From contig JAFQKB010000047.1 of the NCBI GenBank assembly GCA_017397125.1, forward strand, positions 36,732 through 100,731: a stretch of 64,000 nucleotides of DNA, given 5' to 3'. The stretch comes from Clostridia bacterium. GTDB lineage: Bacteria > Bacillota > Clostridia > Oscillospirales > Acutalibacteraceae. This document shows positions 1-64,000 of this stretch, piece after piece (position 1 is the first letter of the stretch; every line of letters begins with the position of its first letter). The position numbers were made by a program, and so were the translations under genes. The notes under the pieces were generated by a model, which was not told the DNA's origin, did no database searches, and saw only the letters and a list, made by a program, of their open reading frames with translations.

Positions 1-839
1 TCAATCGTATGCTCTCTCTGTACGATTGCGGGTCTGTTTTTAAGATCGTGACCGCCGTCGCTGCACTTGAAAACGGTTTTTCTATCGCTCAAACCTATGA
101 CTGTGCCGGTGGCATGACGGTGCAGAATACGGTGTTTCACTGCCACCAACGATTAGGGCATCAGACGCTAACTATGGACGAAGCTTTTGCGAAATCCTGC
201 AATCTGTATTTTATACAGTTGGCGGCACAACTAGGCGCTGAAAAGCTGCTGGAAACAGCCGAAAAGCTGGGACTGACCGATGCAATAGAACTGGCTGATT
301 CATTAATAGCGCCACGGGCGGTTCTACCAACTAAAACAGAATTAGTCGCACCGGCAGCTCTGGCAAACCTCTCCTTCGGACAGGGCAAATTGCTGGTTTC
401 TCCACTCCATATAGCCCGTATGACGGCCGTGATGGCTGCTAATGGCACATTGCAGAATTTGCAACTAATATCCGGCACCTTAACAAACGAGGATGGTTTC
501 ACGCAGGCAGAGAAAAGGGGAGGGGAGACGGTTATTACTGCCGCAACCATTTCAGCCCTCAGGCGCATGATGGAGCTGGTAGTAACCGACGGTACCGGCA
601 CACGGGCACAGCCGGATAATATCACAGCAGCCGGAAAGACCGGCACCGCACAGACGGGACAATACAATAACGGACAACCGGTTGTGCAGAGCTGGTTCAC
701 CGGTTATTTCCCGGCTGACAATCCTCAATACGTCGTGACCATCCTTGCAGAAGACGCCGAAACCACCGACGCCGATGCCACGGGACTGTTTTGTGAAATT
801 TCTAACAAATTGACCGAGTTGAAAAGGAACGGAGGTTAA
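1..839 (+). CDS. Penicillin-binding protein, transpeptidase domain (SpoVD/FtsI/PBP2 class); 5' end lies outside the window
   Basis: The ORF is open to base 1. SxxK (GSVFK) sits at the window edge, with SxN (KSCN) and KTG (KTGTA) motifs downstream. GC is about 50% by hand count, lower than the bulk chromosome. Confidence 0.85.
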   Translation, partial: NRMLSLYDCGSVFKIVTAVAALENGFSIAQTYDCAGGMTVQNTVFHCHQRLGHQTLTMDEAFAKSCNLYFIQLAAQLGAEKLLETAEKLGLTDAIELADSLIAPRAVLPTKTELVAPAALANLSFGQGKLLVSPLHIARMTAVMAANGTLQNLQLISGTLTNEDGFTQAEKRGGETVITAATISALRRMMELVVTDGTGTRAQPDNITAAGKTGTAQTGQYNNGQPVVQSWFTGYFPADNPQYVVTILAEDAETTDADATGLFCEISNKLTELKRNGG

Positions 840-851
840 TCCGTTCCTTTT
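822..851. terminator. Perfect 12-bp inverted repeat with a 6-nt loop at the convergent PBP/integrase gene ends; candidate bidirectional terminator or recombination site
   Basis: AAAAGGAACGGA-GGTTAA-TCCGTTCCTTTT. It spans both stop codons (PBP stop at 837-839, integrase stop at 836-838). Confidence 0.5.
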
Positions 852-1864
852 TGGTCCTGATTATTTGAATTTTCCGCATTATTATCTCTGGGGGCGGGAG
901 GATTAACCCGGGCTAAGGGGTTTGCGCTGGCCGCCTTACGCAGTTGTTCGTTGGATGTGTGTGTATAGATCTCGGTGGTGCCAAGGTTTCTATGGCCCAG
1001 CATCTCTTTGAGAACCAACAGATCTACACCGCCTTGCTGATACATCAGTGTAGCCGCAGTATGGCGGAGCTTATGAGCCGAAAATTCCTCTGCGCCGCTG
1101 ACCTGCTTGAGATAGCCTTTAACAATGTAATGCACGCCCTGCAGGCTGATACGGTCCTTAGTATGACTGTAGAATAGTGCTTTCTTATCCTTAGTGCCGT
1201 CCAACGGACGCTTGGGTAAATAGGCCGCTAAAGCCTTTTGACAGGCCTCGTTCAGATATAGAATTCGCTCTTTATTGCCTTTACCGATCACACGCAACGT
1301 GTTATCGTCGCGAACGTCCGTTCGATTTAGGCCTGCCAATTCGGCACGACGCAGTCCACAATTTAACAATAATGTAATGATACAGAAGTCCCGTTCAGCG
1401 TATTTGCCTTGTCCGGCCAGCTGCAACAGCTGTATGGATTGGTCATAGGTAAGGTGTTTGGGCATACGGGACGGCAATTTAGGAGAACTTAAATTTTTGG
1501 CGGGATTTTCAGGGATTTTATGACTGATCTCGGTCAGATAATGAAAGAACTGCCGTAGACTGGAAACCTTGCGAGCACGGGTAATGTTAGAGTTATCGCG
1601 TTCGCTTTTAGAATAATTCATAAACTCAAACAAGTCTGCCAGTGTAACTGTACGTAATAAATCTAAATCAACCAAGCGAATATCCGGTAAGGAATCAGGA
1701 GAATATTTACAAATGCCGCGCTGAATTAAAAGAAAACGGAAGAAAGTGCGCAGATCAATAAAATATCCGTTAACCGTATTGGCAGAGCGGCCTTTGACGG
1801 TCTCCATATAACCCAGATATTCACGCAGAATAGGCGGACATTCTGCTAAATACTTAGAATTCAC
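836..1864 (-). CDS. Tyrosine recombinase / phage integrase family (XerC/XerD-like)
   Basis: 342 aa. An N-terminal SAM-like core-binding domain is followed by the catalytic motifs ...NCGLRRAEL..., HKLRHTAAT and LGHRNLGTTEIYTH. GTG start with the SD sequence GGGAGGGG. It begins 35 nt downstream of the phage small TM ORF on the same strand. Confidence 0.9.
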   Translation of the reverse strand: MNSKYLAECPPILREYLGYMETVKGRSANTVNGYFIDLRTFFRFLLIQRGICKYSPDSLPDIRLVDLDLLRTVTLADLFEFMNYSKSERDNSNITRARKVSSLRQFFHYLTEISHKIPENPAKNLSSPKLPSRMPKHLTYDQSIQLLQLAGQGKYAERDFCIITLLLNCGLRRAELAGLNRTDVRDDNTLRVIGKGNKERILYLNEACQKALAAYLPKRPLDGTKDKKALFYSHTKDRISLQGVHYIVKGYLKQVSGAEEFSAHKLRHTAATLMYQQGGVDLLVLKEMLGHRNLGTTEIYTHTSNEQLRKAASANPLARVNPPAPRDNNAENSNNQDQKGTD

Positions 1865-1899
1865 TGTTTCCCCTCCCTTTTACTGCATTAAATATGCGT

Positions 1900-2052
1900 T
1901 TATTTGTCAAGATATTTTTGTAAAATTATTCGAATATTTTCCAATTCACGTGGGACAAGAATTAGAAAGCGAACAAAAACAAAAAACAAAAACACACCTA
2001 AAGCAATACCAAAAATAGCTAACACACCAGTAAAAAATGCAAATTCTTCCAT
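1900..2052 (-). CDS. Small single-pass membrane protein (50 aa), not in the ORF track; candidate phage lysis or membrane protein
   Basis: Hand translation: MEEFAFFTGVLAIFGIALGVFLFFVFVRFLILVPRELENIRIILQKYLDK. The ATG lies 2 nt after the VP4 stop (TAATTATG), suggesting translational coupling. It has one long hydrophobic helix and a charged tail. Confidence 0.5.
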   Translation of the reverse strand: MEEFAFFTGVLAIFGIALGVFLFFVFVRFLILVPRELENIRIILQKYLDK

Positions 2053-2054
2053 AA

Positions 2055-3056
2055 TTACAACGACCTTTCAAGTGATTTAATTGAGAGCATTTTATTGTTC
2101 TCTTTAACACAAAGATACTCAGGCTCTTGTAGGTCGGTTTGGGATAACTGCAATTCACTACTATTCATAGCCGTTTCTTTCCGTCTATCTTTAATTACTT
2201 GCAGATCTTCGTTGTGTTCTACATCGAATATGCGATCAAAGTATTTCGGCGGTTTACAGCGAATTGGAGTACCTTTACCATTAGTTACAATTACCTGGTC
2301 ATAATTATAAATGAAATCCTCGTTTTCGTCAAGGTAAGAACGAGCAATACCAGGGCGACGGCTACACCGAGTAAATTCCGGCTCTATACCTTGCTCTTCA
2401 TAAAATGTAGCATCTTCGCCTTTGTGCTTTTTAAGCATATACCGGGCAACATATGCAGCTGTTTCAAAGGAAAAGTCAGTTACCAAAACAAAACCTTTTT
2501 TCCAGGTCTTTTCAAGTAGGGGAGAGCGGTAATAAGCATAACCGTTAGCATACTTTTCCAAGACAAGGTCTGGTAAAGGACAGTTAAACAAAATCAAATG
2601 ATAATGCGGTCTCATATTTTTAGGACCATACTCACCACAAGCAAAGAAACGAATGTTATCATTGTCAAACTGTCTTTTAGCATTGGTGCGCAATCTCTTC
2701 ATAAATGCCTTTAAATCGTCCGGCAAGAGGGTCATTACAGTTTCTAGGTCTGTAACCTCACCAGTCTCTTCATCAACTGTAAAATGCTCACGGAGGGGCA
2801 CAAAAGCATCATCATATGTGAGAGTAACAAAATAGTTATGTTTCCATTGCTTGGCTTCTAGGGCACAACGGACGGCCCATTGCCGAGAATACTCCAAACG
2901 GCATCCAACACATTGTCCACAAGGAAGCGACAATTTTTCGGCACCGATAGACTTTAAGTGTTCCGGGTCCGGCTCCTTTTTAAGAAATACTATTTTCATT
3001 TTTCCAGTCTCCGGGTTTTTAATTCCGTAGGCTGTAAGAGGGTGATAACAGGGCAT
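2055..3056 (-). CDS. Microviridae replication initiation protein (VP4 / gpA-like rolling-circle endonuclease)
   Basis: 333 aa. Motifs: MPCYHP..., CGQCVGCRLEYSRQWA, FVTLTYDD, GEYGPKNMRPHYHLILFN (HUH-type) and AAYVARYMLKK (catalytic Tyr motif). These are typical of gokushovirus VP4. Confidence 0.92.
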   Translation of the reverse strand: MPCYHPLTAYGIKNPETGKMKIVFLKKEPDPEHLKSIGAEKLSLPCGQCVGCRLEYSRQWAVRCALEAKQWKHNYFVTLTYDDAFVPLREHFTVDEETGEVTDLETVMTLLPDDLKAFMKRLRTNAKRQFDNDNIRFFACGEYGPKNMRPHYHLILFNCPLPDLVLEKYANGYAYYRSPLLEKTWKKGFVLVTDFSFETAAYVARYMLKKHKGEDATFYEEQGIEPEFTRCSRRPGIARSYLDENEDFIYNYDQVIVTNGKGTPIRCKPPKYFDRIFDVEHNEDLQVIKDRRKETAMNSSELQLSQTDLQEPEYLCVKENNKMLSIKSLERSL

Positions 3057-3103
3057 AAACTACATCCTTTCCACACTTCGTGTGTCAGTGGGGACAGTTA
3101 AGG

Positions 3104-3298
3104 TCAAGTAGAACTGTCCCCACGCCCCCGGAAAATACCAGGGTAAACATCAGTTACCGGAGCACTATCCATATACTCCATAGCATCATTTACTTTCATT
3201 TGCAACTCATACGAATTATTAGTACCATAAACATTTTCAATGGTTGCAAGAGCAGTAGCGATCTGCAACAACTCACCATAAGACAAATTAATTAACAT
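3104..3298 (-). CDS. Hypothetical phage protein (64 aa from the internal ATG)
   Basis: MLINLSYGELLQIATALATIENVYG... is preceded by AGGAG. The track ORF 3104..3349 extends upstream into a hairpin. Confidence 0.4.
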   Translation of the reverse strand: MLINLSYGELLQIATALATIENVYGTNNSYELQMKVNDAMEYMDSAPVTDVYPGIFRGRGDSST

Positions 3299-3495
3299 AA
3301 AATCACTCCTATTTTTTTGCGTACACGCGCGAAACGCGCGCGCACGCATATTTTTTTAAGTACATTGTCTAAGTAACTACTGCGGCGCATTAACAAGCAC
3401 TTATCGTAAATACTGCAGCGCCGCATTGAAGCTTCTACGTTTTTATTTGCCTTCCGGTCTCTCCATTTTACACAGGCTGTCAAGGGTAAATGCAC
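3292..3495 (-). CDS. Possible very basic 67-aa ORF (GTG start) running through the hairpin-rich region; coding status uncertain
   Basis: The translation is Arg/Lys-rich. Its stop overlaps the ATG of the 64-aa ORF (TTATGTTAA). However, it coincides with strong palindromes that may be non-coding. Confidence 0.25.
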   Translation of the reverse strand: MHLPLTACVKWRDRKANKNVEASMRRCSIYDKCLLMRRSSYLDNVLKKICVRARFARVRKKIGVILC

Positions 3496-3577
3496 GCCTT
3501 ACGGCGCCCTTGACATTGCCTGTGTAGGCATGTCGATGCCCGAAAGGGCAAAATAAAATTTAAAGGAGATATGCAAC
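3299..3577. other. Hairpin-dense region inside the microvirus; candidate origin, complementary-strand priming or regulatory region
   Basis: A GC-rich stem-loop at 3319-3347 is flanked by T runs. TACTGC(AGC)GCCGCATT occurs twice (3378-3391 and 3411-3427), with an 8-bp complementarity between TGCGGCGC and GCGCCGCA. A long imperfect inverted repeat pairs CACAGGCTGTCAAGGG (3471-3486) with CCCTTGACATTGCCTGTG (3507-3524). Further hairpins: GGCAT-GTCG-ATGCC (3527-3540) and GCCC-GAAA-GGGC (3538-3549). Confidence 0.55.
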
Positions 3578-3682
3578 ATGAGAAAGAACGCAAACTACAC
3601 AATCCTAAAAGCTACACAAATAGGCGAAACAGAAATCGTACTCGGCTTTTGTCCAACAGCAGCAGCACAATTGGTCAGTTAA
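3578..3682 (+). CDS. Possible 34-aa ORF antisense to all other phage genes
   Basis: AAAGGAGA lies 8 nt upstream of the ATG. Translation: MRKNANYTILKATQIGETEIVLGFCPTAAAQLVS. No convincing promoter was found. Confidence 0.2.
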   Translation: MRKNANYTILKATQIGETEIVLGFCPTAAAQLVS

Positions 3683-3915
3683 TGTAACTGGTAAACAGGG
3701 TTTAGAACAACGTCGTTAAAGATATCACGCCGGGGGATAGGGGATGTTAAATACCTAACTATAGCATACAAATCATCCAACTCATTTTCTATAAGCGCTA
3801 TACGAGAAAGACAATCTTGTTTACAACCAGGTATTTCACCATCTAGCAATTCAGTCTTTCGCTTTTCAAGCAACGCAATGGATTTCAAATATTCATCTAA
3901 TACGCTTACTGACAT
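3679..3915 (-). CDS. Hypothetical phage protein (78 aa)
   Basis: Track ORF on the phage coding strand. It overlaps the VP2 3' end by 23 nt. No recognisable motif and a weak RBS. Confidence 0.4.
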   Translation of the reverse strand: MSVSVLDEYLKSIALLEKRKTELLDGEIPGCKQDCLSRIALIENELDDLYAIVRYLTSPIPRRDIFNDVVLNPVYQLH

Positions 3916-4669
3916 TATAACTTTTAGAATAACTACTAGAAGCAGATTTCCTAGTTACAAAATTACCAGCAAAGCCAAGAGCACTAGAAAACAAGTTGTT
4001 AATCATATCAACAGCAGAAGATAAAACATTATTCAAAATAGATAAATCCGAACTTTTAGCAGCCGCCATACTACCTTTACTACCGGAAGAAGATACACCG
4101 GAAGCAGAAGAACCACCCGCAGCATAACCACTACCAGCGATACCAGCCGGAGAACTAGCACCACCTTGGGAATATGCTAAAATAGGGTTTAAACCAGCAG
4201 CTTGCATATCGGCTACAGCACGCTGATACGCAGTATTAGACATATGCGTTTGATACGCCATAGCATCATCCGCCATTTGCTTTTCAAACACCATAGCCTT
4301 TTCGGCACTACTCTGTTGAAATAAACGATCTAATTCGGCTTGACTTGCTGAAAAATCCATTGCTTTTTGATTAGCATCTGTTTGGAACTGCATTTGCCTT
4401 TCAGCAGCATCACGCTCCGCCTGCATAGCAGACTCAGCATTAGAGACAAATGCTGTTTTGAAACCATCAATCAACGTACCGAGCCAATCAAAACCACCAG
4501 ACTGCGAAACATCACTCTGTACAGGCTGAATATCACTAACCAATCCACTAGCACTAGAACGATTAGTAGAAGTAATCATAGGATTAAACTGAGTACTAGT
4601 ATCAACCATACCAGTCTGCAAATTAGGACTAAACTGCTTATTGGTAAGATTATGACCAATAATATCCAT
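3893..4669 (-). CDS. Microviridae DNA pilot / minor capsid protein VP2 (gpH-like)
   Basis: 258 aa. It has the conserved SNTAYQRAVADMQAAGLNPILAY motif and a Gly/Ser-rich C-terminal half. Confidence 0.85.
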   Translation of the reverse strand: MDIIGHNLTNKQFSPNLQTGMVDTSTQFNPMITSTNRSSASGLVSDIQPVQSDVSQSGGFDWLGTLIDGFKTAFVSNAESAMQAERDAAERQMQFQTDANQKAMDFSASQAELDRLFQQSSAEKAMVFEKQMADDAMAYQTHMSNTAYQRAVADMQAAGLNPILAYSQGGASSPAGIAGSGYAAGGSSASGVSSSGSKGSMAAAKSSDLSILNNVLSSAVDMINNLFSSALGFAGNFVTRKSASSSYSKSYNVSKRIR

Positions 4670-4680
4670 AAAACCACTCC

Positions 4681-6351
4681 TTAAAAGTGGTCAATAAGAC
4701 CAGGAACAGAGTACAGAGGCATAGGTCTAGTCCAAATGGCCTTAAAATAGAAATTACCGAGGAACTGATCTTCTACATCACTAGAGACAGCCAAGGTGCG
4801 ATCAACATTTACATAGGTCTCACGCATAAACTCAGCATCTCCAACAAAACTTGCAGTACCAGTTGACGGCAGCTCGAAATAATCAGCATAATGCCAACTA
4901 TCGAGAGACTGAGCGTAATTACTACGAAAAGCACCACATACACGAGAGGGCTTATAGCGGTAATCCGCCCAGGCTTCCTGGTAGCCGAACGCTTCATCAT
5001 CATATTGCGTACCAGTTGCTACAACCTCCTTTTTCAACACAGCCTGCTCGCCAATATGGGCAAGAGACGGCCAGTAATAATCAAAGCGCCGAGTACGAGA
5101 CCAAAAACGTTCAATGCCCTGCTGATAAGTATGATCGGTACGCACACAAGCAACACCAATAAGAAAACCATGCTCTACAAAAGACTTGGTAAATGCACTA
5201 GACACATCCGTAGTCAGCGAAAAAGCAGCGGTATTACCCTGTGGGCTAGTATCAGTAGTCTGGCTAGTCTGCAATACCTGGTCTACATTAATGGGAATAC
5301 GTTTACCACCGAGGTACTCCGGACGCTGTAGACGGCTATCAGGGGAGGTAACGCCAAAATGCGCTTTGAGGAGTTCATAGTACCTGGTTCCTCCTCTGGC
5401 GTCCTTTTCTAGCAAGCGCTGAATTTGGAACGCCTGGCGCAGCTGATTAATAGTACCAGCTTCAACATCACCTAACTGCACATAAAGGTTATCCGGATAG
5501 AAACCATTAATACTAGAATTAATGGTCGCATTACCACCGGAAACAAGAGTACCACCAGGAGAAAAAGCAAGATTTTGAGCAGAACTCAAAGTACCATTAT
5601 ACTTGAAATGAATAGGTGCACTAGGCAATTCGTGTCTATCTTCGCTTGCCGTTACAGGGAGGTTAGCACTAAACAGCGGCACATCAGTAGCCGGGGCTTT
5701 CTGCGGGGCAGGGAGTACAGACGTAAAATAATCGTGAGTCTTAGATACCGGAAGAACACCACCGCCATACAAAGCAGAGGTATAAGGGATTTGCAGACGA
5801 GCACCAGCACTATAATCACGCCGACGACCAGTAACATTTGCATCACTCTTTACAAAGTCGGCAGGGGACATATAATTCTGGTCACGGAAAAACTCATTCC
5901 AAATCGCAACATAAGCACGGAAGGGAAGGTGACTTACAGAAATATTCTCCGTGTCAGTAGGTAGGCCCATATAATCAGCAAGAGAACCTTTATTCCATCC
6001 AGAAGCGGGGGCGGTAATCTGCGGCACATTATATTCGGTAGGCTGTGCCCAATAGGAACTATTGTTCTCTCCGTTAAACTCTTTCCAATGCTCCCATACA
6101 AGACGATTAGGAACAAAGAAAAAGTACGTATCCATATAGGCATTATCCATAACGGGAAAAATGGGAGTAGACATACGCACCAAAGATGCAACGTCCATAG
6201 TAACAGTATCACCGGGCAAAATTTCATCCACATAAATAGGGATTAGTTCGCCAGTATTAAAGGTAGTCAACAGACGAGTAGAGCGATCAAATCTCGAACG
6301 CTCAATATCTACATGAGGGACTTGAGAAAAATGACTTTCGTTGTTTCTCAT
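4681..6351 (-). CDS. Microviridae major capsid protein VP1 (Phage_F family)
   Basis: 556 aa. The N-terminus FSQVPHVDIERSRFDRS..LTTFNTGELIPIYVDEILPGDT...PVMDNAYMDTYFFFVPNRLVWEHW is the canonical gokushovirus capsid signature. Confidence 0.95.
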   Translation of the reverse strand: MRNNESHFSQVPHVDIERSRFDRSTRLLTTFNTGELIPIYVDEILPGDTVTMDVASLVRMSTPIFPVMDNAYMDTYFFFVPNRLVWEHWKEFNGENNSSYWAQPTEYNVPQITAPASGWNKGSLADYMGLPTDTENISVSHLPFRAYVAIWNEFFRDQNYMSPADFVKSDANVTGRRRDYSAGARLQIPYTSALYGGGVLPVSKTHDYFTSVLPAPQKAPATDVPLFSANLPVTASEDRHELPSAPIHFKYNGTLSSAQNLAFSPGGTLVSGGNATINSSINGFYPDNLYVQLGDVEAGTINQLRQAFQIQRLLEKDARGGTRYYELLKAHFGVTSPDSRLQRPEYLGGKRIPINVDQVLQTSQTTDTSPQGNTAAFSLTTDVSSAFTKSFVEHGFLIGVACVRTDHTYQQGIERFWSRTRRFDYYWPSLAHIGEQAVLKKEVVATGTQYDDEAFGYQEAWADYRYKPSRVCGAFRSNYAQSLDSWHYADYFELPSTGTASFVGDAEFMRETYVNVDRTLAVSSDVEDQFLGNFYFKAIWTRPMPLYSVPGLIDHF

Positions 6352-6836
6352 TCAGTAACATCCTCCTTTACAGGATCAACAGAAGGCTCAGTCTTTTTAA
6401 CAAAAGAAGCAAGTTTTTCATCCAATTTACCATTAGCAACTGCATCAATAAACTCATTCACATTGTTATTGAAACAAGCCTTTACATCAGCGGACAAAGT
6501 ATCAAACTTATTCTCAATATCAAGAATAGCCTGGTGGGCCTCCGCCAGATTAGTGGGCATACCGACAACATCAATAAACTGGCCCATAGTACGATGAAGC
6601 GCAGCTACATCGCCACGCTCATAACGAGCAATAATGTTATATACCAAGGTTTCCGGCAAAGACGCCTGGACAAACTCATTCAAAGGGTCTCGTCCGGTCT
6701 CTCGGAGAACTCTAACACCATTTTCGATAGTTTCCTCGAAGATGGGTGCAGTACCATCACCAATCGGCCACGGAATAGTTTTTGGACGATTAAAACGATG
6801 GTGGATAATAATTTCTTGAACTTTACTCGCACTCAT
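6348..6836 (-). CDS. Internal scaffolding protein VP3-like
   Basis: 162 aa. It lies immediately upstream of VP1 and overlaps it by 4 nt. Size and position match gokushovirus VP3. The call rests on synteny more than on motifs. Confidence 0.6.
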   Translation of the reverse strand: MSASKVQEIIIHHRFNRPKTIPWPIGDGTAPIFEETIENGVRVLRETGRDPLNEFVQASLPETLVYNIIARYERGDVAALHRTMGQFIDVVGMPTNLAEAHQAILDIENKFDTLSADVKACFNNNVNEFIDAVANGKLDEKLASFVKKTEPSVDPVKEDVTE

Positions 6837-7110
6837 TTACATCCTCCTTTTTTACAGGAAATTCAACAAGATTAGATTTAACCTCAAAAACGTCACGATA
6901 CGCACAAACAAACCCAATATCACTTACAATGATACCAGTCAATTCATCATAAGTACCAAGACGCCACAATTCGAGGTCTTTAGCAATATGCGCAGTCTCC
7001 GGATGATTAACAAAACCGGAAAAGTCACGGATAGCAATAGCATCATTAACAACGGCCATCGGTGACCAATAGGACGATTTTACATCCTTAACAGCATACA
7101 AATTCGTCAC
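6823..7110 (-). CDS. Gokushovirus VP5-like non-structural protein
   Basis: 95 aa, GTG start. The pattern LYAVKDVKS..W.PMAVVNDAIAIRDF...VN......AKDLELWRLGTYDELTG resembles the conserved small non-structural protein found upstream of VP3 in gokushoviruses. Confidence 0.6.
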   Translation of the reverse strand: MTNLYAVKDVKSSYWSPMAVVNDAIAIRDFSGFVNHPETAHIAKDLELWRLGTYDELTGIIVSDIGFVCAYRDVFEVKSNLVEFPVKKEDVNECE

Positions 7111-7226
7111 AGCCTTGTACCTCCTCTCATTACACCACCAGCAAGGTTGATTTTCTTTGTCTTTTTCGCAGTATGCGAAAACACTCTGCCGTCCTTGACG
7201 GGTTTAACGGGTGCTCGTTTTGCCAT
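7107..7226 (-). CDS. Small basic DNA-binding-type protein (39 aa, RGGxRL C-terminus), not in the ORF track
   Basis: Hand translation: MAKRAPVKPVKDGRVFSHTAKKTKKINLAGGVMRGGTRL. The SD sequence AAGGAGG lies 7 nt upstream. Its stop overlaps the GTG of the next gene (GTGA). It resembles the small Arg/Lys-rich proteins of gokushoviruses. Confidence 0.65.
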   Translation of the reverse strand: MAKRAPVKPVKDGRVFSHTAKKTKKINLAGGVMRGGTRL

Positions 7227-7250
7227 CTGCAAAACCTCCTTAAAATAAAA

Positions 7251-7281
7251 TTAGGTGAAGCACATTTTGTGCCTCACCTAA
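7251..7281 (-). terminator. 13-bp stem hairpin followed by a T-rich tract on the minus strand
   Basis: TTAGGTGAAGCAC-ATTTT-GTGCCTCACCTAA, with one mismatch. On the minus strand it is followed by ATTTTATTTTA. It lies between the host gene end (7374) and the first phage gene. Confidence 0.5.
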
Positions 7282-7309
7282 AGTATACTAAATATTAATT
7301 TAGTATAGT
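7282..7309. repeat. 28-bp near-perfect palindrome at the right phage/host junction
   Basis: AGTATACTAAAT-ATTA-ATTTAGTATAGT, with 12-bp arms and one mismatch. Confidence 0.7.
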
Positions 7310-7373
7310 TATGTCGAGAATTATGACAGGATAAAATTAATGAAATAAGATGTGTTCCCTATCGTAATACGGA

Positions 7374-8654
7374 TTATAAATTCAGGCATCCGGCGTCCAG
7401 CATAGATTGTGCAGCCAGTAAGACGCCGATTTTTCCGCTGTGATAGTTAAGCCCACCCTGCATATAGGCTGCATACGGCTCTCTCAGCGGTGCATCCGCA
7501 GACAATTCAATGGATGCACCCATAGTAAACGCTCCGGCGGCCATAATCACCGGACTGGTGTAGCCCGGCATATCCCAGGGCTCCGGCACCACATAAGCAT
7601 CCACCGGTGCGCCTTTCTGCATACCTTGGCAAAATGCGATCAATCCGTCGGAGTTGCGCAGCATAACCGTCTGGATAATATCCGCACGCTTCTCATGTAC
7701 CGTCGGAGACACATCGTAGCCCAACTCGCTAAACAATGCAGCGGCATACACTGCGGTTTTGAGCGCCTCCCCTACCACGTGAGGGGCTTGGAACAAGCCC
7801 ATATATAAGGAACGGTTGTGCCCCAGAGAGGCACCTACCTCACGGCCCAGACCGGGTGTGGTCATACGATAGGAACAAAGCTCAATGCATTCTTTTGTGC
7901 CGCAGAGATAGCCGCCGTTTTCTGCAATGCCGCCACCGGGATTCTTGATCAAAGAGCCCGCAATCAGATCGACGCCCACCTCGTTGGGTTCACGGGTCTC
8001 TACAAACTCGCCGTAACAGTTGTCCACAAAGATGACAACGTCCTCGCGGATGGCGCGCACCGCCTTGACAATGCGGTCGATCCACTGGATGCTCAGGCTG
8101 GGACGGGTGCAATAGCCCCGAGATCGCTGAATATGTACCATTTTAATGCGAGGATTCTTTTCCAAAGCGGCCTGGATACCTTCCAAATCGGGAGTTTCGG
8201 TGTCCTTTAGCAGGTCTACCTGCTCATAAGATACGCCGTACTCAGCTAAAGAGCCGGCAGAAGGCTCGGCGTGACCGATCACCTTCTCTAACGTGTCATA
8301 CGGTGCACCTGTGGCGGCCAGCAGCGTGTCGCCCGGCCGCAAAATGCCGAACAGAGCTATGGTAATGGCGTGGGTGCCCGACACAATGCTGTGCCGGATG
8401 AGAGCATCCTCCGCCCCCATTATGTCAGCCAAAATCTCATCCAGCGCATCTCTACCCTGATCGCCGTAGCCGTATCCGGTAGTGGGATTAAAATGCGTTT
8501 CACTGACACGGTGACGGATATACGCCGACAGCACTTTCTGCTGATTGAACTCGGTAATACGTTCTATCTCAGCAAAAGCTACAGCGGCCGTCTGCTCTGC
8601 TTTATCAGAAAGCTGTTCCAGGCGCGGATCAACCTTAAAAAATGCGGTGTTCAT
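7374..8654 (-). CDS. PLP-dependent methionine gamma-lyase family protein (YnbB / aluminium-resistance-protein-like)
   Basis: 426 aa. The N-terminus (...NQQKVLSAYIRHRVSETHFNPTTGYGYGDQGRD...) and overall length are typical of this family. Confidence 0.8.
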   Translation of the reverse strand: MNTAFFKVDPRLEQLSDKAEQTAAVAFAEIERITEFNQQKVLSAYIRHRVSETHFNPTTGYGYGDQGRDALDEILADIMGAEDALIRHSIVSGTHAITIALFGILRPGDTLLAATGAPYDTLEKVIGHAEPSAGSLAEYGVSYEQVDLLKDTETPDLEGIQAALEKNPRIKMVHIQRSRGYCTRPSLSIQWIDRIVKAVRAIREDVVIFVDNCYGEFVETREPNEVGVDLIAGSLIKNPGGGIAENGGYLCGTKECIELCSYRMTTPGLGREVGASLGHNRSLYMGLFQAPHVVGEALKTAVYAAALFSELGYDVSPTVHEKRADIIQTVMLRNSDGLIAFCQGMQKGAPVDAYVVPEPWDMPGYTSPVIMAAGAFTMGASIELSADAPLREPYAAYMQGGLNYHSGKIGVLLAAQSMLDAGCLNL

Positions 8655-8657
8655 AGT

Positions 8658-9401
8658 TTACGGATTCCTCCCGGTCTTTTCCAGTTCCGCCCAGCCATCG
8701 CAGGGGCGAAATCCTAGTTTTTGATAGAGTTTAGCGGCGTTTTTATTGGCCGGTAATATGTAAAGCAACTTGCCTTTACATCTAGAAAGCAGCGAATTTA
8801 TGCACTTTCCTGCCAATCCTTGCCGCCGAAATGCCGGATCGGTGGCCACCTGGCCCAACAGACAAGCATCCCCAGTCTCCGCTACGGTCATAGCGGTGCT
8901 CACGACCTTATTATCATTCATAACGCAGGCGATCCGGCTGCATTCATGCCGTATTCGATGAGATACGTCGGGATACCAGGCGTTGAATGATGAAATACCC
9001 TCAAAATGGGCCTGCAGCAAGGTGTACACCGACGGCAGATAGGGGCTTTCGCATATATCCGTTGGCGGCTGTGGTGTTTCGCCACAAAACCTCAGCACAT
9101 CCCCTACCCTACCTTGCCAATCGCCTGTGTTCAGCAGCATATTTCCGGTATCCGCCGAGCAGTGCAGGTGGATTATGTCGGGATTCATAGCTAAAAATAC
9201 AATCCATTCATCTGTTACCGTATGGGGGCAGTGTAACACGCCGCACCCATCCATAACCGATAACAAGGAACCCTCTCCATCGGTATAATACTGGATGAAA
9301 GGCACGTCTATCCCGTAGGCACGCTTGAGTCCTACGATCCGTACCAACACCTCATTATCCGCATTAACAGGAAAATCAGCCTCAGTTGCCAGGCGGATCA
9401 T
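8658..9401 (-). CDS. GNAT family N-acetyltransferase
   Basis: The C-terminal acetyl-CoA motif is QVATDPAFRRQGLAGKCI...LYQKLGF. The start was moved to the MIRLATEADF ATG, which overlaps the upstream stop (ATGA). Confidence 0.65.
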   Translation of the reverse strand: MIRLATEADFPVNADNEVLVRIVGLKRAYGIDVPFIQYYTDGEGSLLSVMDGCGVLHCPHTVTDEWIVFLAMNPDIIHLHCSADTGNMLLNTGDWQGRVGDVLRFCGETPQPPTDICESPYLPSVYTLLQAHFEGISSFNAWYPDVSHRIRHECSRIACVMNDNKVVSTAMTVAETGDACLLGQVATDPAFRRQGLAGKCINSLLSRCKGKLLYILPANKNAAKLYQKLGFRPCDGWAELEKTGRNP

Positions 9402-10420
9402 TGGGTCAGCTCCTCTGCCAGCAGGGACAGCAGATTGTACATAGCCTCCACATCCGACACTCGACCCATACATGCCTGGGAATGGATATACCGGCACGGC
9501 AGAGATACAGCGCTCATATGCACACCGGTGCCGCTTACCTGAATAGCACTTGCATTATTGCCGCCGGCTATTTTGTTCTTGGTCTGGTTAGGGATTCCGG
9601 CGCCATCGGCCAGATCGCGGATGCGCTGATACAGAGCACCATCGTACATGGTGACACGATCCGCAAAAGAGACCACAGCCCCCTTACCCATGCAGCATAC
9701 CTGCTCCGGCTCACTGCTGCCGGCTATATCACCGGCGGTGGTGGCTTCTACAGCGATGGCGATATCCGGCTGAATGGCAGTTGCCGCCACGCCGGCACCA
9801 CGGCATCCCAGCTCCTCCTGAACGGTGAAGGAAAGCCACAGATCCCGCTTTGGCTGCTGCTCGGCCAATTGGAGCAGTAAATAACAGCCTACGCGGTCAT
9901 CCACCGCCTTGCCCACAAACAAGTCGTCCTGCAGCCAATTCAGCCCGGCGTCAAAGGTGCCAAAATCGCCGACCTTCACCAGTTTTTTTGCCTCTTCCCT
10001 ATTCTGGGCACCGATATCAATCGCCATTGCGTCCGCAGACGGAACTTTCTTCGACTCGTCACCACCGCATTGGTGCATGGCCTTGCCACCGATCACACCA
10101 ACCTGCGTACCGATGCGTACCCGGTGTCCATACAGCACCTGAGGCAGAATGCCGCCCACGGTGCTAAACCGCAGCATACCATTGTCGAAAATATGAGTAA
10201 CGACAAAGCCGACCTCGTCCATATGCGCATCGAACAGCACCTTTTTCGAGGCGGTGTTCTTGCCGATAAGGTGAACGAGCACGTTGCCCATTGCGTCCAC
10301 CTGCACCTCTTTGGGCGTGGAGCTGGCGTTGAGCTTGTCCAGGATATAGGAGCGAACCGCATTCTCCCGGCCGGAGGGGCCGTCGATGCAGCATAGTTCG
10401 GTCAGCAATTGCTTATTCAT
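9398..10420 (-). CDS. M42 family metallopeptidase (glutamyl aminopeptidase / FrvX-like)
   Basis: Motifs: DGPSGRE, DAHMDEVGFVV and VQEELGCRGA. The start was placed at the ATGA overlap with the upstream paralogue. Confidence 0.85.
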   Translation of the reverse strand: MNKQLLTELCCIDGPSGRENAVRSYILDKLNASSTPKEVQVDAMGNVLVHLIGKNTASKKVLFDAHMDEVGFVVTHIFDNGMLRFSTVGGILPQVLYGHRVRIGTQVGVIGGKAMHQCGGDESKKVPSADAMAIDIGAQNREEAKKLVKVGDFGTFDAGLNWLQDDLFVGKAVDDRVGCYLLLQLAEQQPKRDLWLSFTVQEELGCRGAGVAATAIQPDIAIAVEATTAGDIAGSSEPEQVCCMGKGAVVSFADRVTMYDGALYQRIRDLADGAGIPNQTKNKIAGGNNASAIQVSGTGVHMSAVSLPCRYIHSQACMGRVSDVEAMYNLLSLLAEELTQ

Positions 10421-11442
10421 ACACAAGCACCTCCCTTTTTAATGTAGGCGGCCATCAGATCGCCCACAGCCGCCACGTCCCGCACGTCTACTACCTCAAT
10501 AGGTGTGTGCATATACCGCTGCGGGATGGATAAAAGGGCGCTGGGAACGCCCAACAGAGCGTTGGTTATGTGGTCAGCATCGGTGCCGGTGCGACCGCCC
10601 ATCACCTCTGTCTGATAAGGGATACTGCACTCATCAGCCAGCGAGAGCAGTCGGTCAGACATACGGCCGCTGAGAATGGGAGAAATACCGATCATGACGC
10701 CCTTGCCCAGCTCGCCGCAGGAATGCGGATCAGCATCCGGAGTCAGAGCAAAACTCACGTCGGTAACAATGGCCTCGTCCGGCTGCAGACGGCGCACCGC
10801 CGGTGCGGCACCGCGGCACCCCAGCTCCTCCTGCACGCAAAAGGCCACCGCCACATTCACGTCAACCGGCTCACCCAAAGTTCGCAAACAGTGAAGGATG
10901 GCGGCCATACCGGCCCGGTCATCCAGTGCCTTTGCCGTAACAGCGTTTTCGTTCAACTCGCAAAAGGAGGGTGCAAAAGTGACACGTGTGCCCAAGGGAA
11001 TCTGCGCCTTTGCCTCCTCGGCGGTCAGGCCCAGATCAATGCCTCGTTTAGACAGCTCCGGAAGTTCGCCATCCTTGCCGGCGATGTGGGGCGGCGTAGA
11101 GCAAAACACACCGCGCAGAGGGCCGCCAGGAGCGTGTACCAGTACCTCCTGGGCGGTCAGCACACGTCCGTCAATGCCACCGGCGGGAGCGACGTACATA
11201 AAGCCAGCGCTATCAAAATAGGTAACAAGAAACCCAATCTCATCCAGGTGGGCCTCCAGCATAATGGTGGGGGCATCCGGGTTGGCCGCCTTGCGTACGC
11301 CCAACACACTGCCCATTGCATCCACCTCGATGGTGTCCACCAGGGGGCTGAGCAATTCTTTTGCCACCTCGGTTATCTCAGGCATACCAGCCACACCGGC
11401 CGCCTGACACAGACGGGAAAGATCACGTTTGATTTCGTTCAC
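10417..11442 (-). CDS. M42 family metallopeptidase (second paralogue)
   Basis: Motifs: EAHLDEIGFLV, DDRAGMAA and VQEELGCRGA. Confidence 0.85.
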   Translation of the reverse strand: MNEIKRDLSRLCQAAGVAGMPEITEVAKELLSPLVDTIEVDAMGSVLGVRKAANPDAPTIMLEAHLDEIGFLVTYFDSAGFMYVAPAGGIDGRVLTAQEVLVHAPGGPLRGVFCSTPPHIAGKDGELPELSKRGIDLGLTAEEAKAQIPLGTRVTFAPSFCELNENAVTAKALDDRAGMAAILHCLRTLGEPVDVNVAVAFCVQEELGCRGAAPAVRRLQPDEAIVTDVSFALTPDADPHSCGELGKGVMIGISPILSGRMSDRLLSLADECSIPYQTEVMGGRTGTDADHITNALLGVPSALLSIPQRYMHTPIEVVDVRDVAAVGDLMAAYIKKGGACV

Positions 11443-11463
11443 AGCAGTATTTCCTCTCTCTTC

Positions 11464-12840
11464 TTAATCGTGCAGTGCATTGACCAGGTCCTTAAAATGG
11501 TTGCCGCGCACTTCAAAGTTTTTGTACATATCAAAGCTGGCGCTGGCCGGTGACATAAACACAACGTCGCCATCACCGGCGATTTCTGCTGCGGCAGCCA
11601 CCGCTTCCTCCATATTGGCAACCCGGGTGATGGGCAGATCCGAGTACGTGCGGATAGCTGTTTCGATCGCATCCGCAGTAGCCCCCATCAAAATGGCGTG
11701 CTTGACCGTGTCCACGGCTACCTGCCCCAGCGGATCGTAGGGAATGTGCTTGTCGTAGCCACCGGCGATGAGGATCACCTTGTCCGGGAATGCCACCAGA
11801 CCGGCAATGGTCCGGGACGGACTGGAGCCGATGGAATCGTTGTACCAACGAACCCCACGTCGCTCGCGTACCAACTCGCAACGGTGGGCAACGCCGCCAA
11901 AGGCACGGGCGAACCGGCGAATGGACTCCGGAGAAGCAATACCCCAAACGGCCGCAATAGCGGCCATATAATTCTCAACGTTATGGAAACCGGGTATACG
12001 GATATCATCGACGTGCATAACCACCGTATCCACGCCCTTGTCCGTTACCACGATCTCTCCGGCATCATTCAACCAACACCCATGAGACACCGGTTGCCGA
12101 CGGGAGAACTGCCATACAGATCCAGGACAATCGGCGGCAAAACCCGCCGTCACGGCATTATCCAGGTTCAATACAGCGCGGTCGTGTGTTTGTTGGTGTA
12201 ATACCAGGTTGTGCTTGGCGTCGATGTATTCCTGCATATCCGTGTGCCAGTCCAGGTGGTTTGGTGCTACGTTGGTGACCACCGCCACGTGGGGCGACTG
12301 CTTCATACCGGTCAGCTGAAAGCTGGACAGTTCCACCACCGCCGCATCGGTGGCACGAATGTCGTGAACGTACGGCAGTAGAGCACGACCGATATTGCCA
12401 CCCACAAAGGTTTTGACGCCGGCGGCGTCCAACAGACCCGCCACAATGGTGGTGGTGGTGGTTTTTCCGTCCGAGCCGGTCACCGCATAAATAGGTGCCT
12501 CGCACAGATCGAAGAAAAGTTCCATCTCCGAGGTGACGGTGATACCGCGTGCTCGCGCCGCCTCGAACTGCGGCAGATACGGCTTCATACCGGGCGTGCG
12601 GAGAATCAAATCTACATCTAAATCATCCAGATAGGTGTCCCCCAGCTGCAGTTGCGCACCGGATGCCATCAACTCCTGCGCCGTTTCTCCCAGTTCCTGT
12701 GCACTGCGCCGATCGCAGGCGATAACCTGCGCTCCGGCCTGCAAAAATTGGTGTATGACCGGAACGTTATTGTTGCCTATGCCGCATATCGCTACGCGTT
12801 TTCCGCAAATGCTTTCGAAAAAAGAGCGTGCCTTTGTCAT
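11464..12840 (-). CDS. murD: UDP-N-acetylmuramoylalanine--D-glutamate ligase
   Basis: 458 aa with the Mur ligase P-loop GSDGKTTTTTIV. The overall layout is MurD-like. Confidence 0.9.
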   Translation of the reverse strand: MTKARSFFESICGKRVAICGIGNNNVPVIHQFLQAGAQVIACDRRSAQELGETAQELMASGAQLQLGDTYLDDLDVDLILRTPGMKPYLPQFEAARARGITVTSEMELFFDLCEAPIYAVTGSDGKTTTTTIVAGLLDAAGVKTFVGGNIGRALLPYVHDIRATDAAVVELSSFQLTGMKQSPHVAVVTNVAPNHLDWHTDMQEYIDAKHNLVLHQQTHDRAVLNLDNAVTAGFAADCPGSVWQFSRRQPVSHGCWLNDAGEIVVTDKGVDTVVMHVDDIRIPGFHNVENYMAAIAAVWGIASPESIRRFARAFGGVAHRCELVRERRGVRWYNDSIGSSPSRTIAGLVAFPDKVILIAGGYDKHIPYDPLGQVAVDTVKHAILMGATADAIETAIRTYSDLPITRVANMEEAVAAAAEIAGDGDVVFMSPASASFDMYKNFEVRGNHFKDLVNALHD

Positions 12841-12869
12841 AGCCGAACACCTCTGTGATCAAAAATTTA

Positions 12870-12887
12870 GTATACTAATTAGTATAC
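12870..12887. repeat. Perfect 18-bp palindrome in the murD / DUF2628 divergent promoter region; candidate operator
   Basis: GTATAC-TAATTA-GTATAC. It shares the AGTATACTAA core with the 28-bp palindrome at 7282. Confidence 0.6.
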
Positions 12888-12987
12888 ATTTATTCCATCA
12901 AAATAGCAAGACATAGTTCCCAATTAATTCAAGTATTTTTAAATAAACACTATTTATAAAATTTTTATGAATTCATACATTCTACTG

Positions 12988-13016
12988 TTGCTCTTATGAC
13001 CTAAAACAGGTATAAT
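12988..13016 (+). promoter_or_regulatory. Sigma-A type promoter candidate
   Basis: TTGCTC, 17 nt, TATAAT, located upstream of the 13043 CDS. Confidence 0.5.
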
Positions 13017-13042
13017 ACCTGATATGAAGGAAGTGATGCACC

Positions 13043-13996
13043 GTGTTGTTTTACGAAGGGCTGTCCTGCCCTGTATGCAAAAAGAGATTCGAGGACGGCG
13101 AGGACCTGGTGGTCTGTCCCCACTGCGGTCTGCCCCATCACCGTGCCTGCTGGGTGACCACCGGACAATGCGCCGCCCAGGACAAGCACGATACCCCGGA
13201 GCAGTGGAGCCGTGAAAAGGCCCAGGCGGAGGCAACAAAGGGCCACGTTCCGCCGGACGGTGAGCCTAAAAACAGCCAGATCTGCCCCCATTGCTATACA
13301 CGAAACGCCGAATTTGCAGAATTCTGCAATCACTGCGGTCGTCATTTGCGGTCCACCGACTGGCACAGCGCCCCGGATGCGGCACAACCGCCGGTGGGCG
13401 AATATACGCCATTTCAATCCAACCACTTTGAAGCAGAGAGTTATTCGGCGGCAGAGCGGATCGGCGATTTTTCCGCCAGCGACCTGGCGGCTGTAGTGGG
13501 TAACGGTGCCCGCTATTATATCCCCCGCTTTCACCGCAGCGAGCAAACCGGCTCCGGTGGCTGGAACTGGGCTGCCTTTTGGCTGGGTCCGTTCTGGTTA
13601 TTGTACCGCAAGCAGTATGCCACCGGTATTGCTCTGTTTATTATGCAGACCATCCTGAATCTGGCCACGGTGATACTGTATTTACCTGCCTACACGGCTA
13701 GCACCGAACAGGCTATGTACGAGGCAATGGACCAGATGATGAACGATCCGTTTTTTGTCCCCATTGCGGTGCTGATGATCCTTCTGTTTATCATCCGTAT
13801 CCTGCTGGGCACACGAGGCAACGATCTGTATAAGCTCCATTGCGAAAAAAAGATCCGTGCAGCCCGCCAAAAGACACCTGACCTCTCCTCTGCAGAGCTT
13901 CTGTCTGTGGGTGGTACCTCCATCGGCGCAGCGATACTATTTTATATGCTGTCCACCCTCATTTCTAACGTTTTTACGTATTTTCTTATGATGTAA
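13043..13996 (+). CDS. Zinc-ribbon plus DUF2628-type membrane protein
   Basis: Two CxxC...CxxC ribbons at the N-terminus. Later comes the YYIPRF...GWNWAAFWLGPFWLLYRKQY signature with TM helices. Confidence 0.6.
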   Translation: MLFYEGLSCPVCKKRFEDGEDLVVCPHCGLPHHRACWVTTGQCAAQDKHDTPEQWSREKAQAEATKGHVPPDGEPKNSQICPHCYTRNAEFAEFCNHCGRHLRSTDWHSAPDAAQPPVGEYTPFQSNHFEAESYSAAERIGDFSASDLAAVVGNGARYYIPRFHRSEQTGSGGWNWAAFWLGPFWLLYRKQYATGIALFIMQTILNLATVILYLPAYTASTEQAMYEAMDQMMNDPFFVPIAVLMILLFIIRILLGTRGNDLYKLHCEKKIRAARQKTPDLSSAELLSVGGTSIGAAILFYMLSTLISNVFTYFLMM

Positions 13997-13999
13997 AGG

Positions 14000-14029
14000 A
14001 AAACGGTCGGGTTTTGCCCGGCCGTTTTT
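14000..14029 (+). terminator. Rho-independent terminator
   Basis: AAACGGTCGGG-TTTTG-CCCGGCCGTTTTT. Confidence 0.7.
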
Positions 14030-14039
14030 CATATTTGTG

Positions 14040-14068
14040 TTGCGTTTGACTGAAGAAAAGTGTATAAT
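14040..14068 (+). promoter_or_regulatory. Sigma-A type promoter candidate with an extended -10
   Basis: TTGCGT, 17 nt, (TG)TATAAT. Confidence 0.5.
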
Positions 14069-14106
14069 ACTACAAACAAATTCCACAAATCAAGGATGTG
14101 TGCTGT

Positions 14107-15567
14107 ATGCTCAATACCAATCACCTGGGAAAAGACAATCTGACCATGCTGACCGATTTTTATGAACTGACCATGGCCAACGGTTTCTTTTGCACCAACA
14201 ACGGAGACCGCATTGTGTACTTCGATCTGTTTTTCCGCTCCGTTCCGGACAAGGGCGGCGTAGCCATCATCGCCGGCATCCAACAGGTGATCGACTATAT
14301 CAAGAATCTAGAATTCACCGATGAGGACATTGCGTATCTGCGCAGCAAAAATCTGTTCAACGAGCAGTTTTTGCAGTATCTGCGCAATTTTAAGTTCTGC
14401 TGTGACGTTTGGGCGATCCCGGAGGGAACACCTGTGTTCCCCTATGAGCCGTTGGTCACGGTGCGTGGACCCGCCGTGCAGGCCCAATTTATCGAAACCA
14501 TGCTGCTGGTGCTCATCAACCACCAGTCTCTTATCGCCACCAAGGCCAACCGCATCGTCCGTGCCGCCCAGGGACGGGCGGTTATGGAGTTCGGCTCCCG
14601 CCGCGCCCAGGGCTGCGATGGCGCCATCTACGGCGCCAGAGCCTCCTACATTGCCGGCTGCTGCGGCACCGCCTGCACCATTGCCGACCGTGAGTTTGGC
14701 ATTCCGGCTCTGGGCACCATGGCTCACAGCTGGGTGCAGCTGTTCGACTCCGAGTACGAGGCCTTCAAGGCGTATGCGGAGAATTATCCCGATAATTGCA
14801 CTCTTCTGGTGGATACCTTCAACGTGCTGAAATCCGGCGTGCCCAACGCCATCCGAGTATTCAACGAGGTGCTGGTTCCCAACGGTCATCGCCCCCGCGG
14901 CATCCGCATCGACTCCGGCGACATTACCTATCTCAGCCGCAAGGCCCGCAGGATGCTGGATGAGGCCGGGTTCCCGGACTGCAAGATTACCGCCTCCAAC
15001 TCCTTGGACGAGTACACCATCCAGGATATGATCCGCCAGGGCGCCTGTGTGGACAGCTTTGGCGTGGGCGAGCGTATGATCACCGCCTCCAGCGCCCCGG
15101 TATTCGGCGGTGTCTACAAGCTGGCCGCTGTGGAGCAGGACGGTAAGATCGTCCCCCGCATCAAGATCAGCGAGAATGTGGCTAAGATCACCAACCCCGG
15201 CTTCAAAAAGGTATGGCGCCTGTTTGATAACGAGAACAACAAGGCTATCGCCGACGTAATCACCCTCCACGATGAGATCATCGACGACACGCAGCCCTAT
15301 GAGATTTTTGATCCGGAGCACATCTGGAAGCGTAAGATCGTCACCAATTTCCGGGCTGTCCCTCTGATGGTGCAACTGTTTAAAGAGGGCGAATGCGTCT
15401 ACGAATCCCCCTCGGTGGAGGATATCCGCACCTATTGCGCCCAGCAGATGGACACCATGTGGGATGAGGTTCTGCGCTTTGAAAACCCGCACAAATACTA
15501 CGTGGACCTGTCCCAGCCGCTGTGGGATCAGAAGAACCTGCTGCTGCTCCAGTACGGCTTTGGCTGA
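14107..15567 (+). CDS. pncB: Nicotinate phosphoribosyltransferase
   Basis: The LTMLTDFYELTMANG N-terminus and about 486 aa length fit the family. The start was chosen at the ATG after AAGGA. Confidence 0.88.
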   Translation: MLNTNHLGKDNLTMLTDFYELTMANGFFCTNNGDRIVYFDLFFRSVPDKGGVAIIAGIQQVIDYIKNLEFTDEDIAYLRSKNLFNEQFLQYLRNFKFCCDVWAIPEGTPVFPYEPLVTVRGPAVQAQFIETMLLVLINHQSLIATKANRIVRAAQGRAVMEFGSRRAQGCDGAIYGARASYIAGCCGTACTIADREFGIPALGTMAHSWVQLFDSEYEAFKAYAENYPDNCTLLVDTFNVLKSGVPNAIRVFNEVLVPNGHRPRGIRIDSGDITYLSRKARRMLDEAGFPDCKITASNSLDEYTIQDMIRQGACVDSFGVGERMITASSAPVFGGVYKLAAVEQDGKIVPRIKISENVAKITNPGFKKVWRLFDNENNKAIADVITLHDEIIDDTQPYEIFDPEHIWKRKIVTNFRAVPLMVQLFKEGECVYESPSVEDIRTYCAQQMDTMWDEVLRFENPHKYYVDLSQPLWDQKNLLLLQYGFG

Positions 15568-15603
15568 TAATCAGCATCTTTAATTCAGAGGAGGTGTCGG
15601 AAA

Positions 15604-16812
15604 GTGAATATTTCCATTCCGACACCGGTTCTATGCGCCCTGGATACTCTCAATGCGGCCGGATATGAGGCGTATATCGTGGGTGGGTGCGTGCGGGATG
15701 CGCTGATGGGGCGTACACCTGCCGACTGGGACATCACCACCTCTGCACGGCCTCAGCAGACCGCTGCCGTATTTCACGAGTATCACACAATCGAAACCGG
15801 TGTAAAATACGGCACGCTGACCGTTATCGTGGACGATATGCCGCTGGAGATCACCACCTATCGGGTGGACGGCGACTATACAGACAGCCGCCGTCCGGAT
15901 GAGGTGCAGTATACCGTACAGTTGGTGGAAGATCTGCGCCGCCGTGATTTTACGGTCAACGCCATTGCGTACCACCCGACCGTAGGTTTTATCGACCCGT
16001 TCGATGGACAGAACGACATTCTGCAACATACCATCCGCTGTGTGGGTGACCCGGTGCAGCGGTTGACCGAGGATTCACTGCGCATCGCCCGGGCCGTGCG
16101 GTTCGCCGCCACGCTCGGCTTTACAATCGATTCTGAAACCGCATCGGCGCTGCACACGTTGGCAGCCACCGTGCGCCACTCCGCTGTAGAGCGGATCGCT
16201 GTGGAACTAAAGAAGCTGCTGTGTGGCATGAATGTGCGGTATGTATTTAACGAATTCCGGGACGTTCTGTCGGCGATGGTACCGGAACTGGAAGTATCCT
16301 TATTGAACGCAGATCTGTTAGAAAAGGTTGAGCCCACTCCCCTGCTCCGTTTGGCGGCGTTGTTTATAGGCCTGGATAAGACACCGCAGGAGGCAGCCGC
16401 AACCGCCGTGAACGCGCTTAAACAGTTACGCCTGGATAATGAAACCATCTACGGTGTAGAGCGCCTTGTTCTTTTCCGCGACTACCCGCTTGCGGCTAAC
16501 GAACGCTGCATACTGCGGCTTCTGAATCGATTGGGACCGAGGCTCGCCACAGATTTGATTCACATCCGTTCCGCTTTTGAACGCGACCTGGATCACGACT
16601 CTGTTCTTTCTGATCTGAACAGACTTGCCTACAGTGGCCGCTACAGAATTCAAGATCTGAAAATCAGCGGAAACGATCTTCTTGACCTTGGATTCACTCC
16701 CGGCCCTTATCTGGGAGAGACGTTGCAACGTCTCCTTGAGGCTGTAATGGATGGGCTGTGTCCAAACGAGCGGGAAGCACTGCTGAAATTGGCTGGAGAG
16801 CGTAAAATATAG
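15604..16812 (+). CDS. cca: CCA-adding tRNA nucleotidyltransferase / poly(A) polymerase family
   Basis: GYEAYIVGGCVRDALMG...DWDITT, followed by RRDFTVNA. GTG start after GAGGAGG. Confidence 0.85.
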   Translation: MNISIPTPVLCALDTLNAAGYEAYIVGGCVRDALMGRTPADWDITTSARPQQTAAVFHEYHTIETGVKYGTLTVIVDDMPLEITTYRVDGDYTDSRRPDEVQYTVQLVEDLRRRDFTVNAIAYHPTVGFIDPFDGQNDILQHTIRCVGDPVQRLTEDSLRIARAVRFAATLGFTIDSETASALHTLAATVRHSAVERIAVELKKLLCGMNVRYVFNEFRDVLSAMVPELEVSLLNADLLEKVEPTPLLRLAALFIGLDKTPQEAAATAVNALKQLRLDNETIYGVERLVLFRDYPLAANERCILRLLNRLGPRLATDLIHIRSAFERDLDHDSVLSDLNRLAYSGRYRIQDLKISGNDLLDLGFTPGPYLGETLQRLLEAVMDGLCPNEREALLKLAGERKI

Positions 16813-16844
16813 CCTGCACACCATTCGATGTGCAGGCTATTGTC

Positions 16845-17486
16845 TTAGAATCCCAGAGGCTCACCCACCAGAATCACGTGAATGCGATCCGGGTGGCGCT
16901 GTTGCGCAGAAATCAGGTAATTGCAACAGATACGGCCGGGGCCGGAGCAGCCATCGGTCATACTGCCCTCCAGGCCCATGCACACGCCCGTTTCGTGACA
17001 ATAGGTGTTACACCCCAACCGTTTTGTATTCAGCGGCGCAGCAATGGTCTTGACCCGCCGGATGGCCGCATCCAGATCCGGTACGATTTTGTTGATACCG
17101 ACCACCAGAATCACTTTCTTAGGCCCATATGCGATGGCGGTAATGCGATTGCAGTTACCGTCCACGTTGTACAGCTCACCCGCCAGCGTCACCGCATTAG
17201 AGGAGCAGAGATACACGTCCGCCGTGGCTCCGGCTCGGGTGGCAGCCTCCCGTTCCTCGGGGGTACGGCTGGTATCGGTGCGGTCACGAAAATCGTAGTC
17301 ACCGCTGCGGAGCAGGTCGATCACACCGGCCTCGTTCAGCGAAGCGGAGCCGCCGGTAGCCACAACGCAGCCAGCGGGGATAAGCGACCGAACCAGCGGC
17401 ATTACCTCCTCCTTAGTGGGCACGTAATCCGCCAGCATACGGTTTTTGCGCAGGTTTTCTAAAACGGTATTAACCATATCATTCAT
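16845..17486 (-). CDS. LUD domain protein (lactate-utilisation LutC/YkgG-like)
   Basis: About 213 aa from the MNDMVNTV start (SD AAAGGAG). It has the ATGGSASL motif typical of the DUF162/LUD family. Confidence 0.65.
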   Translation of the reverse strand: MNDMVNTVLENLRKNRMLADYVPTKEEVMPLVRSLIPAGCVVATGGSASLNEAGVIDLLRSGDYDFRDRTDTSRTPEEREAATRAGATADVYLCSSNAVTLAGELYNVDGNCNRITAIAYGPKKVILVVGINKIVPDLDAAIRRVKTIAAPLNTKRLGCNTYCHETGVCMGLEGSMTDGCSGPGRICCNYLISAQQRHPDRIHVILVGEPLGF

Positions 17487-17562
17487 CGAAAAAACTCCTT
17501 TCTGCAGTTGAAAATAGCGAACCAATCTGTTAGAATACTCTAATAAAAAGGGGGTGGCGTAG

Positions 17563-18447
17563 GTGTCATCTTACGTATGCAGGCTGTGTCCCCGCAATTG
17601 CGGTACACAGCGCACAGCAACAGACAATACCGGCTATTGCGGTATGCCATCCACGCCGATGGCTGCCAGAGCCGCTTTACACTTTGGCGAGGAGCCCTGT
17701 ATCAGCGGCTCCCGTGGCTCCGGCACCGTATTTTTCTCCGGTTGTTCCCTGGGCTGTGTATACTGTCAGAACGACCGCATCAGCCACAATAACCACGGAA
17801 AGCCGATTACGGTGGAACGACTGGCAGACGTGTTTCGCGAGCTGGAAGCGGCCGGCGCCCACAACATAAACCTCGTCAACCCCACTCACTATGCAGTTCC
17901 TATCTGTAAAGCGTTATCGCTTTACAAGCCTGCCATCCCCATTGTATACAATTCCGGCGGCTATGAAAAGGCAGAAACCCTCCGTATGCTGGAGGGTTTG
18001 GTAGACGTGTATCTGCCGGATTGTAAATACGTGGATAGCACTCTGTCCTCTGCCCTATCCGACGCGCCGGATTATTTTGAATACGCCTCGCTGGCCATAC
18101 AGGAGATGGTGCGGCAAACAGGCCCAATGGTGCTGGACGAGGACGGCATAGCGAAACGCGGCACGATGGTGCGCCATCTGGTGCTGCCCGGCCATACCAA
18201 AAACTCCATTGAGGTGCTGAATTGGCTGGCCACCCTCAAGGACAGTATATGGGTCAGTCTGATGTTTCAGTACACCCCCTGGGGGGACGTATCCGCGCAC
18301 AAAGAACTCACCCGTGCCCTCACCCGCCGGGAATGTGAAAAGGTGTGGCAGCACATGGACCGTCTCGGCATCGTAAACGGGTACGTCCAGGACCGGGAAA
18401 GCACCGGCACGTTTATGATACCGGATTTTGATTTTACCGGGCTCTGA
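17563..18447 (+). CDS. Radical SAM protein (PflX-like activase family)
   Basis: It has the CSLGCVYCQN CxxxCxxC cluster plus an N-terminal Cys motif. 294 aa. Confidence 0.75.
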   Translation: MSSYVCRLCPRNCGTQRTATDNTGYCGMPSTPMAARAALHFGEEPCISGSRGSGTVFFSGCSLGCVYCQNDRISHNNHGKPITVERLADVFRELEAAGAHNINLVNPTHYAVPICKALSLYKPAIPIVYNSGGYEKAETLRMLEGLVDVYLPDCKYVDSTLSSALSDAPDYFEYASLAIQEMVRQTGPMVLDEDGIAKRGTMVRHLVLPGHTKNSIEVLNWLATLKDSIWVSLMFQYTPWGDVSAHKELTRALTRRECEKVWQHMDRLGIVNGYVQDRESTGTFMIPDFDFTGL

Positions 18448-19467
18448 TTATTTGAGCATCACATACCCCATCTTCTTCTGGGCCTTAGCCAGTGTCTTGG
18501 CAGCCACATACTGGGCCTTTTCGGCACCATCCTTCATCAGCTGGGTCAGCTGCGCCTTGTCGTTCATCAGCACCGCCAAACGCTCCTGGATGGGACGCAG
18601 CTCCTCGGCCACCGCCTCGCCCACGGCCGTCTTGAAATCGCCGTAGCCGCGGCCGGCAAACTCAGCCTCGATCTCGTCGTAGGACTTATTGGTGATGGCG
18701 GAATAGATCTCCATCAGATTGTTGATGCCGTCCTTGCCCTCAGCATAGCGCACGCAGGCCTCGCTGTCGGTGACGGCGCGGCGGAACTTCCGCAGGATGG
18801 TATCCTTGTCGTCCTTGAGCGAGATGTAGGAATTGACGTTCTCATCCGACTTGGACATCTTCTTGGTGGGGTCCTGCAGAGACCGCACCCGGGCGCAGGT
18901 CTTCATAATGTAGGGCTCCGGGATGGTAAAGGTATTGCCGTAGATGCCGTTGAAGCGCTCGGCGATATTACGGGTCAGCTCGCAGTGCTGCTTCTGGTCG
19001 GCGCCCACCGGCACGTAATCCGCCTGATACAGAAGAATATCCGCCGCCATCAAGGAAGGATAGGCAAACAGGCCCAGGTTGATGTTATCGGCGTGCTTGG
19101 CGGATTTATCCTTAAACTGGGTCATGCGAGACAGTTCGCCAAACTGGGTATTGCAGTTCAGCAGCCAGCACAGCTGAGAGTGAGCCGGCACGTGGGACTG
19201 GACAAACAGAAGATTCTTCTCCGGGTCCAGACCGATGGCCAGCAGCAGAGCAAACATCTCGGTGATCTGTTGGCGCAGTTTTGCCGGCTCCTGACGCACG
19301 GTGATGGCGTGCAGATCGGCCACCGCATAGATGCCGTCAAACTCGTCCTGCATACGTACCCAGTTGCGCTGAGCACCCAGATAGTTGCCCAGGGTGGGCG
19401 TTCCGGTGGGCTGGATCAGACTGAGCATCCGTTTTTTACGCACGATTTCTGTGTTTTGATTCTCCAT
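18448..19467 (-). CDS. trpS: Tryptophan--tRNA ligase
   Basis: Class I motifs are present: an N-terminal HIGH-region equivalent (QPTGTPTLGNYLGA) and KMSKS. The start was moved to MENQNTE. Confidence 0.92.
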   Translation of the reverse strand: MENQNTEIVRKKRMLSLIQPTGTPTLGNYLGAQRNWVRMQDEFDGIYAVADLHAITVRQEPAKLRQQITEMFALLLAIGLDPEKNLLFVQSHVPAHSQLCWLLNCNTQFGELSRMTQFKDKSAKHADNINLGLFAYPSLMAADILLYQADYVPVGADQKQHCELTRNIAERFNGIYGNTFTIPEPYIMKTCARVRSLQDPTKKMSKSDENVNSYISLKDDKDTILRKFRRAVTDSEACVRYAEGKDGINNLMEIYSAITNKSYDEIEAEFAGRGYGDFKTAVGEAVAEELRPIQERLAVLMNDKAQLTQLMKDGAEKAQYVAAKTLAKAQKKMGYVMLK

Positions 19468-19524
19468 AGTGTTCCCTCTCATTCATATCCACAAAAAAGT
19501 TACCTATATATTACCACACATCCG

Positions 19525-19553
19525 TTGACATTTTCAATAGATAAATGTAAAAT
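19525..19553 (+). promoter_or_regulatory. Sigma-A promoter candidate for glnS
   Basis: TTGACA, 17 nt, TAAAAT. Confidence 0.6.
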
Positions 19554-19638
19554 ATATAAGGTTTCCATTTTTGAGGGCTTGCGGAGTATATCTGCTTGCT
19601 CTTTACGGAATTCTACAACAAAGGTTGAGGTGATAAAT

Positions 19639-21300
19639 GTGGCAGAGAGCACCAATTTTATCCATGCCATTATTGATGAAGAATTGAGGGAGGGCGGCCG
19701 TTGCTACGGCAAGGCTGTGCACACCCGTTTTCCGCCGGAGCCCAACGGCTATCTGCACATCGGCCATGCCAAGGCCCTGTGCATCGATTTCGGCACCGCG
19801 CTCAAATACGGAGGCTTGTGCAACCTCCGTATGGACGATACCAACCCCACCAAAGAGGACGAGGAGTTCGTGGACGCCATCAAGGAGGACATCCATTGGT
19901 TGGGCTTTGATTGGGACGACCGGTTCTATTATGCCTCGGATTATTTCGAGGTCATGTACGAGCAGGCGGTGGGCCTTATCAAAAAGGGGCTTGCCTACGT
20001 CTGCGAGCAGACCCCGGACCAGGTGCGCGAAAACCGCGGCGACCTGACCCATCCGGCGGTCAGCCCCTATCGCGATCGCCCCATCGAGGAGAGTTTGGAC
20101 CTGTTTGCCCGGATGCGGGCCGGCGAGTTTGAGGACGGCCGTATGACCCTGCGGGCCAAGATCGATCTGGCCAGCGGCAACTTCAATATGCGCGACCCGG
20201 TCATCTATCGCATCAACCATTGCCACCATCACCGCCAGGGCAATAAGTGGTGCATCTATCCCATGTACGACTTTGCCCACCCCATCGAGGATATGATGGA
20301 GCACATCACCCACTCCCTCTGCTCCCTGGAGTTTGAGGATCACCGTCCTCTGTATAACTGGGTGGTGGAGCACGTGGATATCGAGGCGTATCCCCGTCAG
20401 ATCGAGTTTGCCCGTCTGGGCATCAACTACACGGTGATGTCCAAGCGCAAGCTGCGCAAGCTGGTGGAGGAGGGCTACGTGTCCGGCTGGGACGATCCCC
20501 GTATGCCCACCCTGTGCGGTCTGCGTCGTCGAGGCTACACCGCCAACTCCATCCGCACCTTCTGCGATAAGATCGGCGTGGCCAAGGTGCCGAACACTGT
20601 CGAGGTAGCTCTGCTGGAGGCCTGCCTGCGGGAGGATCTCAACGAGAACGCCTGCCGCGCCATGGCGGTGCTCCGTCCGGTCAAGCTGACCCTTACCAAC
20701 TACCCCGACGATCAGTCGGATGTATTTGTCGTGGAGAACAATCCCAACAAGCCCGTGGACGGCACCCGTGAGGTGACCTTCTCCAAGCATCTGTGGATCG
20801 AGGCAGACGACTTTATGGAGGAGCCGATCCCGAAATATTTCCGCCTCTTCCCCGGTAACGAGGTCCGACTGAAGGGTGCCTACGTGATCAAGTGCACCGG
20901 CTGTGTAAAGGACGAGGACGGCAACGTCATTGAGGTGCTGGCCGAGTACGACGTCGATAGCAAGGGCGGCAATACCGCCGACGGCCGCAAGGTCAAGAGC
21001 ACCATCCATTGGGTTGACGCGGCTACGGCCGTGGATGCCGAGGTTCGCCTGTACTCCAACCTTTTTGCGGATCCCGACCCGGATGGCGGCGACAAGGATT
21101 TCCTGGACTGCCTAGCGGACAATTCCTTGGAGACCCTGCACAACTGCAAGCTGGAGGCCGCCCTGGCTACTGCCAATGCTCCTGCCGCATTCCAGTTTAT
21201 GCGCCTGGGTTATTTCAGCGTGGATAACAGGGACAGCGCCCCCGGCCACCTGGTCTTTAACCGCTCCGTATCCCTGAAGGATAGCTTCAAAGCAAAATAA
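19639..21300 (+). CDS. glnS: Glutamine--tRNA ligase
   Basis: HIGHAKAL and VMSKR motifs, 553 aa from the GTG after AGGTTGAGG. The upstream part of the 771-aa track ORF is antisense to trpS. Confidence 0.9.
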   Translation: MAESTNFIHAIIDEELREGGRCYGKAVHTRFPPEPNGYLHIGHAKALCIDFGTALKYGGLCNLRMDDTNPTKEDEEFVDAIKEDIHWLGFDWDDRFYYASDYFEVMYEQAVGLIKKGLAYVCEQTPDQVRENRGDLTHPAVSPYRDRPIEESLDLFARMRAGEFEDGRMTLRAKIDLASGNFNMRDPVIYRINHCHHHRQGNKWCIYPMYDFAHPIEDMMEHITHSLCSLEFEDHRPLYNWVVEHVDIEAYPRQIEFARLGINYTVMSKRKLRKLVEEGYVSGWDDPRMPTLCGLRRRGYTANSIRTFCDKIGVAKVPNTVEVALLEACLREDLNENACRAMAVLRPVKLTLTNYPDDQSDVFVVENNPNKPVDGTREVTFSKHLWIEADDFMEEPIPKYFRLFPGNEVRLKGAYVIKCTGCVKDEDGNVIEVLAEYDVDSKGGNTADGRKVKSTIHWVDAATAVDAEVRLYSNLFADPDPDGGDKDFLDCLADNSLETLHNCKLEAALATANAPAAFQFMRLGYFSVDNRDSAPGHLVFNRSVSLKDSFKAK

Positions 21301-21337
21301 GATGATAAAAAGAGCCTGCACGCCGTGCAGGCTCTTT

Positions 21338-22258
21338 TTACTGAAGTTTTTTGAGAAAAGTCGTGAAGTAATCCGGCAGATCGCTTTCAAAATACAGCTC
21401 CTCATCAGTGATGGGATGGACAAAGCCGATGCATCGGGCATGCAGACACTGACCATTGAGTCCCTGGCAGATTTTGGGCTGCTTTTCCGGACCGTAGACG
21501 GTGTCACCGGCCACCGGATGCCCCAGACTGGCCATGTGCACACGAATCTGGTGGGTGCGGCCGGTCTCCAGCCGCAGACGCAGATGGGTGTAGCCGGCAT
21601 ACCGCTCGATCACCTCGTAATGCGTCACCGCCTCTTTTGAGTGGGAGGTTGTGACGGTCATTTTCTTGCGATTGGTGGGGTGGCGGCCGATGGGTGCGTT
21701 TACCGTGCCGCTGTCGTCACGCACATTCCCCACCACAACAGCCTCGTACACACGTGTAAAGCTGTGTACCTTTATCTGCTTCGCCAGGCCCTGGTGGGCC
21801 TTGTCGTCCTTAGCAACGATGAGCAGGCCGCTGGTGTCCATATCAATGCGATGGACGATACCGGGGCGCAGAACGCCGTTGATGCCGGAGAGACTGTCAC
21901 CACAGTGATGCATCAGTGCATTAACCAATGTTCCGGAATAGTGCCCCGCCGCCGGATGGACCACCATCCCCTTTGGTTTGTTGACAACCAGCAGATGCCG
22001 GTCCTCATACATCACGTTCAAAGGGATGTTCTCGGCTACCACCTCATAGGCCACCGGATCCGGCACCTGGACTGTGACCAAAAGACCCTCTTTGCATTTA
22101 TCCTTTTTGTTGAGTGTCTTACCGGAGGCAGTCACCAGGCCTTGCTCCAGCCATTGCTGGGCGGCAGAGCGGCTGATATCCATCTCCTCGGCCAGCACGG
22201 CATCCAGTCGTTTTGACAACTGTTCAGCGGTGATCTGCCATTCGTACACATCAGCCAT
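21338..22258 (-). CDS. rluD: RluA-family 23S rRNA pseudouridine synthase (RluD-like) with an S4 domain
   Basis: HRIDMDTSGLLIVAKD catalytic motif. The start was placed at MADVYEW. Confidence 0.88.
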   Translation of the reverse strand: MADVYEWQITAEQLSKRLDAVLAEEMDISRSAAQQWLEQGLVTASGKTLNKKDKCKEGLLVTVQVPDPVAYEVVAENIPLNVMYEDRHLLVVNKPKGMVVHPAAGHYSGTLVNALMHHCGDSLSGINGVLRPGIVHRIDMDTSGLLIVAKDDKAHQGLAKQIKVHSFTRVYEAVVVGNVRDDSGTVNAPIGRHPTNRKKMTVTTSHSKEAVTHYEVIERYAGYTHLRLRLETGRTHQIRVHMASLGHPVAGDTVYGPEKQPKICQGLNGQCLHARCIGFVHPITDEELYFESDLPDYFTTFLKKLQ

Positions 22259-22775
22259 CGGTATTCTCCTTTTTCTTGACAGGGATGCCAAACAGCAGGG
22301 AGCGCAGGGGTGTATCCTCCTCGCCCTTCATCCCAAACAGAATAAAGATAAATAGGAGAATCGCTCCCACTACCACACAGCAATCGGCAAAATTAAAGAT
22401 GGGAAAATCAATGAGGCTGAAATACAGAAAATCAATGACAAAGCCGTATACGATGCGGTCGATCAGATTGCCGATGGCACCGGCCAGAATCAGCACACAG
22501 GTGAAGCTGAACAGCTTATACCGCCGCAAGGGGCTGCGCAGCATCATCACCAGGATCACCAGCGCCACCAATATCGTCAGCGGGATAAACAGCCACCTCT
22601 GCCCCTGGAGCATACTGAATGCCACGCCGCGATTTTCCGTATACTGCAACTCGAACACACCAGGAATCACATCGATGGCGCTGCTGTCCTTTAGATTAGC
22701 GGCAGCCCACAGCTTGGTAGCCTGATCCACTCCTACCAACAGGGCTACAAATATCAACAATAATGCAGTCAGCAT
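22251..22775 (-). CDS. lspA: Lipoprotein signal peptidase II
   Basis: 174 aa with TM helices and the NRGVAFS and FNFADCCVVVG motifs. Confidence 0.9.
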   Translation of the reverse strand: MLTALLLIFVALLVGVDQATKLWAAANLKDSSAIDVIPGVFELQYTENRGVAFSMLQGQRWLFIPLTILVALVILVMMLRSPLRRYKLFSFTCVLILAGAIGNLIDRIVYGFVIDFLYFSLIDFPIFNFADCCVVVGAILLFIFILFGMKGEEDTPLRSLLFGIPVKKKENTDG

Positions 22776-22841
22776 AGTGCTCCCCCTTTCTGCATGATAA
22801 AAAAGGGATCAGAGCCGGTCAGCATCCGATCCCTTTCTATT

Positions 22842-23420
22842 TTAGTCCTCTTTCAGTTCAAAGCTAGAAAAATCCGGCATATCGTGGTAATCCGACTGCT
22901 CGGTTTTTGCCGCAGGTACCGGTTTTGGCTCTGCGGGTGCGGCTTCTTCTGCCTGCGCCGTCTCTATGGTAGGATGGGCGCCCTCCAGCACACCGATCAG
23001 GGTGAGATGCTCGCGGTAGATGGACAGCAGCTTCGCCTTAAAGTCCGCAACCTCCTGCTTGACCCGCTGCAGCTCCTCCTGCTCGGCGGCAGTGTCCTCC
23101 AGCGCCTTATCGTGCATGGCAGCGGCCTCTGCCCGGGCAGCCTCCAGGATGTCATCCGCCTGCTTGCGGGCGTCGGAGATCACCGACTCGCTCATCCGCT
23201 GGGCACTAATGAGAGCGGAGCGGATGCTATCCTCCTGATTGCGATAATCCATAATGGTCTCGGCCAGCACCTGCATTTTGCGGCCGTTTTCGTCATTCTG
23301 ATTGGTCAGCTCCTCAATGGTATCGGCGCAACGGTCCAGAAAATCGTCCACCTCATCCTTACGATAGTTGCCCATGGAACGGGGAAAAATAACTTCACGC
23401 ACTTCTCTTGCAGTAAGCAT
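22842..23420 (-). CDS. divIVA: DivIVA domain cell-division protein
   Basis: N-terminus MLTAREVREVIFPRSMGNYRKDEVDDFLD, followed by coiled coil. Confidence 0.85.
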   Translation of the reverse strand: MLTAREVREVIFPRSMGNYRKDEVDDFLDRCADTIEELTNQNDENGRKMQVLAETIMDYRNQEDSIRSALISAQRMSESVISDARKQADDILEAARAEAAAMHDKALEDTAAEQEELQRVKQEVADFKAKLLSIYREHLTLIGVLEGAHPTIETAQAEEAAPAEPKPVPAAKTEQSDYHDMPDFSSFELKED

Positions 23421-23450
23421 AGATTCGGATCCCTTTCTATCAATAACGTC

Positions 23451-24212
23451 TTATAGTACTTTTCGCGCCAATAGCGCCAGCCGGCCTTTTTTCGTCTCCG
23501 GTCCGATCTGGTCCACCAAATAGCGACCACTGCCCCGTATGGAGACGGTACAGGGTGCCGAAACCACGGCAGACACAGAATCAATTGGCAGATGGTCCAT
23601 CGACACAGATCCCAGGCGGATCAGCTCCGCCGCCTTTTCACGAGAGCAGCGAACGAGGGTTTTAACAATCACGTCCAGTCGGGGCGACACCACCGTCTCG
23701 CGCAGGTGCTCGTAATCGCGGGCGATCGGCAGCTCGCCGGTGTAGTCACGGATGATCGTGACCCCTTCCCCGCCGACACGCTTGATCTGCTCGCACACAA
23801 AATCGGCGATCTCCTTACGGAGAAACACAACCGACAGACCCTCGCCGCACAAAATGTCGCCGATCTTATCCCGGCGGATGCCGGCAGAAAGCAGCGTGCC
23901 CAAAAAATCCCGGTGGGTCAGCTTATGTATAGCGCGGTAACGAAGGGCCACGGCGCACAGAGGAAACTCTGCATACGCCGGGTCCATATAGTCCGGACAG
24001 ATCGCCAATATCGCCCGCTCTGCCTCGTCGTAGCCGCCAAACAGGCGCCAGGAGCCGTCCGGTACCCCGGATAGCATACGGCGTACCTCAGCCTGCTCAC
24101 GCAGGTCTAAAAATCCCAGAAAGCACGGCACGCCCCGCTTATCACACATGCGGACCGTGTCCTCTATGCGGGCACGGAGTATTTCGTTAGAGCCCTCAGA
24201 AATACAGTCCAT
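23451..24212 (-). CDS. ylmH: YlmH-family S4-domain RNA-binding protein
   Basis: It sits in the sepF-ylmH-divIVA synteny and has an S4-like C-terminus. Confidence 0.75.
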   Translation of the reverse strand: MDCISEGSNEILRARIEDTVRMCDKRGVPCFLGFLDLREQAEVRRMLSGVPDGSWRLFGGYDEAERAILAICPDYMDPAYAEFPLCAVALRYRAIHKLTHRDFLGTLLSAGIRRDKIGDILCGEGLSVVFLRKEIADFVCEQIKRVGGEGVTIIRDYTGELPIARDYEHLRETVVSPRLDVIVKTLVRCSREKAAELIRLGSVSMDHLPIDSVSAVVSAPCTVSIRGSGRYLVDQIGPETKKGRLALLARKVL

Positions 24213-24639
24213 TGTTCTCCAGTTCGTCCAGCAGATCGCCCATCAGACCCACGTTATAGGGGGTGATGATAAAGGTGCAGTTCGCCACCTTTTTGATCTG
24301 GCCGTCATTGGCATAAGCAACGCCGCTCAAGAAGTCCAGAATGCGGCGGGCCACATCCTTGTTAGCGGACTCCAGGTTCAGCACCACCGTGCGCTTGGCA
24401 TTCAGGTGATCCGCCACAGAGCTGGCGTCGTCGTAGCGCTCCGGCTTAACCAGAACTACCTGCAGCTGAGCGGTCGCATGGATATTAACCACCTTGTTGC
24501 CCTTGCGGGGGGCATCAATCGAGATCTCCTCGATGGAGTCATTCTTTTTCTTAGAGCGAGGCAGGCTATCCTCAATGCTCAGGTCGTTGTCATCCTCGTA
24601 CTCCGGAACTTCTCCTAAGAATTTGCCAAAGATACCCAT
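24196..24639 (-). CDS. sepF: Cell division protein SepF
   Basis: 147 aa with a conserved C-terminal SepF domain (VVLVKPERYDDASSVADHL...VVLNL). Confidence 0.85.
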   Translation of the reverse strand: MGIFGKFLGEVPEYEDDNDLSIEDSLPRSKKKNDSIEEISIDAPRKGNKVVNIHATAQLQVVLVKPERYDDASSVADHLNAKRTVVLNLESANKDVARRILDFLSGVAYANDGQIKKVANCTFIITPYNVGLMGDLLDELENNGLYF

Positions 24640-24659
24640 AATCTTTTCCTCCTGTATAT

Positions 24660-25376
24660 TTAATAATGACGTTCTCCAAACAAAGCAGAGCCGATGCGCA
24701 CCATAGTGGATCCCTCCAGTATGGCCTCGCGGTAGTCACCGGACATACCCATAGACAGCTCCTGCATATCTATATTATCTAATTTTTTCTCTCTAATGTC
24801 AACAAACAGATGATACATTTTCGAAAAAATCTTTCTTTTTTCCTCTTCTTTGTGCAAAATGGGCGGTACTGTCATCAATCCGCGCACCTGAATACCGGGT
24901 AGTGGTGCTATTTCACACAGCAATCGTTCCAGATTCTCCGGCTCAATTCCGGATTTAGCAGCCTCGCCGCCGATATTCACCTCGACCAGGATCGGTGTAA
25001 CAACGGATAATTCTTCCGACCGGCGAGAGATGGCCTGGGCCAGCCGCAGGCTGTCCACCGACTGGATCATCTGCACGTTTCCAACGATCTGCCGCACCTT
25101 ATTGGTCTGTAGATGGCCGATCAGATGCACCTGTGTATCCGCAAGATCCAGATCGTCCTTCTTCTGCATAAACTCCTGCACACGGTTTTCACCGATCTGG
25201 CGAACTCCCAGGTGAATGGCAGCGTTGATACGCTCCGGATCCACCGTCTTGGTGACTGCCAACAGGCGCACCGCATCCTCCGAACGCCCTGCTGCCGTGC
25301 AGGCGCTGTGGATCTCCTCCTGTATGCGAGCCAGGTTCTCTGCGACCAAGCATTCAGCGGATGATCTTTCCGTCAT
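24660..25376 (-). CDS. yggS: YggS/YlmE family pyridoxal-phosphate homeostasis protein
   Basis: LLAVTKT (PLP lysine), HLIGHLQTNKV and SMGMSGDY motifs. Confidence 0.88.
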   Translation of the reverse strand: MTERSSAECLVAENLARIQEEIHSACTAAGRSEDAVRLLAVTKTVDPERINAAIHLGVRQIGENRVQEFMQKKDDLDLADTQVHLIGHLQTNKVRQIVGNVQMIQSVDSLRLAQAISRRSEELSVVTPILVEVNIGGEAAKSGIEPENLERLLCEIAPLPGIQVRGLMTVPPILHKEEEKRKIFSKMYHLFVDIREKKLDNIDMQELSMGMSGDYREAILEGSTMVRIGSALFGERHY

Positions 25377-26583
25377 ACAGATCTCTCCCTCCCACAATGA
25401 TATCGTCGTACATTTTCAGATAACCACTTTCGGATATATCCTCACATACAACGTAGTCAGCCGGCTCACTGTACAGTTGATTGATCTTGCGAAATGCCAC
25501 CACGTTGCCGGAGCGCACGTACACGCCCGCCTGCTGATTTTCGTCGATGACGATGGCACGCTTAGGCACTTTGAGGCCGGTATGCTTGACCAGCTGGATC
25601 TGCATCGGCTCCTGACGGATGGTTGACAGCTCCGCCGACATATAATCGCAGCGGAACACCACGGCCATTTTTCCGTTATTATCCTTGTTGCTGGCATACA
25701 CGGTCACCGGTACAGCCTCGTCCAAAACAAAGGACAACCGCAGGGAAAGGGTTTTTCCAACGCTGAGGGTGTTGTAGTAAGAGTCCGGCACCACGCAGGC
25801 CATATACCACTCGTATCCGCTGACGATCTTACCACCGGAGTTTGTGATAACCTGCGGCTCTGCAGACATATAATTCTCAAGTTGCTGGGTAGTGAGCTCA
25901 GCCAGACCGTCCGGACTCAGAAGTGTTTCAAAGCCATCGGTCCGATCTGCAAAATATCCGGCCACCGGCGCTTTGATCACCGAAGTCGGCGCCTTATAGC
26001 TCTCCTTCAGGCCGGCTTTCTTTTCCTTAAGCTGCTGAACCTTAGCGGAAAGATCCACCGTCTTACCAGTAACAAGCTGCTTTTTGCTCAATAACGAAAG
26101 AATATCAAATTGAGCACCGTTTACTGCTCCAAATTGGCCGGTCTCGGTGTTTTGCACCAGTCCGTAAATGGAATTGGTGATCTGGTCGTTGATCGCATCC
26201 AGTGTCAACCGACCGGAGCTGGTATCCGCCAAAATGGTATTAAAAGCGGCGATCTGCGCATCAATCTCTGCCATTTCCTGCTCGATACGACCGCTGTCCG
26301 CATCGGCATACACCGAGGCAATAGCACTGTATTTAGCCACACGGGTGCCGTTTTCTACCGTATAGTAGGTATAGCCAGAGCCGGTGGTGTTGATAACGCT
26401 CTCCGAGCGAAAAACCAAGCCCTGTGCGTCGATGGTCTCGTACACGCTGTGGGTAACGGCCATCTCGGTGACGATCTCAGAGAAGATACTGCGATAGGCC
26501 TGATAGCCTACATACAGCACCATCAAAAACACCAAAACTGCTGTCAGAAGTGCACGCAGTGCATGATTCTTTTTGGTTCTCAA
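25354..26583 (-). CDS. HlyD-like membrane-fusion-type protein (N-terminal TM, coiled coil, beta domain); no partner transporter nearby
   Basis: 409 aa. It has one N-terminal TM helix, a long predicted coiled-coil segment, and an APVAGYF lipoyl-like motif. Confidence 0.5.
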   Translation of the reverse strand: MRTKKNHALRALLTAVLVFLMVLYVGYQAYRSIFSEIVTEMAVTHSVYETIDAQGLVFRSESVINTTGSGYTYYTVENGTRVAKYSAIASVYADADSGRIEQEMAEIDAQIAAFNTILADTSSGRLTLDAINDQITNSIYGLVQNTETGQFGAVNGAQFDILSLLSKKQLVTGKTVDLSAKVQQLKEKKAGLKESYKAPTSVIKAPVAGYFADRTDGFETLLSPDGLAELTTQQLENYMSAEPQVITNSGGKIVSGYEWYMACVVPDSYYNTLSVGKTLSLRLSFVLDEAVPVTVYASNKDNNGKMAVVFRCDYMSAELSTIRQEPMQIQLVKHTGLKVPKRAIVIDENQQAGVYVRSGNVVAFRKINQLYSEPADYVVCEDISESGYLKMYDDIIVGGRDLYDGKIIR

Positions 26584-27545
26584 GCAGTATCCCCTCCTCT
26601 ACAGAATGTCGTATACGCATCAACGGCACCGTCTACCAGCTCCTGCGGGGTGGCGTAATCATCCACCCACAGTGTACAGGCTGCCGGCATACGATGAAAC
26701 CAGGACAATTGCCGCTTGGCATAGCGTCGGGTCTGCTGGCGCAGTCGATCCGCCGCCTCTTCTAATGAGATCTCTCCCTCAAAATAAGGCAAAAACTCCT
26801 TGTAGCCGATGGCTTGTGTCACGGTAGCATCCCGGTCAGTATCCAACACACGCCGCGCCTCTTCTAAAAGGCCGTTTTCCAACATAATATCGACACGGCG
26901 GTTGATCCGGTCGTACAGATTGCTTCGCTGACGGAAATCCAGCACGATCAAAAACGGAGTGTAGGGCGACGGCGTGGCGTGAGACAGCCGCGCCTGTTCG
27001 GTTATGGTGCGCCCGGTGGTGTCGTATACCTCCAGCGCACGGACGATGCGGTTGCGGTCGTTGGGGTGCAGGCGGGCGGCCGACTCCGGGTCTATCTCCC
27101 GCAGCTTATTCAGCAGATACTCTGCTCCGTGTTGTTCGGCCATCTCATTATAGTACTGGCGGCGCTCCGGACTCGGCTCATCCTCAAACAGCTGGATATT
27201 CTCCATAAAGGACTGGATATACAGCCCCGTACCGCCGCAGAGGACCGGGATGTTGCCGCGCTCAAAAACGGCCTCAAAAACCGTGTTGGCATCCTTAATA
27301 TACTGCGCAACGCTGTATTTTGTCTGTAAAGGTAAAAACCCTAACAGGTGATGCGGTATCCCTTCCATCTCGTCGGAAGTGGGACGGGCCGTACCCACCG
27401 ATACACCATCGTAGATCTGCATAGAATCGGCGGACACCACTTCGCCGCCGATGGCTTTTGCCAGTTGGACAGCCAGCGCCGTTTTGCCGGATGCGGTGGG
27501 TCCTGCAATGATGGGATAGGGTTTATAGGCAGACACGGCGCTCAC
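26580..27545 (-). CDS. miaA: tRNA dimethylallyltransferase
   Basis: P-loop AGPTASGKTALA, 321 aa. Confidence 0.92.
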   Translation of the reverse strand: MSAVSAYKPYPIIAGPTASGKTALAVQLAKAIGGEVVSADSMQIYDGVSVGTARPTSDEMEGIPHHLLGFLPLQTKYSVAQYIKDANTVFEAVFERGNIPVLCGGTGLYIQSFMENIQLFEDEPSPERRQYYNEMAEQHGAEYLLNKLREIDPESAARLHPNDRNRIVRALEVYDTTGRTITEQARLSHATPSPYTPFLIVLDFRQRSNLYDRINRRVDIMLENGLLEEARRVLDTDRDATVTQAIGYKEFLPYFEGEISLEEAADRLRQQTRRYAKRQLSWFHRMPAACTLWVDDYATPQELVDGAVDAYTTFCRGGDTA

Positions 27546-27551
27546 CTCCTT

Positions 27552-29459
27552 TTATACAATGCGACCGAAGAGCTTTTCCATTTCTTTACGGGTCATCTCC
27601 ACACAGACGGGACGACCGTGGGGACAATAGCGAACCGAATCGTCCAGCAGCACCTGCTTGGCCAAATCCAACAATTCGGCAGGACGGCTGGCGTCGCCGG
27701 CCTTGATGGCGGCACGGCAGGCCGAGGAATGGTAGATCCAATCCAGTTTAGAGCTCTGTACCTGGTGGCTGCCGGCGGTAAGCCCCGCCGCGATCTCCCG
27801 AATGGTACTGTCGATGTCCGTGCCGGACAGAATCAACGGAAAACTGCGCACCAGCACGCAGGTGCCGCCAAAATCCTCCAGGTCAATGCCGGCCTCTGCC
27901 AGTTCCTTCACCGACTCCAGCAGTGCGGTGTGCTCCTCCCGGCTGACGGTCACCGCCACCGGAGAGAGCAGAATCTGCTGGTCGCTGCGGGACTGGGCTT
28001 TGAGCTTGTTGTACAGTATGCGCTCGTGGGCGGCGTGCTTGTCAATGATAAAGAGGCTATCCCCCATCTGCGCTAATATGTAGGTGGTAAACACCTCGCC
28101 CACCAGTTGTATGGCAGGAGCCTGCTCGATTGCAAGTTGTTCGGGCTTCTCGTCAGGTGCTTTTGGCGTTTCGGGTAGTTTGGTGACCGGCTGCTCCACC
28201 GGCGGTATGTCAATGATCTCGGCAACCGCTTCTACCTTCTTTTGGGGCGGCGCAGCGGTGCTATCCTGCATGGAATACGCCGGAGCCGGGCGAACGTCAT
28301 CCACCGCCAGGTCTAAGAAGGAGGGTCGGCGGGGCGGCTGCGCAGGCTGTGCCTTCGGGATGACCGGCGAAGCAGTAACCGGCTTAGAAGTACCAACCGG
28401 CGAGGCATAAGTCGGCGCGATCTCCTTTTTCGGCTCCGGAACACGGTCCATCGTGATCTGCTGAATGGAGCCTCTGGTCTCCAGACAAGAGCGCACCCCG
28501 TAATACACAGCGTCAAACACGGGCTTTTCATTGATAAAGCGCACCTCGATCTTAGCCGGGTGCACGTTGGCGTCTACCGTCTCCGCGGGCAGGCGGATAT
28601 ACAGCACGCAGGCCGGAAAACGACCGGCCATCATCATACCCTTGTACGCCCGCTCCACAGCCACCATGGCGGTCTGGGTCCTAACGTAGCGATCGTTGAC
28701 AAAGAAATGCTGCATGGTTCGGTTGGGCCGGGCATTCTCCGGCTTGCATACAAAGCCGGATACCCGGACTCCGCCCATCTCGTATTCCACCGGCATCAGC
28801 GTGGATGCAAACTGCTTGCCAAACACCGCGTGGATGCAGGAGAGCACCTGTCCGTCGCCGGGAGTCTGCAGCTCGGTGCGACCGTTGCGAATGAACTTGA
28901 CCGCAATCTCGGGGTGGGATAGCGCCAGGCGCTCCACCACGCCGGCTACGGCGTTGCCCTCGCTGACGTCCTTCTTGAGAAATTTCATACGGGCCGGGAT
29001 ATTGTAGAACAGATCCTCCACGATAAAAGTGCTGCCCTCAGCACAGCCGGCATCCTCCAGTATCTTTTCTTCCCCACCGTGGATGACGTAACGGGTGCCC
29101 ACGATCTCGCCGGCGGCGCAGGTGATCACCTCCACCTTGGCCACAGCAGCCACCGAGGCCAAGGCTTCGCCACGAAAGCCCAGGGTGCCGATGGCGGCCA
29201 GGTCCTGCTCGCTGCGCACCTTACTGGTGGCGTGGCGCAGAAAGGCTGTGGGTACGTCCTCTCTGTGGATGCCGCAGCCGTCGTCGGTGATACGGATATA
29301 GGTCACGCCGCCATCCCGGATCTCCACCGTTACGTGGCGGGCACCGGCGTCGATGGTGTTCTCCATCAACTCCTTTACCACGGATGCGGGTCGCTCCACC
29401 ACCTCACCGGCGGCGATGAGCTCGGCCACGTGCTTGTCCAGCACTTGGATTTTTGCCAT
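27552..29459 (-). CDS. mutL: DNA mismatch repair protein MutL
   Basis: The N-terminal GHKL ATPase motifs are IAAGEVVERPASVVKELMENTIDAG. The start is at MAKIQVL, after AAAGGAGG. Confidence 0.93.
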   Translation of the reverse strand: MAKIQVLDKHVAELIAAGEVVERPASVVKELMENTIDAGARHVTVEIRDGGVTYIRITDDGCGIHREDVPTAFLRHATSKVRSEQDLAAIGTLGFRGEALASVAAVAKVEVITCAAGEIVGTRYVIHGGEEKILEDAGCAEGSTFIVEDLFYNIPARMKFLKKDVSEGNAVAGVVERLALSHPEIAVKFIRNGRTELQTPGDGQVLSCIHAVFGKQFASTLMPVEYEMGGVRVSGFVCKPENARPNRTMQHFFVNDRYVRTQTAMVAVERAYKGMMMAGRFPACVLYIRLPAETVDANVHPAKIEVRFINEKPVFDAVYYGVRSCLETRGSIQQITMDRVPEPKKEIAPTYASPVGTSKPVTASPVIPKAQPAQPPRRPSFLDLAVDDVRPAPAYSMQDSTAAPPQKKVEAVAEIIDIPPVEQPVTKLPETPKAPDEKPEQLAIEQAPAIQLVGEVFTTYILAQMGDSLFIIDKHAAHERILYNKLKAQSRSDQQILLSPVAVTVSREEHTALLESVKELAEAGIDLEDFGGTCVLVRSFPLILSGTDIDSTIREIAAGLTAGSHQVQSSKLDWIYHSSACRAAIKAGDASRPAELLDLAKQVLLDDSVRYCPHGRPVCVEMTRKEMEKLFGRIV

Positions 29460-29481
29460 AGGAATACCTCCTTTCGGGAGA

Positions 29482-32097
29482 TTAGTAGGTAGAGGCCTCT
29501 TTGACCAGGTCATACAGGACCTGCATCGCCTCGATAGGGGTCAATACGTTGACGTCCAAATTTTTTAGTTTTGTGATGATAGGGTTGTCCGCAGCCCCCA
29601 GCAGCGAGAGCTGATCGCTCTCCTGCGCCATCTCGTGGGTGCGGCGTACCACCGGGGCGCCGTCACCGCTTTCAATACCGCGGAGTATCTCCTTGGCACG
29701 GCGCACCACCTCGTCGTTGATACCGGCCAGCTTGGCCACCTCAATACCGTAGCTATCATCCGCCGGGCCACGGACAATGCGGCGCAGGAAGGTCACATCG
29801 TCGCCCCGCTTTTTGACGGCAATGTTGTAGTTCTTGATGCAGTCGCTCTCGTCCTCGATAGAGGTCAGCTCGTGATAGTGGGTGGCAAACAGTGTCTTGG
29901 CGCCGATGCGCTTGGGGTTGGCCACGTATTCCAGCACGGCGCGGGCGATGCTCATACCGTCAAAAGTGGAGGTACCACGGCCGATCTCATCGAAAACGAT
30001 GAGGCTCTTAGAGGTGGCGCCCCGCAGAATGGAGGCGACCTCGCTCATCTCCACCATAAAGGTGGACTGACCGGCGGCCAGATCGTCGGAAGCGCCCACA
30101 CGGGTGAAGATGCTGTCCACAATACCGATGGTGGCGCTCTGGGCGGGTACAAAGCTGCCGATCTGCGCCATCAGGGTGATCAGCGCCGTCTGTCGCATAT
30201 AGGTGGACTTACCCGCCATATTGGGGCCGGTGATCAGCGCCACACGGTTGGAGCCGTTGTCCAGGTCGGTATTGTTGGGTACAAAGGGTGTGTCCAGCAG
30301 GGCCTCGATGACCGGGTGACGGCCGCCCTTGATGCAGATGCGGCCGCTCATATCCACCTCGGGACGGCAGTAATTCTGCCGCACGGCCACCACCGCCAGG
30401 GAGGTGAGCACGTCCAGCTTCGCCAGAGCCTCGGCAGTGGTCTGGATACGGACCAGCTGCTCCGCTACCGTCTGACGCACCTGGGAGAACAGCTGATACT
30501 CCAGCGCCACGGCGCGGTCCTTGGCACCTAGCACACGGGCCTCCAGCTCTTTTAATTCCTGGGTAATATACCGCTCGGCGTTGGCGAGAGTCTGTTTGCG
30601 GATATAGTGATCCGGCACCTGGTCGCTGTACAGACGGGAGATCTCTATGTAATAACCGAACACCCGGTTATATCCCACCTTTAGCGTCTTAATGCCGGTC
30701 TTTTCTTTTTCCTCGACCTCAATGCGGCTGAGGATGCCCTTGCCGTCGGTCATAATGCTCTGCAGCTCGTCCAGCTCGGCATTATAGCCGGGACGGATCA
30801 TACCGCCCTCACGAACCGAGAAAGGCGGCTCGTCCACAATGGACTGGGAAATCAGCTCGCATATATCCTGCAAGGGGTCGATGGCCTCCCGGATGGCGGT
30901 CAGCTCTGCACTTTGCGCCTGAGTCAGAGCACCGCGGATGGCGGGCATATAGGACAAGGTCTGCTGCAGAGAGCGGAGCTCCCGGGCGTTGGCGCTGCCG
31001 TACACCACGCGGGTCATAATACGCTCCAGGTCGTAGATCTCGGACAGCATCTCCTGCAGATCGCCACGCAGCAGAGAGTGATTAACCAGCTCGTCCACCG
31101 CATTGAGGCGGCGGGAAATGGGAGCGATCTGCACCAGCGGCTGCTCGATCCAGCTGCGCAGCAGACGCTTGCCCATGGCGGTACGGGTGTGGTCCAGCAC
31201 ACCCAGCAGAGAGCCGCGCTTTTCCTGAGACCGCATGGTCTCCAGCAGTTCCAGATTGCGGCGGGCGGTCAGATCCAGCTTCATATACTGGGCGTCGGAA
31301 TAGACGTCCAGCTTGTTCATTCGCTCCAGGCCGTTCATCTGGGTGGTCCGCAGATACCGCAGCGCACAGCCAAAGGCCCGCACCGCCGCCGGCTTATCCG
31401 CCAGATCCAGGGCAGACAGCGAAACAGCAGAGAACTGCCGCAGGACGGCATCCTGCGCGGCGGTCAGGTCAAACTCGGCATCCGGACGGGTCTCCAGATG
31501 GCCGTTCAGACGGCGGTCCACAAACTCCCCCAGAGGCTTACAGTCAGAGGCGTGGATATTGACCAAAATCTCACTGGGCGAGAAACGGCCCAGCTCGTTG
31601 CTCACGCGCAGAGGCAGGTCCTCCCCTATCAGCTGGGTCAGGTGCACCTCACCGGTGGAGCAGTCGCAAAAGCACAGGCCATAGCCGGACCCGTCCGGCT
31701 CGGCATACAGCACCGACAGATAATTGTTGCGGCTCTCATCCAGCATACTGCCCTCGATGACCGTGCCGGGTGTGAGAATGCGGATGATATCCCGCTTGAC
31801 CAGGCCCTTAGCCTGAGCGGGATCCTCCGTCTGCTCGCAGATAGCCACCTTATAGCCACGGGCCACCAGACGGGCTACGTAGGACTCATAGCTGTGAAAG
31901 GGTACGCCGCACATCGGAGCCCGCTCCGGCTGTCCGCAATCCCGTCCGGTCAGGGTGAGTTCCAGCTCCTTGGACACCAATTTGGCGTCGTCGAAAAACA
32001 TCTCATAGAAATCGCCCAGCCGGAAAAAGAGGATGGCATCCTTATTTTGTTCTTTGATTTGCAGATATTGCTGCATCATCGGCGTCATTTCCGCCAT
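29482..32097 (-). CDS. mutS: DNA mismatch repair protein MutS
   Basis: 871 aa. Motifs: MTPMMQQYLQIK, Walker A GPNMAGKST, and TFMVEM. Confidence 0.95.
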   Translation of the reverse strand: MAEMTPMMQQYLQIKEQNKDAILFFRLGDFYEMFFDDAKLVSKELELTLTGRDCGQPERAPMCGVPFHSYESYVARLVARGYKVAICEQTEDPAQAKGLVKRDIIRILTPGTVIEGSMLDESRNNYLSVLYAEPDGSGYGLCFCDCSTGEVHLTQLIGEDLPLRVSNELGRFSPSEILVNIHASDCKPLGEFVDRRLNGHLETRPDAEFDLTAAQDAVLRQFSAVSLSALDLADKPAAVRAFGCALRYLRTTQMNGLERMNKLDVYSDAQYMKLDLTARRNLELLETMRSQEKRGSLLGVLDHTRTAMGKRLLRSWIEQPLVQIAPISRRLNAVDELVNHSLLRGDLQEMLSEIYDLERIMTRVVYGSANARELRSLQQTLSYMPAIRGALTQAQSAELTAIREAIDPLQDICELISQSIVDEPPFSVREGGMIRPGYNAELDELQSIMTDGKGILSRIEVEEKEKTGIKTLKVGYNRVFGYYIEISRLYSDQVPDHYIRKQTLANAERYITQELKELEARVLGAKDRAVALEYQLFSQVRQTVAEQLVRIQTTAEALAKLDVLTSLAVVAVRQNYCRPEVDMSGRICIKGGRHPVIEALLDTPFVPNNTDLDNGSNRVALITGPNMAGKSTYMRQTALITLMAQIGSFVPAQSATIGIVDSIFTRVGASDDLAAGQSTFMVEMSEVASILRGATSKSLIVFDEIGRGTSTFDGMSIARAVLEYVANPKRIGAKTLFATHYHELTSIEDESDCIKNYNIAVKKRGDDVTFLRRIVRGPADDSYGIEVAKLAGINDEVVRRAKEILRGIESGDGAPVVRRTHEMAQESDQLSLLGAADNPIITKLKNLDVNVLTPIEAMQVLYDLVKEASTY

Positions 32098-32131
32098 AGT
32101 CAGCGCCTTCCTTTACGTTGAAAGTCTATCC

Positions 32132-32566
32132 TTAGTGGCATCCGCCGCAGCTGCCGCAATCGCCGGAGCAGCTGGTTTCCAGGGCCGCCTGATTGGGATC
32201 CTGTCCCTGGACAGCCAGGTTGATGGCCAGCAGCATTTTGTTGACCAGCGCATCCAAAGTGCCCTTAGCTTGCTCATAGGCCATCATATGCTCGTTAGCC
32301 ATCACAGCGGCATAGACAGAGCGCAGCTCGGTATTGAGCTCGCGGAGCTTTTCAGGGCTGCGTTCACTCTCGTCCTTGGACTCCTCGGTATTGATGGCGA
32401 TGCGCTTGAGATTAAACTCGCTGATCAGATTCTGCAGAGCCTCATCCTCATCAGCAGCCTTAGCGGCGGCAGCGACGGCCTCGCAGCGGGGGTCCGCCTG
32501 CAGCTGACAGGCCAGATCAATGGCCATTTCCAATAAAGTATCCATGATAAAAGTCTCCTTTTTCAA
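32132..32566 (-). CDS. YlbF/YmcA family protein with a Cys-rich C-terminal tail
   Basis: Helical protein of about 140 aa between miaB and mutS, the position of ymcA in Bacillus. The tail is CSGDCGSCGGCH. Confidence 0.6.
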   Translation of the reverse strand: MKKETFIMDTLLEMAIDLACQLQADPRCEAVAAAAKAADEDEALQNLISEFNLKRIAINTEESKDESERSPEKLRELNTELRSVYAAVMANEHMMAYEQAKGTLDALVNKMLLAINLAVQGQDPNQAALETSCSGDCGSCGGCH

Positions 32567-32567
32567 A

Positions 32568-33980
32568 TTAGTCTTCGATCGATAATACGGTTCCGTGCAT
32601 CACCCAACTGCGGGCGTCGTCGATGCGGACGGTGGCATAGCGGCCGATGTGAGACGGGGAAGCCTCCACCCGCACAACGCTATTATCTGCCAGACGGGCC
32701 TCGATATAGCCGTCCTCGGCGTTTTCCAGCAGAGCCCGCTGCTCGGTGCCCACCAGAACCGCCAGACGCTGGGCGGACAGCTCCTCCTGCAGCGCCGTGA
32801 GCTCCCGCAGCCAAAGGCCCTTGGTCTCGGCAGAGATGGGATCCGGCATCACTGCCGCCGGGGTCCCCTCCCGAGGTGAATAGATAAAGGTGAACAGCGA
32901 AGTAAAGCCCACCTCTTTCACCAAAGATAAGGTATCCTCAAACTCCTCTCGGGTCTCGCCGGGAAAGCCCACGATCACGTCGCTGGTAAAGGAAATATCC
33001 GGAATGACCGAACGGGCGTAGCGGACCAGATCCAGATACTGCTCACGGGTGTAGCGGCGGTTCATCTCCTTGAGCACCCGGTTATTACCGGACTGGAACG
33101 GCAGATGAAAATGCCGGGACACCTTTTGACAGGCGGCGATGGTATCAAACAGCGCCGGTGTGGCATCCTTGGGGTGGGAGGTCATAAACCGAATGGTAAA
33201 ATCACCGGGAATGGCGTTGATGCGCCGCAGAAGCTCGGCAAAATCCACGCCGTGTTCCTCATCCTTGCCATAGGAATTGACGTTCTGACCCAGCAGGGTG
33301 ATCTCCTTATAACCCTGGGATACCAGCTCCCGGGCCTCTGCGAGGATGATCTCCGGATCACGGCTGCGCTCGCGGCCGCGCACGTAGGGCACGATGCAAT
33401 AGGTGCAGAAATTATTGCAGCCGTACATAATGGGCAGCCAGGCCTTGAAGGAGCCATCCCGCTGCACCGGAATGCCCTCGGCGATGACACCGTCCTCCTG
33501 GGGCGTTACAGACAGTTGACGCCGCTGCTGCAGCGCCTTGTACAGCAGCTCCGGGAACTGATGGATCACGTGGGTGCCAAACACCAGGCCCACAAACGGG
33601 TAGCTTTCCTTCATTTTCTGCGCCACGTGAGGCTGCTGTACCATACAGCCGCACACTGCGATCAGCACCTCCGGACGGCGCCGCTTGATGTGCTTGAGAG
33701 CACCCACGTTACCGAATACCCGGTCACAAGCATGTTCCCGGACCGCGCAGGTATTGAAGAGGATGAGATCCGCCTCCTCCGCCAATTCGGTGAAGCCGAA
33801 GCCCATGGTGGCCAGCATGCCTTTTATGCGCTCGGAGTCTGCCACGTTCTGCTGGCAGCCGTAGGTGCGCACGCAGGCAAGGGGTGGAGATTCCGGTTTG
33901 GTTTTAATATAGTGCTCCCGCACCTTTTCGCAGAAGGGTTGCTGTTTTTGCAGCTCCTCCGGGGTAACGATTCGTGTCAT
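32568..33980 (-). CDS. miaB: tRNA-i6A37 methylthiotransferase
   Basis: N-terminal UPF0004 Cys triad, radical SAM motif CNNFCTYC and a TRAM C-terminus. 470 aa. Confidence 0.92.
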   Translation of the reverse strand: MTRIVTPEELQKQQPFCEKVREHYIKTKPESPPLACVRTYGCQQNVADSERIKGMLATMGFGFTELAEEADLILFNTCAVREHACDRVFGNVGALKHIKRRRPEVLIAVCGCMVQQPHVAQKMKESYPFVGLVFGTHVIHQFPELLYKALQQRRQLSVTPQEDGVIAEGIPVQRDGSFKAWLPIMYGCNNFCTYCIVPYVRGRERSRDPEIILAEARELVSQGYKEITLLGQNVNSYGKDEEHGVDFAELLRRINAIPGDFTIRFMTSHPKDATPALFDTIAACQKVSRHFHLPFQSGNNRVLKEMNRRYTREQYLDLVRYARSVIPDISFTSDVIVGFPGETREEFEDTLSLVKEVGFTSLFTFIYSPREGTPAAVMPDPISAETKGLWLRELTALQEELSAQRLAVLVGTEQRALLENAEDGYIEARLADNSVVRVEASPSHIGRYATVRIDDARSWVMHGTVLSIED

Positions 33981-34018
33981 AACGGGATATACCTCTCCTT
34001 ATACTAGTTCAATATACG

Positions 34019-34047
34019 ATTATACTACACTTAGTTTGTTTTTGCAA
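34019..34047 (-). promoter_or_regulatory. Sigma-A promoter candidate for the miaB-...-rluD gene string
   Basis: On the minus strand: TTGCAA, 17 nt, TATAAT. Confidence 0.55.
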
Positions 34048-34135
34048 TGAAAAATCATCATTTTACCAGATATTGTGGAATAAAAATAACGATCCACCCG
34101 GCATCACACATATCCGGGCAGACCGTTATTCAAAA

Positions 34136-34780
34136 TCAAACATTTTTGGCTAAAACCGTGTGCAATTCGCCTAAATGGAGGTGGATATCCCGCTCCACCA
34201 AGCGCCCCTGTAAGGAGCTGTCGTACTCAGCGATCGTCACAGACGCATTACTCACCCACGGGATGGTGTGCATTCGCTCCAGCGGGGTGTGGGTCCACAG
34301 GCACTCCATCACCCGGATGGGGGTGGCGTGGGTGGCGATGCAGACGGTCTCGCCGGGGTGGTTGTGCACGATCTCCTCCACGCAGGCACGCACCCGCCCC
34401 TGTAGCCGGGCCACCGACTCACCACCGGGACATGCCGCCAGACCAATGGTTTTCTTCCACACGTCGTAGCTGTCGGCGTGCTCCCGCTCCAGGTCGCTGT
34501 AGGTCCTTCCCTCCCACAGACCGGCAAAAATCTCTCGCAGTTGTTGTGTAGGAATGGCCTCCAGGCCATGCAATTGCGCAACGGCGGCGCCGGTGTTGTA
34601 GGCACGCTTCAGATCGCTGGCATACACCGCCGTAAAGGGTATATCCAGCAGAAATGCGGCAGTGGCATCAGCCTGCGCTCTCCCCTTTTCGGTCAGCGGC
34701 ATATCCAGCGAGCCGGCGAAGAGCTCTCTCCGATTGGCTTCACTCTCACCGTGACGTATAAAATATAGGCGTGTCGTCAT
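34136..34780 (-). CDS. Histidine phosphatase family protein (phosphoglycerate mutase / CobC-like)
   Basis: LYFIRHGESEAN catalytic motif, 214 aa. Confidence 0.8.
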   Translation of the reverse strand: MTTRLYFIRHGESEANRRELFAGSLDMPLTEKGRAQADATAAFLLDIPFTAVYASDLKRAYNTGAAVAQLHGLEAIPTQQLREIFAGLWEGRTYSDLEREHADSYDVWKKTIGLAACPGGESVARLQGRVRACVEEIVHNHPGETVCIATHATPIRVMECLWTHTPLERMHTIPWVSNASVTIAEYDSSLQGRLVERDIHLHLGELHTVLAKNV

Positions 34781-34789
34781 AGATACCCC

Positions 34790-35890
34790 TTAATTTTGCT
34801 CATAGTCCTCGATCACCGTATGGGCGATCACGTCGGCGCCGCCCGGATACCCCATCGTCAGCAGACGGCGGCGCATCTGCGCCAGCTTTTCCGGCTGGCG
34901 AACCAATTCTGCACACTGGCGGATGGCCTCCGGCCACTGGTCGGTGCCCACCGCACCACCGGAATCGATGAAATATTTGAGATTATGGGTCTCGCACCCG
35001 GGCACGGACAGCATCAGGACCATCGGCAGACCCATGGTCAGCATCTCGGTGGTGGAAAGGCCGCCCGGCTTGCTGATGCACATATCCGCTGCCGCCATGT
35101 AATCGGTGATGCGCTTGGTAAAACCAATGATACGGCTACGATCGCTGCAATATCTGCGCAGACGACTGGCCAGGCGATTATTGTTGCCGCAGATAACCAC
35201 CAGAGTGGCGTTCTCCGGCAGCTGCTGCTCCAGGGCGGGCACTACCTGACTGAACCGGCCGCAACCGATACTGCCGCTGACCAGCAGCACGACCGGACCC
35301 TGCTCCGGCAGGTGCAACTGCCGCCGCGCCTCAGCCTTATCCGGTGGCGTCAAAAACTTACTCCGGATCGGTATACCGGAGGCAACCAACCGCTCCGGTT
35401 GGATTCCATCAGCAATATAGAGGGGCTTTATATCCTCGGCTCCAATGAAGTAACGATTGACGTCCACCATGTCCGTGCCGGGATAGACCAAATAATCCGT
35501 AACCACCAGATAATGCGGAATGGTCAGTCCGTATTTGCGCCGTGCCTCTGTCAGCATCATACTGCCGAAGATGTGGGTGCTGACCACGGCATCAAAATGA
35601 TTCTGCAGCAGATACTCCTTTAATTTTTTAGCGCCAAAAGCCATCTGCTCGTACAAAAACCGCGGCGGATGCCGCTCCTCAAAGCGGTAGCCCACGCCAA
35701 ACAGCTTGGGCAGATACCGATACAGGTAGATATGACCGCCGCAAATAACCTCAGAATGTATCTCCGAGATAAAGGACAGCGTATCCTGGATTTCACAAGG
35801 GATACCCCGCTGCACAAACGCTTCCCGCACGGCGCCGGCGGCAGAATTATGGCCACCACCGGTATTGGCCGAGAGTATCAACACACGCAT
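34790..35890 (-). CDS. MGDG-synthase-family glycosyltransferase (UgtP/diglucosyl-DAG-synthase-like)
   Basis: N-terminus MRVLILSANTGGGHNSAA, GT-B fold size. Confidence 0.75.
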   Translation of the reverse strand: MRVLILSANTGGGHNSAAGAVREAFVQRGIPCEIQDTLSFISEIHSEVICGGHIYLYRYLPKLFGVGYRFEERHPPRFLYEQMAFGAKKLKEYLLQNHFDAVVSTHIFGSMMLTEARRKYGLTIPHYLVVTDYLVYPGTDMVDVNRYFIGAEDIKPLYIADGIQPERLVASGIPIRSKFLTPPDKAEARRQLHLPEQGPVVLLVSGSIGCGRFSQVVPALEQQLPENATLVVICGNNNRLASRLRRYCSDRSRIIGFTKRITDYMAAADMCISKPGGLSTTEMLTMGLPMVLMLSVPGCETHNLKYFIDSGGAVGTDQWPEAIRQCAELVRQPEKLAQMRRRLLTMGYPGGADVIAHTVIEDYEQN

Positions 35891-35938
35891 GTCTGCGCCT
35901 CCTCATTACGCAAAATAAGGGAAAACAAATGTGTGATG

Positions 35939-36673
35939 TCAGTCGACAGCCACAGGCGCCGTCGGCTGACCCGCTGGGCGATAGAACGCCTTTTTACGCC
36001 CAAAGGTAAAGGGGTACACCACCGCACACAAGGCCAGCGCCACAAACACGTCGATGATCGAGTGCTGCTTGATCATCACCGTAGACATACAAATGGTGAT
36101 GATAGACACCCACATAACGATGCGTCCCCAGACCGTGGCAAACCGGCGGCACTGGAGACCGGCGATGCCGGCGCCCACCGCACCAAGAACGTGGATAGAC
36201 GGGCAGACGTTCTCATTGCTGTCTGTAGCGTATAGGGTACCGATGATGCGGGTGAGGATGTTATCGCGGGGAAAGATCTCCGGCCGCAGTTCCTGACTGG
36301 AGGGGTAGATCAGATAGATCAATAGAGTTACGCTGTAGGTGATGATGATGAAATACATATAGCGGTAGTACACCTCAAAATTAAAGAGGGCAGTATAGGC
36401 TACCATACCCACCAAAATGACAAACCACCAATAGTACGGGATCACAAACCACTCGCAGAAAGGAATCCAATCGTCCACCACGCAGTAGATGGGATGAAAA
36501 TCCAGCGGCAGAATAAGCTCAAAGGTATAAAACCCTATCCCGTACAAGGGCCAGAACAACAGCAGCAGCAGGTGGCGGTATGTATCAGAGCCGAGATTGC
36601 CCGGCCGAACCCCCAATAGAAAACGAAACGCATCCCCAAAGGAGCGATGGTTATCATCAAAAACTTTGTTCAT
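35939..36673 (-). CDS. PAP2-superfamily integral membrane phosphatase/transferase
   Basis: Multi-TM protein with CPSIH and HSIIDV motifs. Confidence 0.6.
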   Translation of the reverse strand: MNKVFDDNHRSFGDAFRFLLGVRPGNLGSDTYRHLLLLLFWPLYGIGFYTFELILPLDFHPIYCVVDDWIPFCEWFVIPYYWWFVILVGMVAYTALFNFEVYYRYMYFIIITYSVTLLIYLIYPSSQELRPEIFPRDNILTRIIGTLYATDSNENVCPSIHVLGAVGAGIAGLQCRRFATVWGRIVMWVSIITICMSTVMIKQHSIIDVFVALALCAVVYPFTFGRKKAFYRPAGQPTAPVAVD

Positions 36674-37152
36674 ACTTCCTCCATTGCACCATTACGGTCA
36701 CGTAGTTGACGAAAAAACTGTTTGAGCACGCCCCGGCACTCATCCTCCAGCACACCGGTTATAACCGTGGGCCGATGATTGTAGGGCAGTGCAAACAGAT
36801 CGACCACCGAGCCGCAGGACCCGGCCTTGGGGTTTAATGTACCCTGTACCACCCGCTCAATGCGGGAATTGATGATAGCACCGGCACACATAGGGCAAGG
36901 CTCCAGGGTGACATACAGCGTGCATCCTACCAGCTGCCAGCCGCCCAGTGTGCGGCAAGCCTCGTTAATGGCCTCTATTTCGGCGTGAGCCAGGGCGTTG
37001 CCCGCCTGCTCGCGGCGGTTGCGGCCGGTGCCGACGACACGACCGTCCCGCACCACCACAGCACCTACGGGTACCTCACCCTCGGCCGCCGCCAGGCGTG
37101 CCAGCTCCAGCGCCTGCTGCATATACAGCGTATCAGACGTCATGGTATCCAT
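36670..37152 (-). CDS. tadA: tRNA adenosine(34) deaminase
   Basis: HAEIEAI and PCPMCAGAI zinc motifs. The start is at the TGATG overlap with the upstream gene. Confidence 0.9.
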   Translation of the reverse strand: MDTMTSDTLYMQQALELARLAAAEGEVPVGAVVVRDGRVVGTGRNRREQAGNALAHAEIEAINEACRTLGGWQLVGCTLYVTLEPCPMCAGAIINSRIERVVQGTLNPKAGSCGSVVDLFALPYNHRPTVITGVLEDECRGVLKQFFRQLRDRNGAMEEV

Positions 37153-38183
37153 CACGCAAACATCCCCCATATCAGCAGACCAATAAAAATGATCACCGCA
37201 ATCAAGAAGGCCGGTGCCGACAACAGGGCACCCGTGCGCTGGCCGGATGTCAGCACAGTCTCTTTGTTCTTCGGCTGAAGTTTGCGGTAATAGCAGGCCA
37301 ACAGTATACAAAAGGCCACAATGCCCAATGCTGCCAGGCCATAGATGGCCGCCGTATAGAACACTGCCTGTCCGGTCGCGGACAAGTCAAAACCGAGGAA
37401 CTCCATGCACACCGACAGAGCATTGTTGGTGAAATGGATCAGGATGGGAACCCAGATATTATCGGTGGCGACGTATAGCCAGCCGAGTACGATACCCACG
37501 ATCAACGCAAAAGGAACCTGCTCGATGTTTCCGTGCATCAGGCCGAACAAGAAAGCCGATACCAGCACCGCAAACATATCGCCATAGGGACGCAGAGTGC
37601 GCAGCACAAACCCGCGGAACACCATCTCCTCCAACAGAGCGGGCAGCACCGCCAGCACAAAAATATTCATGCCCAGGCTTGTCCCGGTCGGCTCTAAAAA
37701 TTGGGGGAACTCCGGCACGGGCAAGCCCCACTCATAGAGAATACTGGTGAATATGTTGGTCACAATGTTGGCGACCATGCACAGACCCACAGCCGCCAGC
37801 ACAGCCAAAAAGAGTATGCCTCCGGCAACCGGCTTGGCCGGAGCAAAAGGATTGCGCATCCGTCTGCAGAGCGCAGAAGCCACCAGCGCCGGCACACCCA
37901 TCGAGAGTGCGTATACCACGGAATACACCAGCAAAAATTTGGTATTACCCAGTCCCAGATCGTCCTGCATCAGGCCCTCCGGGGGCAGCACCCCCAGCGA
38001 GACAAGCAGCAGAGCCACAGCAGTAAAGGTGAACTGCATGGTCAGGACCAACAACAGCATCATAAAGCCCAGGTAGTTACCGTCGGAGCGAAGCTGTTTC
38101 TTTTTCTGCTGCTCCGGGGACGGAGCAGGGGGTGCAGGAGGATAGTAAGGATAGGGATAGTTGTTTTGAGGTTGCGTATACAT
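37152..38183 (-). CDS. CPBP family intramembrane glutamic endopeptidase (CAAX protease-like)
   Basis: EEMVFRG, FGLMHG and HFTNN motifs. The N-terminus is Pro/Tyr-rich. Confidence 0.8.
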   Translation of the reverse strand: MYTQPQNNYPYPYYPPAPPAPSPEQQKKKQLRSDGNYLGFMMLLLVLTMQFTFTAVALLLVSLGVLPPEGLMQDDLGLGNTKFLLVYSVVYALSMGVPALVASALCRRMRNPFAPAKPVAGGILFLAVLAAVGLCMVANIVTNIFTSILYEWGLPVPEFPQFLEPTGTSLGMNIFVLAVLPALLEEMVFRGFVLRTLRPYGDMFAVLVSAFLFGLMHGNIEQVPFALIVGIVLGWLYVATDNIWVPILIHFTNNALSVCMEFLGFDLSATGQAVFYTAAIYGLAALGIVAFCILLACYYRKLQPKNKETVLTSGQRTGALLSAPAFLIAVIIFIGLLIWGMFA

Positions 38184-38277
38184 ACGGAGCAGTCTCCTTT
38201 TTTTGTCGCATAGTATTGTGTAACAAGTTTAACACATTTTACTGAAAATGTACAGTTAATATTTTGTTAAATTCCCA

Positions 38278-38306
38278 TTGCACTTCCAGAAGGATTGTGT
38301 TATGAT
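38278..38306 (+). promoter_or_regulatory. Sigma-A promoter candidate for murI
   Basis: TTGCAC, 17 nt, TATGAT, with TG upstream of the -10. Confidence 0.45.
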
Positions 38307-38346
38307 ATTCTATTAGTGAATGAAACAGTTGACGGAGGTGTTTGGT

Positions 38347-39159
38347 ATGGACTCTCGTCCCATCGGCGTATTCGATTCCGGTCTCGGCGGTCTGTCCGCC
38401 GTGCGGCATCTGCGAGACCTGCTGCCCGGCGAAAACATCATCTATTTCGGCGATACCGGCCGCGTGCCCTATGGTACCCGCAGCCGGGACACCATTCGCC
38501 GCTATGCCGCGGAGGACTGTCGGCTGCTGCTGGAGCGGGACGTCAAGTACATCATCGCCGCCTGCGGCACGGTGAGCTCTGTGGCCCCCGATCTGCTGGC
38601 AGCTCTGCCGGTGCCTGCCATCGGGGTGGTTGAGTCTACGGCAAAGGCGGCTGCAGCCGCCACCGTCAATGGTCGGATCGGCATCCTGGGCACCGCCGCC
38701 ACCATCCGCTCGGCTTCCTTCGAAAAGGCGCTGCTGGCCATCGACCCAAACTATCGCATCACCGCCACCCCCTGTCCCCTGTTTGTGCCCCTGGTAGAAA
38801 ACGGCTGGATCGACGTAGACGATCCGGTGGCTGTACCCATGGTACACCGCTATCTCACCGCCGTCAAGGCCGCCGGCGTGGACACCATCATCCTGGGCTG
38901 CACCCACTTTCCCCTGCTGGCGCCCATCATACGGCGGGAGATGGGCGACGGCGTGACGCTCATCGACAGCGGCTGCGAGACTGCGACCCTTTGCGCCGAG
39001 CAGCTGCGAAACAGCGGACGCCTGGCAGATCGCGACCGGGGTGAGACCCGTTTTTACGTATCCGACCAGCCCGAGGGCTTCAGCCAGGTGGCCGAGATAT
39101 TCCTGGGCCACTCCGTAGAGCAGGCTGTGGAGATGGTACAGCCCGAACAGAAAGGATAA
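38347..39159 (+). CDS. murI: Glutamate racemase
   Basis: IGVFDSGLGGLS and GCTHFP motifs. The start follows GACGGAGG. Confidence 0.92.
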   Translation: MDSRPIGVFDSGLGGLSAVRHLRDLLPGENIIYFGDTGRVPYGTRSRDTIRRYAAEDCRLLLERDVKYIIAACGTVSSVAPDLLAALPVPAIGVVESTAKAAAAATVNGRIGILGTAATIRSASFEKALLAIDPNYRITATPCPLFVPLVENGWIDVDDPVAVPMVHRYLTAVKAAGVDTIILGCTHFPLLAPIIRREMGDGVTLIDSGCETATLCAEQLRNSGRLADRDRGETRFYVSDQPEGFSQVAEIFLGHSVEQAVEMVQPEQKG

Positions 39160-39161
39160 CT

Positions 39162-39578
39162 ATGAAAGCATTGATTATAATCACCGGCACACAGACCGCC
39201 GACGGCGAGCAGGACGTGATCGAACTGACCACCAACGGCACCCTACAGCGCAAAGAGAGTGGCTGGCTGCTGACCTATAACGAGACGGAGGCCACCGGTA
39301 TGGAGGGCACCGTCACCACCCTGGATATCACGCCGGGCAAGCTCAATCTGATGCGCTCCGGCTCTCATCCCAGTATGCTGATCCTGGAGAAAAACCGCCG
39401 CCACCACTGCAATTACCACACCCCCTACGGCACCATTGATCTGGGCACCTATACGTCCGAGCTCACCTACGATCTCGGCGACACAGGCGGAGAGGTGGAA
39501 TTCAGCTACACGCTAGGCTTTAACGGCGGGGTCAGCTCCGCTCATACCGTACACATCACCGTGCAGGAGGAAAAATAA
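39162..39578 (+). CDS. DUF1934 (YwiB-like) beta-barrel protein
   Basis: 138 aa, immediately upstream of argS as in many Firmicutes. Confidence 0.65.
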   Translation: MKALIIITGTQTADGEQDVIELTTNGTLQRKESGWLLTYNETEATGMEGTVTTLDITPGKLNLMRSGSHPSMLILEKNRRHHCNYHTPYGTIDLGTYTSELTYDLGDTGGEVEFSYTLGFNGGVSSAHTVHITVQEEK

Positions 39579-39579
39579 T

Positions 39580-41319
39580 ATGTCCAGCATTGTTAAAAAC
39601 ACAGAACTGCAACTGAATAATGCCATCCGGGCCGCCGCCCAGGCCGCTATTGCCGCCGGCGAGCTGCCCCAGGGCGATCTGCCTGCCTTTGTCATCGAGG
39701 TGCCGGGCGACCGCAAAAACGGCGACCTGGCCACCAACGTGGCCATGGTATCCGCCAAGGCGTTCCGCAGCGCACCCCGCAAGATCGCGGAGAGCATCGT
39801 TGCCCACCTGGATCTGGAGGGCACCTATTTTGAGCGTGTGGAGATCGCCGGCCCCGGCTTTCTCAACTTTTTCCTCTCCCCTGCCTATTACGGCGACATC
39901 GTGGCCGAGGCGGTGAGCAAGGGTGCCGACTTCGGCCGCTCCGATTATGGCGCCGGTAAAAAGATCATGGTGGAGTATGTCTCCGCCAACCCCACCGGCC
40001 CTATGCATATGGGCAACGCCCGCGGCGGCGCCCTGGGCGACTGCCTGGCCTCGGTGCTGGACGCCGCCGGCTATGAGGTATGGCGGGAGTTCTACATCAA
40101 CGACGCCGGCAACCAGATCGAAAAGTTCGGTCTGTCCCTGGATATCCGCTATCAGCAACACCTGCTGGGCGAGGAGGCCGTGGAGCTGCCCGAGGACGCC
40201 TATCACGGTGACGACATCAAAGAGCACGCCGCCGCCTTTGCCGCATTGCACGGCGACAAGTATCTGCAGGTGGACACCGACCAGCGCAGAAAGGCGCTCA
40301 TCGAGTACGCCCTGCCGCTGAACATCGAGAAAATGAAGGCGGATATGGCCAAGTACCGCATCGTCTACGATCGCTGGTTCACCGAGTCCACCCTGCACAA
40401 CAACGGCGAACTCAAGGAGATAATCAATATCCTCACCGAAAAGGGGCTGACCTACGAAAAGGATGGTGCCCTGTGGTATAAAGCCGGCGAGTACGGCGAA
40501 AAGTATCAGCCCAAAAAGCACCTCAACCGGGATGGCGAAGAGGAAGGCATCAAGGACGAGGTGCTGGTGCGCGCCAACGGAAACCCCACCTATTTTGCCG
40601 CAGATATTGCCTATCACCGCAACAAATTCCTGCGGGGCTTTGACACCCTCATCGACGTGTGGGGTGCCGATCACCACGGTCACGTGGCCCGTATGAAGGG
40701 CGCCATGGACGCCGTGGGTATGGACGGCAACAATCTGAACGTGGTGCTGATGCAGCTGGTGCGCCTGGTGCGGGACGGCGAGATCGTCCGTATGTCCAAG
40801 CGCTCCGGCAAGGCCATCCAGCTCAGCGATCTGCTAGACGAGGTGCCGGTGGATGCCGCCCGCTTCTTCTTCAACCAGCGGGAGGCCAACACCCAGATGG
40901 AGTTTGACCTGGGTCTGGCCATCGAGCAATCATCCTCCAACCCGGTGTACTACGTGCAGTACGCCCACGCCCGCATCCACTCCATCTTCCGTAAGATGAA
41001 AGAGACCGGTGTGGAGATCACCGCCGCAACAGGGGAGCAGCTGGCTCTGCTGACCGCACCCGAGGAGCGGGAGCTGATCCGCCATCTCTCCTCTATGGAG
41101 AAGGTGGTCGTGGAGTGTGCCCGCAGCTACGACCCCTCCGGCATCACCCGGTTTGCTCTGGAGCTGGCCACACTGTTCCACAAGTTCTACAATAGCTGCC
41201 ACGTATCCGGCGTAGAGGCCGATCTGATGATGGCCCGTCTGGCGCTGTGCGACGCGGTGCGCATCGGTCTGCACAACGCGCTGACAATGATGAAGATTGA
41301 GGCTCCCGAAGCCATGTAA
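39580..41319 (+). CDS. argS: Arginine--tRNA ligase
   Basis: 579 aa. It has an ANPTGPMHMGNARG HIGH-region equivalent and a C-terminal DALR anticodon-binding domain. Confidence 0.93.
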   Translation: MSSIVKNTELQLNNAIRAAAQAAIAAGELPQGDLPAFVIEVPGDRKNGDLATNVAMVSAKAFRSAPRKIAESIVAHLDLEGTYFERVEIAGPGFLNFFLSPAYYGDIVAEAVSKGADFGRSDYGAGKKIMVEYVSANPTGPMHMGNARGGALGDCLASVLDAAGYEVWREFYINDAGNQIEKFGLSLDIRYQQHLLGEEAVELPEDAYHGDDIKEHAAAFAALHGDKYLQVDTDQRRKALIEYALPLNIEKMKADMAKYRIVYDRWFTESTLHNNGELKEIINILTEKGLTYEKDGALWYKAGEYGEKYQPKKHLNRDGEEEGIKDEVLVRANGNPTYFAADIAYHRNKFLRGFDTLIDVWGADHHGHVARMKGAMDAVGMDGNNLNVVLMQLVRLVRDGEIVRMSKRSGKAIQLSDLLDEVPVDAARFFFNQREANTQMEFDLGLAIEQSSSNPVYYVQYAHARIHSIFRKMKETGVEITAATGEQLALLTAPEERELIRHLSSMEKVVVECARSYDPSGITRFALELATLFHKFYNSCHVSGVEADLMMARLALCDAVRIGLHNALTMMKIEAPEAM

Positions 41320-41361
41320 AGCGTTTGAGCTTTACAGTTTACAAGCCGTGATATTTCAGGG

Positions 41362-41395
41362 AAAAGGCACGATACCGGTCGGTATCGTGCCTTTT
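41362..41395. terminator. Bidirectional rho-independent terminator
   Basis: AAAAGGCACGATACCG..CGGTATCGTGCCTTTT, between convergent argS and the GNAT gene. Confidence 0.75.
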
Positions 41396-42167
41396 ATTGT
41401 ACAATATTCATTTCATCCACAAAGTCTTTGGGTTTAACCGTCATCTCTACCCAAGCAGGTGAAAATCCGCTGCGAATGGCGTTCCTCGCTGACTTGACAT
41501 TACACCAGGCGCAACAGTAAAAGGGAACCTTTCCCCTATCCAGTATTTCCAGTGCCAGTCGGGATGTGAGGGCCGCCGCAATGCCTTGGCGGCGATATTC
41601 CGGCAGAACGTCCACGCCGATCTGCCACATCGTTTCACAGTCCGCAGAGCAACCTGCCAGGCCAACCAACCGATCGCCATCATACGCTCCTATTGCCAGC
41701 ACGTCCAGATGCTTGCGCTTTTCATATAAAGCGTTGGACCATTGAGGAGCATAGAGAAGGGCGAAATCACTTGGTAGAAGGAGCTTGAGTTCATAGTGGC
41801 AAGGCTGTGGATGAAGTCTGTCCAAATCCGGTAGAAAAAACTCTGCCATATAACAAATACTCAGTCCATATACAGATAATTCCTGCTCTAGCACATGAAG
41901 ATGGGGCGTTTCCATTAAGTGCTCCATGGCATAAGATTGAATATAATTCGATACAACTTCGCAATAGGCGGGGCTGACCGACGCAACTACATTACTTCCG
42001 TAACTGACCAAATTGCAAGCAAAAGGTAGTTTGAGATATTTACGAGCGGAGACATTTTCTCTTGATACAACGATTACGTTTTTGTCCTTTTGAAAGTCCT
42101 CTGCATTGCAGTTCATATCCACCGCGGATTGCTCCATAGCGATCCGCAAAATATCCCGGTTATTCAT
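41394..42167 (-). CDS. GNAT family N-acetyltransferase (lower GC than its neighbours)
   Basis: The C-terminal motif is VDVLPEYRRQGIAAALTS. One 60-nt sample gave about 47% GC. Confidence 0.65.
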   Translation of the reverse strand: MNNRDILRIAMEQSAVDMNCNAEDFQKDKNVIVVSRENVSARKYLKLPFACNLVSYGSNVVASVSPAYCEVVSNYIQSYAMEHLMETPHLHVLEQELSVYGLSICYMAEFFLPDLDRLHPQPCHYELKLLLPSDFALLYAPQWSNALYEKRKHLDVLAIGAYDGDRLVGLAGCSADCETMWQIGVDVLPEYRRQGIAAALTSRLALEILDRGKVPFYCCAWCNVKSARNAIRSGFSPAWVEMTVKPKDFVDEMNIVQ

Positions 42168-42759
42168 CGCTGTCGTCCTCTTCGGTCACCTCAACAAGGA
42201 TCTCCCGCAGGGTGTCTGCGCCCTCGCCGTTGGTGGCGGAGAAGGGGATCACCGTGATGCCCTCCAGGTCGGCCAATTCCTCCTCAAAGGCCGCCAGACG
42301 CTTGGCACGCTCGGTTTTGTTGAGCTTATCCGCCTTGGTGAGCACCACAACAAAGGGAATACCCCGCTCCACCATATAGTCCAGCATCTGCCGGTCGTCC
42401 TGGCTGGGGGCGTGGCGGATATCCAGCAGCTGCAGCACCAGTCGCAGATCCCGTTCCGCGTCAAAATAGCCCTCAATCAGCTCCGACCAGCGGCGGCGCT
42501 CCTTGTCCGCCACCTTGGCATAGCCATAGCCGGGCAGATCCACCATCCGCATCGTATCCAGGCGGTAGAAATTGATGGTGGCGGTCTTACCGGGGGTGGC
42601 GCTGGTGCGGGCCAGCGCCTTGCGGTTGAGCAGCCGGTTGATCAGAGAAGATTTTCCCACGTTGGAGCGGCCGGAAAAGGCCACCTCGGGCAAAACCGAC
42701 GCCGGCAGCTGGGAGGAAACGCCGGCAGCCATCTCGAATTGAGCCGAATGAAGATTCAT
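42160..42759 (-). CDS. engB: Ribosome biogenesis GTP-binding protein YsxC/EngB
   Basis: GRSNVGKSSLIN (G1), DLPGYG and TKADK motifs. The start was chosen after GGGAGGGAG. Confidence 0.9.
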   Translation of the reverse strand: MNLHSAQFEMAAGVSSQLPASVLPEVAFSGRSNVGKSSLINRLLNRKALARTSATPGKTATINFYRLDTMRMVDLPGYGYAKVADKERRRWSELIEGYFDAERDLRLVLQLLDIRHAPSQDDRQMLDYMVERGIPFVVVLTKADKLNKTERAKRLAAFEEELADLEGITVIPFSATNGEGADTLREILVEVTEEDDSDE

Positions 42760-42776
42760 ACCTGCTCCCTCCCCCA

Positions 42777-45119
42777 TTATCGGGCCGCTGCCGGGTCCGC
42801 GGTCAGGGCGTGGCCGATGACCGTATCCAGCTGCTTGGCGGAGATGAAGTGCGTGTGCTCCTTGACCACCGTGTCCACCTCACTCAGGTCGGACCGGTTG
42901 TCCTCGGGGATGATGACGGTGGTCATCCGGTGGGTGTAGGCCGCCATAGCCTTTTCCCGCAGGCCGCCAATGGGCATTACGCGGCCGCGCAGAGAGATCT
43001 CACCGGTCATGGCCACGTCGCTGCGTACCGGGATACCGGTCAGCGCGGACACAATGGCGGTGGCCATGGTCACACCCGCCGAGGGACCGTCCTTGGGTAC
43101 GGCACCCTCCGGCACGTGGATATGTATGTCTTTATTCTTATAGAAATCCCGGTCGATGTGCCAGTCGTCCGCCCGGGAGCGCACATAGCTGATGGCGGTA
43201 CGGGCAGACTCCTTCATCACGTCACCTAGGTTGCCGGTCAGCTCCACCTTGCCGGTGCCCTCCAGCACCGCCACCTCAATAGCCATGGTAGCACCGCCCA
43301 CAGCGGTCCAGGCCAGGCCGTTGACCACGCCCACCTCGTCCTGGCGGCGAATGTGGTCGGGCTTGAATTTTTCCGGGCCGAGGTAAGTTTCCAGGTCGCC
43401 GGTGTTCACCGATACGCTGTCGCACTTGCCCTCGACAAGAGCGGCCGCCGTCTTGCGGCACAGGGTGGCCAACTGGCGCTCCAGGGTGCGGACACCCGCC
43501 TCGGCGGTATAGCACTCAATGATCTTCGCCAGGGCGCTGTCGGTCAGCCGCAGCTGTTTAGCCGCCAGGCCGTGCTTTTTCATTTGCTTTTTCAGCAGAT
43601 GCCGCTTAGCGATGCGCTTTTTCTCCTCCGCCGTATAGCTGGACAGGGTGATCACGTCCATACGGTCGTACAGCGGCGCCGGGATAGAAGAAGCGTCGTT
43701 GGCGGTGGTGACGAACATCACCTCGGACAGGTCAAAGGGCAGGTCGATGTAGTGGTCGCGGAAGGCGTTGTTCTGCTCGGTGTCCAGCACCTCCAGCATA
43801 GCGGAGGCCGGGTCACCGCGAAAATCGTTGCCCATCTTATCGATCTCATCCAGCAGCAGCAGCGGGTTTTTGGTGCCGGCCTGCTTGATGGCGGAGATGA
43901 TGCGGCCGGGCATAGCCCCCACATAGGTGCGGCGGTGGCCGCGGATCTCGGACTCATCCCGCACGCCGCCCAGAGAAACCCGCACGTATTTGCGGCCCAT
44001 AGCCTCAGCGATGGAGCGGGCAATGGAGGTCTTTCCCACGCCGGGAGGACCCACCAGACACAGCACCTGGCCCTTCATCTCCTGAGAGAGCTGGCGCACC
44101 GCCAGAGCCTCCACGATGCGCTCCTTGACCTTGTCCAGGCCGTCGTGGTCCCGGTCCAGTATCTTGCGGGCACGCTTCAGGTCCAGGTTGTCCTGGGTGG
44201 CCGTATTCCAGGGCAGGGCCAGGCAGGTATCCAGATAGGTGCGCACCACTGTGGCCTCGTGTGAGCCGGGGGGCATCTTGCCCAGCTTGCGGGATTCCTT
44301 ATGTAATTGGGTGCTGATGGCCTCCGGCAGGCCCAGCTCATTGATGGCTTTAGTGTATTCGCCGGACTCCTCGAGGGGGTCATCCCCCTCGCCCAGCTCC
44401 TCAGAGATGGCACGAATCTGCTCACGCAGATAATATTCCTTTTGGTTTTCGTCCATCTGCTCCTGCACCTTGGCCTCGATCTTCTTTTCCAGCTCCAGGA
44501 TCTGGCATTCCTTGTCCAGGATGCGCAGAAGCGTCTCCATACGGCTGGTGATGGACTGGATGTTGAGGATGCGCTGCTTTTCCTCCAGGGGCATATTGAG
44601 ATTGGACGCCACGTAGTCGGCCAGGTGGCCCGCATCGTCGTCGGACGCCACGGTGTACATCACGTCCGGCGCCAGCTTTGGCACCAGGTCCGTATACCGC
44701 TCAAACTGCTGGCGGCACTCGCGGATAAGGGCATCCTCCAGCAGCGCCGGCGACACAGCACGATCCTGCCGCTCCTGGGTAACCACCACAAAATACGGCT
44801 CGGTCTGCAGGATCTCCACCGCCGTGGCGCGATAGTCGCCCTCCACGATGATGCGAAAGTTATCGTGAGGCAGCTTGACGATCTGCCGCACACGGGCCAC
44901 AACGCCCATGCGATACAATTCGTTGGGCTTGGGATCGTCCTTGGTTACGTCTTTTTGTGCCACCAGGAATATCCGCTGGTCGTTCTCCATGGCTGCATTC
45001 AGCGCCGCCACGGACTTGAGCCGACCCACGTCAAAGTGGACCACCGCATCCGGAAAGCACACCAGACCCCGCAGCACCAGCATAGGCAGGGTGGCTAAAC
45101 GATTCTCTCTAGTAGACAT
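42777..45119 (-). CDS. lon: ATP-dependent Lon protease
   Basis: 780 aa. Walker [10 protein letters not shown] and the protease motif PKDGPSAG. Confidence 0.95.
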
Positions 45120-45138
45120 TGTAATTCACCTCGATTGG

Positions 45139-45177
45139 ACAAAAATCGGTCGGTCTGTCATCGCACACCGACCGATT
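45139..45177 (-). terminator. Rho-independent terminator after clpX
   Basis: AATCGGTCGGT-12 nt-ACCGACCGATT, followed by a T run on the minus strand. Confidence 0.7.
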
Positions 45178-45184
45178 GATTCAT

Positions 45185-46498
45185 TTATGCGTTGACCGCC
45201 TTGCGTTTTGCGGTCGTTTTGGACTTGGACGCCGGGGTGCGGCGCACCTTTTTGTCCGGGTTGTACACGATATCCGGCTTGACCCCGTCGGTGATGCAGG
45301 CGGCGGTGAGCAGCACCTTCTCCACCGTAGGATCCGACGGAATATCAAACATCAGTTGGGTCAGAAGCCGCTCCATCACGGAGCGCAGACCGCGGGCGCC
45401 GGTCTTTTGCTTGAGAGTCTCCTCCGCCACGGCCCGCAGTGCATCGTCCGTAAAGACAAGCTCCACACCGTCCAGCTGGAACAGCTGGGTGTACTGCTTG
45501 AGAATGGCGTTCTTCGGCTCTGCCAGGATGCGCACCAGGGCGTCCACATCCAGCCCCTCCAGGGTGGTAATGACCGGCATACGACCCACCAGCTCGGGAA
45601 TCAGGCCGTATTTGACCAGATCCTGGGGCACCACCTGCTTGAGCAGCGCCACGTCGTCGTTCTTTTTGGACTTCACCTCATTGCCAAAACCCATGGCTCC
45701 GGTGCTGACACGCTTTTCGATGGTCTTGGTCAGACCGTCGAAGGCGCCGCCCAGGATGAACAGAATGTTGGTGGTGTCGATCTGAATGAACTCCTGCTGG
45801 GGATGCTTGCGTCCGCCGCCGGGCGGTACGTTGGCCACCGTGCCCTCCAGGATCTTCAGTAGCGCCTGCTGCACACCTTCGCCACTAACGTCGCGGGTGA
45901 TGGAGGGGTTTTCGCTGCGGCGGGAGATCTTGTCGATCTCGTCCACATAGATGATGCCGCGCTGGGCCGCCTCTACGTCAAAATCGGCGGCCTGGATCAG
46001 GCGCAGCAGAATATTCTCCACATCCTCGCCCACGTAGCCTGCCTCGGTCAGGGTGGTGGCATCCGCAATGGCAAAGGGCACGTCCAGCGCTTTGGCCAGG
46101 GTCTGTGCCAGAGCGGTCTTGCCCACGCCGGTGGGACCCAGCATCAGCACATTGCTCTTGCCCAGCTCGGCGTCCATACCGGCGCCGTAGTAAATGCGCT
46201 TATAGTGGTTGTACACCGCCACGGAAAGGGTCACCTTTGCGGCGTCCTGGCCGATGACGTACTCATCCAGCCGCGCCTTGATCTCGTGGGGGGTGGGCAG
46301 CTGAGGCGGTGTGGTGTCCTTTTGCGCCGTGCGGTGGGGGATCTGGATCTCGTCCGGATCCAGAATGGTCTGGCACAGCTCCACACACTCATTGCAGATA
46401 AACACGCCGGGGCCGGCAATCAGCTGAAACACCTCTTCCTGGGGCTTGCCGCAAAAAGAACAGCAAGGACCGGAGCGGGTGGTATCATTGGTAGGCAT
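45185..46498 (-). CDS. clpX: ATP-dependent Clp protease ATP-binding subunit ClpX
   Basis: N-terminal zinc finger CSFCGK...CNEC and Walker A GPTGVGKT. Confidence 0.95.
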
Positions 46499-46524
46499 AC
46501 GATTTCACCTCCGTGAGGATAGCA

Positions 46525-47109
46525 TCAGGTGCGCTTTTCTACCACCTTATCCACAATGCCGTAGCGCACTGCGTCGTCGGCGGTCATCCAGTTGTCCCGG
46601 TCGGTATCACGCTCGATCACCTCGATGGGCTGGCCGGTCATCTCGGACAGCATCCGGTTCATCCGGTTGCGCACGTATAGAATGTGGTCCGCCTGGATCT
46701 TGATATCCGAAGCCTGCCCCTTGGCACCGCCCAGTGGCTGGTGGATCATGATCTCGCTGTTGGGCAGAGCCAGGCGCTTGCCCTTGGTGCCGGCCGCCAG
46801 CAAAAAGCTGCCCATGCTGGCCGCCAGCCCCACGCAGATGGTGGATACGTCGCACTTGATATACTGCATGGTATCGTAGATGGCCATACCGGCGGAGATG
46901 GAGCCGCCGGGGCTATTGATATACAGATGGATGTCCTTATCGGGGTCCTGGCCTTCCAGGTACAGAAGCTGGGCCACAACAAGAGAAGCGGTGGTGTCGT
47001 TGACCTCATCGGACAGCATGATGATGCGGTCGTTCAGCAGACGGGAAAAGATGTCATAGCTGCGCTCGCCGCGGCTGGTCTGTTCTACAACATAGGGTAC
47101 AAAACTCAT
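46525..47109 (-). CDS. clpP: ATP-dependent Clp protease proteolytic subunit
   Basis: 194 aa. The GLAASMG (Ser) and IMIHQP (His) active-site motifs are present. Confidence 0.95.
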
Positions 47110-47146
47110 AGTGGTCCTCCCTTTCGGTATCGATGGTTATAGGGCG

Positions 47147-47178
47147 AAATTCCCTGCCCACACAGTATGGGCAGGGAA
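47147..47178 (-). terminator. Hairpin after tig
   Basis: TTCCCTGCCCA-CACAGTA-TGGGCAGGGAA. The T tract is short. Confidence 0.55.
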
Positions 47179-47202
47179 ATCACAGGTTAATCAACGTATG
47201 CC

Positions 47203-48507
47203 TTATTCGGCAGCCTCTTCACCCTCGGTGGTGATGGTAGCCTTGCTACGGATGAGCTTCATAGCCTTTTCGACGGCGATATCCTTAGACAGCTCGGCGG
47301 CGGGAATGGCGGCCTTGATCTGGTCGACCTCCATACCGTACTGCTCAGCAAACTTGGCGTACTCGGCCTCCAGCTCCTCGTCGGAAACGGAGATCTTGTC
47401 GGTCTTGACCACGTATTCCAGAGCCAGGCGGACCTTGACCTGCTTCTCAGCCTGCTCGCGGAAGCTCTCGCGGAAGGCGGCGGTGTCCATACCGGTGTAC
47501 TGCATATACAGGTCCATGCTCAGGCCCTGGCTCTGCAGACGATAGGCAAAATCCTGAATGCGGTCGTTGATGGTGTTCTCAATCATCGCCTCGGGAATGT
47601 CGGCCTTCATGCACTTGATCAGGCCCTCAGCGATCTTCTCGTCCACCTCGTTGTCGGCGGCCTGGTTACGCTGGTCCTCGATGCGCTTCTTGGCGTCGGC
47701 CTTAAATTCCTCGACGGTCTCGAAATCAGAAGAATCCTGGATCAGATCGTCGTCGATCTCAGGCAGCTCCTTCTTCTCGATCTTGTGTACCTTGCACTTG
47801 AACACAGCGGGCTTGCCGGCCAACTCCTCAGCATGGTACTCCTCGGGGAAGGTCACGTTCACGTCCAGCTCGGCATCCAACTCAGCACCCACCAGACCCT
47901 CTTCGAAGCCGGGGATGAACTGACCGGAGCCCAGCACCAGGGAGTGATTCTCGCCCTTGCCGCCCTCAAAGGCCACGCCGTCCACAAAGCCCTCGAAATC
48001 GAAGGTGACGGTGTCGCCCATCTCAGCGCCACGGTCCTCCACAGAGACCATGCGGGCATTGCGCTCCTGCAGACGGGTCAGCTCGGCGTTAACATCCTCG
48101 TCGGTCACCACCACGGCGGGGCGGGTGATCTTCAGGCTCTTATGGCCGCGCATCTTGACCTCGGGCTTGACGGTGATGACCGCCTTGAAAACCAGGCCCT
48201 CGGGACCGACGCTGATCACGTCCAGGTCGATCTTATCCTCCACGTACTCGTATTCAGACTCCTTGATGGCGGCGTCCAGAGCGGCGGGATACACGTCGTT
48301 CATAGCGGTCTCGTAGAACACGCCGGTGCCGTAGGTCTTCTCGATCAGGGCGCGGGGTGCCTTGCCCTTGCGGAATCCGGGGACAGCCATCTTCTTGACG
48401 TCCTTCTTGTAGGCGGCGGTAACGGCAGCCTCGAAGGTAGCGGCGTCCACCTCGATCTCCAGCTCGACGCGGTTGTTTTCCAGTTTGGTTGCGTTTTTCA
48501 GACTCAT
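47203..48507 (-). CDS. tig: Trigger factor
   Basis: GFRKGKAP ribosome-binding motif. The start is at MSLKNATK, after GGGAGGAA. Confidence 0.93.
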   Translation of the reverse strand: MSLKNATKLENNRVELEIEVDAATFEAAVTAAYKKDVKKMAVPGFRKGKAPRALIEKTYGTGVFYETAMNDVYPAALDAAIKESEYEYVEDKIDLDVISVGPEGLVFKAVITVKPEVKMRGHKSLKITRPAVVVTDEDVNAELTRLQERNARMVSVEDRGAEMGDTVTFDFEGFVDGVAFEGGKGENHSLVLGSGQFIPGFEEGLVGAELDAELDVNVTFPEEYHAEELAGKPAVFKCKVHKIEKKELPEIDDDLIQDSSDFETVEEFKADAKKRIEDQRNQAADNEVDEKIAEGLIKCMKADIPEAMIENTINDRIQDFAYRLQSQGLSMDLYMQYTGMDTAAFRESFREQAEKQVKVRLALEYVVKTDKISVSDEELEAEYAKFAEQYGMEVDQIKAAIPAAELSKDIAVEKAMKLIRSKATITTEGEEAAE

Positions 48508-48613
48508 TGTCATTTCCTCCCAATTTTGCTTACAAAACATAGTGCAGACTATTATAACATAAAGCTTTACTATTTACTAGCCTTTTTTGAGAAAATATTT
48601 TCCAAAAAGAGAA

Positions 48614-49321
48614 CTAATTTTCGTTGGAAGTACCCAAAACGGGTATGGGACAAAACTGCAGGGCATCCGCCGAGATCAACCGGTAGTCGATTCCGTCCAC
48701 CTTCCCCTGCACCGCCAGGCGGATGCCGTTGCTGTGCACGTGACCGTAATAGCAGCGGGTGATGCCCTCCTCCTTCAGCACATCCAGTATCTCCGGACAC
48801 ACCTGATCGGCGTACAGCGGCGGATAGTGGAGAAACACCACCGGCTCCAGCCCGGTCTCCTTAGCGGCCCGGATGGAGGTGCGCAGACGGCCGGCCTCAC
48901 GGAGCAGCACCAGCTTGTCTCCATCCTCCTCGGCATCGAAAAACCAGCCACGGCTGCCGCAGACGGCATAGCGGCCGTCCACCACAGCGGCATCGTTGTG
49001 GACGATGCGCAGCGTATCAAATCCATTCTCGACAAAGAACAGGTCCATCTGTCGGCGGGTGGTCCACCAATAGTCGTGGTTCCCCTTGAAAATCAGTTTT
49101 TTACCGGGCAGACTGTGCAAAAAAGCAAAATCGTCCCGGGCCTGCCGCAGATTCATTCCCCAGGAAATATCGCCGGCTATCACCACCGTGTCCTCCGGAC
49201 CGATCAGCCGCCGCCAGTTCGCCTCCAGACGGGGAACGTAATCGTCCCACCCGGAGAAAACCGTCATCGACTTATTAGTGGACAGGGACAGATGGGTGTC
49301 GGCAATCGCAAACAGCGCCAT
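48614..49321 (-). CDS. Metallophosphoesterase family protein
   Basis: ADTH, GDISW, GNHDYW and GHVH motifs. Confidence 0.8.
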   Translation of the reverse strand: MALFAIADTHLSLSTNKSMTVFSGWDDYVPRLEANWRRLIGPEDTVVIAGDISWGMNLRQARDDFAFLHSLPGKKLIFKGNHDYWWTTRRQMDLFFVENGFDTLRIVHNDAAVVDGRYAVCGSRGWFFDAEEDGDKLVLLREAGRLRTSIRAAKETGLEPVVFLHYPPLYADQVCPEILDVLKEEGITRCYYGHVHSNGIRLAVQGKVDGIDYRLISADALQFCPIPVLGTSNEN

Positions 49322-49335
49322 GTCTTACCTCCCGA

Positions 49336-50832
49336 TCAATCCAGGCCCAGCATACCGTACACAGTGCCCTGCATCGAGGTCTTATCGTTGTCGCATACAT
49401 CTGTAAAGCGAATCGCCTTGTCACGCAGAGAGCCCAGCGGCTGCGGGGTTTTCCAGCCGGTGAAGGCCTGCAGATCCGCCAGCTGATCGTAAGGTGTCTC
49501 TGCCAGATTGGCGTGCAGCGCCTCCAGAATAGCCGGCGCAAACTTGAACGGATTGGCGGTGGAGGCAATGACGGTAGGCGTCTCGTCGCCGCTCTTGGCA
49601 CGATAGGCCTCGTACACGCTCACCGCAACTGCCGTATGGGTATCGCACAGATACTCGGTGGTATCAAAAACGCGGCAGATGGTGTCCGCTACCTCCCGAT
49701 CGTCGGCGCAGCCACCCACAAACTGCTGCTGGATTGCCCGGCGCACCGTATCGGAGACGGCGTACTTTTTGTCCGTCTTGAGAGCAGCCATCAGGTCGGC
49801 GATCTCATCACTGTTGTTACCGGACAGATGATACAGCAGGCGCTCCAGGTTAGAGGACACCAGAATATCCATAGAGGGGCTGGTGGTGGTATAGAAGGGG
49901 CGGTTGCAATCGTACACGCCGGTTTCAAAAAAATCGGTCAGCACCCGGTTGCGGTTGGAGGCACAAATAAGCTTATTGACCGGCAGGCCCATTCTCTTGG
50001 CATAGTAGCACGCCAGAATGTTGCCGAAGTTGCCGGTGGGCACCACCACATTGATGGGATCGCCATTGCGGATCTTATCCTGGGCCACCAGGTCGCAATA
50101 AGCAGAAATGTAGTACACGATCTGCGGCACCAGACGGCCCCAGTTGATGGAATTGGCGCTGGAGAACCGCATGCCGTTCTGAGCCAGCTTCGCCTTTACC
50201 TCATCGTCGGTGAAAATGGCCTTTACGCCGGTCTGCGCATCGTCAAAATTGCCGCGGATGGCGCAGACGCCTACGTTCTCGCCCTCCTGGGTGATCATCT
50301 GAAAGCGCTGCATCTCGCTGACGCCGTCCACGGGATAGAACACCAGAATACGGGTATTGGGGGCATCCTTAAAGCCCTCCAGCGCTGCCTTGCCGGTATC
50401 GCCGGAGGTAGCCACCAGGATGACGATCTGCTCGTCGGGGTTGGTCTTGCCCACCGACACACGCATCAGGTGCGGCAGGATCTGAAGCGCCATATCCTTG
50501 AATGCGCAGGTGGGACCGTGCCACAGCTCCAGAATATAGCGGCCGTCCCCCAGCTCGTGCAGAGGTGCCACATCGGCAACGTCAAACCGCTCGCCATAGG
50601 CGGCCTCGCAGCATGCAGCCACCTCCTCGGCGGTAAAATCCGTCAGATAACGGGACAGAACGCGGGTAGCACGCTCCTTATAAGACAGCGGTACCAGCGC
50701 CTCAATATCCGCCGCCGTCAGCGCAGGGAACTCGGTAGGCACGTACAGACCGCCCTCGGGCGAAATGCCGGTGGCGATGGCCTGGGCGGCGGTAATCTCT
50801 ACGTTGTTGTTTCGTGTACTGGTGTAATGCAT
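49336..50832 (-). CDS. thrC: Threonine synthase
   Basis: 498 aa with the PLP lysine motif PTCAFKD. Confidence 0.9.
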   Translation of the reverse strand: MHYTSTRNNNVEITAAQAIATGISPEGGLYVPTEFPALTAADIEALVPLSYKERATRVLSRYLTDFTAEEVAACCEAAYGERFDVADVAPLHELGDGRYILELWHGPTCAFKDMALQILPHLMRVSVGKTNPDEQIVILVATSGDTGKAALEGFKDAPNTRILVFYPVDGVSEMQRFQMITQEGENVGVCAIRGNFDDAQTGVKAIFTDDEVKAKLAQNGMRFSSANSINWGRLVPQIVYYISAYCDLVAQDKIRNGDPINVVVPTGNFGNILACYYAKRMGLPVNKLICASNRNRVLTDFFETGVYDCNRPFYTTTSPSMDILVSSNLERLLYHLSGNNSDEIADLMAALKTDKKYAVSDTVRRAIQQQFVGGCADDREVADTICRVFDTTEYLCDTHTAVAVSVYEAYRAKSGDETPTVIASTANPFKFAPAILEALHANLAETPYDQLADLQAFTGWKTPQPLGSLRDKAIRFTDVCDNDKTSMQGTVYGMLGLD

Positions 50833-50835
50833 GAT

Positions 50836-51753
50836 TCATTCCTCATTTCGGATAGTTTGCTCCCAATACCGCAAAAAGAAGTCGCGGGCATTGGTATAAA
50901 AAACAGCATCCAGTGTCTGCGGGTTCCAGCCGCAGTCAGACAGATACCGATATAGCCTCTCGTATACGGCTATGCCGTTCCATTCAGCCGGCGCGGTCAT
51001 ACCGTCAAAATCTGCACCAAAGCAGATCGTTCTTTCACCATTCAGGGACAGAAAATGCTCCAGATGGCGGCGGATCGTTTCAAAATCGGAACCACCCAGG
51101 TGCTCCGGGTATAAGGTCAGACCCACCACACCGCCCCGGTCGCGGACGGCGCAGAACTGGTCGTAGGTGAGATTGCGCGGGTGCGGACACAGAGCATCCG
51201 CTGCGGTGTGGGACACCGCAAAGGGTCTGCGGGCCTCTTTTACGACCTGCCAGAAGCCGGGCCGGTTTAGATGGGCCACGTCCACAACCGTGCCGAATTG
51301 CTCCAGCACGGACAGCGCCTGTCGGCCGGCTGCCGTCAGGCCCTCGTCGCTGCCAAAGCAGCCGCTGCCCCAGTGGTTATCCCCATTCCAGGTAAGACCC
51401 ACCATGCAGACGCCACGCCGGTACAGACTATGGATATACTCCCAATCTGTGCCCAGGGCGCCGCCATTTTCCACCGTGAGCATCCCCGCCGGCGTGGCGA
51501 AAAGATCATCAGCCACAGTCACACGGTGCAGGCTCTTCCCCGTCCAGCGGTGAAACACGTCCATCAGCGCGTCGCATTCGGCCTGTGCCTCGGTGACGGA
51601 CAGTCCATCCGGGATCCAGGCGGCATACGCCTGCACCCAGGCATCGTACCGGGCGCCGCGCACCAGGTCCACGTGTCCGGCGTTGCTGTGTATCGACGTA
51701 TTGCGATGCAATCCTTCGCACAGCGTGTCACAATGCAGATCAAAAAGCCGCAC
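50836..51753 (-). CDS. Peptidase M19 family dipeptidase
   Basis: N-terminus FDLHCDT, 305 aa. Confidence 0.65.
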   Translation of the reverse strand: MRLFDLHCDTLCEGLHRNTSIHSNAGHVDLVRGARYDAWVQAYAAWIPDGLSVTEAQAECDALMDVFHRWTGKSLHRVTVADDLFATPAGMLTVENGGALGTDWEYIHSLYRRGVCMVGLTWNGDNHWGSGCFGSDEGLTAAGRQALSVLEQFGTVVDVAHLNRPGFWQVVKEARRPFAVSHTAADALCPHPRNLTYDQFCAVRDRGGVVGLTLYPEHLGGSDFETIRRHLEHFLSLNGERTICFGADFDGMTAPAEWNGIAVYERLYRYLSDCGWNPQTLDAVFYTNARDFFLRYWEQTIRNEE

Positions 51754-52126
51754 TCAGATCCCCTGCCTCATAGGCGCCCATTACGTGGTTGATCTCCGCA
51801 ATCTTCATAGGATCGGATTTCTTGGTGATGACCTCCACCACGTCAAAACGGGGCTGCAGATCTGCCGGAAACCGACTCAGATAGATGGCGGCCGTCTGCA
51901 ACAGGCGCCGTTGTTTTGCCGCGGTCACGGCCTCACGGGGTGCGTACATCGCATTCTCCTGCCGCGTTTTGACCTCGACAAACACAATATAGTCTCCGTG
52001 AGTGGCGATTATGTCGACCTCCCCCTGGCGGCAGCGAAAATTGGATGAGACCACCGTATATCCCTTATCCCGCAGAAAGCGGGCCGCCAGCACCTCGCCG
52101 GCGGCGCCTCTCGATACCCCTGCCAT
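51740..52126 (-). CDS. yraN: YraN family endonuclease (UPF0102)
   Basis: GEVDIIA motif. It lies downstream of rnhB, as is common. Confidence 0.8.
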   Translation of the reverse strand: MAGVSRGAAGEVLAARFLRDKGYTVVSSNFRCRQGEVDIIATHGDYIVFVEVKTRQENAMYAPREAVTAAKQRRLLQTAAIYLSRFPADLQPRFDVVEVITKKSDPMKIAEINHVMGAYEAGDLSAAF

Positions 52127-52734
52127 CAGTGCTCACCCAAAATCTTTTTAAGAAAGCTGGGGCGATGCTCCGGGCAGGGCCCGAACTCTCTAAGCGCTGC
52201 TGTATGGGCGGCGGTGCCGTAGCCCTTATGTACCGCAAAGCCGTACTGGGGGTACTGCTTGTCCATCTCCACCAGCAGGCGGTCACGGGACACCTTGGCC
52301 AGGATGGAGGCGGCTGCGATCGACTCTGACAAGGCATCTCCCTTTACAACCGTTTTAGCCGGCACAGTCAACTGAGGCGGTTTACGGTTGCCGTCAATAA
52401 GCGCCAAAGCCGGGGGTTGGGACAATCCAGCCACAGCCCGGGACATAGCCAGGTAGGTGGCGTTGAGGATATTGTACTGCTCTATCTCCTCTACAGAGGC
52501 ACTGGCGATGCAATAGGCCACCGCCTCCTCCCGGATGATGTCAAACAGAGCCTCTCTCTTTTTCTCCGAGAGTTTTTTGGAATCATTCAGCCCGAGAATG
52601 GGATACTCCGGGGACAGGATCACCGCCGCCGCGTACACCGGGCCGGCCAGAGGGCCTCGTCCCGCCTCGTCCACACCGCAGATCGGTCCGCCGCAAGCAT
52701 CCCGAAAGCCTTGATCAAACTGAGGGTCAAGCAC
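52126..52734 (-). CDS. rnhB: Ribonuclease HII
   Basis: [14 protein letters not shown] and DSKKL motifs. Confidence 0.92.
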
Positions 52735-53776
52735 GGTCGGTCACCTCCTGTGCGGCAGGCGGCCATTCCAGGGTAATGCGCCCCAGCTTGCCGCCGCGGT
52801 ATTCATCCAGCAGCATAATGGACGCCCGTCCGGTATCGATCTCGCCGCCGGACAGCAGCATGCCGCGCTTGCGGCCGATGTCATGGAGCAGCTCCCAATT
52901 ATCCTCGTTCAGCGGCTCGGTCAGCTTATACCGCTCCAGCAAGACGGCGGGATAATCCCGGCGAAGAATGCCCAGCAGCTCGCAGGCCATCTCCTCCATA
53001 TCCAGCACCTGGTCCTTGATGGCGCCGGTAAAGGCCAGCCGCATAGCCACCGTCTGGTCCTCAAACTTAGGCCACAAAACACCGGGTGTATCCAGCAGTT
53101 GGGTACCGCCCTCAATGACAAACCACTGGTTCATACGGGTCACACCGGGGCGGTCCTCCACCTTGGCCTTGCCACCACGGTTCATACGGTTGATAAAAGA
53201 GCTCTTGCCCACGTTGGGGATACCCACGATCATAGCGCGGATGGCACGGTTGGCGCCTTTGCTCTCCCACTTTTCCACCAGATCGTGGAGCAACTCACGG
53301 AGTGCGTTGTGAAACTGATTGCAGCCGCGGCCGCTCTTACAGTCCACGGCCAGAGCTGCCATCCCCTGACGGCGGAAATAGCCAAGCCACCGCTGGGTGG
53401 CGGTATCGTCCGCCAGATCCGCCTTGTTCAGTATCACCAGGCGGGGCTTTCCACGGGTCAGGCTGTCCATCTCCGGGTTACGGCTGGCCAGCGGAATGCG
53501 GGCATCCACGATCTCCACCACCGCATCGATGAGCGGCAGGCTCTCCTGGATCTTGCGCCGGGTGCGGGCCATATGGCCGGGAAACCACTGAATGGTGCCG
53601 ATAGCCGGCTGATCCGCCGTCACCTCAGTAGCGGCGGCCGGCGCCGGTTTGCGGCGATCCGGCTTTGTATAAGGCTTGGATTTGTTGCCGGGTCGCTGGG
53701 CCGACCGGTTAGTGTCGTTATGCCGACCGGCGGGACGACCGCCCGATTTGTTATTGTTACGACGTGTAGTACCCAT
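52727..53776 (-). CDS. rbgA: Ribosome biogenesis GTPase A (YlqF/RbgA) with a basic N-terminal extension of about 55 aa
   Basis: WFPGHM, a circularly permuted GTPase (NKADL then GIPNVGKSS) and DTPG motifs. Confidence 0.9.
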
Positions 53777-53779
53777 ACA

Positions 53780-54352
53780 TCATTCTCCAATTTTGCCAAA
53801 CGAAGGCATGATACGGAAAAACACCTTGCCCACCAGGTCCTCCTCGGATACGGGGCCCAGTATGCGGCTGTCCAGAGACTCGCTGCGGTTGTCCCCCATG
53901 ACGAAAAGGGTTCCCTCCGGGACGGTGATCTCCTCTTTCATACCATAGGTGGGGGTAGAATCTCCCAAAACATACGGCTCGATCAGAGGCTGGTCGTTGC
54001 GATAGACAACACCGCTCTCTTCGTCGATGCGGATGCGATCCCCCTCCAGGCCGATGACCCGCTTGATCAGCGGTGTATCGCCCGTGCGGCGCACCACCAC
54101 AATATCGCCGTACTCCGGCGTGTAGAACATACCGGACAGCAGCAGCCGGTCTCCGTTCTGTAGCGTGTTGCGCATGGAGTCGCCGCTCACAGTGACGATG
54201 CGGAACGCCAGCGAAAAGAACAGCGCCACAAACACAATGGCCGCCAGAGCCGCGGAAACCCACTCAAAGCCGGATGCAAGGCTCCGGGACGGGGTGTATT
54301 CCCGTGTCTGTACGGTCTTACTCTTTTGCATATCCGTCGTGCTCCTTTCCAC
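53780..54352 (-). CDS. lepB: Signal peptidase I
   Basis: SGDSM (Ser), GD.VVV.R, IKRVIG (Lys) and GDNR.S.DSR motifs. Confidence 0.9.
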   Translation of the reverse strand: MERSTTDMQKSKTVQTREYTPSRSLASGFEWVSAALAAIVFVALFFSLAFRIVTVSGDSMRNTLQNGDRLLLSGMFYTPEYGDIVVVRRTGDTPLIKRVIGLEGDRIRIDEESGVVYRNDQPLIEPYVLGDSTPTYGMKEEITVPEGTLFVMGDNRSESLDSRILGPVSEEDLVGKVFFRIMPSFGKIGE

Positions 54353-54365
54353 CGATACTTGCTGA

Positions 54366-54953
54366 TTACTTCAAATTATCATACACACCGCCAAAGGACT
54401 GGGGCGGCCAGATGCAAAATACCGCCTTGCCCAACACGTCCTTGACGGAGATCATACCGATCTCGTTCATACGGCTGTCCTTGGAAATAGTACGGTTATC
54501 CCCCATAACGAAGATACAGCCCTCCGGGACTACCACAATGTCCTTTACGTCCCGGGGGATGGTCACCCCCTGGATATAGGGCTCCTCCAGCCGCTCGCCG
54601 TTGACGTATACGTTGTAGGAATCGGTTATGCTGATGCGATCGCCGGCTACGGCGATGACCCGCTTGATCAGCGGCTCATCCGTATAGCGGTCCACCACCA
54701 CAATGTCACCCGGCTCGTAGTCATCGGCGCCGTAGGACAGCACCAGGCGATCCATATGATGCAGAGTGGGCAGCATCGAATCGCCATCCACGCCCACCAC
54801 ACGGAACATAAAGGTCATCACAAGCACCAAAACGGCCAACGCAACCACAATGGCGCTGACCCAATCAAATACCGCTTCCAGGGCACGGCGATTCACTTTT
54901 TTGAGACTATCCGCCTCGTATCCGTATGCCACAAGATCGCTCCCTTTGTACAT
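54366..54953 (-). CDS. lepB: Signal peptidase I (second paralogue)
   Basis: DGDSM, IKRVIA and GDNRTISKDSR motifs. Confidence 0.9.
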   Translation of the reverse strand: MYKGSDLVAYGYEADSLKKVNRRALEAVFDWVSAIVVALAVLVLVMTFMFRVVGVDGDSMLPTLHHMDRLVLSYGADDYEPGDIVVVDRYTDEPLIKRVIAVAGDRISITDSYNVYVNGERLEEPYIQGVTIPRDVKDIVVVPEGCIFVMGDNRTISKDSRMNEIGMISVKDVLGKAVFCIWPPQSFGGVYDNLK

Positions 54954-55002
54954 TCCTGCATCTAACTAAGTATTATAGCACAATATTTCTCCGAAATAAA
55001 GC

Positions 55003-55030
55003 AAAAAAGGGACTTTTCAGTCCCTTTTTT
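55003..55030. terminator. Rho-independent terminator after rplS
   Basis: AAAAAAGGGACT-TTTC-AGTCCCTTTTTT. Confidence 0.8.
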
Positions 55031-55045
55031 ACAAAAAAACATGAA

Positions 55046-55390
55046 TTATTTGATGCGCTCTTTGACCTTAGCAGCCTTACCCACGCGATCACGCAGATAA
55101 TACAGCTTGCTGCGGCGAACCTTACCGTAGCGAACCACCTTGATGGCGGCCACATTGGGGCTGTGCAGCGGGAACACACGCTCCACACCAACACCGTAGG
55201 CCACGCGGCGAACGGTAAAGGTCTCGGCCACGCCGCTACCCTTCTTGGCGATCACGGTGCCCTCAAAGGCCTGGATGCGCTCGCGCTCGCCTTCGCGGAT
55301 CTTAACGTCCACACGGACGGTGTCACCGATACCGAAAGCGGGAGTGCTCTCCTTCATGCTGTCACCGGAAATGATTTTCAATGCGTCCAT
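55046..55390 (-). CDS. rplS: 50S ribosomal protein L19
   Basis: 114 aa with [26 protein letters not shown]. Confidence 0.95.
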
Positions 55391-55540
55391 AGTTCTTTCC
55401 TCCTAAGTTTTCAGATGTTCATGCTCAATAATCGGCAGAGGACCACCCGCTTTAATGTCGTGGCTTTCGCCTGGCATTAAACCCCACAGAAAATATCTGC
55501 GGCAAAAAACGCCTGATATAATATATCACATAGTTTGCGT
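55391..55540 (-). promoter_or_regulatory. Structured 5' leader of rplS with an upstream promoter; candidate L19 ribosomal-protein leader
   Basis: Minus strand: TTGCAT, 17 nt, TATATT. Downstream is the hairpin TTTAATG-CCA-GGC-GAAA-GCC-ACGA-CATTAAA. Identity with the known L19 leader has not been verified. Confidence 0.3.
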
Positions 55541-55586
55541 AAATGCAAGTCTTTTTTTCGTAAAAAAAGAAATATTTTCAAAATTA

Positions 55587-56225
55587 TTACAGGAATTCGG
55601 TGCCGTCCGCCTGAAGCAGCCGCAAACGCAGCACGTCCACCCGGATCTCGCTGCCCAAAATGCCGCTCAAGGCGGTCACAAACAGGCCGGGGTTGATATT
55701 ATCCGCGCCGCCGCTGGGCAAGGTCACGGTCATCACGGCGGTCTCCCCCGTCTCTTTGACCGTCGCATTGGCGAAATACGGCTTCAGGTCGACGGTCTTG
55801 GTGGTCTTTTTCTTGGTCTTTTTCTCCACCGGCAGCTCCGGCAACGCCAGAGCAGCACGCACCGCCTCAGCAGAACAATACAGGGTGATGCGGTATTCGG
55901 CCGCAAACAACTGACCGGCCTTACACACCGCCTCGGCGGCGGACACAGCCGTCAATCCCTCCGGCAGGACCTCATTAAGCCGCTCCACCAGCCGGTCGTA
56001 GGGCATATCCTCCTCCAGCCGCAGATCCATGGTCTCACGCAGACCCTCATAGCCCAGGGACAGGGGTGCCGCAAAGGTGAGATACGGGTGGCGGTTGAAG
56101 CCCTCTGTGTACCACAGGGGGATGCCGGCCCGGCGCACCGCCCGGGACATGGTGCGCACCAGATCCAGGTGGGACACGTATTTGGCTCGGCCCGTCTTGG
56201 AAAACACGATCCTAACGTTTTTCAA
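55587..56225 (-). CDS. TIGR03936-family radical-SAM-associated protein (DUF2344)
   Basis: RIVFSKTGRAKYVSHLDL N-terminus. The TTG start follows GGAAGGAGGG. It is paired with the upstream radical SAM gene. Confidence 0.7.
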   Translation of the reverse strand: MKNVRIVFSKTGRAKYVSHLDLVRTMSRAVRRAGIPLWYTEGFNRHPYLTFAAPLSLGYEGLRETMDLRLEEDMPYDRLVERLNEVLPEGLTAVSAAEAVCKAGQLFAAEYRITLYCSAEAVRAALALPELPVEKKTKKKTTKTVDLKPYFANATVKETGETAVMTVTLPSGGADNINPGLFVTALSGILGSEIRVDVLRLRLLQADGTEFL

Positions 56226-58053
56226 CGCAAACGCCCTCCTTCCAGCAGGCAGCGCCACAGCCGGAGCAGGCCTGGCGGCAGTTGGGTGTGGTGGTGGCTT
56301 CGTGAGCCAGCTTACTCTCGTTGATTAGAAACGCCTTGGTCACGCCGTAGTCCAGATGATCCCAGGGCAAGATCTCATCGTAGGGACGGCGGCGGTTGGC
56401 GTAGAAGGTGGGGTCTACCCCGCACTCCTCAAACACCGCCATCCAGGCGTCAAAATCGAAGTGCTCCGACCAGGAGTCCAGGTTAAAGCCGCGCTTATTG
56501 CCGGCCTCCAGCACCGCACACAGACGGCGGTCGCCCCGGGCCAGCACCGCCTCCAGAAAGCTGGTCTTGGCGTCGTGATAGCTCAGAGAGATCTTCTTGG
56601 TGTGGATGGAGGACACCAGATGCTGCTGCTTTTCCCGCAGCTGTTCCAGGGTATCCTGGGGCTCCCACTGGAAGGGCGTAAAGGGCTTCGGCACAAAGCA
56701 GGAGGTGCTCATAGACACGGTGACACCTTTTCCCTTAGGCTTGTCCGGGTTGGTATAGAAGGCGTTGACCACCTTCTGCCCCAGGCCGGCAATGCCCTCG
56801 ATATCCTCCATCGTTTCGGTGGGCAGACCCAGCATAAAATACAGCTTGACCGCCGTCCAGCCGCCCTTAAAGGCCTTGGTGACGGTGTCCAGGATCTCAT
56901 CCTCGGTCAGGTTCTTGTTGATAGCATCCCGCAGGCGCTGGGTGCCCGCCTCCGGCGCAAAGGTCAGGCCGGCCCGGCGCAGCACGTTCAGCCGGTTGGC
57001 CAGCTCCTCGGAGAATCCGTCCACACGCAGGGAGGGCAGGGAGATATTGGTATGCTCCTGCTCCGCCCAGTCCAGCAGGCGGTCCAGCAGCTCCTCCAGC
57101 TTGGTATAGTCGCTGGTGGACAGAGAGGACAGAGAAAACTCCTCGTAGCCGGTGTTGCGGCAGAGATCGTGGCTCTGGCGGTCGATGGTGTCCACCGACT
57201 TTTCCCGCACCGGGCGATAGATAAAGCCCGCCTGGCAGAAGCGGCAGCCCCGGATGCAACCCCGGAAAATCTCGCTCTGGGCGCGGTCAAAGACGATGTC
57301 GGTGTAGGGCACCACAAAGGACTCGGGATAATAGCAGGTGTCCAGATCCTTGATGATGCGCTTGCGCACGACGGGCTCGACCCCGTCCAGGGGCGTGATG
57401 GCGGCTATGGTGCCGTCCTCCTTATAAGACACATCGTACAGCGACGGCACGTACACACCCTCTATGTCCGCGCAGGCCCGCAGAAAGGCCTTTTTGTTGT
57501 AGCCTTTCTGTTTATGTTCCTTATAGAGGTTGATGACCTCCAGGTCCACCTCTTCGCCCTCGCCCAGGAAGAAAATATCCACAAAGTCGGTCAAAGGCTC
57601 CGGGTTGCAGGCGCAGGGGCCGCCGGCCACCACCAGAGGGTGCTGCTCGGTGCGGTCTGCGGCACGCAGCGGCACACCGGCCAGGTCCAGCATATTGAGA
57701 ATACCGGTAAAGCTCAGCTCATACTGCAGGGTAAAGCCGATAAAGTCAAAGGTGCGGATGGGGTCGCGGCTCTCCAGACCGTACAGCGGTATCTCATTCT
57801 CCCGCATCAACTGCTCCATATCCGTATCCGGTGCGAACACCCGCTCGCACCACACGTCCGGCTCGTTGTTGAACTGACTGTACAGGATCTTCATGCCCAG
57901 GTGGGACATGCCCACCTCATAGAGATCCGGAAAGCAGAAGGCAAACCGCACCGCCACCTGGTCGGGGTCTTTGGTGACGCTGTTCAGCTCACCGCCGGTG
58001 TAACGGGCCGGCTTTTGCACCTGCAAAAACAGATTTTCCAGCTTTTGTTTCAT
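56212..58053 (-). CDS. TIGR03960-family B12-binding-domain radical SAM protein
   Basis: N-terminus MKQKLENLFLQVQKPARYTGGELN, with the CIRGCRFCQAG cluster. The start was moved 231 nt downstream of the track start. Confidence 0.8.
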   Translation of the reverse strand: MKQKLENLFLQVQKPARYTGGELNSVTKDPDQVAVRFAFCFPDLYEVGMSHLGMKILYSQFNNEPDVWCERVFAPDTDMEQLMRENEIPLYGLESRDPIRTFDFIGFTLQYELSFTGILNMLDLAGVPLRAADRTEQHPLVVAGGPCACNPEPLTDFVDIFFLGEGEEVDLEVINLYKEHKQKGYNKKAFLRACADIEGVYVPSLYDVSYKEDGTIAAITPLDGVEPVVRKRIIKDLDTCYYPESFVVPYTDIVFDRAQSEIFRGCIRGCRFCQAGFIYRPVREKSVDTIDRQSHDLCRNTGYEEFSLSSLSTSDYTKLEELLDRLLDWAEQEHTNISLPSLRVDGFSEELANRLNVLRRAGLTFAPEAGTQRLRDAINKNLTEDEILDTVTKAFKGGWTAVKLYFMLGLPTETMEDIEGIAGLGQKVVNAFYTNPDKPKGKGVTVSMSTSCFVPKPFTPFQWEPQDTLEQLREKQQHLVSSIHTKKISLSYHDAKTSFLEAVLARGDRRLCAVLEAGNKRGFNLDSWSEHFDFDAWMAVFEECGVDPTFYANRRRPYDEILPWDHLDYGVTKAFLINESKLAHEATTTPNCRQACSGCGAACWKEGVCVEKR

Positions 58054-58123
58054 AGGTTTCTCCTTGTCTGTGTGCTTATATTTCTGCTCTATCGGGTAAA
58101 AATCAAATTGGATAAAAGGGGGA

Positions 58124-58489
58124 ATGGCTGTGGGGAATTCGGTAAAATACGTGGTGGCCGGTCTGCTGGCCGGCGTGTGCAACGGTCTGTTCGGTGCCGG
58201 CGGCGGGCTGTTGTTGGTGCCGCTGCTCATCGGCTGGGTGGGATTGGAGGAAAAGCAGGCCTTTGCCACCTCGGTGGCCATCATCCTGCCGCTGTCGGTG
58301 ACATCCTACGTGCTGTTCTGCCTGCGGGGCGGCAACGTGTGGGGGGACGCTCTCCCCTATCTTCTGGGCGGCGTGGTGGGCGGCGCTTTGTCCATCAAGC
58401 TGTTTCGCAATATTTCGCCAAAGTGGCTCCATCGGCTCTTTGGGGCACTCATCTTATACGGCGCGGTAAAGGCGGTGTTTTTGTTGTGA
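58124..58489 (+). CDS. TauE/SafE-family anion exporter, N-terminal half-size protein
   Basis: 121 aa with about 4 TM helices and the GLFGAGGGLLLVP motif. Confidence 0.7.
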   Translation: MAVGNSVKYVVAGLLAGVCNGLFGAGGGLLLVPLLIGWVGLEEKQAFATSVAIILPLSVTSYVLFCLRGGNVWGDALPYLLGGVVGGALSIKLFRNISPKWLHRLFGALILYGAVKAVFLL

Positions 58490-58866
58490 TGTTCGTTGCG
58501 TTTTTGGTGGGTGTGGCCACCGGCATCATCAGCGGTTTCGGCATCGGCGGCGGCTCGCTGCTGGTGCTGTACCTGACCGCCGTCATGGGCGTGTCCCAGT
58601 ATACCGCCGGCGGCATCAATCTGCTGTATTTCATCGGGTGCGCTCCGGCCGCCCTCATTGGTCACATCCAAAATAAAGCCATCCATTGGAAAGCCACGCT
58701 ATGGTGCGCCGCCGCCGGGGTGGCAGCCGCTATCCCCGCCTCGCTGCTGGCGGCCCACATGGATGTGAATCTGTTGCGCCGGCTGTTCGGCGGTATCCTG
58801 CTGTATATCGGCATCAAGGAGCTGCGCTACGGGCGAAAAGCCAAGCAGGACCGCAATACAGATTAA
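58489..58866 (+). CDS. TauE/SafE-family anion exporter, C-terminal half-size protein
   Basis: 125 aa. Its ATG overlaps the upstream TGA (TGATG). It has the GFGIGGGSLLV motif. It is the last 378 nt of the spurious 836-aa track ORF. Confidence 0.7.
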   Translation: MFVAFLVGVATGIISGFGIGGGSLLVLYLTAVMGVSQYTAGGINLLYFIGCAPAALIGHIQNKAIHWKATLWCAAAGVAAAIPASLLAAHMDVNLLRRLFGGILLYIGIKELRYGRKAKQDRNTD

Positions 58867-58975
58867 AGTGTACCATAATTGCCGCCGGTTTGCAATGAAA
58901 AAAGCAGCCATTTCCGGCACTTTTCGCCCCGGATGCCAGCTAATGCGAATTTTTGCATTTTTTCGCAAAAAACTG

Positions 58976-59004
58976 TTGACAAAAGGCGGTGCATCCAGTA
59001 TAAT
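58976..59004 (+). promoter_or_regulatory. Consensus sigma-A promoter of the tRNA operon
   Basis: TTGACA, 17 nt, TATAAT, ending about 30 nt before tRNA-Asp. Confidence 0.75.
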
Positions 59005-59033
59005 AATCAACGTTGTCAACAGACGACACAAGT

Positions 59034-59110
59034 GGCCCGGTAGTTCAGCTGGTTAGAACGCTAGCCTGTCACGCTAGAGGTCGACGGTTCGAGCCCGTTC
59101 CGGGTCGCCA
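59034..59110 (+). tRNA. tRNA-Asp (GTC), CCA encoded
   Basis: The cloverleaf folds by hand: acceptor GGCCCGG/CCGGGTC, anticodon stem CTAGC/GCTAG, loop CTGTCAC, T-loop TTCGAGC. Confidence 0.9.
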
Positions 59111-59113
59111 CCT

Positions 59114-59189
<76 letters not shown>

Positions 59190-59228
59190 AAAATCCCGTT
59201 CACGTAAGTGGGCGGGATTTTACTTTTT
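59190..59228 (+). terminator. Rho-independent terminator of the tRNA operon
   Basis: AAATCCCG-14 nt-CGGGATTT, followed by TACTTTTT. Confidence 0.65.
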
Positions 59229-59232
59229 ACAT

Positions 59233-59310
59233 ATTACTTCTTCACTCTTACTTCAAATAAAGTTTGATACGGGATTTTTGGGAAGTAATAAGTAATAGGT
59301 AAGAAGTAAT
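59233..59310. repeat. Imperfect inverted repeat built from AAGTAATA-like units
   Basis: Left arm ATTACTTCTTCACTCTTACTTC (59233-59254). Right arm GAAGTAATAAGTAATAGGTAAGAAGTAAT (59282-59310). The outer 10 nt and the inner 7 nt are complementary. Confidence 0.55.
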
Positions 59311-59354
59311 AAGTTCGGTGTGGCTTCGCCACGAATTATAAAAAATGCTCCGCA

Positions 59355-59383
59355 TTGATTTTCCACCGCTTTTATGCTATAAT
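59355..59383 (+). promoter_or_regulatory. Sigma-A promoter candidate
   Basis: TTGATT, 17 nt, TATAAT, upstream of the 59405 ORF. Confidence 0.55.
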
Positions 59384-59404
59384 TTACAGGGAGGCGGTGA
59401 CGAG

Positions 59405-59980
59405 ATGAATTCACAAATAATTTCTAAATCTTTTCTTGTTGATTTTGATGCGATTATTGACCTTTGTGCAGGTTTTGATGCGTATTTTGAAAAACATCCA
59501 GACGAAGAAAAAGATTTTCCGCACTGTAACCAACCAATAGGGTGGCAGCGAACCAAATGTAAAGTGAAAAGTCGCGAAATGTTCGTAGGCAAAAAAACGG
59601 AAAACTTTAATAAACTTTTGAATATTATGTCAATCGAGGTTGATGCCGCTTTTTTAGAGGCAGAATATTATCTTACGCCCAGAGGAGAAGGCGACATATA
59701 TAAATATACAAACGATACATATTCTATTGACTTTGATTTTTATATTGACCCTACTGCACAGATAGAGTGCTGCGCAATCTCTGTATCATTTCCTAAGGAT
59801 AAAGAAAATGAAATTGTAAGCATAATTCGTGAACTTCAAAATGACTCGGTATATGTTGTAAAAAAGATTCATGATGGAGATTTCAAAAAATTTTATAAAG
59901 CAATAAATAGACAAGATATTATAAATAAACGAAAAAGCAACATGTTTAATAGAATATATACTTTTTTAAAGAAAATTTGA
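59405..59980 (+). CDS. Hypothetical protein (191 aa), low GC, no recognisable domain
   Basis: The ATG follows GGGAGG. The sequence is rich in Asp/Glu/Lys/Phe/Tyr. It has its own promoter and terminator. Confidence 0.6.
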   Translation: MNSQIISKSFLVDFDAIIDLCAGFDAYFEKHPDEEKDFPHCNQPIGWQRTKCKVKSREMFVGKKTENFNKLLNIMSIEVDAAFLEAEYYLTPRGEGDIYKYTNDTYSIDFDFYIDPTAQIECCAISVSFPKDKENEIVSIIRELQNDSVYVVKKIHDGDFKKFYKAINRQDIINKRKSNMFNRIYTFLKKI

Positions 59981-60040
59981 GAATATCCTCGGTTTTTAGG
60001 CACACTTCATTCGTGTCATTAAGTTCAAAACTCCCAAAGC

Positions 60041-60077
60041 AAAAATCCGCTCTCGTATGAGGGCGGATTTTTGTTTT
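60041..60077 (+). terminator. Rho-independent terminator
   Basis: AAAAATCCGC-12 nt-GCGGATTTTTGTTTT. Confidence 0.75.
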
Positions 60078-60174
60078 GTATCATTTTGTTAAAGCACACA
60101 GCTACTTTTTAGTGATAATAACAATTGCGCCTCCCTCGCCGCTGTGATACAATTACTTTATAGGCGGTGATTGT

Positions 60175-60762
60175 ATGAAAAAAATTATCGGTATCATTCT
60201 TACGGCAACCATTTTAACTCTCTGTCTATGCGGCTGTCAAAAGCCAAATGAGGAGAATCCTGATGACAGCTCCTCCTCTATTGCAAACACTTTAGAGGAA
60301 AACAGCGATGACAGCTCTATCCCCGACGAAAGCACAGTGGAGCAATACAACGGCATAGAGTCCCTAGCCGATAAACTCACCCGGGAAATTGACGAAGCCT
60401 ATGCGAAGGAAGAATATTTGCCCGAATACAGCTCCACTGCCGGAATGGTTGCGCTGGCGGATAAGTACAGAGAAAAGTGGGCAGAAGTAGCCGATGAATA
60501 CTACAATAAGATCATGGAATACAACGGCATTATTCAGGGGTCCGATGACTATTATTCGTCGGACGATCTGCACACTTTTGTTTCCAATATGAAAACCAGT
60601 TGGGAACAATACAACCAGACGCAGTGCGAAAACTATATTAAAGTTCTGGAAACAATTTATGCCGGTGGTACGATAGTGCGTCCAATTTTTGCAGATTACA
60701 AACTTAATCTGCAAAAAGAATGGGCGTTGCGTCTCGTCATAATTTACGACCAGTTGTATTAA
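60175..60762 (+). CDS. Lipoprotein, possibly DUF1311/LprI-like
   Basis: Signal peptide with lipobox LCLCGC, then an acidic Ser/Asp linker. The W/Y/C-spaced helical domain (KWAEVADEYYNK...SWEQYNQTQCENY...QKEWALRL) is reminiscent of DUF1311. Confidence 0.55.
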   Translation: MKKIIGIILTATILTLCLCGCQKPNEENPDDSSSSIANTLEENSDDSSIPDESTVEQYNGIESLADKLTREIDEAYAKEEYLPEYSSTAGMVALADKYREKWAEVADEYYNKIMEYNGIIQGSDDYYSSDDLHTFVSNMKTSWEQYNQTQCENYIKVLETIYAGGTIVRPIFADYKLNLQKEWALRLVIIYDQLY

Positions 60763-60783
60763 GTACTTATTGTCTACACCATA

Positions 60784-60815
60784 AAAATCCCGAATGCGAT
60801 CGCATTCGGGATTTT
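60784..60815. terminator. Bidirectional terminator (perfect palindrome)
   Basis: AAAATCCCGAATGC-GATC-GCATTCGGGATTTT. Confidence 0.75.
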
Positions 60816-60817
60816 CT

Positions 60818-61090
60818 TTATGTAACCGAAAATATCACATTCAGCAGCAGCAGTGCGGTCACACCCGGTATGCCCAGGGCGGCGGCGGTGACGGCGGTGA
60901 GCCACCCCACCCCCATCGCCACGTTGGTAAAGGCACCCAAAAAGTTCACCAGCCCCAGGGCACACAACCCCTGGAGTCCGGAACCCAACAGACTGCGCAG
61001 CGGGCGGCGGCTGCGCACAGCCGCCGCCAGCACCGCCAGCCCGATCAAACAAGCCAACCCAATCAAGCCAATTCGCAACCAATTACTCAT
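60818..61090 (-). CDS. bofA: Pro-sigma-K processing inhibitor BofA family protein
   Basis: 90-aa membrane protein downstream of a YaaL-like gene, matching the yaaL-bofA synteny of Bacillus. Confidence 0.7.
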   Translation of the reverse strand: MSNWLRIGLIGLACLIGLAVLAAAVRSRRPLRSLLGSGLQGLCALGLVNFLGAFTNVAMGVGWLTAVTAAALGIPGVTALLLLNVIFSVT

Positions 61091-61102
61091 AACCGATTCC
61101 TT

Positions 61103-61354
61103 TCACTCATTCCACAGATGCGCCTTTTCCCGGCAGGTTATCCCCTGCTGACGGGCCGTGCGCAGCAGATACCGGTACTGTGCCCGCAGAGACTCCAGCT
61201 CATAGATGCACCCCTCGATCAGATCCGGGTCCGTCTCCTGGTCAAAGCGGCTCTGCACCACGTCGATGGCGGCGCACACCTGCCGGATGGACTCGATGAG
61301 CGGATGCGGCGGTGTATCCTCCCGCAGCAGCAGTTTGCGTAACGTTCGTTGCAT
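61103..61354 (-). CDS. YaaL-like DUF2508 protein
   Basis: 83 aa, helical. It has the conserved F....DPDLIE..IYEL....A.Y.YL pattern. Confidence 0.65.
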   Translation of the reverse strand: MQRTLRKLLLREDTPPHPLIESIRQVCAAIDVVQSRFDQETDPDLIEGCIYELESLRAQYRYLLRTARQQGITCREKAHLWNE

Positions 61355-61430
61355 AGTCTATGACCGCCCTTTCTCTCTCATTCTATGAAACAGTATAGGC
61401 GGTTTAGACATTCTTCATACAGATCAAAAC

Positions 61431-61463
61431 AAAAAAGAGGCCCCTATGAAAGGAGCCTCTTTT
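61431..61463 (-). terminator. Rho-independent terminator after secG
   Basis: AGAGGC-13 nt-GCCTCT, with a T run on the minus strand. Confidence 0.6.
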
Positions 61464-61476
61464 CAGAAAAACCGAA

Positions 61477-61869
61477 TTACTTGGACACGTCGCTGCTGGC
61501 AGCGGTGGTAGTGGTTTTGGAAGTGGCGGAACCACTGGTGGTGGTGGAAGTGCTAGTGTCAGAGACAGAGGAGCTGGTGGTGCTGTTGGTAGAAGAAGAA
61601 CCAGCCTTGTCCAGAGCGTCCTTGCTCAGGAACTTGGTCACCAGCATACCGGCCAGAACCAGCACGAAGAAGGCGACGGCAATGATCTTGGTCCACTTGG
61701 ACAGCTTGGCGTCCAGGGACTTGGCAGCGCCCTTATCCATAAAGCTCTCGGCGGCACCGGAGATGACGCCCACATTGGCCTGACGGCCCTCCTGCAGCAA
61801 CACCACAAAGATGACCGCCAGGGAGAATACGATCAAAATCGCACCGATAATATACTCAAAAACAGACAT
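61477..61869 (-). CDS. secG: Preprotein translocase subunit SecG with a Ser/Thr-rich C-terminal tail
   Basis: Two TM helices, VLLQEGRQANVG motif, then a tail of about 45 aa rich in S/T. Confidence 0.75.
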   Translation of the reverse strand: MSVFEYIIGAILIVFSLAVIFVVLLQEGRQANVGVISGAAESFMDKGAAKSLDAKLSKWTKIIAVAFFVLVLAGMLVTKFLSKDALDKAGSSSTNSTTSSSVSDTSTSTTTSGSATSKTTTTAASSDVSK

Positions 61870-62094
61870 TTGAAATAACCTCCAGAATCTTTTTGCTCAT
61901 AAATCCAATATATTCTAACACAACGCATACAGAAATGCAAGTGTTTTTTTACTATATTGGAATAATTATTTATTCGCCGCAAAAACTAGTGCCAGCAACG
62001 GTTATTGTAAGCTGCGTTTGCCGTGACCGCTGCCGGAAACCGCTATCGACGCGGAGTCTGCATGGCTCCCCCGGCAGCGGTTTTCTTTTTTTGG

Positions 62095-64000
62095 TCACAG
62101 CATGGTCAGCTGCTCGCCGAAGTCCTCCGCCTGTGGCATGGCGCCGGCAGCCGGCAGAGACTTGGTGCGGTAGCGGCTCTCCTTGGTCAGGGAGCCGGGC
62201 TTGTAGGGCACCACGCTCTGCAGGGTGTGCCGCCCCTTGAGGGTCAGTACCTGCACGCCGACGGTACTGCGGGTGGACTTGGGTGCGATGGCGCCGGTGT
62301 GCAGCAGCAGACGGCGGCCAGAGGTGGAGGTCAGCACAAACTCGCTGTCCTGGGGCACGTAATAGGCGGCAATCAGCGGCGATTTATCGCTGTAGGCACC
62401 CACCAGCTTGCGGCGGTTGGCCTTGGTGGCGTAGGCGGACATTTCCACCTTGGCTACCTTGCCGTTTTCGTAGAAGAACAGCATAAAGCCGGTGTACTCG
62501 GCCAGCACCGCCATATAGCGGGTGCTCTCCCCCTCCTCAAAGCCCAGCTTGGCCGGGATATAATCGCCCATGACGCTGGTCTTGGTATCCTTGAAATCGT
62601 CGGCGTGGCTCTTGTACACCGCGCACCGGTCGCTGAAGAACAGCAGATCCCGGTTGTTGGTGGTCTCCACCGTCTGGACGATATCGTCGCCCTCCTTGAG
62701 CTTGTGCTCGCCGCTCATACGCAGGGACTGGGGCGTGATCTTTTTGAAATACCCCTCCTTGGTGAAGAACAGGGTGCAGGCGTAATCCGCCACCGGCTCC
62801 TCCGCCTCGGTCTCCTCCACGATGTCGGTGGCATAGACGATCTGGGTGCGGCGGGGCTGGCCGTATTTCTTCGCTACCGTCTGCAGCTCGTCGATGATGA
62901 TGCGGCGGATGCGGGCCTTGCTCTTAAGTGTGTCCTCCAGGTCGGCCACCAGCTTCTCCAAGTCAGAAACGTCCTTGAGGCGCTTGACAATATACTCCCG
63001 GTTGAGGTGGCGCAGCTTGATCTCCGCTACGTATTCTGCCTGGATCTGGTCGATGCCAAAGCCAATCATTAGGTTGGGTACCACCTCGGCCTCCTCCTCC
63101 GTCTCCCGGACGATGGCGATGGCCTTGTCAATATCCAGCAGGATCTTCTCCAGACCCTTGAGCAGATGCAGACGCTCTCTGGCTTTGGACAGGTCGAAAT
63201 ACACCCGGCGGCGAACGCACTCCATACGGAAGGCGATCCACTCATCCAGCAGCCCCCGCACGCCCATCACCATAGGCACACCGCCCACCAGGACGTTGAA
63301 GTTACAGCCAAAAGAATCCTCCAGGGGCGTGGACACGAACAGCTTATTCATCAGCTTGTCCGGGTCGGTACCCCGCTTGAGGTCGATGGTGATCTTAAGA
63401 CCGTTCAGGTCGGTCTCGTTTCGGATATCGTTGATCTCCTTCACTTTGCCGGCCTTGACCAGCTCGGACACCTTGGCGATGATCGCCTCGATGCTGGTGG
63501 TATAGGGGATCTCGGTCACGTCGATGCAGTTGTTGGCCTTATCGTAGGTATAGACCGACCGCACCTTGACACTGCCGCGGCCGGTGTCGTAGATCTTCTC
63601 CAGGTCCTCGCGCTTATACACCAGCTGGCCGCCGCCGGGAAAATCCGGAGCCTTCAGGGTGGACAGAATATCGTGGTCCGGGTCCTTGAGCAGGGCGATG
63701 GTGGTCTCGCACACCTCATCCAGGTTAAAGGAGCAGATGTTGCTGGCCATACCAACGGCAATACCCAGGTTATTGTTGACCAGAATGGACGGAAAGGTCA
63801 CCGGAAACAGCTGAGGCTCCTTCATGGTGGCGTCAAAGTTATCCACAAAGTCTACGGCGTCCTTGTCAATATCCGCAAACAGCTCCGCCGCGATGGGTGC
63901 CAGTTTGGCCTCGGTATAACGGGAGGCGGCGCACTCCATATCGGTGGAATAGGCTTTACCGAAGTTACCCTTGGACTCCACAAAGGGGTGTAGCAGCGCC
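62095..64000 (-). CDS. DNA gyrase/topoisomerase IV subunit A family protein (ParC-like); N-terminus lies outside the window
   Basis: RYTEAKL, NNNLGIAVGMASNI and C-terminal beta-pinwheel repeats. The ORF is open at the window end. Confidence 0.85.
   Translation of the reverse strand, partial: ALLHPFVESKGNFGKAYSTDMECAASRYTEAKLAPIAAELFADIDKDAVDFVDNFDATMKEPQLFPVTFPSILVNNNLGIAVGMASNICSFNLDEVCETTIALLKDPDHDILSTLKAPDFPGGGQLVYKREDLEKIYDTGRGSVKVRSVYTYDKANNCIDVTEIPYTTSIEAIIAKVSELVKAGKVKEINDIRNETDLNGLKITIDLKRGTDPDKLMNKLFVSTPLEDSFGCNFNVLVGGVPMVMGVRGLLDEWIAFRMECVRRRVYFDLSKARERLHLLKGLEKILLDIDKAIAIVRETEEEAEVVPNLMIGFGIDQIQAEYVAEIKLRHLNREYIVKRLKDVSDLEKLVADLEDTLKSKARIRRIIIDELQTVAKKYGQPRRTQIVYATDIVEETEAEEPVADYACTLFFTKEGYFKKITPQSLRMSGEHKLKEGDDIVQTVETTNNRDLLFFSDRCAVYKSHADDFKDTKTSVMGDYIPAKLGFEEGESTRYMAVLAEYTGFMLFFYENGKVAKVEMSAYATKANRRKLVGAYSDKSPLIAAYYVPQDSEFVLTSTSGRRLLLHTGAIAPKSTRSTVGVQVLTLKGRHTLQSVVPYKPGSLTKESRYRTKSLPAAGAMPQAEDFGEQLTML

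Follow-up and report, generated by a model that had tools for sequence, protein, structure and literature searches.

How a single-stranded DNA phage came to lie in the chromosome of a gut bacterium, and whose recombinase put it there, are the questions raised by one end of a 64-kb stretch of DNA (the window) from a metagenome-assembled genome (MAG) of the gut Clostridia (Acutalibacteraceae, Oscillospirales). A first-pass annotation had placed here, at 836-7330, a complete gokushovirus-like microvirus of ten co-oriented minus-strand ORFs, integrated in a Firmicute chromosome.

The prophage unit

Family matches in Pfam and PHROGs, together with the att junctions, bear out this identification: the unit in the host chromosome is a complete and intact gokushovirus-like microvirus of 5.4 kb (Table 1). 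Its limits are set by the att sites and not by 836 and 7330. The viral ORFs are indeed co-oriented on the minus strand, but they number nine, the ORF at 836-1864 being a tyrosine recombinase gene of the host. All nine are intact in the window copy and in another copy, L006 (contigs are given by L numbers), and the window copy carries no frameshifts, as had been claimed; the peptide strings quoted by the annotation are present in the translations. Profile searches with VP1 and VP4 gave overwhelming matches to Microviridae families. The only relatives of VP1 by sequence in the PDB are the gokushoviruses PhiEC6098 (8DES, 1.8e-144) and SpV4 (9CGM, 3.8e-117), and its nearest GenBank phage is just 61% identical. 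The prophage is collinear with a free circular relative, L090 (5.5 kb, with a 30-nt terminal overlap and a VP1 86% identical), and Pfam and PHROGs searches found no integrase or recombinase gene among the ORFs of the unit. Its GC content is 41.7% against 56.5% for the remaining window (55% for the window as a whole), a real contrast, but smaller than first estimated; the neighbouring genes have 54.3% (YnbB), 51.3% (PBP) and 45.6% (xer).

Table 1. Coordinates of the prophage, its attachment sites and the flanking host genes in the window.
Feature	Coordinates	Strand	Description
Class-B penicillin-binding protein (PBP; transpeptidase), 3' part, host flank	9..839	+	NCBIfam pbp2/SpoVD-like matches
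Hairpin, 16 pairs, common to converging PBP and xer genes	818..855	.	bidirectional terminator-like
Xer-like tyrosine recombinase, 342 aa, host gene	836..1864	-	Pfam Phage_integrase 4e-33; SAM-like N domain
attR, hybrid site	1882..1909	-	TGACAAATAAA / CGCATA / TTTAATGCAGT
Microvirus prophage	1889..7295 (about)	-	one genome unit, 5,400 bp
Hydrophobic 50-aa protein, predicted membrane	1900..2052	-	final gene before attP
VP4, rolling-circle replication initiator	2055..3056	-	REP_ORF2-G2P PF23343 4.5e-19; phrog_942 1e-112
Small conserved ORF	3104..3349	-	81 aa by ORF scan; 64 aa as called in sister contigs
Variable accessory region	3350..3915	-	orf78 (3679-3915) and non-coding DNA
VP2, DNA pilot protein	3893..4669	-	phrog_34374 1.6e-28; 17 more pilot/minor-protein families
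VP1, major capsid protein, 556 aa	4681..6351	-	Phage_F 3e-164, full-length 501/501; phrog_514 1.7e-213
VP3, internal scaffolding protein	6348..6836	-	Chlamy_scaf 3.2e-23
VP5-like protein	6823..7110	-	Phage_ORF5 4.3e-15; phrog_1670
Small basic protein, 41 aa, ...MRGGTRL	7107..7232	-	phrog_10695 5e-7
Hairpin, 14-bp stem, then T-run	7251..7281	-	directly after phage att arm; z = -7.4
attL, reconstituted full dif-like site, 28 bp	7282..7309	-	ACTATACTAAA / TTAATA / TTTAGTATACT
Met_gamma_lyase/YnbB-family PLP enzyme, host flank	7374..8654	-

The 50-aa hydrophobic protein has no family matches in Pfam or PHROGs and may act in lysis or as a membrane protein; L090 (62 aa), L091 (58), L092 (59) and L098 (78) each have a small ORF at the corresponding place. 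The 41-aa basic protein, kept in most relatives, is presumably a DNA-binding packaging protein of the VP8/J type, and the ORF at 3104-3349 has homologues in L008 (39%) and L183. The hairpin that follows the phage att arm keeps its position in all relatives (the same element is seen in L090, L008, L091, L092 and L183); it looks like a terminator, as predicted from sequence, and could alternatively be an origin.

Host origin of the recombinase gene

The recombinase encoded at 836-1864 has the catalytic motifs GLRRAE, GKGNKER, HKLRHT, LGHRNL and EIYTH, and its PDB matches are XerD (3e-31), XerA and XerH. Its gene adjoins the phage genes in the same orientation, has a GC content intermediate between those of phage and host, and is labelled 'integrase' by PHROGs, all of which would fit a temperate microvirus of ~6.5 kb that brings its own integrase and has the 3' end of the PBP gene as its target. 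Syntenic loci, found by using the YnbB gene, rule this out and leave it next to no probability. At least five relatives that lack the phage (L021, L009, L020, L249, L250) have an orthologue, 63-87% identical, at this locus, with the order YnbB-site-xer-PBP kept in the absence of any phage in L021, L009, L020, L249 and L250-255, and the gene is missing from the free circular phage L090; it is therefore a conserved gene of the host that lies outside the phage. The first-pass annotation, which had proposed a comparison with sister genomes lacking the insertion, had missed that the gene belongs to the host. Thousands of orthologues 76-99% identical are found on chromosomal contigs of up to 558 kb. 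The low GC content is a property of all the orthologues, which lie ~5 GC points under their flanks at empty sites as well. Moreover, the phage is inverted relative to the recombinase gene in L098 and separated from it by another element in L101, and the att sites leave the gene outside the element. The PBP and xer genes are convergent, their stop codons overlapping at 836-839, and the transpeptidase gene (PF00905) is equally placed in L003, L006, L091, L092 and L250. No further xer paralogues were found within the 64-kb window.

Attachment sites and their recurrence

The ends of the prophage are ambiguous within a 7-bp common core, ATATTTA (1889-1895 and 7289-7295). In attL (layout 11-6-11, arms nearly palindromic) the left arm and central region come from the host and the right arm from the phage; the site occurs once in the 64 kb of the window, where chance alone would give 0 matches, and has empty counterparts in L021, L009, L020, L249 and L250. 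In attR a degenerate left arm and the central region come from the phage and the xer-proximal arm from the host; it is followed immediately by the ribosome-binding site and GTG start of xer, and a TTGACA (1910-1905) forms a phage -35-like box. The right half of attR matches the empty-site arms of L249, L250 and L021, and its left half is of the same type as the attP of L090. This free attP, TTGACAAATTAA-CACATA-TTTAGTATACT followed by the hairpin, joins the left half of the window attR to the right half of attL, as predicted. A gap of 5-10 nt separates the host site, ACTATACTAAA-TTAATA-TTTAATGCAGT, from the ribosome-binding site of xer downstream of it; L020 is an exception, its site being ~500 bp from xer and not directly upstream. 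The phage attP has one good recombinase-binding arm (TTTAGTATACT), a central region that matches the host only in the arm-proximal 3 nt (ATA), and a degenerate arm (TGACAAATAAA). When the empty L249 is set against the occupied L098, 19 bp of the empty site are seen twice, one copy at each prophage end. The relationship between attP, attB, attL and attR is exact.

Gut metagenomes are rich in microviruses, and errors are common in MAG bins (a point raised in PMC9239249), so that junctions of this kind might be assembly chimeras joining a free microvirus contig to a bacterial one, a possibility that the first-pass annotation had itself named. Four further metagenome assemblies, independent of this one and made from different samples with different assemblers, carry the insertion at identical coordinates (99.6-99.97% identity), which rules out a chimera at the assembly level; the junctions are the precise attL and attR hybrids expected from an attP and an attB that were each observed independently, and related phages occupy the orthologous site in other species. 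The probability of a chimera is practically nil.

At least six related microviruses (L008, L091, L092, L183, L098, L101), with VP1 proteins 56-77% identical, lie at the orthologous xer-adjacent site in other hosts. The prophage of L098 has the reverse orientation with respect to xer; the central region of its attP, GATTAA, agrees with that of the host when the latter is read on the other strand (TATTAA). The microvirus of L101 stands in a tandem array with an inovirus-like element, and L007 has an inovirus-like element at the same site (Zot-like phrog_197 6e-15; replication protein phrog_453 7e-17). Use of the site extends over several host species and either orientation.

Integration as described might nevertheless have been followed by fixation, leaving a cryptic or decaying prophage that can no longer be induced in this species. 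All recovered contigs of the window's own species carry the prophage and none is empty; frameshifts split VP1 in L003 and VP3 in L005, two of the five copies; the accessory region of the window copy has neither the Amidase_3 gene found there in L090 nor the 157 bp (~3671) present in L003 and L006; and the degenerate left arm of attR should disfavour excision. Against this, none of the nine viral ORFs is disrupted in the window or in L006, the copies differ by less than 0.5%, the frameshifts are possibly assembly errors, L091 and L092 also lack an amidase yet are intact, and the 86%-identical L090 was found as a free circle. We consider permanent fixation unlikely, though it carries appreciable weight, and the prophage can probably still excise; the frameshifts and the missing amidase gene make its present-day inducibility uncertain.

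A dif-like site and the probable route of integration

On one side of the site the GC skew is negative over ~54 kb, on the other it has the reverse sign, and the genes run towards the site; on the PBP side the switch covers only 6-10 kb and is confounded with gene orientation. The combined switch coincides with the site in all loci examined, which suggests that the site marks the replication terminus region. The recombinase is closest to the XerC and XerD profiles of NCBIfam (212 and 188 bits) and is neither XerA (169 bits; cut-off 220) nor XerS (135; cut-off 267). Since it falls under all four cut-offs, a role in dimer resolution was assigned from context.

The 28-bp site and the recombinase could instead be a domesticated recombinase with an att hotspot, or the site could be served by XerCD encoded elsewhere. 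The scores under every Xer equivalog cut-off and the terminus placement, indicated locally only, would allow this, and the general prediction for Clostridia is XerCD acting at a dif like that of B. subtilis (PMC3025954, PMC8136486). The 11-6-11 architecture with its conserved central region, the strong conservation of site and gene across species with recombinases 60-99% identical, and the skew and gene-orientation switch at every locus examined make it improbable. Inovirus-like elements and microviruses, the two classic classes of IMEX phages, both use the site. Linkage of gene and site also has a precedent in XerS, reported to be genetically linked to difSL in streptococci and lactococci (PMC2731167); difSL is 31 bp long and the site here 28 bp (11-6-11). 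The near-palindromic arms, a feature common to the single-recombinase systems (XerS/difSL, XerH/difH, XerA, XerL), suit one recombinase. The site is probably the chromosome's dif.

Our preferred reading, to which we give a probability of about 0.82, is an intact integrase-less microvirus prophage that exploits a host Xer recombinase (IMEX) in a new Gram-positive host lineage. The attP, in the single intergenic region of the phage, would mimic the host site, and a host recombinase would recombine the double-stranded replicative form, the probable substrate, with that site. The most likely catalyst would be the product of the adjacent xer gene, acting alone on the near-palindromic site. Integration would leave attL as a fully competent dif, preserving chromosome-dimer resolution, and attR as a weak hybrid beside xer.

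The Enterogokushovirus prophages (PhiEC6098) are flanked by dif, lack an integrase and are thought to use the host Xer machinery (Kirchberger & Ochman 2020, PMC7062461). Our prophage shares with them the gene set VP1-VP5, the lack of an integrase and the dif-motif flanks, and PhiEC6098 provides the best solved-structure relative of VP1. Here, in contrast, the host is a Gram-positive member of the Clostridia and not one of the Enterobacteriaceae, the target is near-palindromic and directly upstream of an xer-like gene where XerC/XerD-type dif is asymmetric, and the relatives integrate in either orientation.

Krupovic and Forterre reportedly described, in 2011, Bacteroidetes Alpavirinae proviruses that lack an integrase, and proposed that these recombine through the XerCD of the host at dif-like sites, to which no recombinase gene is linked. 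The lack of an integrase and the dif-like site are common to both cases; the microvirus lineage, the host phylum and the site-linked recombinase set ours apart. The Vibrio IMEXs (CTXphi, VGJphi, TLCphi) have an attP with one good and one degenerate arm and central homology only on the good-arm side. Our attP has the same layout and homology, and tandem arrays at dif are likewise seen; an inovirus-like element shares the site here, although our phage is of a different virus family. The free attP of L090 is a direct duplex mimic, so there is no sign that attP needs folding of single-stranded DNA. The mobile element LME-1 of Legionella is reported to carry a dif mimic, through which an XerL-dif system not recognised before came to light close to the terminus, and to leave a second, modified site on integration (Nicholson et al. 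2022, PMC9765430). Our element resembles it in exposing such a system and in altering a second site on integration; LME-1, unlike it, is not a microvirus, has a proteobacterial host and was proven experimentally, where our case comes from sequence comparison.

Complete microviral prophages are known from the Firmicutes Erysipelatoclostridium and Mammaliicoccus sciuri, with more Gram-positive cases in MAG bins, assignments regarded as unreliable (Kirchberger et al. 2022, PMC9239249). By description ours is like the first two, in a host of another class and order (Clostridia, Oscillospirales), and its junctions have been confirmed through the empty sites, the free attP and a number of independent assemblies. 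As the first Firmicute microvirus prophages were reported in 2022, 'rare', as the insertion had first been called, holds, and 'undescribed' was somewhat overstated: it is rare but not unprecedented. The key to the phage's integration route is probably the host xer gene at 836-1864.

Viral gene set and the adjoining recombinase

On the minus strand an ORF scan identified nine closely packed ORFs from ~1.9 to 7.3 kb of the window, transcribed in the order basic protein, VP5, VP3, VP1, VP2, two small ORFs, VP4 and hydrophobic protein. The gokushovirus complement of VP2 pilot, VP3 (Chlamy_scaf), VP4 and VP5 was matched in full within this 5.4-kb genome, and none of the ten ORFs searched matched the phiX-type D (external scaffold) or G (spike) families. 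Searches of VP1 against PDB sequences at E≤1e-3 returned only PhiEC6098 (8DES, 1.8e-144) and SpV4 (9CGM, 3.8e-117), both gokushoviruses (PMC11281519), with no match to the F proteins of phiX174, G4 or alpha3. At the DNA level the prophage is 65-70% identical to some 1,160 microvirus records; in GenBank its VP1 comes closest to unclassified 'Microviridae sp.' entries, at no more than 61% identity, the nearest phage being MG945286.1 (61% identical), a free circular genome from elk faeces. The GC content is 41.7% for the prophage versus 56.5% for the rest of the window. On the basis of these matches the element is classified as gokushovirus-like Microviridae (Gokushovirinae sensu lato, or 'Family 3' of Kirchberger 2022), and the microvirus reported in the first-pass annotation proves real from both its viral gene matches and its GC contrast.

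Features of the integrated microvirus and its junctions with the host chromosome (window coordinates)
Feature	Position	Strand	Match or sequence
41-aa basic protein, C-terminal RGGTRL	7107-7232	-	phrog_10695
VP5	6823-7110	-	Phage_ORF5 4e-15
VP3 scaffold	6348-6836	-	Chlamy_scaf 3e-23
VP1 major capsid protein	4681-6351	-	Phage_F PF02305 3e-164, 501/501 profile positions; phrog_514 1.7e-213
VP2 pilot	3893-4669	-	phrog_34374 2e-28
Two small ORFs	3679-3915 and 3104-3349	-	ORF scan
VP4 replication initiator	2055-3056	-	REP_ORF2-G2P 5e-19; phrog_942 1e-112
50-aa hydrophobic protein	1900-2052	-	ORF scan
attL, YnbB-side end	7309-7282	-	ACTATACTAAA-TTAATA-TTTAGTATACT
14-bp-stem hairpin, directly after attL	7281-7251	-	
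attR, xer-side end	1909-1882	-	TGACAAATAAA-CGCATA-TTTAATGCAGT, then AAAAGGGAGGGG and the GTG start of xer

Ten viral ORFs had originally been counted; nine of them stand and the tenth (836-1864) is a host tyrosine recombinase gene (xer), with matches to Phage_integrase (4e-33) and a SAM-like N domain, and with the catalytic motifs present. A phage-encoded integrase was our first assumption and was ruled out by loci with an empty site. Syntenic loci were retrieved from species-representative genomes via the flanking YnbB-type gene and compared by tblastn. The three closest relatives, L021 (an Acutalibacteraceae MAG), L009 and L020, carry YnbB, the recombinase and the PBP gene in that order without a microvirus, their recombinases being 87%, 79% and 63% identical to that of the window. 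More empty loci (L249 and L250-L255) were found through recombinase orthologues, thousands of which, 76-99% identical, lie on chromosomal contigs of up to 558 kb. The comparison with insertion-free relatives that had been proposed as a check was thus made, with the recombinase kept at the empty loci. Its GC content is ~5 points below that of its flanks, at phage-free loci as well. ORF 836-1864 is a host gene, not a viral one.

The recombinase scores 212 bits with the NCBIfam model for XerC, 188 for XerD, 169 for XerA and 135 for XerS, each under the curated cut-off (for the XerS equivalog model NF003462 this is 267), and among solved structures its sequence comes closest to E. coli XerD (3e-31). 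No second tyrosine recombinase was found within the 64-kb window, and neither the nine viral ORFs nor L090, a free circular relative of the phage, include a recombinase. In a tblastn search of the recombinase against phage records the best matches were 41-47% identical and came from small 'Bacteriophage sp.' faecal contigs. The two of these examined, L001 and L002 (MT837697.1 and MT837041.1, GenBank human-faeces contigs with 44%-identical homologues), lack microvirus genes and are therefore uninformative about microviruses; they could be pieces of bacterial DNA or of other mobile elements within a virome data set.

Attachment sites and authenticity of the insertion

At every empty locus but L020 the ribosome-binding site of the recombinase gene is closely preceded by a 28-bp site, whose inverted arms measure 11 bp each and whose centre measures 6 bp; in L020 this site is ~500 bp upstream of the gene. 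The host sites follow the pattern ACTATACTAAA-TTAATA-TTTA(A/G)T(A/G)(T/C)AGT, and the 11-6-11 layout is kept in all five relatives tabulated as well as in L101 and L007, two loci where other elements occupy the site. L020 and L101 have arms that form a perfect palindrome. Within the 64-kb window the full 28-mer has a single occurrence, against 0 expected by chance.

Empty host sites (attB) in phage-free relatives
Locus	Left arm	Centre	Right arm
L249	ACTATACTAAA	TTAATA	TTTAATGTAGT
L250	ACTATACTAAA	TTAATA	TTTAATATAGT
L021	ACTATACTAAA	TTAATA	TTTAATATAGA
L009	ACTATACTAAA	TAAATA	TTTAGTTTAGT
L020	ACTAAACAAAA	TGAATA	TTTTGTTTAGT

L090, a Logan contig of 5,525 bp, encodes a VP1 86% identical to that of the window and has its VP4 split across the contig ends; given a terminal overlap of 30 nt it corresponds to a 5,495-nt circle. 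The only intergenic region of this genome has the sequence TTGACAAATTAA-CACATA-TTTAGTATACT-TTAGGTGAGGCACAAAATGTGCTTCACCTAA and contains the phage site attP, TGACAAATTAA-CACATA-TTTAGTATACT, a mimic of the host dif-like (dimer-resolution-type) sites. This region consists of the left half of the window attR and the right half of attL with its hairpin, which places the crossover inside a 7-bp core and gives a prophage unit of 5,400 bp. The core ATATTTA(R)T is common to both prophage ends and found only there. A generic direct-repeat search over 500-8000 missed the att sites, their common core being just 7 bp; they were recognised only through comparison with the empty sites and the free genome. 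For the window, the reconstructed attP junction (~1896 joined to ~7288) is TTGACAAATAAACGCATA followed by TTTAGTATACTTTAGGTG, and the expected empty-site join of YnbB to xer is ACTATACTAAATTAATATTTAATGCAGT. Comparison of the empty L249 with L098, a related integrated microvirus, showed 19 bp of the empty site at both prophage ends. A gokushovirus-like genome that lacks an integrase and has an attP mimicking a conserved 28-bp host site is inserted at this very site, its junctions being hybrids of the kind expected, and the limits of 836-7330 first assigned to the element are corrected by the att sites to ~1889-7295.

Two further observations concern DNA at or resembling the site. In L009 YnbB and the dif-like site are separated by an extra ORF (11295-11903), by eye a possible SAM-dependent methyltransferase, so that the DNA just outside the site varies among species. 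A half-site, AGTATACTAAA / TTTAGTATACT, is found at 12849-12876 of the window and at L092:3504, L021:5810, L098:20179 and L009:5760, in all five genomes within a low-GC intergenic region 5' of a Mur-ligase-family gene; it may be merely a -10-like promoter element (TATACT) and not a recombinase site.

Four further contigs, which come from independent assemblies, carry the exact YnbB protein as well as the exact VP1. The identical insertion is present in all four, three of them span both junctions, and identity to the window is 99.6-99.97% over phage and flanks. The possibility that the junctions are assembly chimeras, raised in the first-pass annotation, is thus set aside by the recurrence of the insertion in four independent assemblies, and its reading of an integrated gokushovirus-like genome in a Firmicute chromosome is supported by these together with the att sequences and several host species. 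Among the sister contigs VP1 is split in L003 and VP3 in L005, which may represent real decay or assembly errors. A 157-bp segment at ~3671 is absent from the window and L005 and present in L003 and L006 (L006:12682-12838); it comprises a GC-rich hairpin and part of a 70-aa reverse-strand ORF (MRKNANYTILK...) that is complete in L003 and L006. L090 has an Amidase_3 (cell-wall hydrolase) gene at 4376-4945, between VP2 and a small ORF, a place taken in the window prophage by a 78-aa ORF unrelated to it; a search of the window prophage for a remnant of the amidase gene found none, and MG945286.1 has a 'peptidase' gene at another position. No contig with an empty site was found for the window's own species. 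The Logan contig L102 (SRR19897739), with a 98%-identical xer, begins within the dif-like site (1-20), just 19 nt 5' of that gene, a break that would be expected if the sample mixes occupied and empty or differently occupied sites.

Related microviruses and other elements at the site

Further integrated relatives were reached via VP1 homologues on long contigs. Those of L091 (VP1 75% identical to that of the window), L092 (67%), L008 (IMG/VR; 76%), L183 (64%), L098 (56%) and L101 (GCA_054272015.1, JAZLYX010000035.1; 59%) occupy the orthologous site in other host species, that of L098 being inverted with respect to xer. A 5,230-bp contig carrying the L092 phage (L093) was considered as an excised circle and rejected, as it ends in a host junction and has no terminal overlap. 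Scans of IMG/VR and JGI metagenomes with VP4, VP1 and a VP1 alignment gave mostly distant microviruses (VP1 ≤58%) without the attP motif, the useful loci being only L008 and L183. The attP centre of L098, GATTAA, matches the host centre in the opposite sense (TATTAA), and phages in the window orientation have (C)ATA centres that fit TTAATA. Since the host arms are near-palindromic, orientation appears from these sequences to be set by a few centre bases beside the good phage arm.

The L101 locus (1426-12977) is a tandem array of xer, dif, an element of ~6.5 kb, a hybrid site at ~9083-9110 and the microvirus, resembling the arrays of IMEXs (integrative mobile elements exploiting Xer) at Vibrio dif. 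Its dif, at 2524-2551, is a perfect palindrome, ATTATACAAAA-CATTTA-TTTTGTATAAT, and the ~6.5-kb element has weak Rep_OBD and Zot-related matches. L007 (IMG/VR UViG_3300007210_000116) carries at 1-6567 an inovirus-like element, with a Zot-like ATPase (phrog_197, 6e-15) and a replication initiator (phrog_453, 7e-17), directly upstream of ACTAAACAAAA-TGAATA-CTTTGTTTAGT and a 60%-identical xer. From this element, filamentous phages seem to use the same dif-like site, which appears to be a hotspot common to them and the microviruses; filamentous phages and gokushoviruses are the phage classes known to exploit Xer. The free genome MG945286.1 has, in an intergenic region at 1177-1204, the sequence TTTATACATAA-TGAATA-TTTTGTATAAT, whose right arm is, letter for letter, the L101 host's dif arm.

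A distant microvirus (VP1 58%) was encountered in a different host on 23 contigs (L094:8560-14770, also L095-L097). It adjoins a microcompartment (BMC) operon and sits directly upstream of the gene for a 267-aa tyrosine recombinase, with copies of a 17-bp direct repeat, TTCTGATAGTTCTTATT, on either side. The arrangement may represent a second, distinct recombinase-linked target system.

A candidate Xer system and its implications

On the plus strand of the window GC skew is negative from ~1.8 kb to ~56 kb, and in sister contig L006 its sign flips beyond the site. A corresponding drop in skew across the site is found in L021, L009, L020, L091, L092, L098, L249 and L250, and genes on both sides converge on it. 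The pattern is of the kind expected at a replication terminus, the PBP side being visible over 6-10 kb only and skew tracking gene orientation. On this sequence evidence we lean towards the 28-bp site being the chromosome-dimer-resolution site.

It is quite likely that the adjoining Xer-like recombinase catalyses integration, probably alone, given the near-palindromic arms and a linkage of gene and site as in xerS/difSL. In that system, as described in PMC2731167, the recombinase gene is linked to its site; the window system resembles it in this linkage only. The attP has one good arm, one degenerate arm and three matching centre bases beside the good arm, a homology pattern like that of the CTX/VGJ-type IMEXs. 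In having no recombinase gene, a dif mimic as attP, and a dif-like and a hybrid site at its two ends, the prophage shows the features of an IMEX, integration of which would be by host Xer recombinase. With one good arm and only these three centre bases matching, strand exchange would start at the good arm of attP. The attL would remain a fully competent dif, and attR would be a poor substrate, so that stable lysogeny would be favoured.

The attP of L090 is also an 11/12 match to TTGACA-17-TATAAT, with the -35 TTGACA in the degenerate arm and the -10 TATACT within the good arm. TTGACA-17-TATA(C/G)T is kept in the reconstructed window attP, L092, L183 and L098; L008 and L091 have a shorter spacer. 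Speculatively, attP may coincide with a near-consensus phage promoter, the -35 box of which would be swapped out by integration. The window attL is still a 9/12 promoter-like match, and silencing of the phage promoter by integration is weakly supported.

Integrase-less microvirus prophages at dif sites are known in Enterobacteriaceae (PMC7062461), Bacteroidetes (PMC3091885) and Alphaproteobacteria (PMC9753089). The first complete microviral prophages of Gram-positive isolates were those of Erysipelatoclostridium and Mammaliicoccus sciuri, other Gram-positive assignments from MAG bins being deemed doubtful (Kirchberger et al. 2022, PMC9239249). LME-1 and XerL of Legionella offer a parallel in the logic of discovery (PMC9765430). 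In the literature searched, which was partially covered such that absence is no proof, we found no description of microvirus prophages of Oscillospirales or Acutalibacteraceae, of an xer-linked, near-palindromic dif in Clostridia, or of microvirus integration in both orientations.

Overall, we give a probability of about one in two to the following reading: Oscillospirales (Acutalibacteraceae and relatives) would possess an undescribed xer-linked, probably single-recombinase dif system through which a clade of gut gokushovirus-like microviruses lysogenises, in an orientation dictated by the attP centre, with an attP that overlaps the main phage promoter (TTGACA-17-TATACT), a promoter that integration would split, and inovirus-like phages would share the site. 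The case itself is of moderate novelty; its value is that it ties a gut microvirus clade to a Gram-positive host through a verified link and reveals a candidate dif/Xer system and phage-integration hotspot.

The microvirus family has long been regarded as essentially a parasite of Gram-negative bacteria and, to our knowledge, a host is known for only a minority of the thousands of gut microvirus genomes. If the reading above is true, a group of abundant, host-orphan gut microviruses would for the first time be linked to Gram-positive Clostridia through verified junctions. A gokushovirus-like clade is here tied to the Acutalibacteraceae/Oscillospirales, which are common gut Clostridia. The link rests on more than MAG binning, with base-level attL, attR, attB and attP, several host species and independent assemblies, and it points to what would be the host's own dimer-resolution site and recombinase, the latter annotated merely as a 'tyrosine-type recombinase/integrase'. 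The 28-bp motif offers an easy way to match related free microviruses with their hosts, as where the attP of MG945286.1 matches the dif arm of one host lineage (L101), and might serve for orphan genomes.
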